A stretch of DNA of 64,000 nucleotides, taken from the NCBI GenBank assembly GCA_964188305.1, contig OZ076889.1; one strand, written 5' to 3'. The position numbers were made by a program, and so were the translations under genes. Below, one piece after another: positions 1 to 64,000 of the stretch (position 1 is its first letter; each line of letters starts with the position of its first letter). Source of the DNA: Podarcis bocagei. Lineage: Eukaryota. The notes under the pieces were generated by a model. The model did not search any database. It was not told the DNA's origin and saw only the letters and a list, made by a program, of their open reading frames with translations.

Positions 1-626
1 CTAAGCAGAAACCAGAATCAACAGCAGACAGTGCTATTCTTACCGAGTGATTGAATTCTCTGGAGAAGTTTCATGGGTGTTTCAAAGACTCCAAAGTGCG
101 GGAACAACTAGATCAGTTTTGAGAAAAAATTCAGCAAATGATGCCCTTCAAGGATTTCAATTCAAGCTGTGAGGACTGCAAGCAACACGGAAATGCAGGC
201 CAAATGCAACAGCATGACTATGCTGGAATTCTGCATACTGTGCATCTCTCAGGAGGAATTTCCTGCGCTAGGGAGACATGCACTAAGAATAGCATCTCTC
301 TTTGGGACAACCTACTGCTGTGAAGCATCGTTTCCGAAGCTGACGCAGGCCAAGAACCATCTTTGTGACAGATGACAACAGAAAGGCAGCAAGAGTGACG
401 TCAACATCCACACAGCCACGCTTGGCAAGGCTCACAAAGGTAAAGAGGGTGCAATCACCACACTAAATAAAATAAAACAACACAAAACAAGCATGTCCAT
501 TATTTGCATCAAAGGTGAGGATTTAAAATTTTAACCCACCCACTTTGCCTGTGGCCCTCCCATTTGGCCTCAAAAGGGTAACCTTGTGCATCTCTGACCC
601 ACAGGCTGAAAGATGTTCCCCATCTA
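1..626 (+). mobile_element. Degenerate hAT (Charlie/GTF2IRD2-like) DNA transposon remnant: transposase C-terminus plus 3' end
   Basis: ORF 169-375 contains ALRIASLFGTTYCCEASFPKLTQAKNHL, matching the hAT C-terminal dimerisation motif (FGSTYxCE). A hAT-like terminal segment follows at ~540-626. Confidence 0.65.
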
Positions 627-1656
627 TCAACTTCCAGAACTGAAACCCATGCAAGGCCAAAGACTTGAGTTTTATATTCATTTTGCTTGCAAGGCCAGAA
701 ATTTCCTCTAGCCAACAGCAAGGAAACATCATAGGAGAACCCAGAGGTTCCCTTTCTCTGTCGGAAGGTGTCTTACTTCAACAGAAGAATGAGAAAACAG
801 TGGTTTTTACTGACAAGCAAGGAATGGTTTTTTGGGTTTTGAAGAACACTCCCAACGCAATATAAAATTGGAGATGTGTCCAGGTTTTTATTATGAGCTG
901 ATTATATGCTTATGTTTAGGCAAATTTAGTACACCCCCTGGGTTACATATCACTCACTGAACTGCGCTTATTAAATCTGGGCCAGATGGCTGATGGTAAA
1001 GTAGTTTGTAGGACTGCGTCTCCGTGGAGAATAATTTTACGCTGTACTTGGTGACCAGACTGTTGCTGAATGCAACTTCATCATGGTATTTAAATCACAT
1101 TAAAGCCCTTTAAAATTTATATGCTGCCTCCCCCTTGTGATTTTTGTCTGACTACATGCTCACTGCTAGTTTCAGGGCAATGGTGTGCTTTTACCAGCTT
1201 CCTTCTTTTTTGTTCTTGGAAGAACCCGACTATCTATTTACTGAAAAATCTCTTACAGCAGACAATACTGAGCGGGATGAGCCAATCACTGAAACGCCCC
1301 ATCATCCCTGGCCATTGGCTTTGCTGGCAGGTTTTGATGGGAGCTGGAGTCTATCAACATCCGGAGGGCCACAGGTTCCCCACTTGTGGTCTACACTGAG
1401 CAGCATCTCTTTGTAGTTTGATAAACGAGTCCTATAGCAACCCAGATACGTCAGGGTTTGAACCTGTGACCTCCTGCATTCAATGTATGTGCTCTATAAT
1501 TGCACTGTGGCTCTTTTTTGTTTGAAACAGATGGATAAATCTACAGGTACGGCTTCTCATTCACCCCCGGCAACAACGAACTCTCAGGGGCTTGAACTTG
1601 AGCATAACAGGCAAGGTTGTGTGGTTGCAGCCTTTCAGCAACTCTTTCATCAGGTA

Positions 1657-1660
<4 letters not shown>

Positions 1661-1709
<49 letters not shown>
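1661..1709. repeat. Compound microsatellite (CT)n(CA)n
   Basis: Directly visible. Confidence 0.95.
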
Positions 1710-4700
1710 GATAAACTGCATCAGAAACTACCTAGTTTGGCATTTCATCAACAACACATGGATCATCATGTTAGATTTGCTCTCTATGGATGCAAATATT
1801 GCAAGAGATGGGTACAGTATTACAAATATTTCCCATGATCCCATTTTATGTTTGCTATCTGCATTCCCTGATCATGCCAATGATCTCCATCCAAAACTGA
1901 TGGTTAATTCTGTTATAGTGGGTGCAAATTTAATCATAACTCAGAATCAGAAAGAGGCAAAAACAAAACAAAATTGCACCTGGAAATGTAGTATAGAGAA
2001 CATTATGGCAGTTTCTAAAAAATTACAAATCGCTTACAAAGTACAATGGGGAAAAGTTTGTATTAAAGATTTTGCTACTCTATGGCTAATCACCGCCCAT
2101 AAGTCTGGTAACCCCCTCAAAGCATAAGACACAGAGCTATCTGATCTTCTTTGGGACTATACTTACCTTAGCTTTCTGCTCAATAACTAGGAATTACCCC
2201 TGAACTGGATCAAACTATCATACTTTATATTACCAGATGTAATGAATTATTTTTTAAAGGATCTATTTTTACCTATGGATAATCCTATATCAACCTATTT
2301 TATTTTGGTACTGGTTCTATATAGAGCATTATAGCAAGCTGCTAATGAAATATATGATCTACTCTCTCGTGCTCAAATGGAGCTGTGCAATGTAAAACAG
2401 CCTACATCCAGTGCACACAAAGACCCTTGCTGACTTGTATATATTGTACATTGTCTAAACCTGTGACTCTCCAGTGTTGTTAAGACAAAAACCCAGCTGC
2501 CTAAGAGAATCTTCACGGTTCTCTGGATTGCACTGAATAAAGTAGCAACACTGGATTTGTAGGGATGGTGTGGGTTTTTTATGCTGAGTAGTACCATAGC
2601 AACACTGCATTCAGCACCCTGCAACAGATAGTCAGCACTGTTAGAGGGGACCACAGTACAAGTCAGCAACAGTTTTAGAACATGTCAGAGGACCTATGGC
2701 CCTCTGGATGCAGTTTGACACCAACTTAGATCAGCCCAAGCCACTACGGCTGAAGGTCTAGGATTAGGGGATTTTCAGATATGCTTTGTAGAATGATGAA
2801 AGCAGCTTATGCAATCCACCCAAATCAAAGTGCTTCAGTATGTGTAACTTTGCAAGATAACCCCCCGGTTTGCTCTTTTTACTAAAAGAAAAGCTAAATT
2901 AGATTTTACGTGTAATAGCTTTGAAAATTTTGCTCCAAGAACTCTTACAGAACTGTGGAAGCAGCAGATCCTTGTGAATCCAGATGGCTTATAAACCATG
3001 GTGTCAACTAACTTCTATAAAACTTACTAAGGTGGCAAGTAGTCTAGACTAAACTACATAATTGCTCCTTTGGGCAGATTTTTTTATTTTTTAGAGACAT
3101 GTCTTCCCATTTTCTTTTTACTCAACACCAAGGTCTAAAAACGCATTAGTTTGACATCACACCATCCATAGTCTGCTCCATAGAACGAGACCTTAAAGCA
3201 AACTGAAATGTAAAGCCAGCACTTTTTTCACCCCTAATTAAATCATTTGCCATCTGCTCCATACTGTGAAGAAATCATGTTAGCCTGCAGGTTGCTTAAT
3301 TTGTTTGCTTCTAGTGGTGGTAGTTTGAGCTTATCTGGCATGGTTCCAGTTAAAATCTGAAACTGCCTTTTAATTTTGTATGGAAAGTTTGGTGACATCT
3401 ACTGCATTCATTATTAACCAGAACTCCCTGCAAGTTTGTACAGGAGTTGTAAAAAAAAAGAAGAAAAGCATCTTACCTTCGTTATGGAACCTAACCAGCT
3501 GTGCACTTAAGGAGAAACACTCAAGCCTGATGCTTTGTCCAGGGCAAGACAGATGCTCCAATCCTTTATTGCCCTGGTTCCTCTTCTCTTAAATCATGTC
3601 AACCAACATATTTGAAGCTACACGCAGAAGAGAGAGAATTCCCACTCACAGGCTTACTCAAAAATAAATACGTAAACAAGAAATTCTGCTTATCTGCTAT
3701 TAAGAGTTGTTGCTACAATTTTACACTTTTGTCAACTCTATTGGTAGCCAACATCTTCCAGCAACTTTCAGCATTCACATTCAAGAACATTAACAAGATG
3801 TGAACTCTATTCAGCAAAGAATGATGACAAATTGAAGAGGCTCCGAGGTAATAGGAATGCACACAGAACCTTATTTTCTGATGCCATTCTCGTTTCTTAC
3901 ACAGTTTTGAGCTGTGTTCCCAGCAGTTTCTACATCCTAGAAAGTAGATATGCTATTTTATACATTATTTTTACATGATATAATTGGCTTCTTTGTGAAA
4001 GAGGCAGATGAAAGGCATTTCGAGTGAGTGGTATATATACTATGTTGACATGCAGATCCTTACTCAGGTAAAATACAGTTTAATCTTGTTAACTCACACT
4101 CTACTTTGTCAGTCATTCTTTTTACACTCCAGTCAGAATGAAATGAGAGAAAATCAGATTGTAGCATTTGGTACTGCAGTACAAACTTAAGGTATAAACA
4201 AGTTGCACTGGGTTGCATTTCACAGACATATAGACACATGATTTGTGTCTGTACCCGTTTTAAGAGATACAGCAGGAATACTAATAAGTGCAGCTACCTT
4301 AAATATCCAAAGAACAATCACAATGGCGATATGATTCCAGTACAGAAAGAGAAGCATATAATGTTTCCACTTTTATTTCCATTTTCTTCAGCACAGCATT
4401 TTGCAAATGCGAAAGATATAATTGAACATTAGTTGGCCCTATTGTACATCTTAAAGCTTTGGAGTGTTGAGGAATCAATAATTCAGGTCCTGCAAATAGT
4501 GTATCTAAAGTGATGCATACCTGCTCTATGATGCATGCTTTATGTTGTGATGTTCTGTAGAACTCTGGGTCTTTGCTTCTTTTTAAATCCACAGCACAAG
4601 AGAGATGTTACAATAGGAACAATTACTCTAGGTTTGACACTGATCAGAAAGGCAATGATTGTTGAAGACTTGTCCATAGGATGTAGCATCTTAAAGAAAT

Positions 4701-5059
4701 AAATCCATCACTCTACCAGCATATCATCTCAACTCACTGGCTATGTTTATTCAAATATTTGAATAATATCAAGTAGCCATTTCATAAGTAGAGAACAACT
4801 GCAGTTATATAAAAATTCAAATATGGACACTCCTTGCTGTGTAGCCCATGCAATGCCCCCCACAAAGGATTGGGCTGGGGGCAGATCTCATTATTTGTTA
4901 AGTCACCGTTCTAGAAAAACATTTATTCCAATGAACAAACGAAGGTTGAGTCTGCTGTGAGTCCATAGGAATAGGACTGAGGTTGGGGAATAACCATGGG
5001 TAAATTGAGAGTGGCAAAGCTGCAGTTAAGAAGCAGAAAGGCTGAGAAGAGGGACCTAT

Positions 5060-5176
5060 GGGTCTCCAGCTGTTGTTAGACTCCAACGCCCATCAGTCTC
5101 AACCAGCATGGTCTATGGCAAGGGATGATGGGAGTTGTGGTCCAGCAACATCTGGAGGGTCACACATTTCCCATCT
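5060..5176. mobile_element. Short palindromic hAT-type MITE (ctccaactcccatc...gatgggagttgt family); related copies at ~40240-40340 and ~50455-50550
   Basis: Internal inverted motif gactacaactcccatc/gatgggagttgtagtc recurs at several places in the window. Confidence 0.5.
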
Positions 5177-6399
5177 ACTTAGAAAGAAAATGATAGGTAC
5201 AAAGTAGAGGCCAGCTGCAATGCACAATAACTTTATACTGCACCACCCACCTTTAGATTAAAAGCTCAAGATAAAAGTGTACAGTTGTGTAGTATGTTGG
5301 GCTTTGGCTAGGAAGTCTTGGGTTAAGAACCTGGTTTGACAACTTGGCAAGTCATAGTCTCTCAGCTAAATAGGAGGAATATTTTTTGTATGTGACAGAG
5401 ATGGTTGAGGAGAGCACAGCAAAGGTGGTCTGCAGTCAGCGAGAACAGGTTTCCTAATTGCTCAGACCTGCAAAAAGCAAGTCTCCCTGCAGTTCTTTCT
5501 TTGGGCCACAGATGGTTGAAAAGTAGAGAATGAACCTTAGTCTGACATTCCTCAAGCTTTCAAGTGCAAGAATCACTGCAGGATTGAGTATGAATTATGG
5601 ATTTTTAGGCTATCGAATAAGCAGGTAGAACACTTTAACTTTACTTCTGCCATTTCTAAAGAAACACCAAATGTTATACAGTTTTGATGAAGCACTCCCT
5701 TCGAGAACAGGGGTGAGGGACCTCCCAGCCCATGGATTTAATTAAATCCACCAGGCCTCCCCATTGGGTCTATGAGGCCATTTTGGCCAAGCCACACTCA
5801 CCTGCCTTATAGTTAGAGTCATGGCTGAGCCCAAAGGCGTTTTGGTGGAACAGCCCATCAGTTGACCAACATATCTGCAAAGCCCTCTGCAGTATTGAAG
5901 CCCTGGCTATCAGCTGATGACCAGCTGATTGTCACTGCTTGAAGAGAGCCCTGCACAACCAACCGTCAGCTGACTGACCAAGCTTTGTAGTACAGCTTCG
6001 CTGATCAACTGGGATTGGCTGCATTAGGAAACTCAGTTTTGAGGAGGCAAAAACCATTTCCCTCCCTGGGTGCAGTTGTGGTTTCCATTTGCTTAAGCAT
6101 AAGACTTTTTTTTGTTAAGTAATACCAACCATGTACAGTAAAGGAGATCCTGGTATGAATCTCTTCAGTCTCTATACATACACACAAAAGACTTGCCTGC
6201 ACTATATTTTCCACTGGTTTTCCTTGCCTGCTCTTGAAACCATTGCCAAATTATAGAAGTTTCTATACATTTAAGTCAGATGCATTTTACCTGGGAACTA
6301 ATATTACATTTTCATCACAGGTACTTTGCTTGAGATCCTTCAAAAGATCAAAAGAGAAAAATCAACTTTGTATGCCACACATAATGTAAAATAATAGTT

Positions 6400-7903
6400 C
6401 ACATTACAGACATTTTAATGTTTTCTTTTAACCTTTTTATTTAGAGAGATATATTCTTGGTAAGGAGATATACCATGAGGAAAGCAATTTCACTGGCTGT
6501 GAGGTATGTATATTCTCCACCAAAATACTCCTCACATCTCAACTGCTTTTATAACTTTATTTACACGCAAAACAATATCAATGCTTTTCCTTGGCTTAAC
6601 TACAGTATTAGTCACCCTACATGAATAAAATGAAACATTACTTGCATTACAGAACCAGTTTTCAAAAGAGGAATTTGCTTATTTGTTGAAACGTGACATT
6701 TCATTTTTGTGAACAGCCAATACTTATTTTGACCAAGACACCTGCACCATATTTTTTCCATCCTCACAGCACATTTATTTCAATAATTCTGTAAATAGGT
6801 CCTTAGCATGAGCATAGTGTTACAGTTTTCATACATATAATTACATCCAAAACAAGTTTTAAAATTCAAATTGTAAACATTCTCTTCATATGTAGAAACT
6901 TATTTTTTTTTTTGTCCAAGGGTGTTATGATTTCTTTAAACAATTGTAAAATGAAAAGTCTAGGCTAAGTCATGTAGTGAGCAATGCTTCTTAGTACATT
7001 TCTACAGTATTAAATAAAAGAGGTGGCAAAAAATGTCAAAAATGTCCTGTAAGCAACTCATACTTAAGCTAGGCATAAAAAGAAAGACTTAACAAAATTG
7101 TGATTAAAAATAAAGAAAACTGTGAGTGCTTGATGCAACAAATGGAAAGGGGAAATACCATTACTGCTGACAAAGTTGGAGGTAGCATGGATGCACCATT
7201 TTATTGTCAGTGAGAAATGCAAGTGAAGTAAAGAATATTATTTCCTTACCACAAATAGTTTCCAGTACTATGTACATTATTTTTAGAAATTTGTTTAACA
7301 AGTTTCCCTCTACTTTTAGTACAAAAGAGTCTCGTGTGATTAAAAAAACACTTACACAGCTAGATAAGAGTAGTACTAATTGCCCTATTTGAATGGAACA
7401 GTCTCTTGAACTATGAAGTACATGATATTTAATGCCCTAAATTGAGTTAATTGCATTAGCATTTCTTGGTATTGTACAAAACACTACATACATACAAACA
7501 AAATATAATATTTTACTAAGCAAGGGTTTTTTGTTTAATAAACAGAGCTTTGATTCTGGTAACACTGTAAAGAATGTTTTCATTTCATAAAACCTATCTT
7601 AAGTACCCATGTGCAACATTTTAAAAACGGCTGCTTACGTGTAATGGGCTTGTATCAATAGTGAACACAGTAATTGACAAAAAACATAGTAAACTTTAAA
7701 AACACATCTTCCACCCTATATAAAATATAAAGACTACTTACGGTAACTGTTTTAAGTACTCAATTGTTTGGATGTTAACTGTCACTCTTCTCCCCATTTT
7801 CCGGCTTCAGATTTTATAAACAGATAATTTATTTTAACCTTAAAAAAACTAACAAAGATATTTAAAATGTTCATTCAATGCAATATGAAGTGTTTCCAAC
7901 GTT
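6400..7903 (-). other. ZNF644: ZNF644 3'UTR (~1.1-1.5 kb, AU-rich, no obvious TEs)
   Basis: Follows the TAG at 7904-7906 and contains several polyA signals and miRNA seed matches. The 3' end is approximate. Confidence 0.75.
6414..6779 (-). terminator. Cluster of polyadenylation signals for ZNF644
   Basis: Minus-strand AATAAA at 6774-6779, 6556-6561 and 6436-6441; ATTAAA at 6414-6419. Confidence 0.65.
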
Positions 7904-8096
7904 CTATGAAGCTGCTTCCGCCATCAGGAAAGAAAATGAAGTTTCAGTAATTGAGGCAGGTTTTTTAAGCAGTGACGTTACTTCCACCATGCCAGCCCCA
8001 GTTCGAGGAAGATTTGCGTTGACAATGTGGCGTTGAAGGTGTTTTATCCAGTCTTCTTGAACAGACAAGGGCCCCCGAAACACCAGACCACAAAAC
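7904..8096 (-). CDS. ZNF644: ZNF644 terminal coding exon (WIZ-type C-terminal zinc finger)
   Basis: Acceptor gcag|G. 193 nt encoding (R)[63 protein letters not shown], near-identical to the mammalian ZNF644 C-terminus. Confidence 0.97.
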
Positions 8097-8598
8097 CTGC
8101 AGTGTTTTTAAAATCATCCAAATAAAGCACATTAGCATTGTAATTGAACTTTGTGTTAAGTGCAGTAGATTCACAAAAGAACGACAGAAAAACTAAGCCT
8201 GCGTATGCATATCACTGATAGATTTAAAAAAATTCCTGGGTGTTAATTCAGCTATCGTTTATCCCAGGTATAAGTAACTCTAGATACAAAAAACAGAAGC
8301 ATACAACTTTATATCACAAATTATACCTATAATTCTAAAACTACAACTGTGAATTAAAAACTGGCATCTGGTTTTCTTCTTCTCTCCCCATCTTTCTTCA
8401 ATTTGTGTTGTGTTTTTAGACGATAAGCATGAGGGCAGGAATGGTCTTATCTTTTAAGCCAACTGCTATACGCTACTACTGCAAAGTGTTTTGTGAGTCC
8501 CAACTCATAATAGAGGAAAGGTAAATAATCTAATGTGAGGTTCTCGGTCCAGTTCAAGGTGCTAGTTATTACCTAAGTAAAGTCCTAATTAGGTAGCA

Positions 8599-8844
8599 CA
8601 GTGGTACCTTGTTTTGAGTCCGCCTCATTGAGCATCCATTTCAACGACTGCCCATGGCAAACCCAGAAATACTAGAACGGGTTGCTTTCAGGTTCGCTGC
8701 TCGCACATGCGCAGAAGCACTAAATCGCACTTCACGCATGCGCAGAAGCACACACCGCTCCACGCACACGCTTTGTTGTGCGTCCTTTTCGTCTAGCGTC
8801 CAGGGCTCTGGAACAGATCCCAGTTGCAAAACAAGGTACAACTG
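8599..8844. mobile_element. Tc1/mariner-superfamily (Tigger/pogo-like) MITE
   Basis: TIRs CAGTGGTACCTTGTTTT ... AAAACAAGGTACAACTG, followed by TA. Confidence 0.8.
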
Positions 8845-9246
8845 TACCTCTCCTCAAATTAGGTTACCCTTCCTTAAATTCCTAGAGTGTGGGGAAGCCT
8901 TGCTAATATTCACTTTCATTAGCAGTGACTTATTTGCTGGGATGCAGGGAAGTAATGAGGGCCTGGGGGAGGGGGGAATCAAGGAAAATAAGGCTTTCTC
9001 AGTTTCCCCCCAAATGACTTCCCATTTCCCTCAACCGACTTCTCGAATTATCAGCAACACAACTGGTCAGTTAGTTAAGTACTTTCATTTATTAGCTACC
9101 GGCTACACTCATGCATAGCGAGCATCATTAGGTCCACAGGTCACTAGATTTTTGTACATACATGACACTCAAATACAAGATGCATTTCTACAAATCAGAA
9201 ACAAGCTATAGCTACTCCAAATGACTCAATGCAGTTCCACATATAC

Positions 9247-9349
9247 CTGCACCGGAGTATGTAAACTTCATCAGCACCATGAGGTAATGGCAGAATTTTT
9301 TTCTTGCTCCCAGATCTTGATCTTGATTTTTTTTGCTTACAATCTATGG
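9247..9349 (-). CDS. ZNF644: ZNF644 penultimate coding exon
   Basis: ttctcttcatag|...|gtatat. 103 nt encoding (A)[33 protein letters not shown](R); phases 1 and 2 fit the neighbouring exons. Confidence 0.97.
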
Positions 9350-12300
9350 CTATGAAGAGAAAATAAAATCATGTAGATAGATATAAGTTTTGAGCACTTT
9401 ACTGGATAATTCCCTCCCCCCAAAATAAGTTAAAGGATGCTTCTATTCTCACTTATTTTCTATACCATATTAAATTATGTAACTTGAAAATGTGCACTTT
9501 CCAATTCATCATAAAGCTGAAGTGTGCACACCATTTTCATGCACAAATGAGCTTACATGCTTGACACCTACAGTTTAAGTTTAATTTTAAAACATGTATA
9601 TTTGATGACCAAACCACATTTCAGACTACTAAGTCATTCTACCTAACTGGTAACCCAAGCATCATGCTTTGCTTGTAAATTTTATCAATATAGAGGCCTT
9701 CAATATCATTTGAAATGTCAATATCATTTGTTTTCATCATGCAGCCAACAACCATAACTCAAAGGACCGATGATTAAATATAAAGTATGCTTTGACAAAC
9801 TTCATAACTAGAACTTTTGTATATATTACACTGAAACGTTTTCTGTTCTGTATGCTAAAGGAGTCTTATGATAACAGTTTTGTTTTGGTTTTAAGTTCTT
9901 AAGGCTGAAGAGTATCAGGATCTCCAACCATTGCTGATTGTCCCTTTAATAAGGTGTACTGGAATCAGATGTGCTACAGAATTATTACTGATTTGTGTCA
10001 GGGTGATGTGAATTCTTTTGAGGTACAAAAGGAAATAAAGCAATGTAGGGAATTCAAAAGGAAAAGCCTAGTCTGACAAGAATGCACTGTTTAGTTCCTA
10101 ATGTAATTGAACATGAAACACTTAGGATATTTTGGGAAATGAATGCATGCCGCTTTATCCAAGCACATGTACCAGCAGTACAAAAGAGCTGGAAACAAAG
10201 CAAGAATTCTACTTGCAAATACCTACTTAAGTTTGTGATTAATGTAACCCTCTTCTACAGAGAAGGATAATGTCAGAAACTGTGTAAAGTAAAATGCTCT
10301 CAAAATAATATAACCTCCAAATTCCTCATCTAAGCTACTTATGGCATGAAGAAGATAAAAGGCAGGACAGTCTGCAGTTTCCATCTGACAGCTACTACAA
10401 CCTAACAATCAGAATATATGCTGGAATCCAGGGAGTCAAGGTAAACTTTAAAGAATTTAACAGCAAGCTTTTGTCCATACCTCAAATCAAATAGCGTAAC
10501 ATTTTCAAACAAAAATCCACAAACTATAGGATGAGGTGTTTCCTCCTATCACCTAGATAATAATAATAAAATACAGAAATGGAAAATGTATTGCATTGCT
10601 GCACTCAAAAACCACTGAGCATCACCAAGGAAATTCTCTCTTCGGAATGAAACTATGATAATTGTATTGGTATTGGAGATGCCATACCATTCATAACAGC
10701 ATTTTCTGGCTACTATTTAAAGGACAAGCATTGGCAAAAAAGGAAGAAGGCACAGTTCCAAATAACACCTATCTCTGCATGTGTGTCTTGGATATATAAA
10801 TGGCAAAACTAGGCTAAAGAATTAAAGACCACTATATGGGCAGCAGGACCAAGAATAGCGAAAAGCTCACTATTGCTTAGTTCCTCACATTTTCTTAGAT
10901 TTGATTTCCCAAGATAACCAGTTTTCAGGGGGGGGAATAAAATCTACCTCTCGTCCCAATTCTCAAATTATTAGACCTGCCATCAGCAAATGCTCTAGGG
11001 GTCTGAGATTACACCAGCTATTTGCTCTAAAGCTAGCTCTTCTCTTGCACAGATTACTGAAAGCTAAAATAGTCCTGGGACTTTGATTTAGAATGTCCTC
11101 CTGGAGGCAAAAACTCTAGATGTCACAGCACACTAACTGTACCAAATGACTGAAAAGCTTACATAGGCTGTAGAAGAAATGCAACCATGAATAGTGTGGG
11201 GAAAAACCCATTGCAACCACAATAACCACTCCCTCGATTTCACCTTTTTATAGCAGCCTGGATAACAAAGCGTGGGCATAAGATCTGATCAACTAAGAGC
11301 TTAAACAAGAACAAAATAATATATTACAGGCATTAATATATGCAGAAATTAGATTAATTTAACAACTGCAGGTTAATATATTATTAAAGATAAAACGTTA
11401 CAACTTCAAATGTTATGCCTTATTTAAACTTGGTATAATTGCCATGGAATGTGGAATGGAATATGGAATCTCCTTTCCCTATTTAACCTTATATTTAAAT
11501 TCAGGACTTAATTCCCCATCCTCCCTATACCAGCCAGCAGTCAGAAAGCAAGACCAGCATCTACAATGATATCTTCTCTCACTTTGCTTCTCACTGGCCT
11601 GATAAACGTTCAGTCACAGCAAATATGCTTTTCTGAGGAAAAAGTTCTCACTTGAGTCAGAACCACCATCTTAAAGATTCCAAGCTGCCTGTTTGCTGGA
11701 GCCTATCTGCTTCCTTAAGCACATTTCTTCCAGAAGTATCTACCTCCAGCTGCTTTCTTCATGTCCTTCCTCTTCTAGGATTACCTTAAGCTATGAGTCT
11801 TCATCTCATGACCACTTGGCACACCTCAACTCCACTAATCTTTATGCCATCTCTGCCTTCTCGTCTTTATCCCTCTCTGCCTCTGGACTTGTATATTTTG
11901 CTGGCCAGTCAATAGTGCCCCCTTCCATTGGTCTTTACCCAAGGACCGATATGAGTTTTCTGATGAGTAAAATTATCCAATGCAAAGCCACATGCACTGA
12001 AGTTCCCAAGTTCCCAATAACCAGCTTGCTTGGGAAGTGCTGTGCTGTGACTTTGACAGGCGTGTTGTCTTGATTACAAACACTCCAAAATTGCTAAGCT
12101 TTTTTTTTAAGAAGGCATTTTCTCCCAAAAAGAAAACATTATTTTTCCATTGACTTGCCTAAGATCTGGACAAAGCACCGCCAGCCAAAATTACTCAATG
12201 GGGATGGGGCCAGATGAGGTTCTGGCCTGCTGGCCCAAGATGTTCCCTTCCCCTGCTATAGAGTTTCCTGCATTGGCAGGAAATTGAACCGGATGTACCT

Positions 12301-13179
12301 TCCAACTCTCATTTTTAGAGCATTATCTAAGGCAGCAGAGTTAAATAAAAGAAAGGAGCCTGGAAGGCACCAAAGTTGCAATAGAAGGTAAATGCTGGAC
12401 TAAGGGAGAAGAATCTCCAAGAAACACAGCGAAGTACAACAGGGGAAAGATCTCAGAGAAACAAGAGAAGTCTCCTTGCCATTCCTGAATATGGCAGGCT
12501 GATGATAGCTTGCCAAGGAATCACCATTTAAACACTTTCTACCAAACTTGTAGAAAATAAAGCTAATTCCAATGGTAAAAGAATATAGCATGTTACCAGA
12601 TCACCACTGACAGCGAGCCATATGAATTCTTACAAGAATGATAAAAGCTGCTTGTTTCACAACAAAGTTTTATGGAAGCCAATTATCAAAAATAAACAAT
12701 ACCGAGCAACATAAAATCTGTAAGCTTCTTACATAGCATTTCATGTGTTAGCTAATAATACTTGAACTCGGATTCCCATTAAACTATTTGTTAACAGGAA
12801 TGATCTTCCCTAGTAGCAGGAGCCAACCCTACAAAAATAACCAAGAAATATGCCACAGAAAGTTTAAATGCTGTATTTTTACTGTACTTTAACATGTGTC
12901 CAACACAACAGTTCTGCAACCTCAAGAAGTTATCTGTAAATTTATTCTCCATCTGCAATCATATACATAAACAGCTAATGTTTCACAGGCAAACATCAAA
13001 CTTATGGTAATGTTTATTGAAAACTGTGGAAAGAAAGTTTCCCAACAAATGATCTGTGGCCAACATAGCATGTGGCAATTTACTGACAGACACATACAAA
13101 CAAATGACTCCACAGCAAGATCCTGCACATGACACTTGCAGGTCGTCCATGTGGGATGTTGCAAAACCCGCAAGAATTA

Positions 13180-13400
13180 ACACTTGGTTGTAGCAACACC
13201 CTAATGATTTGTTTCTTTTCAAGTGAACATTTATCATCATCTGCAGGGAAGACAAATGTCAGGGAAGTCTCCTTTTTTAAGAAGAGGTTTTCATATTCAA
13301 AGATCATATTGCCCATCACTTGGCCGACAAATTTCCTTTTCAACTGCACTCTCTCAAATGCAAAAATAATGAAGTTCCCAACTGACACCACTACTTTGGT
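13180..13400 (-). mobile_element. Fossil of a DNA transposase C-terminal domain (pogo/Fot1-like, tentative)
   Basis: VGNFIIFAF...KFVGQV...LFLKK...FVFPADDDKCSLEKKQIIRVLLQP resembles the GDFV..F...YVG.V...FL...F.FP..D...I...LP.P motif at the ends of DDE_1 transposases. Confidence 0.45.
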
Positions 13401-13675
13401 GACTCTTCCGGCTTCTGTGCTTCCTTTTGGAATAACATTTCCCATGGTGGCATCAGCCAAGCTAGAAGCCAAGCAGGAAGGGCCTGATATACCTGAGTGG
13501 AAGCGGGTAGAAGCTTCTACATGCTTCGATAAAGTGGGGTGGGGGTCTAGTAGAAAAATATGTTTCTACACTTTTCGAAGTCACGTCCAACTTGAGGTTA
13601 CTGATAACCATTAAAATCTATCTATCTACTAAACATATTAATGTGTAATTCTATTATCTTTCTTCGAGAAGCAAT

Positions 13676-14020
13676 AAAAGGTAAAGGACCCCTGGACGGT
13701 TAAGACCAGTCAAAGGCGACTATGGGGCGGCACTCATCTTGCTTTTCAGGCCGAGGGAGCTGGCGTTTGTCCACAGACAGCTTTCTGGGTCATGTGGCCA
13801 GCATGAGTAAACCGCTTATGGTGCAACGGGACACCATGATGAAAGCCAGAGTGCACAGAAATGCCATTTACCTTCCCACCACAGCAGTACCTATTTATCT
13901 ACTTGCAATGGTGTGCTTTTCAACTGCTAGGTTGGCAGGAACTGGGACAGAGCAATGGGAGCTCACTCCATCACGTGGATTCGACCTTCCGACTTTAGAC
14001 CACAGCTCCACCCACTCCCT
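13676..14020 (-). mobile_element. Sauria SINE (internally deleted)
   Basis: (ACCTTT) tail seen as aaaggtaaagg on +. Typical core: gtcatgtggccagcatgac, tttaccttccc...gtacctatttatctact. Head GGGAGTGGGTGGAGCTGTGGTCTAAA on -. Confidence 0.9.
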
Positions 14021-14057
14021 GAAAGCAGTAATGTATGTTCAGCCTCCCCTTCTCTGA

Positions 14058-14193
14058 GGCTCAATCAGTATAGCATGAGACTCTTAATCTCAGGGTGATG
14101 GGTTCGAACCCCATGTTGGGCAAAAGATTCCTGCACTGCAGGGGGTTGGACTAGATGACCCTCCTGGACCCTTCCAACTCTACAATTCTATGA
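14058..14193 (+). mobile_element. tRNA-Lys(CTT)-derived SINE with CR1 3' tail (POM-SINE/Squam2-like)
   Basis: Head GCTCAATCAGTATAGCATGAGACTCTTAATCTCAGGGTGATGGGTTCGAACCCCATGTTGGGC resembles tRNA-Lys. Tail gattcctgca..gcagggggttggactagatgacc...ccttccaactctacaattcta is shared with the CR1 at 40.7 kb. Confidence 0.85.
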
Positions 14194-15039
14194 CTTGTAT
14201 TCAAACTGTAAGCTTCAGGAGGTCAGGAAACTCTCTCTTTTTGTAAAGCTCTGCAAGTCACCCTACAGTGATGGTATAGTACAAATAAATAGTGCTGAGA
14301 CAAGTTTAAATGACACACCTGACAACACATTTACACTACGCATTGTGGTGTCATGGTGGTCACAAGAACTGTTGTATGTGAAACAAAAATTTCAGCTAAC
14401 ATCACATTTTCTTAATGCTAATAAACTCAAAGAAGAGAATACATGTCCATTTAGGGCAGGATTCCTCTAACCAGCTCAACCAGCGGAAGCCCATTGCAAG
14501 AGCTTCTGCTTTTTCTTCTAGTTTTGCCACACAACCAGATTACACATCTTACACTAACTGGAAATAAATGAAAGATTACAAAAAATAAAAGAATAAACTT
14601 ACACGCATTTTGATTCTAAATGATTTCTAATGACTTCAGAAAATAATTTTCAAAATATCAGCGCAATACGTTATCACCAACAAAACCAAAATAAATTTTT
14701 GGGGGAAAATATTTAAAAATCCAGCCACAAAGTATGCTGTAATACTGCACCACAGATCTGATCAACCCACTTCAACATGCATAAAAGAAAGTAAAAAAAA
14801 GGTAAAATCAACCAAAATTATTTGGGATTCATAATGCCTTGCAAATGCAGTTAGAACTAGAAACAGCCCAATACGTTTTGGTGATAGGGGCAGGGAATCC
14901 AAATCCCTTCCAAAATATAAAGTTATTAACTATGGTGTTACCATCTGAGGTGACCCACCTCAGTTTAGGATAGTCCTGATCAGAACTTTAAATAAGCTTA
15001 ACATTTCGGCCTTACTATTTTATCTTATCTTAGGCCATA

Positions 15040-15763
15040 CAACCCACCTGTCTTTTGTGCTATAGAATCTAAAGACAGTTTGGAAACTTCAGCTGGAGCA
15101 GAATTCAGTGGTCAGGTTGCCCATCGGGGCAAGTCAGTTTGAGCATATAATGCCAACCCTGAGCCAACTTCCCTGCCTGTTAGTTTTGGGGCCCTATTCA
15201 AAATGCTGGTTTTGATCCACAAAGCCTTAAATGGCTGAGGAGCACAGTAGCTCAAGGATTGTCTCTGTCCATTTGAGCCTACCTGGACCCTGTGATCATC
15301 ATCTGAGGCCCTTCTTTGTGTGCCTTCTCCATGAGAGGTCTGGAGGGTGAGAACAGGCCTTTTCTGCAGTGGCTCCCTGTTTGTGGCTTACGACCACAAC
15401 ATGGTTCAACCTCAAGGAGCAGCTCTCCGCATATGAATTGACCCGGACCCTGTGATCATCATAGGAGGCCTTTCTTCATATGCCTTCTCCGCAAGAGGTC
15501 CAGAGAGCGGCCACACTAGAATAGGCCTTTTCTGTGGTGGCTCCGTTTGTGGAATGTTCTCCCCAGGGAGGCTCGCCTGGCCCCTTCGTTACATATCTTT
15601 AGGCACTAGGAAAACACAATTCCTCTTCTTCTAGGCCTTCAGCTAATTAAATAATCTATAATCTATATACTGTTTTTCTTTGTTACTAGGTTGTGCATTT
15701 TTGCATTGTAAACCGCCCTGTAATCCTTGGATAAATTTAATTAAAAACAACAACAATAATACA

Positions 15764-15808
<45 letters not shown>
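15040..15808 (+). mobile_element. L2 LINE 3' fragment(s) ending in an (AAT)n tail
   Basis: Typical L2 3' ORF2 remnant (aaacttcagctgg..cagaat, caaaatgctggttttga...aaagccttaaatggc) and ttgtaaaccgccctg end. (AAT)n at 15765-15808. Confidence 0.75.
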
Positions 15809-18800
15809 GAATGAAAACACAGTTTGTGTACGAGATGGAAAGCAGTAAGAACGTGCATTTCATTTAACTGGTAGACTCATGAATCAAAGGCTGTCTATTG
15901 GAACTGAACATATTGCAGAGTTTAGGGAGCTAAAGCATTAGATAGAAGTAGATTATGTGTGCTCAGTGGATAATCCTGGTGCGAAACAGAATAGCATTAC
16001 CTGGATTCTAGAGCCTATGATGACCTTCTAGTCTCTGACATCAAATATCAAGACATAATATAAGCATTATGTAAATAGTAGTACTAAATCTTGTGATGAC
16101 TAGCCTCTCAAATTATATAAATTCAGTTTTAAGACATATATTTGCATGAAATTAAGACTTCATTTTAAAAGTGCACCTTGTTATAATTGAAACTTACTAT
16201 ATCTGATTTATTTTTTTAAATTACTTTTAAAACCATGTCTTTTTATACACCTTGAAATTCACAGACTAAATACAATAGGGATTATTAAGATAAAGAGTAT
16301 TCACTCTTCATTGTAAACTGCTTATTTACCATCAAGCGGTATATAAATTTTGTTAAATAAAAACTAGGGTGTCCCAGACCAGACTCAAGTTGCAACTGAC
16401 ATTTAAGGGTAGAGCGATCTAATGATACCAGGGATGTCCTGGAACTAATCCCTAAGCAGTTTGGTCAGGGAGAATGCAATGTTCCAGGCTGACAATGACC
16501 ATCACTATCCTAAATCTTACCCTTTTCATGGTAGCATCTGTATCTAATCACTGGGCTCAATTGACCATTAGAGGAAAGGGCATGCTCGTGTTCTCCACAA
16601 GTCATTAAATAAACAAAGGCAGAGTAGTGAAAAATGCCAATGTCTTGACCAGAAGCTCATGTAGCCCTGGGAAAAACACTCCTTTCAGCTTCAGTGAGTT
16701 TGATAGTTGATAGTTTTTCTCCTATTCAAAAGTAAAATACAAAAGGTCCCATAGCAATTGTCACATATAAAAATAAAGGTCATTTATGCATACAATTATG
16801 CAACTAGGGCACAAAACTGAAAAATGCTCAAAGGAATTTATGGCCATGGCATTTCCTTCAAAAATATGTAACACTACAAAAAATACTAGTCCTAGGTATT
16901 AAAATTAAGCTGAAATGAAGAAAAATAATTACATAGTACAGCAATTAACATGACCTTTGAACACAGGGGCATTATATTTTTGTCACAGAAGAGTAACCAT
17001 TTAACATATTTTCTTTCCCTAAAATGCAGCTTTTTCTCATCTAGGGAAACTGCTAACAGAAATAAGAGGAAACAATGAAATTTAAAGAAGTGGTGTCAAA
17101 CTGAAGACAAACACCAGGATTTTGCTCTCAAATTCTCATAGGAAAATTGGTAGTAGAATTCTTCACTTGAATTGACAATACTATATAGCCAGGCACAGTC
17201 TACAACTGAAAGGGATTTATTTCCAGATCACACACATAAGAGTTAGGAGACAGCAGTTTATGATTTGCAAAGCATAAAAAATTGTGACAATATCCACTGC
17301 AGTCTCCAGGTTTGCAGATAAATTAAACATCTGTATGGAAATGTTGCAGGCTATTTATGTATTAACATTCCACCCCTTCAGTGTTGCCAGAGGGTAATTA
17401 CACAATTAAACCTATGAAACTAAGCAATAAATTAAAAGTATTCCAATTCATTTTGAATGTGTATCCATTTGCAAGTGTTATGGCAAAGTATGACATTTAC
17501 AATAACACAAGCCTGATATTAAGAACCTATCATACTTCTAAGAACTAGACAGTTTATGATTAAGTGCTTGATCATTTACAGTGTTTTTATAAGCCACCTC
17601 GGAGCCTAAGCCAATGTAATGTTACCACCCCATGAAGGGAGCAGGAACAGATCATGGACTGAGAACGCCCAGCCCCAACTTTTAAGCACTCCATTTCACT
17701 ATAGCAGCCTTAATGGAAGTCATATTGGTGCAGACATTGGTTGCGGTGAGCACGATCTAGGGTTTGCTTTTGGCCAGGAATTGAAAGCCAGCTTCAAACC
17801 CGATTTCAAATTCCGGTATAAAATGAGCCCTGGTTTGTGCTAACCACGGATAATGGCAGTCCCAACATAGCTCGGTTATGGGTTAGGAAAGGAGAGCACG
17901 CTTCCTTTATCACACTTAAGGATCACAACTTTATAGCCATGACAACTCAGGAGCCTTGAAAGCTAGGAGACAGATTAGAACACTAGTTTGGTTGGCTGTT
18001 GAATGGAAATAGTAATAATTTTTCCTAAATTATGCTGGCCTTGGGCACCTGCACTTGAAAGGAGGGGATTGTTTATACACTGAAAGTTTGACTACCCTAC
18101 AAGTAGTCTGATAACATCTCCTTTTGTTTGGACCAGCGGTCTTCGGCATTTTCAATTTGAGAACCCTCATGCATTTGTGGGACCCATTTCTTAAGTATTT
18201 GCATTGTGGCTGCAATCCACCTTAGATCAGACTGTGACTCAATAGTGGGTCAGGGCCCATCAGTTGAAGACTACTGCAGTTGGGTGGATCTGATTTATAT
18301 AAAAGTCCCATCACTGTCAAAATCCAAGTACAGTATAAAGCACCAAATGGGTACACAAAACACAGCAGCACTTTGTTGTTACTATTTCATTTTGTGGAAG
18401 ACCAAAGTAAAAAAAAAAGTAACTGATAATAAATATATGGGAGAAAATAAGAGTAGCTTTTGTTGAACATGATGTGCTGAAAATTGTACCACATATAATT
18501 GTCTATGTTTATCCGAGCTTGTTCTCAATTCACCTAACAAATAATTGGTGAACATCTCCCTCATTTATAAAAGCAGCTCCTTTTGCATTTAGCCAGAAAA
18601 CAAAAAGGCATTCCGCTCTCAACTGTTTGTACACATGAAAATAATGCTGGATCTAAAATGAACCAATGAAAATAAAAACCAGGCATGGGAAAAAAATGGA
18701 CATTAGCAACGTAAGTTTACAAGTTGCTAAAAGTTTTGTTTCTCAAATTCAACTTCTGTTTCAGAAAATTTTAAATGTCAACTGAATTAGCATATGAATC

Positions 18801-18863
18801 TGTCAAGTCTGATGAGGAAAACGTATACAGACAGACTTGATTTTACATCTGTAACAAACATAC

Positions 18864-18986
18864 CTGTCCCAGTCAAAAGTCCAGCACTCTTCTTTCGTGC
18901 ATAAGCGCGCAAATGGTTGGACAGGCTAACAGCACTTGTAAACGCCGTATTGCAATGCACACACGTTCTAAGCTTCACAGGCATAC
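18864..18986 (-). CDS. ZNF644: ZNF644 123-nt in-frame (probable cassette) exon with an atypical zinc finger
   Basis: gatag|GT...ACAG|gtatgt. Symmetric phase 1-1, encoding GMPVKLRTCVHCNTAFTSAVSLSNHLRAYARKKSAGLLTGT. Confidence 0.9.
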
Positions 18987-20254
18987 CTATCATTCAAAAG
19001 AAAACTATAATCCAGTTCTCTCTTTAAAAGTGAAACTCTCAAAAGCGTTTTGGAAAATTCTGTATTAAAAGTTGCTTTTACGCAGGTTCACTACATCATC
19101 AACGTAATTATTTCATATACTAGAAAGAGCCTAGCTCATGGCGATTACTTCTGCATGTGACATTTAGCATGAAACATGCTATTTTGTACAAAAAAAATGG
19201 AAGGCATGATTTGAATTCCTAAGCTTCTTTGAATTATCACTTTCCTGCTTATCTTCACATTGCACAGATTATTTCCTAAACCCAAGATACAATTCTGCAA
19301 TTTGAATAGCACAGTTTTGTTAAGAAGTTTCAAGGCTTCTAATGTTCCCAATAAAGAGAATTATAAAGTCTAGTTGACAAAGTGGTAATTAAAGTGTTTT
19401 ACCCACAAGACTGTAAAAGGCTCAATACTAAATTAGGTTGCTGATGAAGGCTGGGAGGAAAAGGTGGTAAAACACACCACTGCACAGCTGTTAGACAAAA
19501 CATTTTATTTGGTGCATTTTATCTTCATTACTCTGAATGCGCAATCAATAATGAAAGTTAATGATTTGTAGTTTTTGCTAAAATCTTTGTGCTAAATAAA
19601 TGATCAACAAACATCGCAGGAAAGAACACACAGTCAAACCATACTACACTGTTTCAGACAAAGAAACCAATAAAAATGGTTTCTTCTCAACTTTACTTTC
19701 ATAGAGGCACAAAATTTTCACTGTCCTCAGAAATATATTGTCTTAGACAACACATTCAACAAATTGGGAAAAGGTTTTTCATTTATTTGAAAGCTTTTTT
19801 ATCAAAACAAGAATCCTGTCAGGTAATAATAAGAAGAAGAAGATTTATATGCCACCCATCTGGCTGGGTCGCCCCTGCCACTCTGGGCTGCTTCCAACAC
19901 ATGAAAAAACCAAAGTTTAGATTTACTGCAATATACACTAAAACTGGGTTTCATAATATACTTGAGAAAATATTTAAAAAAACAGACTTAAAATTATGAA
20001 AGTTTAAATAACTGAAGTAGGAGAGTGAGTTAATTGTCAAATGCTATGTTAACCACAATTAGCTTAAGGGCTCTATTCATGTAACTATTAGTATTATGCA
20101 AGCAGCTTTTTTTAGTGAAACCTAGAAGGCAGGCTACCTAACATTAAGTAGCACATTACTTCCAAATTTAACAAGCTGTAGTTGAACATCATCTTCCAAG
20201 TTTATGTGAAGCTTGTCCAAGAAATAAACTTTTTTGGGGAGCTCCGATCTTAAA

Positions 20255-20257
<3 letters not shown>

Positions 20258-20311
<54 letters not shown>
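20258..20311. repeat. Compound microsatellite (CT)n(AT)n
   Basis: Directly visible. Confidence 0.95.
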
Positions 20312-21469
20312 GTTAACTGATATTTTCAGTCCCCATGATCTATGACCATGGTCACCTAAGGCAAAATTTGGTGTGAAGACAGAGTGCCTAACCAGACAAA
20401 AGTAGAAGACAGAATTAGTGGCCTCATGTGCTGTACCTGTTGTAGTTAAGGAACTTCAGACTGCAGATAGATTCAAATATATGAATGCTTCCCCATGAAA
20501 AAACCCTCACTTATCCAGGGTTTTTATATGGCAATATTAACATTCAGTCCTTTACCTACAGTCCATAGCGGTACTACACAGCAACAGGTCGATCACATGG
20601 GTCTGCAAATCAAGTAATGCTCAGTGAACAAGACTTTTATCAACCACACTGTAATAATTTTAAGTACCAGCAAAACGATAAAAGGGTATAAGACAAGATC
20701 AAGCACTTTCATCGCAGAGCAGTTTACATAAATCGTTCACTCAAACTAGACTGAGAAAAGATAGCTGCAATAAGGTCTGTGCAGAGGTGTTGGAGGAGAT
20801 GAGCAGAGCTTTCCGGAGCCATGACAGCCAAGACTGAAAGACACCTTTCAGAAGAGCATTCTAAAACGATGCTAGAATAGGGGGGGAAGTAGTCTAAAGG
20901 AATAAAATTGTTGGCACGATTTCTAAGAGATGTATCTAAAACTTTTAAGGATTTTGTGTTGACGGCAACAGCTGTGTTCAGGGGGTATGGCCATCACAGT
21001 TACTCTGACAGGGTATAAAATCTAGGCATAGATCAGACAACACATCACCCGGTTAACCAGTAAGTCGTGCATTCACTTACACCAGATAAAAGAACAATCC
21101 TAACACTATGAACCGATTATATATCTGCAACACTTACAGTCTAAGAAAGATCAAGGGGCTCTCCCAGATGTGTCTGCTATTTAAGTGATACCATATTTTG
21201 CTAAGTAGACGTTCTTGTTTCCTCTTTATATGCATCTTCAAGAGCCATTACAGAGCAAAAGCTACTCTCTTTTCAGAACTCAATTTGTATGCAGAAAACT
21301 AAGGCAATTTTAACGTTAAAACTAATTTCATTAATATTTCTCTGTCTAGAACCTTGCAAAGGGGAAAAACAGTCTCAAAGAAAATAATTACTTTTAGAAT
21401 ATTGGGGTGGCGGGGGGATTTATCTTGTAATGTATTTCCAAGTTATTAAAATTGTAACAAGCCTCTTAC

Positions 21470-22072
21470 CTGACTGCATAGTCAAGTCCATTTTTTGTGG
21501 CTGATACATCAAAGGACTGTCTTCATCTAATGGAAGAACACATTTTTGAACAAACCTCTTTCTTGCAGTCTGATTATGGATCTTTTGAGGAGAGGTATCA
21601 GGGTTTCTTTCTTCTCCTAACCTCTTATTTTTCAAAAGTTCTATCAGTGTGACTGACTGGTTTCTTTTTTCATCATGTAGTACTGATTTTGCTTCATCAC
21701 ATTCATTGAGGAAACTCAGCCCTTCTTCCTCTGATGCAGATACAGATATATCTTCAGTCTTTAGGCCATTGCGGTATGCTTCAAGAGGTATAACATTTTG
21801 AGATAAAAACTCATTTGATGAAAGTTTCTGAGCGACAAACGGTCTGGGAATAATACGCCGACTGTTCAATGCCTTCAGGATTTTTTCATATTTTTCTTCA
21901 TTTTGCATCATCTCATTCAGAACACAGATTGGAGATTTGTGTGCATCCCATTTGGTTTTACCAAGCCTTTTCAGGTGTCCTCGAACATGATTAGATAATC
22001 CTATTTTAGTGTCAAACCAACCTCCACAGAGTTGGCATGTGTGTTCTGAAGAACTTTCTGATTTCTCAATAG
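21470..22072 (-). CDS. ZNF644: ZNF644 coding exon 4
   Basis: ctttttag|CT...TCAG|gtaaga. 603 nt encoding [33 protein letters not shown]...QKMDLTMQS. Confidence 0.97.
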
Positions 22073-22270
22073 CTAAAAAGAAAAATCATCCATTTATCAA
22101 TTTGTCAGACACTAAGGACCCAGCTTACTTAAAATGTAGACATTAAAAGTTTCTACCATGGATGGAAATAAAAGCTATTATGAGAGGCAGGATGCAGCAT
22201 AGCCAGACCTGCAACCACATTATTATATACCCCGCTCCCCCTAAATAGGATAAGGAAAGAAAAATCTTAC

Positions 22271-25244
22271 CTTTTCTAACGCGTTTAACAGGAGTTCCTG
22301 TTACAGTTCTTTTGAAATGCTGCATTTTGTCGCTTGTTGCTATCTGCTCAGGCGAGACAACATGACGGGCTTCATAACTTAACCCAGCTCTGTGAAGATG
22401 CCCACGGACATGATTAGACAATCCAACACCTGTTTCAAAAGTTGCTGGACAATATGGACAGTTTTTTTTCTCAAGCGATAAGTCAGTCCAATGGAAAACT
22501 GAGTTATGCTTTGGCAATGTTGTGCCTATGTTTTCTAAATTATGAGGATCTTGAAAATCATGCAGGTAATTGCTACCTTCGCCATCTTCATAATACTCAA
22601 AATAAAATCCGTCATTTTGCTCATATCTAAGAGAGGATTTACCACCAGTTTCTTCTTCCATTTTACCTTTAAATAAAGGGAACAGGTTTACATGCTCCTG
22701 ATTAATATCACTGTAAGAGTCATCCTCCACAGACCGTGTAGTGTAATCACACAGTTCAACATTATCCCATGAACTTTCATCCTCCGTTTCATAGCTGTCT
22801 TTTTTCCCAGCAAGTTTCTGCAAAACAACAACAGTCATTTTATGTAGAAAGTCTGGATAACTGTCCAAATCATCTCCTTTTACAGAGCCTTCACTTTTGG
22901 ATCTTTTAACCAACCTTTTTACAGTTACATGCTTATCTTTATAGACTCCTGGTCTTTTTGCATCATAGTTAAGAGAATCCATAATAAATCTATGAGAATT
23001 ATTTGAAGATAATAAAGGTAAGGACCTGACAGATCTTGCAGCTTCCCTTTTTAAGTGTAAAAGATAAGGGCTGCTAGATTTTTTAATCCTATTGTTTTCA
23101 TGTTTGTATCTATATAAATAATTATTGCTAGCTCTGACGCTAGTCTTTTGCTTTCCTGAATGATGCAAATACTTAGGTTTTTGGCCAGTGCTATTTCTAT
23201 TCAAAATAGGCTTGTCTGTAGAGCTATGACCATACACACTTACAGCTGACTGTGCAACGCTTTTCCGAGCCTTCTGTATCCTGGGGGGTCTCTTGTGAAG
23301 TTTTGCAAAGTTACTGGACTGGAATGCAGAGCCAAATGGTCTTTTTATATCTTGTTTTAAAACAGAGTTCTTTGGAAAGGCAGATGATTGTTTGATGAAA
23401 TGTTTAGTCCTGCTGCCAAAATCTAAAGGGTCTTCTATAATATGACCTTTTCTTTTTTCTAGTCTAAGTCGGCTACCAAAAGGGTCTATGCACGATGTTG
23501 GATGCAGGTATTCCATGTGTTTTTTCAAAATGCTTCTGGCTGATGTAGTGAATGGACACATTTTGCACATATAGTCAGCTGATTTTTTGGACGATTCCAT
23601 GAAGGAATCTTTCGCTAATGCCTTTTTCTGTGATTTTCTCTGAGCTATATCTGCAGTGATCATTGAACATTTCACCACTGCCCCATGAGCAATCCCTCGA
23701 TGACATTCAAGTTCACTCTCTGTCACTGCCATAAAGTTACATTCTTCACAGCAGTAGTACCTTTTGTCCTTCTCATGGGTTTTAGCATGCTGCACAAAGG
23801 TTTTGGGACAATTGGTACCAAATACACATTGTGGACACTGTAACCGTGCACTCCTACCCTCGTCCTGAAGCTCTTTCAATTCACGAATTTCCTCCATCAG
23901 TTTCTGTCTTCTTTCCTGGTGAATTATCATATGTTTAAGAAGGGAATTGCGGTCTCGAAAGGTCCGACCACATTCCCTACATGCATAAGGCCTTGGAACA
24001 TTTAAATGGCGAAAGTGGCTATTGCCATCCAAATGATACATCATGTGCCTGTGCAGGTGCTTCTTTTCCCTAAAATTCACATTGCACTTTGTACAGGGAT
24101 AAAATGAAGGCTCATCAGTACTGAAATTAGTTGGTGGTTCCAATTCATCTTGTTCACATTTGTTTAACAGAGTATTAGAAAGAAAAGTGCTAGTGTGAAT
24201 AGGAGAAGTACCACCTGCACATTTATTACTTGGGTTATAAATCAATTGTTGAATGGCATCTACAACTTCCAATTCCTCATCTGTTGATTCAGGCTTCACT
24301 TTTGCTAAAGAAAATTTATGAGATTCTATCACTTGTAGAGTCTCACTCTGCTCCAAAAACTCAGTATCTAACGATTCTGAATTGTCATGAGTATAATTTG
24401 ATTCATTAAAACAGTCCTCAGTGTAACGTGTGATTTTGCTAACATCCATCTTTCTTTTCCTCCTTTTTGGTACACCCACTTTAGGCTGGACTGGTGACTT
24501 CTCTACAGGTTCTTCATTTGTCATGAGAAATTCTATAAACTCTTTCTGTGGGTCCCAGTTTGCATCACTTTCAGTTCTGAAGTCACCTGTACCTGAGGAT
24601 GTGGCTGTTAGTGATTTGCTACCACCATCTTTTTCTAGCGAACTTTTGCTATCCTCACACATGTCTACTTGGCTTACTAAAGTGCTATCTGGTTTTATGC
24701 TTTTTCGTATAGATGGCTGTGTGTCACAAGCAACTGAAGCAGAGGGAGGTAGATTTTTTATGGAATGTGTCAGGTTCTTAGCATGAGCTGCTTCAGGTAA
24801 CAAAAACAAATGTTGGTGTGGACTTGAATTTTGGGTTGAAGTCTTTGTGGGAAGTTGGTGATCATGTGCCACCGTCCCAGCGGAGCAAGAATCTGCTTGA
24901 TGGCCCACAGTTTGTGCAGTGGTTAATGAAATGCTGCCTTTCTTCATAATGGAAGTGGAGTGTGAAACTGGTCCATTAACAGCAGTTCCTGTAGGCAGAA
25001 GAAAGTTTTCACTTGAAACAGTAGGAGCACTAGAGTGTATAAATAGAGACGTTTGGCCTCCGCTTAAGGCTTTTTCAGACTTGTCCCTTGATAGCTCTTC
25101 AGGCAGAGTTAACGTATTTTTCTGAAATGATGTTTCACTCTCTTGTGATTTGAGAATGCTGCTCTGCTTCTCAGAAATGAAGCTGCTGTCATCTAGCAGT
25201 CCTTTAGCACCAATGATCTGAGTATCGATCTCTGTTTCATCCAT
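22271..25244 (-). CDS. ZNF644: ZNF644 large exon 3, coding part (exon begins at 25280); multiple C2H2 fingers, NLS PKRRKRK
   Basis: [11 protein letters not shown]...[23 protein letters not shown]...[21 protein letters not shown]...VKRVRK matches ZNF644. Acceptor ttttattctag at 25281-2, donor AAAG|gtaaga at 22270-69. ATG is in strong Kozak context (AGTATGG). Confidence 0.97.
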
Positions 25245-26099
25245 ACTGATGGTCTGCTCTGCCCATTAAGCACATTTATGCTAGAATAAAAGAAAAGAAA
25301 TCCTTATTAGAAATTTTCTCTATGTATCTGAGACAGGCAGTTTTTATAATATATTCAAACATTTTTATGTTTAAATCTGGATCAGTTAAAAAGCATTTTC
25401 ATTACTAAGCTGACCATTCACTGTAAGACCACTAATATATAACACACACACTATTAATTAAAGAAGCTAATTTCAGGGGAAATTATGCCAAATTTAAAAA
25501 CCCACGTCTCTAGAGTCATGGAAAAGTTATAAATGTTACTTCTAATGAATACTGAAAAAGCAACAATTTTTACAAGTCTCCTAAAGGAAAGCAGAAAAAC
25601 ATATTAGGTTAGATCCAGACATACAGCAGACCTGCCAAACTACATTGTGACTTATGCCATAACAGTCTTTTAGCATGCCACAAAACTCTTGGTTATTACA
25701 AACTTGTATCATGGCCCCGTTGATTTCAATGGGTCTACTCTAAGTAAGCCTAAATTTTTATTCCCGCCACTAAATCAGAGACAGATCAAAGAAAACAGAA
25801 TTTCAACTTTTTTGTTTTTAGCCTGATAAAAACCAATTTCTCTATCATGTTTTAAGTATAAATATAGTTGAAATCTTTATGTGTATGGTTTAGTGTTTCA
25901 GTACACATCCAGCACCTACAGGCACGGACTGGATTTGCTGAGGACCTACATGTGAAGTCCAGTGTTTGGGGGTGAGGCTGAATATTCTGATTCTGTCCCT
26001 AATTTGATTTTTAAGTTAGGCTTTTTCATGATTCCAAACCTGCCCCCAACTGAAAACAAGAGACAAGCTGCCTGAACTTTTAATTTTGGCTGTTCCTTA

Positions 26100-26290
26100 T
26101 TTATCAGTATCCATTCCACCTTCTCCCAAGGAGCTCAATGTGACATTCATTAGTCTCCTTTTCTGCATGTTATCCTCACAACAACCCTGTGAAGCAGATC
26201 AGAGTGAGTGACAGTGACAGTGACTGGCACATGGTCATACAGTGAGTTTCATGGCTGATTTTAACACTGATTTCTCAGCTCCTACTCCAA
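26100..26290 (-). mobile_element. MIR/CORE-like squamate SINE fragment
   Basis: cccaaggagctc...ttatcctcacaacaaccctgtga...gactggc...cagtgagtttcatggctga motif. Confidence 0.65.
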
Positions 26291-29260
26291 TTAATATCAC
26301 TCCACCTTATTCCATATTCCCCACTGTGGCCTACAGATTCTTAAAAGTCTTGCTACATCATTTAGATACCAATTCCTTGCCTGACATGGCTCTCTGGTTC
26401 TCAACAATTGTGACTTAATTCTTAGACATTTTTAGATAAAATCTTCCAAGATAATAGGTACAGATCTCTCAATATATTTTAAGTGAGACAAGTCAGCAAG
26501 GAGTCTAAACAATAAATTGTCTTGCTCCTAAACTGCTTTCTAACCAATGAAATTGGCACAACAATTATCGCACAATAAAGCAATACTTTAACGCTACTAA
26601 GGTTAAAGTTTCTCAGTTACTTAACAGACAAATCATTTATGGTTGGCAGAATCATCTTAACTCATTTTCCAAATACAAAAACATTTAAAGGTTGTTATAA
26701 TATTGTTATAGTACTTAGCATTCTTGCATTTGATTAAATTCAGGCCAATACTTTCAACTTATTTAAGTATTGAATAATCAATATTTCCATACTGATGAGA
26801 GGCTGAAAACAAAGTCAAATATTTAAGGATCTTGCACTGAAATATCTTGAAATTTATCTACACTCTAGTCTTCCTTAAGCTTTATAAAGCTATACTTAAG
26901 TTTTAATAACTTTGCTTTTAATATTCATTGCATTTGTATATTAACAGGTTTACAAATGAATAAAAGTAGACTCCTCTAATAAACTGAACTAAATGTTATC
27001 ACCCTAAAATGGTGATAATGCAGCACCCAGTAGGAACTACAACATCACGTAGACAAAGGTTAAAAATGGGCATGAAAGTACTATTAAAACGCAGTATAAA
27101 ATGTTAGAGAAATGAAAGCAAAAGTCCAAGGTATCTTGAAAACTTAAGTACAGGAATTAAGTTTTAGATGTTTGGTGATGTTTATGCAGTAGAAAGATTT
27201 GTATTTTCTCCAACTTATTACACTCACAGAAGTAGACAAATGTATGCTCAGTCAATTTGAGAGTCTATATTAGCTTTTCTCAACAGGAAGCAACGTTGCT
27301 AACGAAGTGGTAAATTCAGTGTTAATGAGTGGCTTCACTGTTGCCACCTCTGAGGTAAAACCTTTCACGTTTCATGTTCTATCCATCTGTTCTGGTGTTA
27401 GGGGTTCAGAGAAAGAACAGACGCTTCCCATTTAAAGCAACTTTGTTGGTACCCCCTGAACAGCAGGGTGGTAAACTAAGAATATCATATTTGCTTGGAG
27501 ACTGCAATTATCATTATCAGAAAGGTTTCAAGAGAACCTGAAGCAAGTCTGCATGAAATGTTGTTTCTCCTTATACATACAAAAAGTATGACTATTATAG
27601 ACAATATTGTCTGAGGTTAATAACTAAACATAACCCTTTTGTCTAAACCACATAGAATTTTGTTCACAAGCAATGAGGCATTTTCAACTGACTCAGATTT
27701 TTAATTTAAACCAACTTGTAGGCACAGAAAGATTTTAATATCAAAACAGATTTTATCTGTCAAAAGAAGCCACAAGTTTTTTTTAATAGAGAGATGTTTC
27801 CCCATGTGCCAAAACCAAGTCAGTGCTGGATCAGATGCAGTACAGTAAGCCCACGACTGACATGCATTTAACTTGTGCGCATTCAGCTTTACGTGCTTGG
27901 CAAAAAAAAATTCTATAAAAATAAAAGGGGGCAGAATGAGGTGGGTGTCCTGGCTAAAACATTTTGACAATCCCAGCCACTATTGAACCCAATGTGTTTT
28001 GACAATATGGGATTTTGACTTTAGACGGGATCCCCAGAACATAACCCCCACTTAAGTTGCAGGCTTACTGCACATCCAATCTGCAGTCCATATAGGTCGT
28101 AATAGTTTGGTTCATAGTCACTCAACCTAAATGGTTGAGAGGGCAAGCATAGATTGTGGAATTGACATGATGGACTTCATGCTGTTTATTACTTTTTCAG
28201 GGCACTTCTGATGTCAAACAGTCTGCAGTACAGACTTTGGTACAAAATTAAAATTGTGATTGTAAAAGTCACAAACTACCCTTTTAAATCCACACAAATT
28301 ATGAATGTGGCTCCTTGGCCCAGGGTGCCTTTAGTTTAATTTTAACTCTAAAACCCCCCCAATACTAAACAGTATTATTTTCTGACAATTTGTAGAGCAA
28401 GAGAATAATGTAATACAGATTGATGGATTCACTTTTAAATGTGCACTCTGTATTAGCCAGGAACGAGGTAGTATGCTATTGAACCCTATGTATCGAAGTA
28501 AGTCCTGCTGTGTGAAATGTGGCTTCATGTTGGTAAGATTGCATTAAAAAAACAATCCACCAAACTCCTTTTATAAAGGTACAACTTGCTTGTTTTTCAA
28601 AATAGTAGAACTGACAGATGCTTATCTTTCCTTAGCAAGCATTTTATCTTAAAAAACAACTGAATCCATTAGAAATTTATAATACACTTTGGCTAAAATC
28701 TTATATGACAAAGCACTACATTAAAATGTTTTTTGTTTATCTCAGCGGAGGAAAGGAAAACACAAGTAAAGTCAGATATAAAATACAGTAGGAAAGTGAA
28801 AGGGGAATAAGAGGGAACCGGAAAGCACCAGAAGCAATCAGTAAAAAAGAATATTTGAAAGTAGAAGAACCTAAGCTTAAAGAAAGGTCAGCCAGAAATG
28901 GGGGAAACGGATCTGATCGATCAGGCAAGAGAGAGGAATTGGAGGGCCTGCCTCCCAGAGTTCATTGCTCTTCTGCCTCTGTCATGTGATGAGGGATAAT
29001 ACCCAACCCATTCAGGTCATCAGCAAATGCCTCGAATTGTCATGTCAACACATTTCAGTATTATTTTCAGCCTGGAGGGAAATACATCTAGTAAAGATTT
29101 ATTTGAGTAAAGCATGCTTTCAGCCTACACTCTTCAGTTGTGTCCACCTTCATTGGCAAAAGGTTCTCCAATCCAGCAGGCTCGCCCATTCCCCCTTCCC
29201 TCCTGCGGCCTCTTCCATCACCTCCCATGCCGTTCAAAGGGTCCCCTCAATGATCTGGAG

Positions 29261-29511
29261 CAGGGGTAGGCAAACTAAGGCCCGGGGGCCGGATCCGGCC
29301 CAATCACCTTCTAAATCTGGCCCGCAGACGGTCCGGGAATCAGCGTATTTTTACATGAGTAGAATGTGTGCTTTTATTTAAAATGCATCTCTGGGTTATT
29401 TGTGGGGCATAGGAATTCGTTCTTTTTTCCCCTTCAAAATATAGTCCGGCCCCCCACAAGGTCTGAGAGACAGTGGACTGGCCCCCTGCTGAAAAAGTTT
29501 GCTGACTCCTG
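29261..29511. mobile_element. Non-autonomous hAT (OC1/OposCharlie-like) element
   Basis: TIRs CAGGGGTAGGCAAACT / AGTTTGCTGACTCCTG. Perfect 8-bp TSD ATCTGGAG (29253-60, 29512-19). Confidence 0.9.
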
Positions 29512-30016
29512 ATCTGGAGCATATGGGGGGGGGCTGCAAAGGAAAGGGGGGAGCAGCAAAAATCCAAGTTCCACTCATGGAAGCTTCTTGATTTGAGAGC
29601 CTTCCATCAACTGGGGTTCTTTTGCACTTTGAACATTGATAGGACGACACATTAAAGAGTAACTGTAACACCTGAGATGTGCTGAATGTGTGCTAGCTTT
29701 CTATTCAAAATCCTAAAGAGAAGGTAGCTCCAACTACAAACCTAGATTTACTTCAGATTTCTATGAATGTAACACTACTCAGTGTTGCAATGCTTGAATA
29801 ACCATTTCTCTATTTTCTCCTTTTCAAAACCTAAAAACAAACTTCTCTAAAATATCCTCGTTTTTTGCATAAACATTTCAATTGGGGGGGGGGGCTTAAT
29901 GAGTTCTGCAGCTATAGCTGCCTGTAGCCATATAATGTAAGCTTTAAGAAATGAAGCACAAAGGTCAGATCTGTCTTCAAGATGACAGATCATCACTTAA
30001 CCGCCTCAGGCTAGTC

Positions 30017-30172
30017 NNNNNNNNNNNNNNNNNNNNNNNNNNNNNNNNNNNNNNNNNNNNNNNNNNNNNNNNNNNNNNNNNNNNNNNNNNNNNNNNNNNN
30101 NNNNNNNNNNNNNNNNNNNNNNNNNNNNNNNNNNNNNNNNNNNNNNNNNNNNNNNNNNNNNNNNNNNNNNNN
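30017..30172. other. Assembly gap (156 N)
   Basis: Run of N. Confidence 1.
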
Positions 30173-31255
30173 CCTAGGTCACTTCGTAATTCAGATTAGA
30201 TTCAACCTTCCTGTCATATCTATGCTGCCCACTTTCTGTTCATTAAGAATTCTTTGTAACAAAATGCACTTAATTTTATTCTTTTATGTACATTATTAAT
30301 TGTATTTATTACAAGTAGGTTAATATTCACTGAATACCTATTTCATAATGGCAACCTTTTCCGTGTAATATGGTTACACAAACGATAACAGTGTCCTCAT
30401 TCAAATGCTAGCTCATTTAGCCACATAACCAAATTAAATGTTATGCTAGTTGCCCACTAGCAGTTACAGTTAAAGGTTTGTCATATTCAATTAGAAAGCA
30501 CCATGGGTTGGATCCAAAGAACCATGAGCAGAATGAAAATAGCCACTAGCGCAGCTATGTAAATGCTTGTGCAAGTGCTAGCAAAAAAGTTGATACAGTG
30601 CTATAACAGGCAGGTTCTGTTATTGTCCTCATGCTTCCATTGTTGTCCTCATACAATGCTCTAACATGAGGAGTACAAAAGCCCCTCCATGAACATAACA
30701 CACCTGCTGCCTCTGTAAGGACCCCTTTGAATCCATGCCTACATTTAAAAAGGTCAAAATATAAATAGACCACAGGGAACCACCCAGCAGTACCCAAATT
30801 TTAATGTTATGCTAATGCTACCATGGGCCCAATTCAAATTCAACACTAACCCATGATTTGCTATCACAAGAACGAGCTTCAGTGGTTTAGTTTTACTTTT
30901 CTCAAACAATGCTCTAATATAAAGGATGAAGTAGCTCCTGAATGGGCAGAAGGTATGATACTATCAGTCCTATTCAGACACAACAGTAATCTGTGCCTTA
31001 GTGTTATGAGAACCAAACTTGGGCTCACAAACAGCTACAAGGAAGAACTTGAAAGCTTTCACTTCCATCTTGAATTAACTGTAGGTTGTCCAAACATGGA
31101 CAAAATGCCCTTGATCTTATTAAATATGATTGGTTTAAGAAAACCAATTTCAGAGCATGGCCAATGATGTTGATTTGTGATGAAAGTGCACAGAGAGTGA
31201 AAAAACCCCTGTATTTTCATAATATAATAGACGAATTACTCACTTTCCTTTAGAT

Positions 31256-31589
31256 CAGTCCCAAGAGACTGCGATCTACTCACAGAATTAAAAACTGGCG
31301 GTGAACTACCCCCGTTCAGAGCAAAGTTGTTGAGCTTTTTTTAGGGAGGAGTGATTTTTGGGGAGTTCAAGGCTAAGCTGTTGGCCATTTTTAGGGAGAA
31401 AGGGGAACAGACACTCACCAACAGATCGCTGAGGAGACAAACAGCCTCTCTGAGTAAACTCCGTCTTCCATTTGGCAGATGATGCAACAATGGAGGGCGG
31501 GGCAAGGGAGCGGGCCCAGATTATAGTTTACCAACACTAGGGAAAGGGACCCAGCGATCGACCACGATCAACCTGTTGGGACATCCTTG
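31256..31589. mobile_element. Non-autonomous hAT element
   Basis: Perfect 8-bp TSD CTTTAGAT (31248-55, 31590-97) with a central TA, CAG...TG ends and cgatc subterminal motifs. Confidence 0.7.
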
Positions 31590-32367
31590 CTTTAGATCAC
31601 TCACTACATATGGCGTCAGGAATCAGTTGAACCAACAGGTTTACAGCACCCCTTTACAAACATTCAATTCATTGTTTTTCCCATCACATAAAAGCTAACT
31701 TTTATGTGCACCCACCCCCTCCCCAATTCATCTTTGTGATTTGCTGAGTGTCTGTTCAGCAATACTTACTGATTTGCTTTGGGGGTCATTTTCACCCTAA
31801 CTGCATCTGCAAATGCTTGTGTCCTCACCTCAGCAGGTGGCCAGGCTTAATGGCAGCTCTCAATCAAGAACCTTTAGATGACCCCTTCCCTCTGTTTACA
31901 GTAAGTTTTCCAAAATATGCAGTTGAGAGTTGCATCTGTCATCTTTATAATCAAGCAGCCCAACAGCTCTAAACCCGAGGCATGTCTGTCGCTAATTTTC
32001 TTTTCTTTTCAGCACCACATCAACACCTGGTTGGTCTCTTAGGTCACTGTGACTTGTTGATTGTGATGCTGAACAATGTAGTACAACCACTCTGCTGTTT
32101 TAAAATTACTGATGTGTATTTGTGGGAGAGGGGTTATCCCTTCTCAAATTGTTTAATTATTAGGTGCCCCACCCTCAAATTGGCCTAAATGTTTTTAGTA
32201 AGTAAATAAGAAAACTTAAGAATGGACAGTGGTTGAAAAACTCAGGATAATTGTTGAGATACCAACACCAAATTTACAGGGCTCTGGATGGAAAGTAACA
32301 ATTGCTAACATTTTAATTGTCCATGGGATTAGCTAAGAGGAAACCAGACTATGGTTGGCACATCAAA

Positions 32368-32415
32368 AAGGAAGGAAGGAAGGAAGGAAGGAAGGAAGGA
32401 AGGAAGGAAGGAAGG
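32368..32415. repeat. (GGAA)n microsatellite
   Basis: Directly visible. Confidence 0.95.
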
Positions 32416-32454
32416 CCTAAGACATTCCTTGCAAATCCTGAAGTCTCAACAGCA

Positions 32455-32627
32455 CGCCATTACTCAATGGTGGGTTAAATGCTTTGTATGTAGAAGGTCC
32501 CAGGTTGAGACCACAGCATTTTCAAGTAGGACTGGGGAAATACCTGTCTGAAACCCTGGACAGCTACTATGAATCTGTGTAGACAATACCAACCTAAACA
32601 GATCAACAGCACGACTTGGTTAAGCAG
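32455..32627 (+). mobile_element. Degenerate tRNA-derived squamate SINE
   Basis: A/B-box-like head (actcaatggt...aaggtcccaggttgagacc), then ctgtctgaaaccctgga...gtgtagacaatac body. Confidence 0.55.
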
Positions 32628-32767
32628 TTTTGTAAAATCAGATACTTTCTTCAAAACTGTATTTTATGGCTGATTTTAATTGTTGTTCACCACCTTAAGT
32701 GGTGCACAGATATCAGAAGGTTGGGATATATATTTATACAAAATAAATGAAAGCAATCTCAGACCAC

Positions 32768-33195
32768 AAACCTAAGCCTGAGATCATCCTTTATTATACT
32801 GAAACTAAAGGTGGGGTGAATACCTGTAATGATACGCTTCCAAATATATAATCAAACAGCAACCTAAGTTCGTTTCTCCAATATATTAGACACTGCCTGC
32901 TCAAATGCCTACACTGTTTGAAACTGCTTGGAAACTGAAACCACAATGGAGTGGACATCCTCAAATACCTCTCTCTTTCCTCGCAGACCTGGGACTTGAG
33001 TTCATCAAATCCTAACTGGACTCTAGAAACACAGCCAACTGGTCTTGGACAAGTTGAGAGAAGACACCTCAGAAATGATAGGGCCTGCCATCAAGAAAAG
33101 GGGCAGGTGTCATCTCTGTCAATGACACGAGAATCACAGTAACAATGCATTTCATGTAACTGTTTTGTCTGACCAACTCATGCATATGGTGATTG
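32768..33195 (+). mobile_element. piggyBac transposase fossil (third catalytic motif and C-terminal Cys-rich domain)
   Basis: Translates to KPEIILYYTETKGGVNT (cf. KP.II.DYN.TKGGVD), ILDTACSNAY and KKRGRCHLC...CISCNCFV, with stops and frameshifts. Confidence 0.75.
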
Positions 33196-34844
33196 CACAT
33201 ATGCTGCTTAATACAGCTGGTATGCAAAAAATGTTGCAGCTGTTGTTGTTACAGGTAAATCACTACTCAAGCAGGTAATTCACTAACAAAAGCACAATAA
33301 TCTTTAAGAAATTTGAGCTCTAAATTATGCTTGCGTGGGTGGGGGGATTTGAGGTTGATAGTAGCTTTGGTGACTAACTATGCAGAGTGTAGTCAGAAGA
33401 AAGAGAGTGTCAATAGAAGAATCCTCAAAGGCTGCTTCTAGAAAAGATTCAATTAGTGGGGTAGGAGAGCTAGAAAAAAAATCACATCTAGTAACCAATG
33501 CACCCCTTTAGTTTCAGAAAGTACATGGGCAAACGAGGCTTCATTTGGTCAAAATCGAGTATACACTTCCAGAGTTAACACTAAATACATTACTTCTGGT
33601 AAATGAACCAACCATAAAAGCTAGAAGGCCGCAAAAATTGTGTCCTAGGCTTTTCAGACTCAGCTACCCATGTACTTATCTGAAATCAAAGGGACGCATT
33701 GGTTGCCAGATGTGAAATACATTGACAATATTTTCAGCTCTCCTACCCCACTAAATATGTGATGGCTCACAGCACTCAAGCACATTATCAATAATGGACT
33801 AAGGCCACTAGGTTTAAAACTGTTAGTGATTTGGTGCAATTGGATTAAAAGTTCAATTTCAAGTTATCAGGGCACAAAGGATTAAAAAGTTGTAATGTCT
33901 TGTTTATATGAGAATACTTCCCATGGTGTTATGGTGTTCATGCAACTACAAGTCAAAAGGTCTCAAATCTATGAAAACATGCCAGTTTCTACTGCAAACT
34001 TGAATCAGGAGCAGCTAACATAAGGAGGGCAGAGTTCCAAGTCAGTGATTAATATGCAAGAAAGATTTTGAACATAAAGTAGTATTCGTTTTTAGAAGTA
34101 GTTTGGCATGAGAAATATATATAGTTCACTTAAGAATCCCTAGAGCATTTGTCAAATTAATTTTTCTCCTTTGAGCATACATGAAGTATTTCCATGACCT
34201 CCAAAAATGAGACTACATACGTCTAATTGCCAGAGATGTTACCCAGAAAACTTCATTTGATGTTGTAGCATTAAGAATAAAACAAAGTTAAGCACTTCTT
34301 AACAACAGGTACAAGTACTTTAAAACTCAACATTACCCGAGCCTTTAAAGTTTAACTATAAAAAGATGGGTTCTTCTCTTTGAACTTAAGTAGCATGCAT
34401 TATGTATGTTCCATTAACAAAACCAACCTATTTGTAAAAGGTAAAAGTGCCTCAAGCTAAATTAACACTATAGAGTTTTCCATTTAGAGTAGTGAAATGT
34501 CAAGAACTAAAAAAATTGTTTTCTGAACTAAGAACTTACTTAGTATGCACCTTTGTCACATGACTATATTTAAAATGAATATCTTTTCAGTGGCAAATAA
34601 CCAGCAGTTTCCTCTAGCTGCGATTCAACACTCATTAAAGCTGCTAACAAGTTTTTGCTTATTACATACTCAATTTTTGTTGCACTTACTATTGCTGAGA
34701 GATCCGTTTAGTATAAATTTCAATAATTTAAGGCCACATCCCTAGATGTTTCTGTAACATCCATTCTTTATGTTAATTTTAAAACATCCAAAACGGAAGC
34801 GGCATTTTCCGTATCAGCCGCTGTTAAGATCAAAACAAGAGATA

Positions 34845-35140
34845 CAGTGGTGCCTGCAAGACGAAATTAATCCGTTCCGCGAGTCTCTTCGTCTTGCGGT
34901 TTTTTCGTCTTGCAAAGAACGGCTATTAGCGGCTTAGCGGCTATTAGCGACTTAGCGGCTATTAGCGGCTTAACGGCTTTAAGAAAAAGGAAACAAACTC
35001 GCAAGAACTCGCAAGACGTTTCATCTTGCGAAGCAAGCCCATAGGGAAATTTGTCTTGCGGAACGACTCAAAAAACGGAAAACTCTTTCGTCTTGCGCGT
35101 TTTTCGTCTTGCAAGGCATTCGTCTTGCGAGGTACCACTG
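34845..35140. mobile_element. Tc1/mariner-type MITE (GCAAGACG-repeat family)
   Basis: TA-flanked TIRs CAGTGGT(G/A)CC, many GCAAGACG/CGTCTTGC repeats and an internal TTAGCGGC tandem array. Confidence 0.9.
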
Positions 35141-36254
35141 TACTTATATAGTGCCTATATAGTACTAGTTCACAAAGAATGAAAGAAAAAACAAACATGA
35201 TCAGTGATAAAAAAACCTCAAATGTAGTAATGTTCCAGAAACTCCAGTAGGGCAATACCTTTATTAGACCAGCCAAATGTGTAAGTAATCTGATCTGCTA
35301 AAAAAGAAAGCTGATTGAAAATAGAAGTTTTAGGTTTGTATCCAATGCAACGCTAAGAAAGATTCCTGTCAGTGCAGAGATTTATGCTTCTGCATAACTT
35401 CCCTCCCTCCACATTTCACAATGGTTATAGAATAAATAAGAAGTTGAATGAGGTTTCATTCTTGTAAAAGGGTTTTTTTAAAAAACAACAACAACAAACA
35501 ACACTTTATACATTGTAAGCTTTAGTCTGACTTCTAAGAGGCATAAAAACAACAGTTTTGACATAACAATATAAACTGTTTACTACCTGGTGAGCTACCA
35601 AAAGCAACCTAAAACTATTTGTGTAGCAAGGCATCCCCAGAAGCAAGCTATTTTTCAGTTCAGTAAAAGTGCAATTGAGCAAGGATCTTCAGGCTTTTCA
35701 CCATGGTCCCTATCCAGACCATGCAATCTTCTCTGGAGGCTTTTCCCTGAATGCCTCCACCAACTAAGATGTGGCAAAAGATTATAAGAGCAGGGTTCGA
35801 AATTAGCAGGGCGCCAGGCACATTTTGCGCCTAAAGGTTCTCCATTTGCGAGCATCTCCAAAAGTATGGATGCCATTTTTTATGCCTGGCTGACACTCAA
35901 CAATTAAATGTATGTGCTTTGAAGCCTCAAAGTATATGCTAAGGGTAGACAATATGTTAAGGAGTTTAACAATAAAGAGTAGAGTGTTTTGAAAACTGAA
36001 GTATGGTACCGATATTTTTATTGTAAACACCAATTTAAGCATGTGTAAACAATTTCCGTTAAAAATGTGATATTAACAATGTGTCACTTATGTGAATTGC
36101 GTATTAGTTCATGCTTATCAAAATAATAAAGAGCACTGCCAACCCCCCACTCCCACAAATGGTGACTACACATTCTGTTTTGGCACCACAATCCAGGTCA
36201 CAAGAACCATTTGGCTCCTAGCTTTTCTATTCCAGTTCCAACACTGTATAAGAC

Positions 36255-36530
36255 AGAGGCCTTTTCAGTGGTGGCTCATGATAGAATGTTCTCCCATGAT
36301 ACGTCTGTCAGATGCTACTTCCTGGGTATCATTTCAGCAGCAGAAAAGGGTCTTTTTTATTTTCTCTGGCTTTATTAATCCGCTAGTTTTAAGCCGTTTA
36401 TGCTCTCTGAATAATTTTGTGCTGTGTTTATCCTTTTGCCATTTTTTTTATTGCTGTTCGATTGTAATTTAATTTGATTTTTACTGTAAGATCCCCTGAG
36501 AACTTTGTAACAGAGAAGCCTATAAATACA
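36255..36530 (+). mobile_element. L2 3' end fragment
   Basis: aggccttttcagtggtggctc...gaatgttctccc and ctgtaagatcccctgag end, similar to the 15.5 kb copy. Confidence 0.5.
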
Positions 36531-39429
36531 GTAAGTAGATTAGTAAAGGGGGAGAGGAAGAATACAGACAAACCAAGCAATTGCACATGTTGATGGCCTC
36601 TGCTGTTCAAATCTGCATCCTGACATCTATCTTCCAGAAGTCTTTGCTTAAATTATTTCAGTCCAGGAATGTATATATTACTGTTTACTAGTGGGTCAAG
36701 AGAAAAAAGCCCTCTATATTCAAGACAAAATTAATTCTGAAAAAAGTTTCTGTGGACTGGAGTCCACTTAATCATATTGTGACTGATATTCTAGTACACA
36801 AAAGCTTGTCATAATAAAATGTGTTAGCCTTTAGAGGTAGCACACATCTCTTTGTTGCTTTTGCTGCAACAGACTACTAGCACTGATACCCCCTTGAAAT
36901 TGTATACTCAAATATTTACAGATAAAAATTTATGAAGAAATGTATGAATGGCACTGCTGAGATTCAAATTAATTATTTTTTCTATCAAAAAATATCCTTA
37001 CATTTTAACCTTATCTTTGCCAGATACTTGTTTCACATGAAAACTGAAATTCACGATAGTGAATTTCTGTAAACAAAGCCAACCTCTGAGTCTACATAGA
37101 AAACACTGCTCCACACACAAAAATCCTGATTCAGTGCAGAGCTCTAGTTTTGAAAATGGCACACAAAAAACAGACTACTAAAATGAAATCCCATTTTTAT
37201 CTATTGATAGACTTAAAATTCAACCTTGTTTTTGGAAGTAAACTCAACTGAGCTTCAGACTCATTCTTGGGTGCGTATACAAAGCAAATGTACGTATACA
37301 TTCTGTTTTTATTGGCCATATCCAAAAATCTAAAAACATTTGTTCTCTCCATACTAAAATGTCTGGATAGTGACAAACTGTAATTATTGATGAAGTGCTA
37401 CTTATTCTAGAAGACGTCCAGTTTTTCAACCTCTTTCTCCTGTCAGTGGATCCAAACTTAGAGTTGGCATATTTTGAAGTGCAAAAAAGAGGACACATTT
37501 GGCGACTTCTACTTTTAACTGTGGACCACTATGACGCTTCTACCCTTGAAAAAGAGGACATATGGCAAACCCTAACCAGCAGGAGTGATAGGCAGTAGCA
37601 GAGTTGATTGGCTAGGCTGCCATTTTAGATTTCCACATAGTCCCAGACTGATGCTACATAGAGGTGCTGTGAGAAATTTTACTAGTAGGTTGACCCAGCC
37701 ACCAAGTTCTTCTCAGTCAGAGGGCAGAGCATGCAGAATTATAAAACCCTGCCGGCATGCTGCAACCGTGACAGCTGCCCAAAGATGCTAAATGTTGGTG
37801 CTAATCAGCAACAGGCAAGGGGAAAATGTGAAGTATCTTTGTGATCCCTCAACAGACAAGTAGGTGGGGGTTATTTTGGTGGTGGTAGGGAATGCTTATA
37901 ACTTTTATGGACTTATCAGTTCTACTACCGCCATGTCCAAATTAAATGTTTCTTGTGAAACAGCCACTGCAAAGAATAGGGAAAAGGAACATGAGAACTG
38001 CTTTCAGTTAGTGCTGTACTACAATACTGATCACAAACTGGCTTCCAAAGGAGGGAGGGGTACTGAAAACTTACTGCAGATGTGATTTTGCCTGTTACCA
38101 CTAGGAAAGCAGCCCTTCCTGCAGATGCAAACAACCCAAACTTCCTGCATATGCAAATAACGATTTCTCTCTAAACGTTTAATCAGAAATGGAAAATCAG
38201 AAAAAGAGGTATGAATGTTCTGGTAGGTTACTTTTAAGCCTCATTTGCCAGACATACCCAGACAAGAGACTACGTGCTTCCCAATTTTATTTGATTCATT
38301 TATTTTTTAAAAGTTATATACTACTTGATTGTTATATTTCTTTAAAAAACACACCTCTAAGCAATTTACAAAAACTTGTCCATCTAATGATAGTAAAGCA
38401 CTAGCAGAAATGACCGTGCTGATTATTAAGTCTTTGTGGAACATGAACCAGTTCCTTATCATGACAGTTCTGGGCAGCAGGGGTGCGGGGTGCTGTTTCT
38501 TCAGATAGTTCTATTATTCAGATACCACACCTGGGAAGCATACGAGGTGGACTACCAAGTCAGATAAGCCACAAATTCCATTATAGCTAGAACTGGGGTT
38601 TGTGTATGTGTGTGGCCATGATGCTACATGTTCAAGGCTATCTCTGAATTCACAGAATTCTGCACTTTTAACATATACACTGGTTTTATTTTAACCTACA
38701 TCTAACTCCCCCTTGCACAAATCACTACTCAGTTCCAGAATTAAAATGTTAATGAAGACTTGTGTCTTGAAGCAAGGCACTGCCACCAAGTGGTAGTCAC
38801 ATTTTGTATCCAACATTCAGTTCAAACCACCTCACAAAGTGGAATTCACCTTCTGCAAATTAAGTCTGAAAATGTTTCATCATCAGCCTTAACAATCTGA
38901 CATCAAACAGCCGTACATGTCAGATAGACACACTAAGTTAAAACATTCATTTAGAAGGCCTCTAAGGGGAAAGCCAATAGTTAAATAGATGCAAATAGAT
39001 GACATTTCAGTAGTTGTTGCCAAAAAAATCTTATCAGGCTCATTCACTCCAAAATTTTTTTTTTAAATGCCAACATTAATTTACATATTATTGTGGCTAA
39101 ATAGCTTTTAGGGATTTTTCATAAGAAAGTATCAATGAATGCTAGAAGGCCCAACTAAAATGTTCATAACATGACTGATCTCTAAATGTGTCAGTAATTC
39201 ATTGGAATAGATGTTAACTGTATCTAAAACAAGAAGCAGGGTATCAGTCTTTTAGCATACAAAAAGGTATACCAAAATTTGGGTAGGTTTATATTTCAGT
39301 CAGTTGCTTTTGATAGTATCTCATTGCTGAAATGATTCCTGTTCCATATCACATTCAGTAGCTAAATGATGCAAGTTTTACTAGCCAACCAAAATTTCCA
39401 CTTGAACACAGAATAATCAGATGAATGTA

Positions 39430-39669
39430 CAGTCGTACCTCGAAAGTTGAACGGAATCCGTACGACTTCCAAAACATTCAGAAACCAAAGCGTGGCTTCT
39501 GATTGGCTGCAGCAAGATCCTGCAGCCAATCAGAAGCCGTGGAAGCCCCATCAGATGTTCAGCTTTCAAAAATAGTTCACAAACTGGAACAGTCACTTCC
39601 AGGTTTGCAGCATTTGGCGGGAGCCAAAACATTCGAGAACTAAGCTGTTTGAAAACCAAGGTACAACTG
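39430..39669. mobile_element. Tc1/mariner-type MITE
   Basis: TA-CAGTCGTACCTCG ... CCAAGGTACAACTG-TA, with an internal hairpin ggcttctgattggctgcag/ctgcagccaatcagaagcc. Confidence 0.85.
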
Positions 39670-40448
39670 TATTTTCTACTCTTAACCTAACAGACAATCT
39701 TACTTCTAGTAACTGTTTCCCTCATCCAACATATTCTATAACTGCCAATTCTGTTCACCTCCTCTAGCTCAAGGGGCAAATATGGATGACTGGATCAGTC
39801 TATTTCCAGTCTCTGTCAATTTTGCATATGCTCAATCGTAAATCTGTTCAGTACCTTTTCTGCATTTAGCTGCAATGATATTTTGAAGTCCACATGAACA
39901 TTCATATTTAAATATCTATCATCTCAATATATCAATTTCTAGACATATCTTACTCCAAAATAGTTGCTTTATGCATTTTTGAACTTTTTTGAGCTGAGTG
40001 TAGTTGTACCTCAAAATTCTGAAGGAAAACTGCATTCCAATCCATGTTTGAGAAATGCAAATTAGATCAGTTTGCTTAAACATCCAAAGTGAAAAAGATG
40101 ACATACCTCATCCCTAGCGTAAGCTAAATTTTCTGTTTACATACATGTTAATCCTGTTCTTTTACTACACTGCTAACTACTTAGAATCGTTGACAATTTG
40201 GTTCAGAAAAAAACACAAAGGGAACGTTATGTCACTATTTCTCAAACTCCAGCTGTTGTTGGACTACAACTTCCATCATCCCTAGGGATGATAAGAGTTG
40301 TAGTCCAACAACTGCTGGGGACCAAATTTTGAGACACACTGCATTATGACATGCTCTGTACTATCACCATTCAACTATAGCACTGTCTAATAGGCTAATT
40401 TGGTACTAAGTGTATAGTAAACCAAAATGTGAGAACATAAGTTGAGTC

Positions 40449-40795
40449 CATCTTCAAATATCTTCAAAGCCATCTTCAAATATCGGAAGGGCTGTCACAT
40501 GGACAATGGAGCAAGCTTGCTTTCCCCCTTTCTGGAAGGTAGGACTCAAACCAAAGGCTTCAAGTTGCAGGAAAGGAGATTCTAGGTAAACATAAGGAAA
40601 CTTTCTGACATTAAGAGCTGTTTGACAGAGGAACAGTCTCCCTCGGGAGGTGGTGGACTCTCCTTCCTTGGAGTTTTTAAAGCAGAGGTTGGATGGCCAT
40701 CTAGCATGGATGCTTTGGTAGAGATTCCTGCATTGCAGGGGGTTGGACTAGATGACCCTTGGGATCCCTTCCAACTCTACAATTCTACTATTCTA
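40449..40795 (+). mobile_element. CR1 LINE 3' end (5'-truncated)
   Basis: CR1 ORF2 end (gtggtggactctccttccttggag...ttaaagcagaggttggatggccatct) and terminal ccttccaactctacaattcta(ct)attcta. Confidence 0.9.
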
Positions 40796-42273
40796 TCCAA
40801 ATAACTACTTTAAGCAGGTCAAACAGTTTGGGCACATCCAGAATTATATTTGACCTCTCTCTTTTTTAGTAGCAGACTCCTCAACCATATCAAACAGCTT
40901 TCGAGAGTCCCTTCAGCTTCATGTAATTTACCCAGTGCTGTGAAAAGGGTGACTGATCTTTGAGGAAAAATAACCCCCAAGTTTGCTGAGACATGCAGAA
41001 CTAATTGTGTGGATCTTCGGATCCAAGTCATTGTGTTCAGAAGCTGGAAGTCAGCTGACAGAACAAAATATTCTCTTGAAATTACCCTATATTTCATTCA
41101 TGTGTAGTTCCTGCATTAACTATACTGAAATGGTTACTGCATAACTTCAGCACTTGCCAATAAAGTATACTGTTTGTTAAGCACCACATACATTAACTGG
41201 CTTTTCAGTTCTCAGATATGAGCAGGGCTTGCGATGAACTAATTTAGATTAACTAATTCACTGAATTCAAAAATCTAATATTTACACCTGAAAGTAGTTC
41301 CTATAATTTCCAGGTGAATTAAGTTCCTTTTGCAGTGGAAGTTTGGGCAATTTTAAATTAATTCTGATTTCAATTAAATAATATTTATATGTAGGGCTCT
41401 CGTCCAACTCAATGCTGCTTTTGCTTGTGGCCGCTGCATTTTACATTTTTTCCTATCTGTAAAGTGAATCTGCTTTTTAAACTTAAATGTCATAATTGTT
41501 GGGGGAAATAAATAAAACAATTGTTTACAGTATACTCTGTGTTTTGATATTACCTTAGTCTTCTTAAAAGTATTTTTTATATATTTAGTATATTTAGCAA
41601 AGTGGCTCATAAAATTTACCAGACTTCCAAGCTTCCTTTGGAAAGATTTGTTTCCATTTTTTAAAAGGAATATTTTCCCCACTGCAGATGCTTCAAAGGA
41701 GCTCCCCTCCAACAATCAACTGCACATCAGTTAAAGAGATTTAGCCTCTTCAAAGATACACTTCCAGCACCAATCCCGATTGAAGACATGCTTTCAGCAC
41801 CAAAGGAAGTTGCTCTAGATGACAATCAGTTGACTGATTAGTTTAGTTTTAAATATTAAATGGTTTCAAATATTAAACAATATCTATAAAGATTTTCCAA
41901 AATCATCTCTTTTTTCCACATATCAACTGAATAAAGTTCCCTTTGCTTTTGGAGCAAGATCAACATTTACCTTCTGTCTATGTATTTTTCCAACATGTAA
42001 GATACCGTTGGTAGATCATGTTATTACAACTCTCTTAAATTTAAATAAACCTGAAAACTACACTCTTTTGGAAAATACGTATGTTCATAGCTTTTCTTGA
42101 ATAGATTTCTATTTCATTTCATTTTAAATATTTCATCATCTCTGCATTTCATTCACATCAAAATGTGTATCTGAGAGGCTCTTGTTATGATTTGAATTCA
42201 TTTAGCTTTCAAATTTGGATTTGGTGTGTAAAACAGTTTTGCTGCAAAATCTTTAAAAGTGATCTGAAAATTA

Positions 42274-42633
42274 CCATATATACTCATGTTTAAGTCGACT
42301 TTTTCAGCACATTTTTAATGCTGAAAAAGCCCCCCTCAGCTTACACTCGAGTGAGGGTCCCACTTACTGTTTGCTGCCGCCGCCACTGCTCTACCATGCG
42401 CGGCTCCTGTGCCTGCCCTTACGAGCGACAGAGGCTGTTGTCAGTGGAGGAGGAGGAACGAGCAGCCTGAAAGCAGCCCTTCTGGGCTGCTCCTTCCTCC
42501 TCCTCCGCCTTTGCCGCTGTCAGCATTTCCCACCCTAGGCTTATACTCGAGTAAATAAGTTTTCCCAGGTTTTGGTGGTAAAATTAGGTGCCTCATCTTA
42601 TATTCTGGTCGGCTTATACTTGAGTATATAGGG
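42274..42633. mobile_element. TcMar (Tc2/pogo-like) non-autonomous element
   Basis: TA-CCATATATACTCATG... / ...CTTATACTTGAGTATATAGGG-TA TIRs. Confidence 0.75.
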
Positions 42634-43460
42634 TATTGATAAAAGGGTTTTCCCCTACATTTCTAGAAAGGCAAACATATTTATGGAGAGTCCTGTTGCT
42701 GTGTAGTTCTGCAAGTTACTGCAGCAGTTTGCCATGGATATGTTTATGGTGAGGCTGGGCAACTAACTATACAACTAGATACTCTGGCTTCCCCAATGAG
42801 CTCAATGAGGACCCAAGGGACGTTGCACTTTAGTTAATGTCAGCAACAAAATAGTAGCAGTTACAGCAGTAGTAATATACTGTTATAAATGCCCTCAAAG
42901 AATTCCAGCGATATTTGGTGTTAACAGGATAATGAACTGGATGGATCTTTGTTCTGACTGCTAAGGTTTTATGATGCTTCTTGAGACAAATTTCTTACAA
43001 ATTAAATTAGCAACATTTCAGAAATAAACACCCTAGAAAGTGAGTTAATGGTTTTAACACCCACCTAAAATTGTTTCTGAAAAAGAGCAGCAGTGTGAAT
43101 TTGATATAACAAAGCATTCTAAACTAAAAAAAAAACAGAAATGTGTAACCTAAGGCAGGCCTTCTCAACTTGCAACTTGTTCTTAGACCTTATGCAAAGG
43201 TTTCAAGGAAGAAAGGGTGGTAACTATATAAACATATAAATGTTGCCACGTAGAATGGAAAGCAACAAGTATTTGTGACTATTTTCCAGCCCCATAATAT
43301 ATAGAACAGTAGCAGTAATGCTGAAGGCGATCATGCAGTAGCAGGCGATATCAAGCTGTATTGTGACATCTACTAATCATCTTTCTCTCTCTCAACCACA
43401 TCCCATTAAGTTAAAAGTCACCAGTTGTTCCATTAAAAAACCAAGTACATTTATGCAATA

Positions 43461-43637
43461 CAGAGCTTTTCCAACTTTTCAAGTTGGTTACATACTGTGT
43501 AATTCAGTTTGACTAGCAAGCTGGAGGTTAAACTAACCCTTTCCAGCCCCGGGAAGAGCGTGGGGAGCATTTGTGTGACACACCTACACAGTGCAGCTTA
43601 CACACTAATGTGTCGTGGCACGGTTTTGAAAGCTCTG
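43461..43637. mobile_element. Short hAT MITE
   Basis: CAGAGCTTTT / AAAGCTCTG ends; imperfect 8-bp TSD ATGCAATA/ATGTAACA. Confidence 0.6.
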
Positions 43638-45179
43638 ATGTAACATAACTCTTCATGTAATCACTTACAATTTGTGTACACACATCCCTTTCGGATGGAG
43701 GTCTGCTTGCATATTAATTCTGTTATCAAGATTTAATTGAAGTTTGCCGATGTTCACAAATATCGGAACTGTTATTTCCCAAGCATTGAGATAATCAACC
43801 AAAATGGATCTTGCAAGACCTCATGATTATGGAGACTCATGCTCCAACACTGGACGAACAAATCTTCACCAATAGTTCTTCTCAACAGGAAAGTTTACTG
43901 CCCTAGCCACATCTCAACATGCAGTTTAAGCCATGCATAGTGTTAGATGCATGTTAGAAAAGGGGGAAATAAACATAACTGGAGCACATTCTATATGGAA
44001 AAACAATGCTTTGTTTTGGATGGGGAAAAAGGAACAAGGAGTGTGTTACATACAATGGAAGGAAAAGAAAGGAATGTATCCTTCTCCACCAACACATCCC
44101 TTAGAATATCATTCTATGAAATAGTTGCCATGAAAGCAAGAATTACTTGATTACTTTTAATTACTGTATTTGTTTACTTAACATACAGAATTGCCCACCA
44201 CAATAGCCCTATTTGCATATTACTTGCAAATAGGAAAATTACGGTTTCAAGCTCCACTCTATGCCATGCCCTCAAAGACCACATGTTAAGAATGGTTGTA
44301 CACAGTGGAAACTCTATGCACAAGCAGCATCTCACAGACAGAGGCTTGATGCATTCTGGACACCAGTGTTCCCAACCCCACGGATTTCCTATGTGTGAGA
44401 AGCTGCTGAAGCGTAGGGGGTTTCCTTGCAGACAGCTATGCGCAACACAATCAGAGGACAGAGCTGGCAAGGCAAACTGAGTAGCTGCACTCCACCCTGA
44501 AACTGTGAAAGCCCAACACATTAATAATGTGTGAAAAGGACTAATGTGGAGATAACCATTAGCGTATAGGGCTTTACCCCTGGCCAAGAGACGGGGCTAT
44601 ATACATCCCAATAGCACTGGAAATGACATAAAACTTTTGTGTCTGTTCTCCACAACTCCATATTCCACGTAGCCCTCAACTATGTCAACCTGGGAATTAC
44701 CATGTGGTGTTTCGGGGGGGGGGGGGGAGTCTCCATACTTCAGTGAAATACTGAAGCTTTTACTTTTGTGATTTTTGAGGTCAATTTTACCCCTGTGTAC
44801 ACCATGCACATCAGGTGCTGGGTCAAAGTGATGCTGTGAAATGTATTTAAAGTTTTTATTTACTAGTAATCCATACCTCACGGGTTTATAAAACCTGTTA
44901 CAAACCCTTTTCCAGTTACAACCTTCCTTCTGACCCAGCAATACTGGGGTTTATTTCATCATGACTTTCATTTTGTGCAAAACATGCTGATCCGGGTTTT
45001 GGAATCCTTAAGAATGTAACTGTATCTGCAAAATGTGTTTTTGGACAACCAGCACACTCACCTCAACTGAAAGCCAGACCTAATGGCAACTTCTAATACA
45101 GTAAAGGATCTTTCTCTGTTCCACGCACAGAAAGATCATTGCAAAATGTGTTGTTGAGGGTTGACCTCAACACTTCTGG

Positions 45180-45490
45180 GCCAAATGTCACTGGCATCCT
45201 TCAAAGGAAACAATAGAGAAAGTCCTCAAATTTTATTAGAATTTTCAATGCCGAACTGCCAATGCAGGAGACAAGTATGCCTGTGTGCACAAGCTGTGCA
45301 CTCTCCCACAATGCTTTGCGAGTTACCGTTTATGAACAGATTTGTTCCATTTGAATGAAAATGATGGTGTACATACCATCCAAACCCACAAAGTACGTCA
45401 TACATGTGTTGTGATTGTATCTTGAACATAACTGGTAGACATAAATGTGGTGAAGACAAGTGCCCCATAAGCTCAAAAACAAGGCCATAC
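45180..45490 (+). mobile_element. piggyBac transposase fossil (first catalytic region)
   Basis: DKYACVHKL, VTVYEQ/FVPF and YIPSKPTKY.I correspond to piggyBac DKLAP.R, TVDEQLVPF and YIPSKPAKYGI motifs; frameshifted. Confidence 0.7.
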
Positions 45491-46514
45491 ACAGGCTAAG
45501 AAACTAAGAGCAGATTTATTATTTTCTGAATAGAATATAGCAACTGATAACATCACCAGTATGCCAGAGGCTTAGCAAAGAAAAACGTAACTCAGCTTAG
45601 CACATCAAAAAAACAGAAATATCCCCAAAGTTCCTTGCCCTCAAATCCTAGTGCCAACTACAACATTTTTGAAGTTCAAAAAGATTTGACCCTTTTAAGC
45701 AATATAGCAAATAAATGAAGGGTAGTGTATACAAGCAATCTCAGATTAACTTTTCTGTAAACCACTTTGATAGTGTTCTTTTTATCAAGTGGTGTATAAA
45801 TTTTATGAAATAAATAAATCAGAATTGCCTACTCCTTTATTACAATGAAACTAATGGTGATACGGACTCATGCATCCAAATGGTCTCCACAAACAATCCT
45901 AAACTCATGATCAAGCAGCAGCTAATATTGTTTTAATATTCACTTATTTTATTTACTCAACTTTTAAACAACCCTTCCTCAAATAGTGACCCAGTACCAT
46001 ATATAAAAACATGATTATAATCTGAAGAAAACACAAATTATGAAATTATGAAAACAAACTGTAAAACAGCACCAAAAGCTTTCGAATGATAAAAATCATT
46101 ACACACTATAAATACAGCAGCAGCAACACTTGAACAATGGTAGACAAGGCCTGCTTTCATGCCTATTGAAGCCAGACAACACAGAATGTGAAGATCTCAA
46201 AAGAAGTCTCTTTCCAGTAGATCAAAACCAGATTGAGTAACACACATAGCTTTCTTAGGATGTCAAGAGAGATAGCCTCAGAACTGGTAAAGTTTGCTGC
46301 CGCCGATATAAAGGACAGGGGCAGATGATGTCTCTTCAGATGGTGCAATGAGAAGATCACAGCAATAATGCATTTCATTTAACAATTCTGTCTACCCAGC
46401 TCAAACAGTCATGTTGATTAGAAAATGTTCAGGTCATGTCCAATAAGTTTGCAAAGTATGCTAGATTTGCTGTTGTCACTAGAAGTTCACACTCAAGATT
46501 ACTGCACTGTTATA

Positions 46515-46869
46515 CAGTGGTACCTCGCAAGACGAATGCCTCGCAAGACGGAAAACTCGCAAAACGAAAGGGTTTTTGGTTTTTTGAGTTGCTTCGCAAG
46601 ACGATTTTCCCTATGGGCTTGCTTCGCAAGACGGAAACGTCTTGCAAGTTTGTTTCCTTTTTCTTAAAACCGTTAATACAGTTGCGACTTGACTTCGAGG
46701 AGCAACTCATAGCACGCGGTGTGGTAGCCTTTTTTGAGGTTTTTGAAGACTTTTGTGATTTTTGAAGCTTTCCCAAAACTTTTCCGACACCGTGCTTCGC
46801 AAGACGAAAAAAACCGCAAGACGAAAAAACTCGCGGAACGAATTAATTTCGTCTTGCAAGGCACCACTG
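46515..46869. mobile_element. Tc1/mariner-type MITE, same family as 34845-35140, opposite orientation
   Basis: TA-CAGTGGTACCTCGCAAGACG ... CGTCTTGCAAGGCACCACTG-TA; CpGs largely intact, suggesting a young copy. Confidence 0.9.
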
Positions 46870-47849
46870 TACTTTTGCAGCTGCTATAACTATCTTATAT
46901 GCATGGTTTATGGCACAATATGTTACATTTTAAAAACTGAGATTACTAAGACACCTCCATAGTTTGTGTAGGTTTTTGTACTTTACTCTGAGCCTTGTTG
47001 ACCACAGTACTTATTAGTAACTAGACTGTTTTATTGGACAAGGGAAGGTCTCAATAAAGGGATAAAAAAAAAAAATGCAAATGGCTTAATAACTTCCATC
47101 AATTATTTTATTTGGATGGCCCTCCTGGGTACCTTTCACTACAATACCAAATTGGTACGATCAGTTTTCTATCAACAGTTGGTAAAACAAGGGATTAGAG
47201 AAAGTCCTGGATGGCATCAATAACTATTGGCTTTTATAACTAAGGTGAGGGGTATGTTCAAAAGTAGACTACTTCAGCAATTCCAGGTTAAAAGGATTTA
47301 TGGGTCCACTGATGGGTCAGTGCCCAAACAAAGCACAGAGAATATGTAACTAAATGCTATCTAGTAGAGGACATTCTGCTGAATGCATGGGTGTCAGGCC
47401 AAATATTATTTTGGGGCACACACCCCAGTTATTTATTCTTTTCTACACATTTTAAGTACTGCTGGCTTTTAATGTTATTATTTTGTTTTAACACAAACTA
47501 TTGTTGGAACACCTCAGAACTTATAGCTTGACGTAAGTTTTATGGAAGCAGGTGTCATGGTTAATGAGCTGCAGAAGGATTTGCACTTGCCATCCAAATG
47601 CAAATTGCCATCTTGCTGTGAGTCCTGGAATACCTGCTCCTTGCCCGGGGGTGGGGGCAGCTACAAAATGTTGAAGTGGCTGAACAGGGGGTTTTGTTGC
47701 AGGGTTTTATTGCTATTTTTATTGCCCTCTTTAAAATGTTTTAAATTGTTTTTAACTGCTTTTAACTTGTAAGTTGTTACATTTGAGGGTTTGCTGTTTT
47801 TTAAAGTAAGGGAACATAAGATCTGCATGGAAGGAGAGGAGCTAGAAAG

Positions 47850-49600
47850 AGCAGGAGCAACCCCAATCACAGTGGTTCTGGGGGGAAGGTATGGTGTGGA
47901 GGGCGGGGATGGTTGGGTAGGGGGCACATAGCACAGGCAGTTAGTGACTGTGCTGTGCGACAGTCCCTTCTCCAACATGGGGAATTGTGGTTGTCCTATC
48001 AGCCAGCTATTGGATCAGCCACTGGGCTGTTGTTGCTGAATGACAGGTCAGCTCAGATTTGGTCTGTATCACAGAGACCTGGGTGGGTGGAACAAGTCTC
48101 ACTCAGCTGTGCCCACCTGGGTACTCGATGCAGCATCAAGGTAGGCTTGAAGGTTGGGGAGAGGGAGTTCTTGTGGTCTATAGAAATTCTCTCTCTTTCT
48201 CTTTCCAGGCCCACTGTCCAGTTGGGTAGAGGAGGGGAGGCAATCTTGAGTGTGTGTTCCTGGCATTGGGCAACTGGAACAGATTAGGGATTCTGCTGGT
48301 TTACAACCCACCCTGCTGTTAACAATCTCCCTGCCTGAGATGACAGATCCAGTCTCAGAGGTAGTGCTGAGGACTCCCAGACTGCCGGTTTTGGGGGATT
48401 CAACATTCATGCTGAGGCAACTGGCTCTGGGGTGGCTCCATGGCTGCCATGACGACCATGGGGCTATCTCAACATGTCACCGGCCCAAAGGATGTAGCAA
48501 GCCACACTTGGGACGTTTTCTCAACCAGGCAGGAAAGGGGTTCAACCATCTGAAAGTGGGGGATATTGACATCAGTCCCTCGGGATGGTCAGATCACTTC
48601 TTGCAAGATTTAGGCTTTCAGCACCCTTTCTCCTCTGCAACAGGCCAATTAGGATATTCCACTCTCAGAGGCTGATGGAGCCAATGGGTTTCCAGACATC
48701 TTTGTAGGGTTTACCTGCTGATATGCCTGGCACTCCTGTCAAAGCCCTGGCCAACCTCTGGAACATCCAAATTGCTCAGGATGCTGACACAATGGCCTTT
48801 GAGCGCCCTTTCCCACTTCACAGAGCCCACTTGGCTTCCTGGTAACAGTCCACAGCTTAGGGCAAGGAAACAAGCTGGGAGACAGCTTAAACACAAGTGC
48901 AGGTAAACTCCAGTCAAATGCAACTGAACACTGGAGAGGGCTCATTATAGAGTCCACTTTAGAAGGCATACTGTGCTGCCTCCATAGCATCCTCTTTGTG
49001 CCTTCTGGCACAGCTTTTCCAGGTAGCGCGGGCCGCTTACAGACTGGTCTGAAGGAGGTGGCAGAATTGAAGGTAGCATTGTGACTTGTTTGCAAAGCAC
49101 TGTGAGAATTAAATTGCTTGCATCCAGTGGGATTGTAAATCTGCTGTGACAGCAGATTAGTCTCAAGGGGTATCTGAACACCGTCTAGTCCTGTTGTGTT
49201 GTTTCAAGTTTCAGTTAGCAAGGCTCAAGGATGTGGACAAGGTGCTTGAATCAGTCAGGGTGACCGCTTGCGCTCTGAATCCCTGCCCCCCATGACTGAT
49301 AAGATCTAACAGCTGGCTGGGCCAGAGAGGTGATTAATGCCTCCTTGCAAGAGGAGGTGGTACCTGCCTGCTTGAAGGAGGCAGTGGTAAAACTACTGCT
49401 CAAGAAACCCTCACTGGATTTGGAAAATCTAAGAAACTAGTGGCCAGTGGCCAATTTCCCTTTCTTGGGCAAGGTTCTTGAGCAGGTGGTCGCAGAAAAT
49501 ACCCAGGCACCCTTGGGAGGAAAGTGATTTTTTAGATCCATTTCAATCAGGGTTTAGGCACTGTTTTGGCACAGAAACTGTTTGGGTTGCCCTGTATCTT
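47850..49600 (+). mobile_element. Decayed L2 LINE ORF2 (APE endonuclease and N-part of reverse transcriptase)
   Basis: PRLPVLGD (EN LGDFN motif) near 48380. LKEAVVKLLLKKPSLD...PVANFPFLGKVLEQVV...FLDPFQSGFR..FGTET at 49370-49580. Multiple stops and frameshifts. Confidence 0.85.
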
Positions 49601-49863
49601 CCTAAAGGGCAGTATACAAATAAATAATCACATAATGAAAACTAATAGCTTTCTTGCAGAGATGATTATATGCAAGAACATTTGCTTTAATGAAAACTTC
49701 ATGCATTTTGATTTCTTCACTATGGTTTATTTATGAAAAAGGGGGAATCTGTAAACCTGAAATATAACATCATACGAGAGAAAAGAAATTAGTTATGATT
49801 CTGAATATTCATTAGTTATTATTCCAACTGAGATACAAACCTGTAGAAGTTTTTACTGCTTAC

Positions 49864-49918
49864 CTGTTTGCCTTCTCCCTCTTCAAGCTGCAAGTTTGCA
49901 TCCAATACCAAGACAAAC
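49864..49918 (-). other. ZNF644: ZNF644 exon 2 (55 nt) carrying the ATG equivalent to the mammalian annotated start (49901)
   Basis: ttacttattgtag|GTTTG...AAACAG|gtaagc. 17 nt precede the ATG and the exon ends in phase 2 (AG), as I recall for human exon 2. Joined to exon 3 it reads ...NS-INVLNG (human ...SR-LNVLNG). Confidence 0.8.
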
Positions 49919-50577
49919 CTACAATAAGTAAATAAAATACTATGATAAAGTTGTCTGAAAGCAAATTTATTATACCCCTGATAGGCACCCAAGCTGTACA
50001 AATGGATATGCAATCATTCAATCTCACCAACAATGAAACACCACATAAGTTATTTTCTTAATATTTATACCTAAACATTTATCCCATTATTGAAACCTCT
50101 ATATACACGTTTTTCCTCCAACTCTCCAATGACTACATTTTAAAGAAGAATATGGTGATTAATGCTCAAGTATCCTGAGTACCCATCAGTCTTCAGCCCT
50201 GCTGAAGTACATACACGTTTCTTTACAAACAGAAGTACTTTTTTTCAGAGTTTTTCTGAAATAGAAACCTGCTTTTTAGGCAGTACTTAATCAAATGCTA
50301 GGATGAAAAAAACAAAATGTTCCAGAATGCAACAAAGGAATCAAGATACCAGTGGCAACAACAGAATTAAAATCCTTTCAAAGCTTTATTCAGTGAATCA
50401 GCAATAATCCTGCTTTGACACAGAACATGGAGGATTGAGAATGAAGCTACAGACCAGGGACAGCTACTGTGGTATACTGCATATGTTTTGAACTACAACT
50501 CCCATCAGCCCCTCCAGCAAGTCCCATGATCAAACTGGCTACTCCCGATATACATGGAGAATAAAGAGTATGCAATA

Positions 50578-50799
50578 CAGTTGTACCTTGGTTCTCGTAC
50601 GTTTTGGCTCCCGAATGCCGAAAACCCAGAAGTGTTCCAGTTTTCCAACATTTTTTGGAAGCTGAATGTCCAACGCGGCTTCCGCCTGAGTGCAGGAAGT
50701 TCCCGCAGCCAACTGAACGCTGCACCTTGGTTTTTGAATTGTTCCAGGAGTCGAACAGACTCTCGGAACGGATTAAGCTCGAGAACCAAGGTTCCACTG
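50578..50799. mobile_element. Tc1/mariner-type MITE, related to 39430-39669 in opposite orientation
   Basis: TA-CAGTTGTACCTTGGTTCTCG ... CGAGAACCAAGGTTCCACTG-TA. Confidence 0.85.
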
Positions 50800-52204
50800 T
50801 ATATTATTCTCTCATCTTACTGTGCCTATTAAGGCAACACTATTTCCCGTTGGCTATGACTTAAAGGGATCTATCAGAGTATGATTTAGGTAACTTAGCC
50901 ATAGACATTGGCCATGTTTGGCGGCAATGCTAAATCATGGTTTTATGTAGCAGCTGGTTAGACTTAAAATGTTATATATTTTACATACATTTTCCTCAAG
51001 ACTAAACATAAAACGTATGTAATTCTTTTGGCCCCAGTTTCCGTCCACCATCAGAATGCTACCCACAGAAGACTGGCCAGGTTTGAATCCAGTCCTCCAT
51101 CTGAAAGTTATCTTTACCTGCCCCCAGTTTTGTTCTACATAAATTAACCTACCATCAATGTCAATTTACCATCTCCCTCCTCTCCTCTCCTCCCCTCCAT
51201 GGTCTAGAAGCAGAATTCAAAACTTTTACCACTTCTCCTTAAGTGTGGCTTCTTCATTGGCAAAACCAAGGACCATGGTTTAACGCTAACTGGTTCTAGA
51301 AAAAGCTAACTTCAAACCACGGAGTAGAGATCACACAAGTCTGGAAGGTTTATTCATGTAGCACTAAACCAAGGCTTAGCATTATATTCAAAGATGGCTA
51401 CTGTCTATCGTAATAGTTACCTAAACCATGCTGTAATTGACTCTTCCAAAACAAACCATATGTAGTGTTAAATCACTACCCCCAATTTGGACAACATGGG
51501 AAGATTCTTATACTGCAAGGCAAAAGCTTACAAACTCTTGGCTAAGTGGGATGAGAATGCCAGAGCCCAGGAAACAGCTAATTTCTTCACAAAATATGAA
51601 ACTATGGTTTAGTGTTATGCCAAATGTGGCCACTGTTGATCTGCACAAAGTCAGCTTACCTAAGCAGATGCATCTATATGTTTGTGCTTAAAACTCTTAA
51701 GTGGCACATTTTCTTGGCATCTCCCTTCTTAAAACATGCTTCTTTTGCATCAATAATGAAAAACTTAATTTGCAAACAGAGATATCCAGTTTCTTCCATA
51801 GTTGAATTTAAAATAGAATGGATTTTTAAAGAGGTAGGGAGTTTGAATTGGAAAATTCATAATTCTAACATGTTCATCATGTGACTTATAAAATTAGCAT
51901 GAGGTAATTCTTAAGTTTTTGAATCAACATATTTTATCAGGCACATTATTATACTTAAAAGTGGTTTAGATGTTAAAGAAACTCAAAACCTTACAAGGAA
52001 ATAATAACTTGAAAAAATTTATAAAGATGATAGTTTGCACTTCCCTTACATTGTATAAGAGGGGGAGGGATGAAGGCAGGGAAAACTACTAACACAACAA
52101 TTTTAGCACACCAAAATAATTGTGCATGATGTATCATGGTTGTCCACAATTCTACTTCAGAGTTATAATCCAACTTGGACACCTCCAGTTTCACAGTCGC
52201 TACC

Positions 52205-52580
52205 TGCAGAATTACGTGCATGGCCACATAGCAGTTTCTGGACCAGACATCTAAGTGGAAGGCTGACTTAACAGTGGAGGAATGAAATATTAAGCAGAGC
52301 TAAAGGGAATGACTGGCAGGGAGTGGCAGGCAGGAATTGACAGTTAATTAGTGCTGGCTAGCACAAGGGCTAATTAAGGGAGAGTTGGGGTAACTGGGAT
52401 AGATATAAAATATCTGCTAGCGTGTTTAGTCGGTGTTTAGTCAGCTGCTAGCGTGTTTAGTCAGTTAAATCAGAAAACTAGAGCTATAAGAATGCTGCAT
52501 TTAATGACTGCTTATTGCATTCACTAACTGAATAAATGTTTGTTTCCTGATCTGTGCTCTAATCCGGGTGGATTCTAAAC
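52205..52580 (+). mobile_element. Possible solo LTR
   Basis: TATA-like GATATAAAA (~52402), tandem GTGTTTAGTC repeats and AATAAA (52531) in U3-R-U5 order. Boundaries and TSD not resolved. Confidence 0.35.
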
Positions 52581-55500
52581 CAAAATATGTTTCAACTTAT
52601 GTCAATAGTTCAAAAGGTATATGGGTAATATTACAGAGTGGAAGTCCTGGAGCTCCCAAAGTCTTTAGGTGGTGGCAGCAAATACATTAAAGGGAAGTCT
52701 GGGGACAGGCCCTAAGGAGAGACACTGGGAATGTCAATTTCTTTTCATGGTGTTTGCTGAAAGTGAAAGCAATAGCAATCACAATTTTAGTTTCAGTTTT
52801 GCTTTCACTTGTAGTTAGAAAATGAAATAATAGTTTCAGCTTGGTTCTCATTTTATCTGCACAGCCAGTCCTGAGAGTTCATTACTTGGTTTGGATTATT
52901 CTGTGTATCTCATCCCTGCTTAGATATCTACAAAATGTACATACATACACACACACACACACACTTTCTCACACAATTCCTAGGAATAACTGCTTGGGAA
53001 TTATTAATTTGGAAGCTGCCAAGCTTGCTAATATTGTATTGGAATCCGTATTCATGGTTATAGATGGATTTCATTTATTTTTAAAAATGGGCATATTTCA
53101 AGGGGGGAAACGAATCAATGGAAAATATTCCAGAAAAAATTTCCTCAACAATGAGGTGGAGGGAAGGCACTGAATGGTAGGTTACACCATTTGCAAGTAA
53201 GGAAGAGGCTATTTCATTGATTATAGTAATGTAAAGAAACTTCATTTTCACCATCAACATTTTCTAAGCTTAACTATATATTTGAAATAAACTAGGGACA
53301 GTGCCACAGAAACCTTATGATGTTCCTAAGATGCTTAAATGTGTCCAAAAGATCAGCATCTAGCTTTGTTTCATAGCAATGGATTAAAAATGGATATCCA
53401 GCATCTTTCAGGGTTGAGAGTTAATTCCTTGTACTTTATGTAAATTAATGAATCTGAATCAGATATTTCTACAGTAGAATCAGTCACTTATTACAAAATT
53501 CAAAATACCAAAACAACATATATGTAATTCTTTTCAAATTATATCAGAATTTACAACAAACCATTAGAAAGATGTAGAAGCAGCACATCAAAAAACTACA
53601 GCAAGCCATGTTGCTGCACCAGCACTCATTTCTGGTAGCCATTTTCTTTTTGTATCAAACACTGACGATTCTGCATTTCTTACTGCACTCTCCCTTTAAA
53701 CCTGAAGGTGGCAATAATTAACTTGTGCTCTTTTCTATTTTTCTATAAGCTTACACCAAAGAATATTTCCATCTAACGCAACTTTCATCTGCTTTTCAAC
53801 TATGCACTACTGCAGAACAGAACTATGCCAATTTTAAAATGAACTTACTTTTCTTCCTTCTGGTAAACTAGGAAATTTGAAGATAACTATTCATTTACCC
53901 TATTGTAGGCTACAATTACCCCCTCAAAATCTGACTTACAACTGGAAGCTTGCAAAAATCCATAGAATCTAAAAATCTATGCTTTCAGGCCTTCCTGCTT
54001 CTCCAGTCATCTTCCCACTAGCCATAAATAGACCCATCAATCTCTAACTGGTATGAGATTTCCGCAGATTGTTCTGACATGTTCCAGCAGCTCAGCCAAT
54101 GTCTTCAGGATGCCTACAAGTCCCAGCATATTTGCAAGGTTGAGGTCCCACCCCTTCCCTCTGAGTTGAAGAGAATGCCTCATCCCTTTGGAAATGCTTG
54201 TAGCATGCCCAAGCCCAGCACAATTGGGGAGAGGGGACTCGGAAGCAGCATTTTTTGCAAGTCTATACCATATTTGTTACCACATTCACTGTCCTATATT
54301 CAAAGTAACTCCTCCAATCAACACCCAGGAACAACACAAAAACTCAACTTTAGTATTACCAGCTAACTAACACAAGATACAGATCTATCCAAATTACAAG
54401 GTAATGTATCTTGAATGGTATGAACACTCCAACGTGCTGTAACAACAGTAAGATTATTAATCATATGCATTAACTGTACAGCACTTGGGGGGTAACTATG
54501 CATTTGAATACAAACAAAACTGGTATGTTTTGCCTACAAACTCACTACCCAAGAGTAACTGAAATCAGATAAAAGGAGAATGATGGAGAAGGGAGAAGGA
54601 AAACTCTGAGGAAAGATATGGATCCTTAGCAGCTCTTTAAAATATAGAGACCAAGGGAGATGTCTGTTACGTCAGGAAGCAGGGCATTCCGGTGGAAGGA
54701 AACAGCCAAAAGGATGGCAAGAAGGAAGAAATATTGGGCTTGATAAGTAGAAGGGTGTCAGCAGAGTGAAGGGAATGTGATGGACAAGGTGGTGAAGAGA
54801 TGAGAAAAATGCTTTATAAGTTTGATCAGAAGGTAAAATAAAAATATAACAATGAAAACCAAGCAAGAGAACAAAGTGGAAAATTATGAGGCAACCAGAA
54901 GACACTTAAGACAACAGGCAGCACATCTAAAAACTGTAGGAAGCTTGAGACAAGAGTTAGTAAAGTTGTAAGTAATTCATTACAAAATCAACAGAAGACA
55001 AAGCAAGATTTGACTAATGTTTTATCTGTAGTAGAAGAAAACATTTCATGACTTTATTTTGTTCTAAATATTAAAATTCAGCTTCTCTCAATTGAATTAC
55101 CAACTTGGACTGCTGAAAAAACTACTACAAAAATGTTCTTTTTCATTTCCAAAAGGCACTCCACCTTAGATACTGCTGAGCTGTGAATAGATTCTATCAC
55201 CAGTGCTTATTCTGTATTAAGCTTTAGTTTGATGTTTATCCCTTCCAAATGATAGTATTTTTTTACAATTCAACCATACATGCGATATCTGATTAAATAA
55301 ATCCTAACTTATTTTCATTTCTATCATTGTACAATTCCTGACATTTTAATGCCCAGAAGATTTCAGTAACTATATGATTAACTTAAATATATATTTCAGA
55401 GTTCATTCCTACTTAGCTATAAAAACACGCCAATATAGTATGAAGCAAGAATATCGTGATGAATTGTGTACCAGGCTGCCAAAAGTGGGCAGGCCACACA

Positions 55501-55899
55501 AGCAGGTTTCTCTGCTCTGGCAACCAAACCAGGCCTCCATATATCCATGTATCATAATGAAAGCACCATGATGCCAAATGCGGTACTATAAATGTCTCCT
55601 GAGGCTTCCCAGAAAAGGCCTGATTTCACCTTTTCCTAAGTCAGGCACATTTAAATTTTATCCATTTCAAAGTTGAAATTCTGCAGTCAAAATCTGAATC
55701 TTGAAATCAATAGTATTTTTAAATGTCAATTCACCTCTGGCTGCTAATGATCAACAGAAAATGAATGGGCTGAGGAAGAATTCTTATTTATCCACACTGC
55801 TAGTTTACGGGGCAATTAGTTGCTGACATTTATCAGATTTTTATACCATCCTTAAATTGGAAAAAAAATCCAAGATTTGTCTATGGTAGACGACTAACC

Positions 55900-56028
55900 T
55901 AAGGTTACCAGATGTCCCCGTTTCCTGGGGACAGTCCCCGGATTTACAAATCAGTCCCCTGACAAAATCCATTTAGTAGGAAGTTGAAAAGTGTCCCTGG
56001 ATTCATTAAAAAAAATCTGGAAACCTTA
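55900..56028. mobile_element. 129-bp hAT MITE (TAGGGTTGCCA-type TIR)
   Basis: TIRs TAAGGTTACCAGAT / ATCTGGAAACCTTA. Perfect 8-bp TSD GACTAACC (55892-99, 56029-36). Confidence 0.9.
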
Positions 56029-56499
56029 GACTAACCTGCAATTACAGCTTATGCAGAATTAACTCACTACATAACCAAGGTCTGACCTCTAGAAGAAGTA
56101 AGCAAACTGCCTTCCATCAACACCTGTACAAATGCTAGCAGTTGGAATTCGCTTTCAGCACTCACCCATCTTGCTGTCCTGCGTAAGACAGCTACCACAG
56201 CTCTGCCACACACCCAACAAATAGCTGCTGCAAAAGCCTAAGTGAAAACTAAGTGTGCAATGACAAAAGCTCAGTGTTTGCAGGGTGAGATGACTGGTAG
56301 GCAAGTGCCATCTCCAACCACTGTCATCTATATTTACTACCACTGAAAGGGAGACCTCTTCCCAGAAATATATACAGGTAAAAGGATGGGCGTTCCTGAA
56401 GCTGTATCTTCATTAACGGATTCAACAAGGATTCCTCATTTCTAAAGTGAATAAGGATGCCAATATAATTTTCCACAGCTGACATGGGAACATTAAATG

Positions 56500-56565
56500 A
56501 GATTCCTGCATTTCAGGGGGTTGGACTAGATGACCCACGGGGTCCCTTCCAATTGTACAATTCTA
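56500..56565 (+). mobile_element. Short CR1-type 3' tail
   Basis: agattcctgcatttcagggggttggactagatgacc...ccttccaattgtacaattcta. Confidence 0.75.
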
Positions 56566-56657
56566 GGAGGCAAACCCAGCTCAACTCTAGTCTCTTTTTG
56601 GCACCCCATCACAGATCTACAGGAGAAAGTCATCAGTCATCCTGTAATTTATAGTGT

Positions 56658-56810
56658 GGGGACGACAGAGGACGAGATGGTTGGACAGTGTTCTCGAAGC
56701 TACCAGCATGAGTTTGACCAAACTGCGGGAGGCAGTGGAAGACAGGAGTACCTGGCGTGCTCTGGTCCATGGGGTCAGGAAGAGTCAGACACAACTAAAC
56801 AACAACAACA
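56658..56810 (+). mobile_element. Bov-B (RTE) LINE 3' end, 5'-truncated
   Basis: gacagaggacgagatggttgga...cctggcgtgct..ggtccatggggtc..aagagtcagacac with a (CAA)n tail. 12-bp TSD AATTTA(T/A)AGTGT (56646-57, 56811-22). Confidence 0.9.
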
Positions 56811-56840
56811 AATTTAAAGTGTAGATTTATAAACATAAAG

Positions 56841-57208
56841 CAGTGGTTTTCAACCAGTGTGCCATGGCACCCTGGGATGCCTTGAATGATGGTCAGGGGT
56901 GCCACGGGCAATACTATCCTCTGTCCCTCTTCCTCCCCCCCCCCTTTCTCTGATGCCCTGTGAGGAGGCACCTCTCTTTGGGGTGGGATGGAGCAGCTCA
57001 GACACCAGGGACTGCCCAGAGGAATCCAAGGGAAAGGGAAGAGGAGGCTGAGGGAACACACAAGAAGGGGTGTTTGAAAAAGGGTGATAGGCTGCCAGCT
57101 CTGCAGACAAAGGGAGACATAACTGGGCTCCTGTGCCCCACAGGGGTGCCACAGAAAGAATGCAGTTCATCAAGGGAACCGTGGACCCAAAAAGGTTGAA
57201 AACCTCAG
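56841..57208. mobile_element. Non-autonomous hAT element
   Basis: CAGTGGTTTTCAACC / GGTTGAAAACCTCAG TIRs; 8-bp TSD (A/G)CATAAAG. Confidence 0.8.
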
Positions 57209-58298
57209 GCATAAAGTACCACAAGTAACCACTACAACTGGTCATAGTACCTACAGTATATGCAACGACTAATTAACACTGTAGCTACTTCTGAATACAC
57301 AGCCATGGCTTGAAATTTTCAAGAATCAAGACAATCACTACAAATACTATCAGAAACACTGCCTAACTCTAGAGCTATTCAGTGAATGGATATTTACACA
57401 GAACAGGACAGAAAGTGGTACAACAGAAAATCATTCTCCTCCTTTCCACAGCCCAGTCATCGGCAAATTGTGTGATTTCTGAAAATACATTTGCCATCTA
57501 TTAGCAGCAGCTGGGAGACAGAAAAAAAAACACATAAAAAGCTCCATTCCAGCCTCCAGGCAGGGGGTAACTTGACACTTTGACATCACAACAGCAGATA
57601 AAATGATGGAAAGTTTGGAGATTAGCTATTCAGCCTTTATATTTTGGCCTAAGAGTATAAAGCTTTATATTTCATTGCAACTTAAAGCAGTTTGTTATTA
57701 ACAGTGGGATGTTCCTGGACAATGTATTTAGTACTTTAGTACTTTTTATAACAGCCAAAGCTTTTAAAACAATGTTATAAACATTAAGCTCTGATGAGCG
57801 TGCAGCAAAACCAACATGGCACATGCATGCATTCAAGTCTCTGGCAGAGAACCAAAGTCTTTGCACACAGGAAAAACACTTCCATACACATGATGCAGCT
57901 TGCCTGTTTTCCTGTGATAGAGGCCCCTCACAGGGCCCTCCTTCAGAGGGTCTCAAAAGCTCTTTTCAGGAGGTGCAAGAGGCTACTGTTGAAGGGGGGA
58001 CCAATGAGCCCCCAAAGATAAGAGGAGACTGTGAATGGCACTTTTGATCCAAGCCTCTCTCCATGGTTGCCCTGCTTTGATGACATAGATGCTTCCGTTA
58101 TTCTGGCTGCCACTGCCTTACCACAGCTGTGACAGTCATTTGTCAATGGCGAAAAAGAATTGTCCCCAGGCAATCAACTACTGTGTCTGAACCTTGAAGA
58201 ACTCCTTGCTTGCATGCCAGAAGACTATATCCCAGGCTCTCTCCCTTTCTGCGATGAGGAAAAAGTCCTGAGCCCTACCTACAAAACACACCCCTTTA

Positions 58299-58894
58299 CT
58301 GTAGCCTGTTCTTCATCACTGGGAATACCTCCGGCGCCCATGGAGCGGGCGGCCCCCGTCAGGCGCAGCGGCCCCCGGCCCAGGGGACTCCGGCCAGCGC
58401 TGAGGCCTCACAGGGCCCCGCACACCCGCAGTAACCTTGACTCCATGGCAACCCTCAGAGGAGAGCGAGAGAGAGGCGGAGAGGCTACAGGAATGGAGGC
58501 TACAGGAATGGAGAGGAAAACCATGAAAGCTTTAGAGAAGGGGCTGGATCCTTACAACATGCTACCACCCAAACGATATGCTGAAACAAAGGAAGACCCC
58601 AACATAGTCCCTTCAATTACAGACAAGAGGCTTGTGGTCTGCATCTGTGAAGAGGACAACAGCACTGTGATCTGGTTCTGGCTGCACAAGGGAAATCCCC
58701 AGCGCTGCCCCTCCTGTGGAGCCCATTACAAGTTGGTTGGCTACCAATTGCCCTGATTTGGCTTCAAAGCTTTGCTGAGCTCTCAATTTATGATTTCTGG
58801 ATACAGGGCTGAGCTACATAGCTGTTTATATCACGATGTATCACATTCCTTGAAACCTAATAAAGTCTTTGACTCATAAAAAAAACCAAAAAAA
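58299..58894 (+). pseudogene. COX5B: Processed (retro)pseudogene of cytochrome c oxidase subunit 5B with inverted 5' part
   Basis: Intronless ATGMERK...[11 protein letters not shown]...[48 protein letters not shown] on +. AATAAA at 58859-64, poly(A) at 58878-94, TSD core CACCCCTTTA (58289-98, 58899-908). The N-terminus [12 protein letters not shown]...[16 protein letters not shown] lies on the minus strand (58446 down to 58299). Confidence 0.95.
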
Positions 58895-60169
58895 CCCCCA
58901 CCCCTTTATTACAGGTGTATAGTGATTCTTTCTTCCTACCAGTCCTAAAACTAGAAGTCTAAGCCTGAAAGTGAAAGGCTAAGAAAGTAAAAGCCTAAGT
59001 TTCATACACAGAGGAACTCTTTCAGGTAGAAAAGAAAGTGGCAACACAGAGGCTAGGAGCTGCCTCAGCATGGAGTTTCTGGCTGGCATCTCTTGTCCCC
59101 TCCCTCTTCCTGATAAATACATAAGGAGACAAGATGCCCAGCAATGCATTCTACAACCATTTCCACTTCTCTATGCCTTCTAGTCTTAATCTGGAAAGCA
59201 CAGAGACTGCCAAGTTTGTAAAGTATTGGCTAAATTTCACTAAGCAAGACTTAAGTCCACCAACGCAATACAAAGTTATCCGAAAGTATATGCCATGTCT
59301 TACTATTTTTCTCAGATCCTTCACTGAAATAAAAGAATCAGTGTTATATTTGTCATTTGAAGTAATACTTTAGCTTGAATTCTAAATGTTCAAGTAAGCA
59401 CCTATCAGCACTATAGTGACTGTTACATCCAAGAGTGTTTATTTTTCTCTTAGAAATGCTAATTGACTTTTTTTTAAAGGCATGCAAATTTGAAAACATG
59501 ATCTTCTGATGCTGCTCTTTTTTTAAAGAAAAATCACGACTTTAACCAAATCCTGATTTAATGATATGGAAAAATTGGTTCAGTCCCATAAATGTAATGA
59601 ATGTTCCAATGCTTCTGAACACTAGGGATAAATAATTTATGAGGAAACGAGGAATATAACAAACACTAACAAAAACATTGACTCCTAAACTGCTTTTTAA
59701 GTTTACCTTCTAGAGGCAATATGAATACTGTTAGTAATAAGCCCATTTGGCCATTGCGCTCACTAGTTCTGTGGTTTGGTTTTTGCTAATCCCAACACAT
59801 GCTAAAGTTATTGGCCCCATTCACATTTAACACTAAGCAAAATCATGGTATAGCAAGAAAGCAAATGTGGGTTCCCGGATCACAGTCAGTGCACTCCTCC
59901 CTCACTGATGTGAGCTAAGTCATGGTTTAGCTCAGCATTACATCTAAATTCAGGCCTATGGCTTATCTCACTCAAGACAAACCATGAAGTTTGTTTTTTG
60001 TGTATCATTTGTGGTTTTTCTGAAGGAGCAAAACTACAAGCCCAGGTGCAGGCACAACACTAAGGCAAATCATGACTTTGTCGCAGATAGCAAGGTGGTA
60101 GCAAACCTCGCCAGTGATGACTTTTCCTGAAATAGCAGGTTTCAAATATTTTTGTCACTTTCGTGGAAT

Positions 60170-60515
60170 ATTCAGGACAGATAAAAGAAAGTACTTCTCC
60201 ATGCAGTGCATAGTGAAACTATGCCTCAGGAGGCAGTAATAACCAACAACTTGGATGGCTTTAAGAGAGAATTTAATTCATGGAGGAGAGGGCTGTCAAT
60301 GGCTGCTAGTTATGATAGCTATGCTCTACCTCCACTGTTGGAGGCAGCAATGTCAGTTGGTGGAAATGGGAAGGGAAAGTGCTTGTGTGCTCATGTTGTG
60401 CTTATAAGCTTCCCACAGGCATCCGGCTGGCCATTCTGAGAACAAGATGCTGGACTAGATAAGCCACACACTGGCCTGATCCAGCAGGCTGTTCTTACAT
60501 TCGTATGTTCTTAAG
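60170..60515 (+). mobile_element. CR1 LINE 3' end (second, older family)
   Basis: ttcaggacagataaaagaaagtacttc...ttggatggctttaagagag...gatgctggactagat...ggcctgatccagcaggctgttctta...tatgttctta. Confidence 0.75.
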
Positions 60516-61157
60516 AGCAAAGCAGGCTCTGTTCACATTCAAAACGAATAATGAATTAGTAAGTAAAAGTGTAATTGAGATGTATGTTTTCCCAATCACA
60601 TCTCCATGTATCTAAGCGGGAACTCAAATCCAGACCTTCCTAGTCTATCTACCCTACTTCTGGACAACTCTTCTTACTTTTAATAAAGCCTTTCTGACAC
60701 ATTAATGCTGAACAATGCTATCTCTTTTACCTACCCAGACCAATTAAAAAATAAAAGCATCATCAAGTATGAAAAAGTAGTTTTCCTTGCAGCACCAGTA
60801 TTTTGAAATATACTCATATGTCAAGAGTATTGGTACATCCAGGGTCGTAAGAACTTCAGTATCTTGTGGACAATTTGATGTGATAAACTACACTAAGTAC
60901 ACAGTTTAGCAGCCATCTTAAGGAAACCATGACAATATTCCCAAGTCATTGGTTTAAGGTGTGCTACTTATACATTAATCTGAAACTGTGTCCTGTATTT
61001 CTAAATAAGGTTCCACAAATGGGCCCAATATCACATCACTTTTGAGCCTTAATTTTGCATACTGCTTTAAAATATTACTTTATTTCCAGTTATTATTAAA
61101 TTAATCCCCAAAACATGAATAAGAGAAAGATTCTCCTCTACTTTCAATTTACAAATA

Positions 61158-61383
61158 CAGTGGTACCTCGGGTTAAGAACTTAATTCGGTCCGGAGGTCC
61201 ATTCTTAACCTGAAACTGTTCTTAACCTGAAGCAGCACTTTAGCTAATGGGGCCTCCTGCTGCCACCGCACCGCCGGACCACGATTTCTGTTCTCATCCT
61301 GAAGCAAAGTTCTTAACCCAAGGTACTATTTCTGGGTTAGCAGAGTCTGTAACCTGAAGCGTATGTAACATGAGGCACCACTG
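61158..61383. mobile_element. Tc1/mariner-type MITE
   Basis: TA-CAGTGGTACCTCGGGTTA ... TAACATGAGGCACCACTG-TA; repeated TTCTTAACC motifs. Confidence 0.9.
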
Positions 61384-62599
61384 TAACTGAAAAGCTACAT
61401 ATTAAAACTGTTTTTCCTTTCTTGAATTAACTTTTGAAAGACTGGCAAATTTCATGAGTCAGTCCTGATAATGTGGATGTGATTCAGGTTCATGTTTTCA
61501 GCCCCTTTTTTAACTTTTCCCCTTCTTATCACATACCTTATATTACTTAGGGTAAAGTAACATGCAAAGAAAACAGTAACTTGCCCAATAGTGTGTCCAA
61601 GCCCATGAAGTGACCTGAATATGAACCAGAGCTCCTATGTTAAAAACTCTACTGATCCACTAGTACCATCTCTACTGTTGCAAAAGGATTGTCATATTGA
61701 CCTTTTCTTTGCACTCTGCATTGTTTTGGTGAATTGACAGCTTTTTAAATTTACATTTTAGCTTATGTTGTTTTGTCAAGTATTTTCAAGTCCTCCTTGC
61801 CGTACAACTTTCACACCAGGAAGTACGTAGAATCAGTGATCAAAAGTCCCATTGTTCTGGGCACATTTTGCGACAGGGAATTTCTTTAGTGCAAGCAGCT
61901 TCTGAGCTCCAGAAACAGTACTGCACCTAAGATTTCCAATTAAAACCGCAGTGTGGAAGGAAAGGACCTTTTTCTGCCTCCTAACTACCAGCTACTCTCC
62001 AGGGTAGACCCTCTTAAGAATACTAGGGGGGTGGACAGGGAAAGGACTAGACCATGTGAAAAATGAATGTAAGATTTAGCCGCCGTTCATTCATTTTCAG
62101 CTTCGTATTATAAAAGAGTGCGCCCAGACATTCCGTTGCTGCGCCTGCAACCTCGGTTTAAGGTGCTTTTTAGCTCCTGGCTTTCATATCTCCGTTTCTA
62201 ATTCTGCGTAGAATCGTAGTCTCCTGAAGCCTTACCTACGCTAAAGCAGCAAAATTCTTCCGCCCAAATTCTTTCACATCTTGAAATTCATCAACCTGGG
62301 GACAAGGAATTCCAAACGTTAGTTCTCCCATCAAAACACAACGCAGGTGATTTACACCCTCACACATTCTGGTAGCCTAACAGTTACATCGCAAGTGCCT
62401 GGTTAAGATTTGCCGGGGGAGGCATTTTCTCGCCCTGCAATGTGAGCGCCAGACCAAGAGAAGAGCAACAAGTGTGTGTACAAGAGCTTGGAAACATTTC
62501 GGGACACCATCCATCCCTAGGCAACTGCATAGTGCAGGGACTCCGCTGCCGATTAGTACCAACGGTTACTATTGTCCCTGGTGCGTTTTTACACGTTCC

Positions 62600-63930
62600 A
62601 GTTCCAGAACTTCCCTGGCACGTTTATAGAAGTTGCCGAGCTCGCAGGAGGAGGCGAGCCTTACCGACCCAGCGAGCTGAAAGGGGAGCTTCAGGGGAGA
62701 AAGCAGTCCGCTTCCACCGGCGAGAAGCCGCGGAACTCGGTCGGATCGCGAAACTCAAGGGCGCAGCGGGGCTAGAGCCTCGGCGGCCTTGTGCTGGTGC
62801 CGTTTGCATCGGGGACCAAGCTGGGGGGGGGAGGCTTGAAAGTGGCACCCGGGAGGCCCAGGTACTTTCACCTGGCCTGGGAGTGGGGAGGGGGAAACAA
62901 ACAAAAGTAGCCAAGGCGCTAGACGAGAAGGAGCCCCTGGTTTCACCTGGCCGTTTCACCCCCACCCGCCGCCAGGGTGACCTCGCTATTTCCACGGCCT
63001 TCCCGAGCTGGGGGGTCGCCCCGGCTTCCTCTCCCCACGCCCGCGGCCTCCTCCGAGCGAAAACCCTTCTCAGAGGAGGCCCCGGCTCTCCGGTGTCCGG
63101 CCCAGTCGGAGCCGCGGGAGGACGAGGAGGCCGGAGGAGGAGGAGGCCGCCGGCGGCTTACCCCGCCCCCTCCCCCCCGCCCTCCGAGGCTTCGCTCTGA
63201 GGGGAGAAGAACGAGCCCATCTTCCCGCCTGCGAGGCCGCCTCTCCCCCAGCCACTCACCCCGGCCCGGCCGCAGTCCCTTTGCCGCACCGGAGGCAGCC
63301 GCCATGTTCCCTGATGCGACAGGAGGGAGACGAGACCCCTCCCCCTCCCCTCCGGCCCCCCTCCCTCCTTCCCGCGCGCGCTCTCCCCGCCCGTTCCCAG
63401 ACCGCCCCCCTCCCCTCTTCCCTCCCACCCCTCCCGTAATGAATAATAATCGTAACGGAAAACTCACGGGCTCGCCAGGGCGTGCGTCACGCCGAGGGAG
63501 GGAGCGGGGGGGAGGTGGGGGGCTCTTGCGTGCGGCGTCGTGACGGCATCACGCCGACCCACCTAAAGGCGCATGTGCGGAGGCTGCTGCTGCTGCTTCC
63601 CGCCCCTCGCCCGCCTTTGCCCTCCTTTCCCGAACTTGCTTCCTCTGGGCTGCCGGTTTCCGGCCTGGCTCGGGCTGCCACCCGTCCGGGTTTGGCCGGA
63701 CGCCGCCGGTTTTCCGAATCGACGTCGGGGAGAGCACAAGGTCTGTTGTCACCAGCGGATATCCTGGGTCTCAGTTGATGCAAACGGAAAAAGCTGAAGT
63801 AAGGAATCTGGCCCGTCGCTTTCTTCTGGCACTATGCCATCATCTAGTTTTCGCCCTTCATTGGGGCTGCCATGCTTCCGGATGTTCCCGGACATCGCAT
63901 TTCAAAGGCGGGATTGATGTTCAGGGGAAA
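62600..63930 (-). promoter_or_regulatory. ZNF644: CpG-island promoter of ZNF644
   Basis: Sharp rise in GC and CpG content. YY1 motif GCCGCCATGTT (63298-308), CRE-like TGCGTCACG (63483-91), NRF1-like GCGCATGTGCG (63569-79), ETS TTCCGG sites. No obvious TATA box. Confidence 0.9.
63260..63340 (-). other. ZNF644: Candidate ZNF644 first exon (5' end approximate); alternative donors after 63162 and 63468
   Basis: Strong donor CGGG|GTGAGT at 63259-58 downstream of AACATGGCGGC. Other donors: GGG|GTAAGC (63161-60) and CCC|GTGAGT (63467-66). Confidence 0.6.
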
Positions 63931-64000
63931 TTGCCCTGAATTTTAGGCGAGTCCATCGAAAAATCAAGGGTTATTTGGTGTTTTTGTAAAAAAAAAATAA

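Follow-up and report, generated by a model that had tools for sequence, protein, structure and literature searches.

Within a stretch of 64,000 nucleotides of Podarcis bocagei DNA (hereafter the window), a COX5B-like sequence lies in two adjoining parts of opposite orientation, which raises the question of how a single gene copy came to be turned against itself. An initial annotation of the locus had proposed a retrocopy inserted by L1-type twin priming in a reptile; the host is indeed a lizard of the genus Podarcis (Lacertidae). We thus looked at the anatomy of the copy, its parental gene, the state of the site in relatives and the junctions between its parts.

Structure of the COX5B insertion

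The insertion is 600 nt long (58299-58898) and is enclosed by a target-site duplication pair, the exact 10-mer CACCCCTTTA, present as direct repeats at 58289-58298 on the 5' side and at 58899-58908 on the 3' side with a spacing of 610. As had been annotated, both parts of the copy therefore lie between the two duplication copies.

The inverted cDNA segment, delimited by blastn against the parental genes, by translation and by alignment of the 5'UTR, starts directly after the 5' duplication copy and ends at about 58485 (58299-58485). Read on the minus strand, it is composed of about 40 nt of partial 5'UTR (58447-58485), the ATG (58446-58444), an exon 1/exon 2 junction between 58329 and 58328, and the first 30 nt of exon 2, whose final bases, GGCTACAG, end at 58299. 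The minus strand of 58299-58446 encodes COX5B from the presequence onward with a single in-frame stop, at codon 13 (R13 to TGA, 58410-58408). The inversion of the 5'UTR and presequence is thus as described initially, to which this stop has to be added, but the 5'UTR is not complete: about 22-25 nt are absent when it is compared with the full-length retrocopies L001, L006 and L007 (see below). Either the second cDNA halted early or it was trimmed when the two parts were joined.

On the plus strand, COX5B homology extends from 58482 to the poly(A) site at 58877 if an extra tandem copy at its start (see below) is included, in agreement with the sense 3' part annotated previously; its translation matches the Pfam COX5B family with an E value of 4.6e-21, and the COX5B proteins of Podarcis lilfordi and Lacerta agilis at 97% and 95%, respectively. 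The sense cDNA segment itself (58497-58877, from Pfam and blastn) contains the remaining part of exon 2 and exons 3 and 4, with exon junctions near 58546/7 and 58647/8, the COX5B stop codon (58754-58756), the 3'UTR downstream of it and an AATAAA signal (58859-58864). Just 3' of this polyadenylation signal a poly(A) tail begins, at the point where homology to the parental genomic sequence stops (58877). The tail (58878-58898) is present as announced but, read directly, it is interrupted, with the composition A8 CC A7 C4. The two internal C's are at 58886-58887, and the C4 (58895-58898) separates the tail from the 3' duplication copy; the C's are also found in a contig of an independent sample of the same species. 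They may have been added without a template, belong to a mixed tail or result from slippage of the primer. We found neither an A-tail nor a duplication belonging to the inverted part alone.

The insertion site is empty in relatives

The host locus is a 5' intron of ZNF644, the large minus-strand open reading frame at 22143-25244 being ZNF644 itself. The ZNF644 locus of P. muralis (L010) aligns over its full length to the window with a mismatch of 2.9%, which makes the window a Podarcis species other than P. muralis. The loci of P. raffonei and Zootoca, reached through ZNF644 proteins, span only the coding range (5.9-27 kb of the window). Three other features of the window were noted: MITE-like elements with CAGTGGTACCTCG-type termini at 46520-46870 and 61150-61390, a segment without counterpart in L010 (60777-61357), and a run of 156 N (30017-30172) that is an assembly gap or masked sequence.

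The initial annotation had called for a search for the empty site in relatives. In P. muralis the matching segments end at 58298 and resume at 58899, and they overlap by a single 10-mer at L010:6212-6221. We also placed the Logan contigs of four sequencing runs (X3, X4, X7 and X14) on window positions 57700-59500. Each of X4, X7 and X14 contained a contig in which precisely 610 nt are skipped and 10 letters can be placed on either side. The site is thus exactly empty, with one copy of the 10-mer, in four other taxa (P. muralis and those of X4, X7 and X14). The presence of one 10-mer copy in these relatives means that the whole composite is one insertion. The flanks diverge from the window by 0.5% in X4 and by 1.3% in X7 and X14.

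The fourth run, X3, is an independent sample of the same species as the window. One of its contigs (58412-58526) crosses the inversion junction and both tandem copies with 0 differences, so that the junction, for which a lack of read support had been named initially as a possible refutation, is found in a second individual. At the insert boundaries, the left-flank contig of X3 enters the insert by 30 nt and the right-flank contig enters the tail by 9 nt, both below the 31-nt threshold set for bridging; no contig skipping the 610 nt was found in X3. The inverted insertion is therefore present in both sampled individuals of the species and absent from four relatives. A colinear, non-inverted COX5B copy at this site was not found, all the relatives examined being empty. 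Outside the insertion, all four runs, including the conspecific one, differ from the window at two places: 8 nt are missing at 57727 and 13 nt are extra after 58185. Either the assembled individual has private alleles here or the assembly contains minor errors.

Both parts derive from a spliced COX5B mRNA

The alignment to the parental gene that the initial annotation had suggested was carried out part by part, by reference. In three assemblies (L003, L004 and L005) the gene for the parental Podarcis protein, P0121, has four exons, and so does the Lacerta agilis COX5B gene (L002), its product P0002 being a close relative of P0121. The insert corresponds to exons 1-4 of L002-L005, with the introns gone and abutting blastn matches; for the sense segment the identity per exon is 97-100%. 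Against the same genes the inverted part gave two minus-strand matches, one to exon 1 and one to the beginning of exon 2, intron 1 being absent. Since it spans the exon 1/exon 2 splice junction, the inverted part is also derived from mRNA. The break between the inverted and sense parts falls within exon 2. Intron sequence was met solely as loose ends of parental contigs, at 58546/58547, and after 58877 the parental genomic sequence departs from the insert with the loose end TGTGTGAATG (contigs of X3 and X4). As both parts match exons from which the introns have been removed, both come from spliced mRNA, and from one and the same: the inverted part represents the 5' portion, with its 3'-most base abutting the 5' duplication copy. 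With the exact empty site and the match to four exons, this structure goes beyond a chance arrangement.

Three colinear full-length COX5B retrocopies were found elsewhere in the genus, L001:2919-3557 and L007:2922-3556 in P. lilfordi and L006:2921-3530 in P. muralis. They are independent of one another, have A-tails and carry duplications of 16-18 bp, one of them at a TTT/AAAA site. The 132-codon frame is intact in each, two of the three encode a protein identical to that of the parent, and they are annotated as COX5B or COX5B-like genes. These copies resemble the window copy in the parental mRNA used, the same AATAAA, similar poly(A) sites, the presence of A-tails and duplications, and a young age with an intact or almost intact sequence. 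In contrast, they are full-length and colinear with 16-18 bp duplications, whereas the window copy is 5'-inverted and disrupted with a 10-bp duplication. None of the three has the substitutions private to the insert, and they were rejected as sources of its mRNA. Two further partial COX5B copies are annotated in P. muralis and P. raffonei (P0085 and P0122). COX5B mRNA thus seems to be a frequent template for retroposition in Podarcis.

The inversion junction and the 15-nt tandem duplication

The breakpoint sequence said to occur in both parts is the 9-mer AGGCTACAG, found once in the inverted part (58299-58307) and twice in direct orientation (58482-58490 and 58497-58505). The two breakpoints are 9 nt apart in mRNA coordinates, the parts overlapping by 9 nt of mRNA. 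A colinear contig of X14 joins 58308 (minus strand) straight to 58497 (plus strand) with 9 shared letters; as this contig represents the colinear source, it shows both the 9-nt overlap and the fact that 58482-58496 is extra.

This extra segment (plus strand) is the first copy of the tandem duplication annotated at the junction. Tandem Repeats Finder gave a period of 15, 2.2 copies and a 100% match at 58481-58513, and a repeat search linked 58293-58307, as an inverted match, to each tandem copy. The duplication of 15 nt (5 residues) has no counterpart in parental exon 2 or in the proteins P0121 and P0002, where the unit is single-copy in each case. The duplicated 15-mer is composed of the 9-nt overlap plus the 6 nt that face the second primer, which is a hint that it originated during insertion; later slippage is equally possible.

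At the inversion junction (58482-58485), 2 nt (AG) or 4 nt (AGGC) can be assigned to either part, depending on the alignment chosen for the CT-rich UTR. The ungapped reading of the UTR is taken from the loose ends at 58483 in X7 and X14, the gapped one from the L003 match, which extends up to 58488. At the 5' junction, the duplication copy ends with CCTTTA and the insert starts with the complement of GGCTACAG. The strict microhomology there is 0 nt. Imperfect complementarity amounts to 4 of 6 positions (CCTTTA compared with CCATTC) or 5 of 8, the next bases of the mRNA being GAATGG.

The enzyme and its target site

The nick on the poly(A) side leaves a primer end ...GGGGTG-3' with TGTTTT beyond it, a mismatch to the mammalian TTTT/AA consensus, and the opposite nick, ...CCTTTA/TT, is T-rich. 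The TTTT/AA endonuclease consensus is typical but not obligatory, being found at 63-70% in humans (PMC12016303). We also considered a 16-bp duplication starting from AAAA, which would place an L1-like AC/AAAA site at the insertion, and discarded it: the 3' copy would need 3 changes in 4 positions.

A young L1 was identified in the same ZNF644 intron of P. muralis. This 5'-truncated element of 2 kb (L010:13753-15817) contains a 578-codon ORF2 fragment (E=2.4e-55 to human ORF2p, 8sxt; Pfam RVT_1), an AATAAA, an A13 tail and a 16-bp target-site duplication, and the window has the corresponding empty site at about 51173-51187. This insertion, young in P. muralis and absent from the window, shows that L1 was recently active in the genus. 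Because of the poly(A) tail, the duplication length and this young L1, we infer that an ORF2p of the L1 clade carried out the insertion in trans.

Coding state and age of the insertion

The window copy is a pseudogene, with a split coding sequence that is inverted in its 5' part, a stop in the presequence and, in the sense coding part, two private changes that are both non-synonymous. When the insert was compared with seven parental or sister sequences, 7-8 private substitutions were counted in 566 nt (58396, 58410, 58442, 58479, 58584, 58638, 58785 and 58818). Every one affects a G:C pair, 7 of the 8 being changes to A:T and two being CpG transitions; the presequence stop is among them, as are the two non-synonymous changes, one of which lies beside a zinc-binding cysteine. 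Their density, 1.2-1.4%, is about 4 times the density in the flanking sequence of this lineage. For the flanks, the window and X4 were compared over 1191 nt and about 4 differences were put on the window's side, an assignment made without outgroup polarisation. The excess is weak (Fisher p=0.02, and p=0.09 without the two CpG transitions), and GC/CpG decay, insertion errors or an older polymorphic insertion may be its cause.

Mechanical translation of the plus strand gives a 198-codon open frame (58160-58756), which has 139 codons if counted from the ATG at 58340. Where it runs antisense to the presequence it specifies an Arg/Pro-rich peptide, and it then enters the COX5B domain in frame. RNA evidence for this frame was looked for and none was found. 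This result, the non-synonymous private changes, the youth of the copy and the scarcity of stops in GC-rich antisense sequence led us to reject it as a gene; it is most likely a by-product of youth and GC content. For the insertion as a whole, the best reading is that it is very recent and confined to the window's lineage.

Probable twin priming and its alternatives

We consider it very probable that a spliced, polyadenylated COX5B mRNA was inserted by L1-type twin priming in one Podarcis lineage, as proposed in the initial annotation; the duplication pair, the exact empty site, the 9-nt spacing of the breakpoints and the junction microhomology all support this reading. The event would have been a target-primed reverse transcription of the mRNA into the ZNF644 intron, in the germline, with two staggered nicks 10 bp apart supplying two primers. 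The bottom-strand end would prime on the poly(A) tail, and the sense cDNA would extend as far as the A of AGGCTACAG in exon 2. A second cDNA would be primed in the same mRNA, just 3' of this 9-mer, by the top-strand end (...CCCTTTA-3') and would extend through exon 1 into the 5'UTR. Joining of the cDNA ends at the 2-4 nt of microhomology would then yield the order duplication copy, inverted 5' part, sense 3' part, A-tail and duplication copy. The order of the nicks in this scheme is inferred. Points against this scheme are the extra direct duplication of 15 nt, which is foreign to the classical twin-priming model, the C4 between tail and duplication, the strict microhomology of 0 nt at the 5' junction and the poly(A)-side nick that departs from TTTT/AA.

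The same gross order would also be the end product if a colinear, near full-length retrocopy had been inserted and its 5' 185 nt had been inverted later by a DNA rearrangement, and small inversions with duplicated breakpoints do occur. This sequence of events is nevertheless highly improbable and is favoured by no result of our analysis. It needs a breakpoint at the very boundary of the duplication copy and the insert; a 9-nt segment in both orientations together with a junction microhomology is the expectation of twin priming and not of a simple inversion; and no intermediate allele was seen, the relatives being empty and both conspecific individuals inverted. Moreover, flanks only 0.5% diverged from a taxon with the empty site make the insertion very young, which leaves little time for a second event. 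Two independent retrocopies inserted side by side might be imagined in a genus where COX5B retrocopies are frequent (at least five other loci), as might an assembly chimera. Here one 10-bp duplication pair holds both parts, the inverted part is without an A-tail, and the parts are complementary portions of one mRNA that meet within 9 nt; the exact empty site and the X3 contig spanning the junction with 0 differences refute this explanation, whose probability we consider close to nil.

If twin priming is retained, the reverse transcriptase might still have been provided by another element, for example another squamate LINE clade. The nick on the poly(A) side, which is not at an L1 consensus site, is in line with this, squamates carry active CR1, L2, RTE and R4 elements besides L1 (PMC5389967), and L2 in Anolis also forms chimeras by template switching (PMC4476161). 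However, plain poly(A) priming and a 10-bp duplication are properties of the L1 type; L2 duplications are short and insertions start at the element's own 3' repeat (PMC4476161, PMC4245944). The young poly(A)-tailed L1 with its 16-bp duplication in the same P. muralis intron, and the sister COX5B retrocopies with 16-18 bp duplications, one at TTT/AAAA, also speak for L1. We thus regard a non-L1 enzyme as unlikely, and L1-type twin priming as the reading to keep.

Relation to known twin-primed insertions

5'-inverted L1 and mRNA retrocopies, with microhomologies and duplications of 10-17 bp, have been described in humans and apes (PMC2912911), and 13% of polymorphic human processed pseudogenes are twin-primed (PMC12016303). 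The window copy is like these insertions in having one duplication pair in the 10-17 bp range, a 3' sense segment with poly(A), an oppositely oriented 5' segment from the same RNA, breakpoints that overlap slightly and microhomology at the inversion junction. It differs by its lacertid host, by a nick that is not TTTT/AA, by the extra direct 15-nt duplication, by the C-interrupted tail and by the absence of strict microhomology at the 5' junction, a place at which 1 nt or more is shared in about 95% of human 5'-inverted L1s (PMC2912911). It also resembles the inverted chimeras of U5 snRNA and L1, in which a top-strand nick primes internally on a cellular RNA with partial complementarity (PMC4476161); these, however, combine two RNAs, L1 and snRNA, whereas both cDNAs of the window copy come from one mRNA. 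In the literature that we searched (Anolis, lizards, Podarcis and zebrafish) we found no description of twin priming in reptiles, though one may exist.

The window copy is thus a well-documented reptile example of a known process and not a new process, and it leaves the current understanding of retrotransposition unchanged. A bolder proposal, which we hold to be doubtful, is that it represents the first sequence-resolved case, with its empty site, of reptilian L1 twin priming on a cellular mRNA, and that the 15-nt duplication and the G:C substitutions could be footprints of two colliding reverse transcriptases. If the former were true, the two-primer pathway would be an ancestral property of amniote L1 ORF2p; if the latter were, stalling, slippage and low-fidelity synthesis would take place at insertion.

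The locus provides a clean non-mammalian 5'-inverted processed pseudogene with both junctions, the pre-integration site and a second individual. The insertion can be used as a presence/absence marker within Podarcis, and it offers a basis from which 5' inversions among the L1s and retrocopies of reptiles could be counted genome-wide. For the wall lizards themselves, it indicates that their L1-type machinery mobilises cellular mRNAs now or did so very recently, the flanks being about 0.5% from those of a taxon with the empty site, and that it does so by the two-primer route of mammalian L1.
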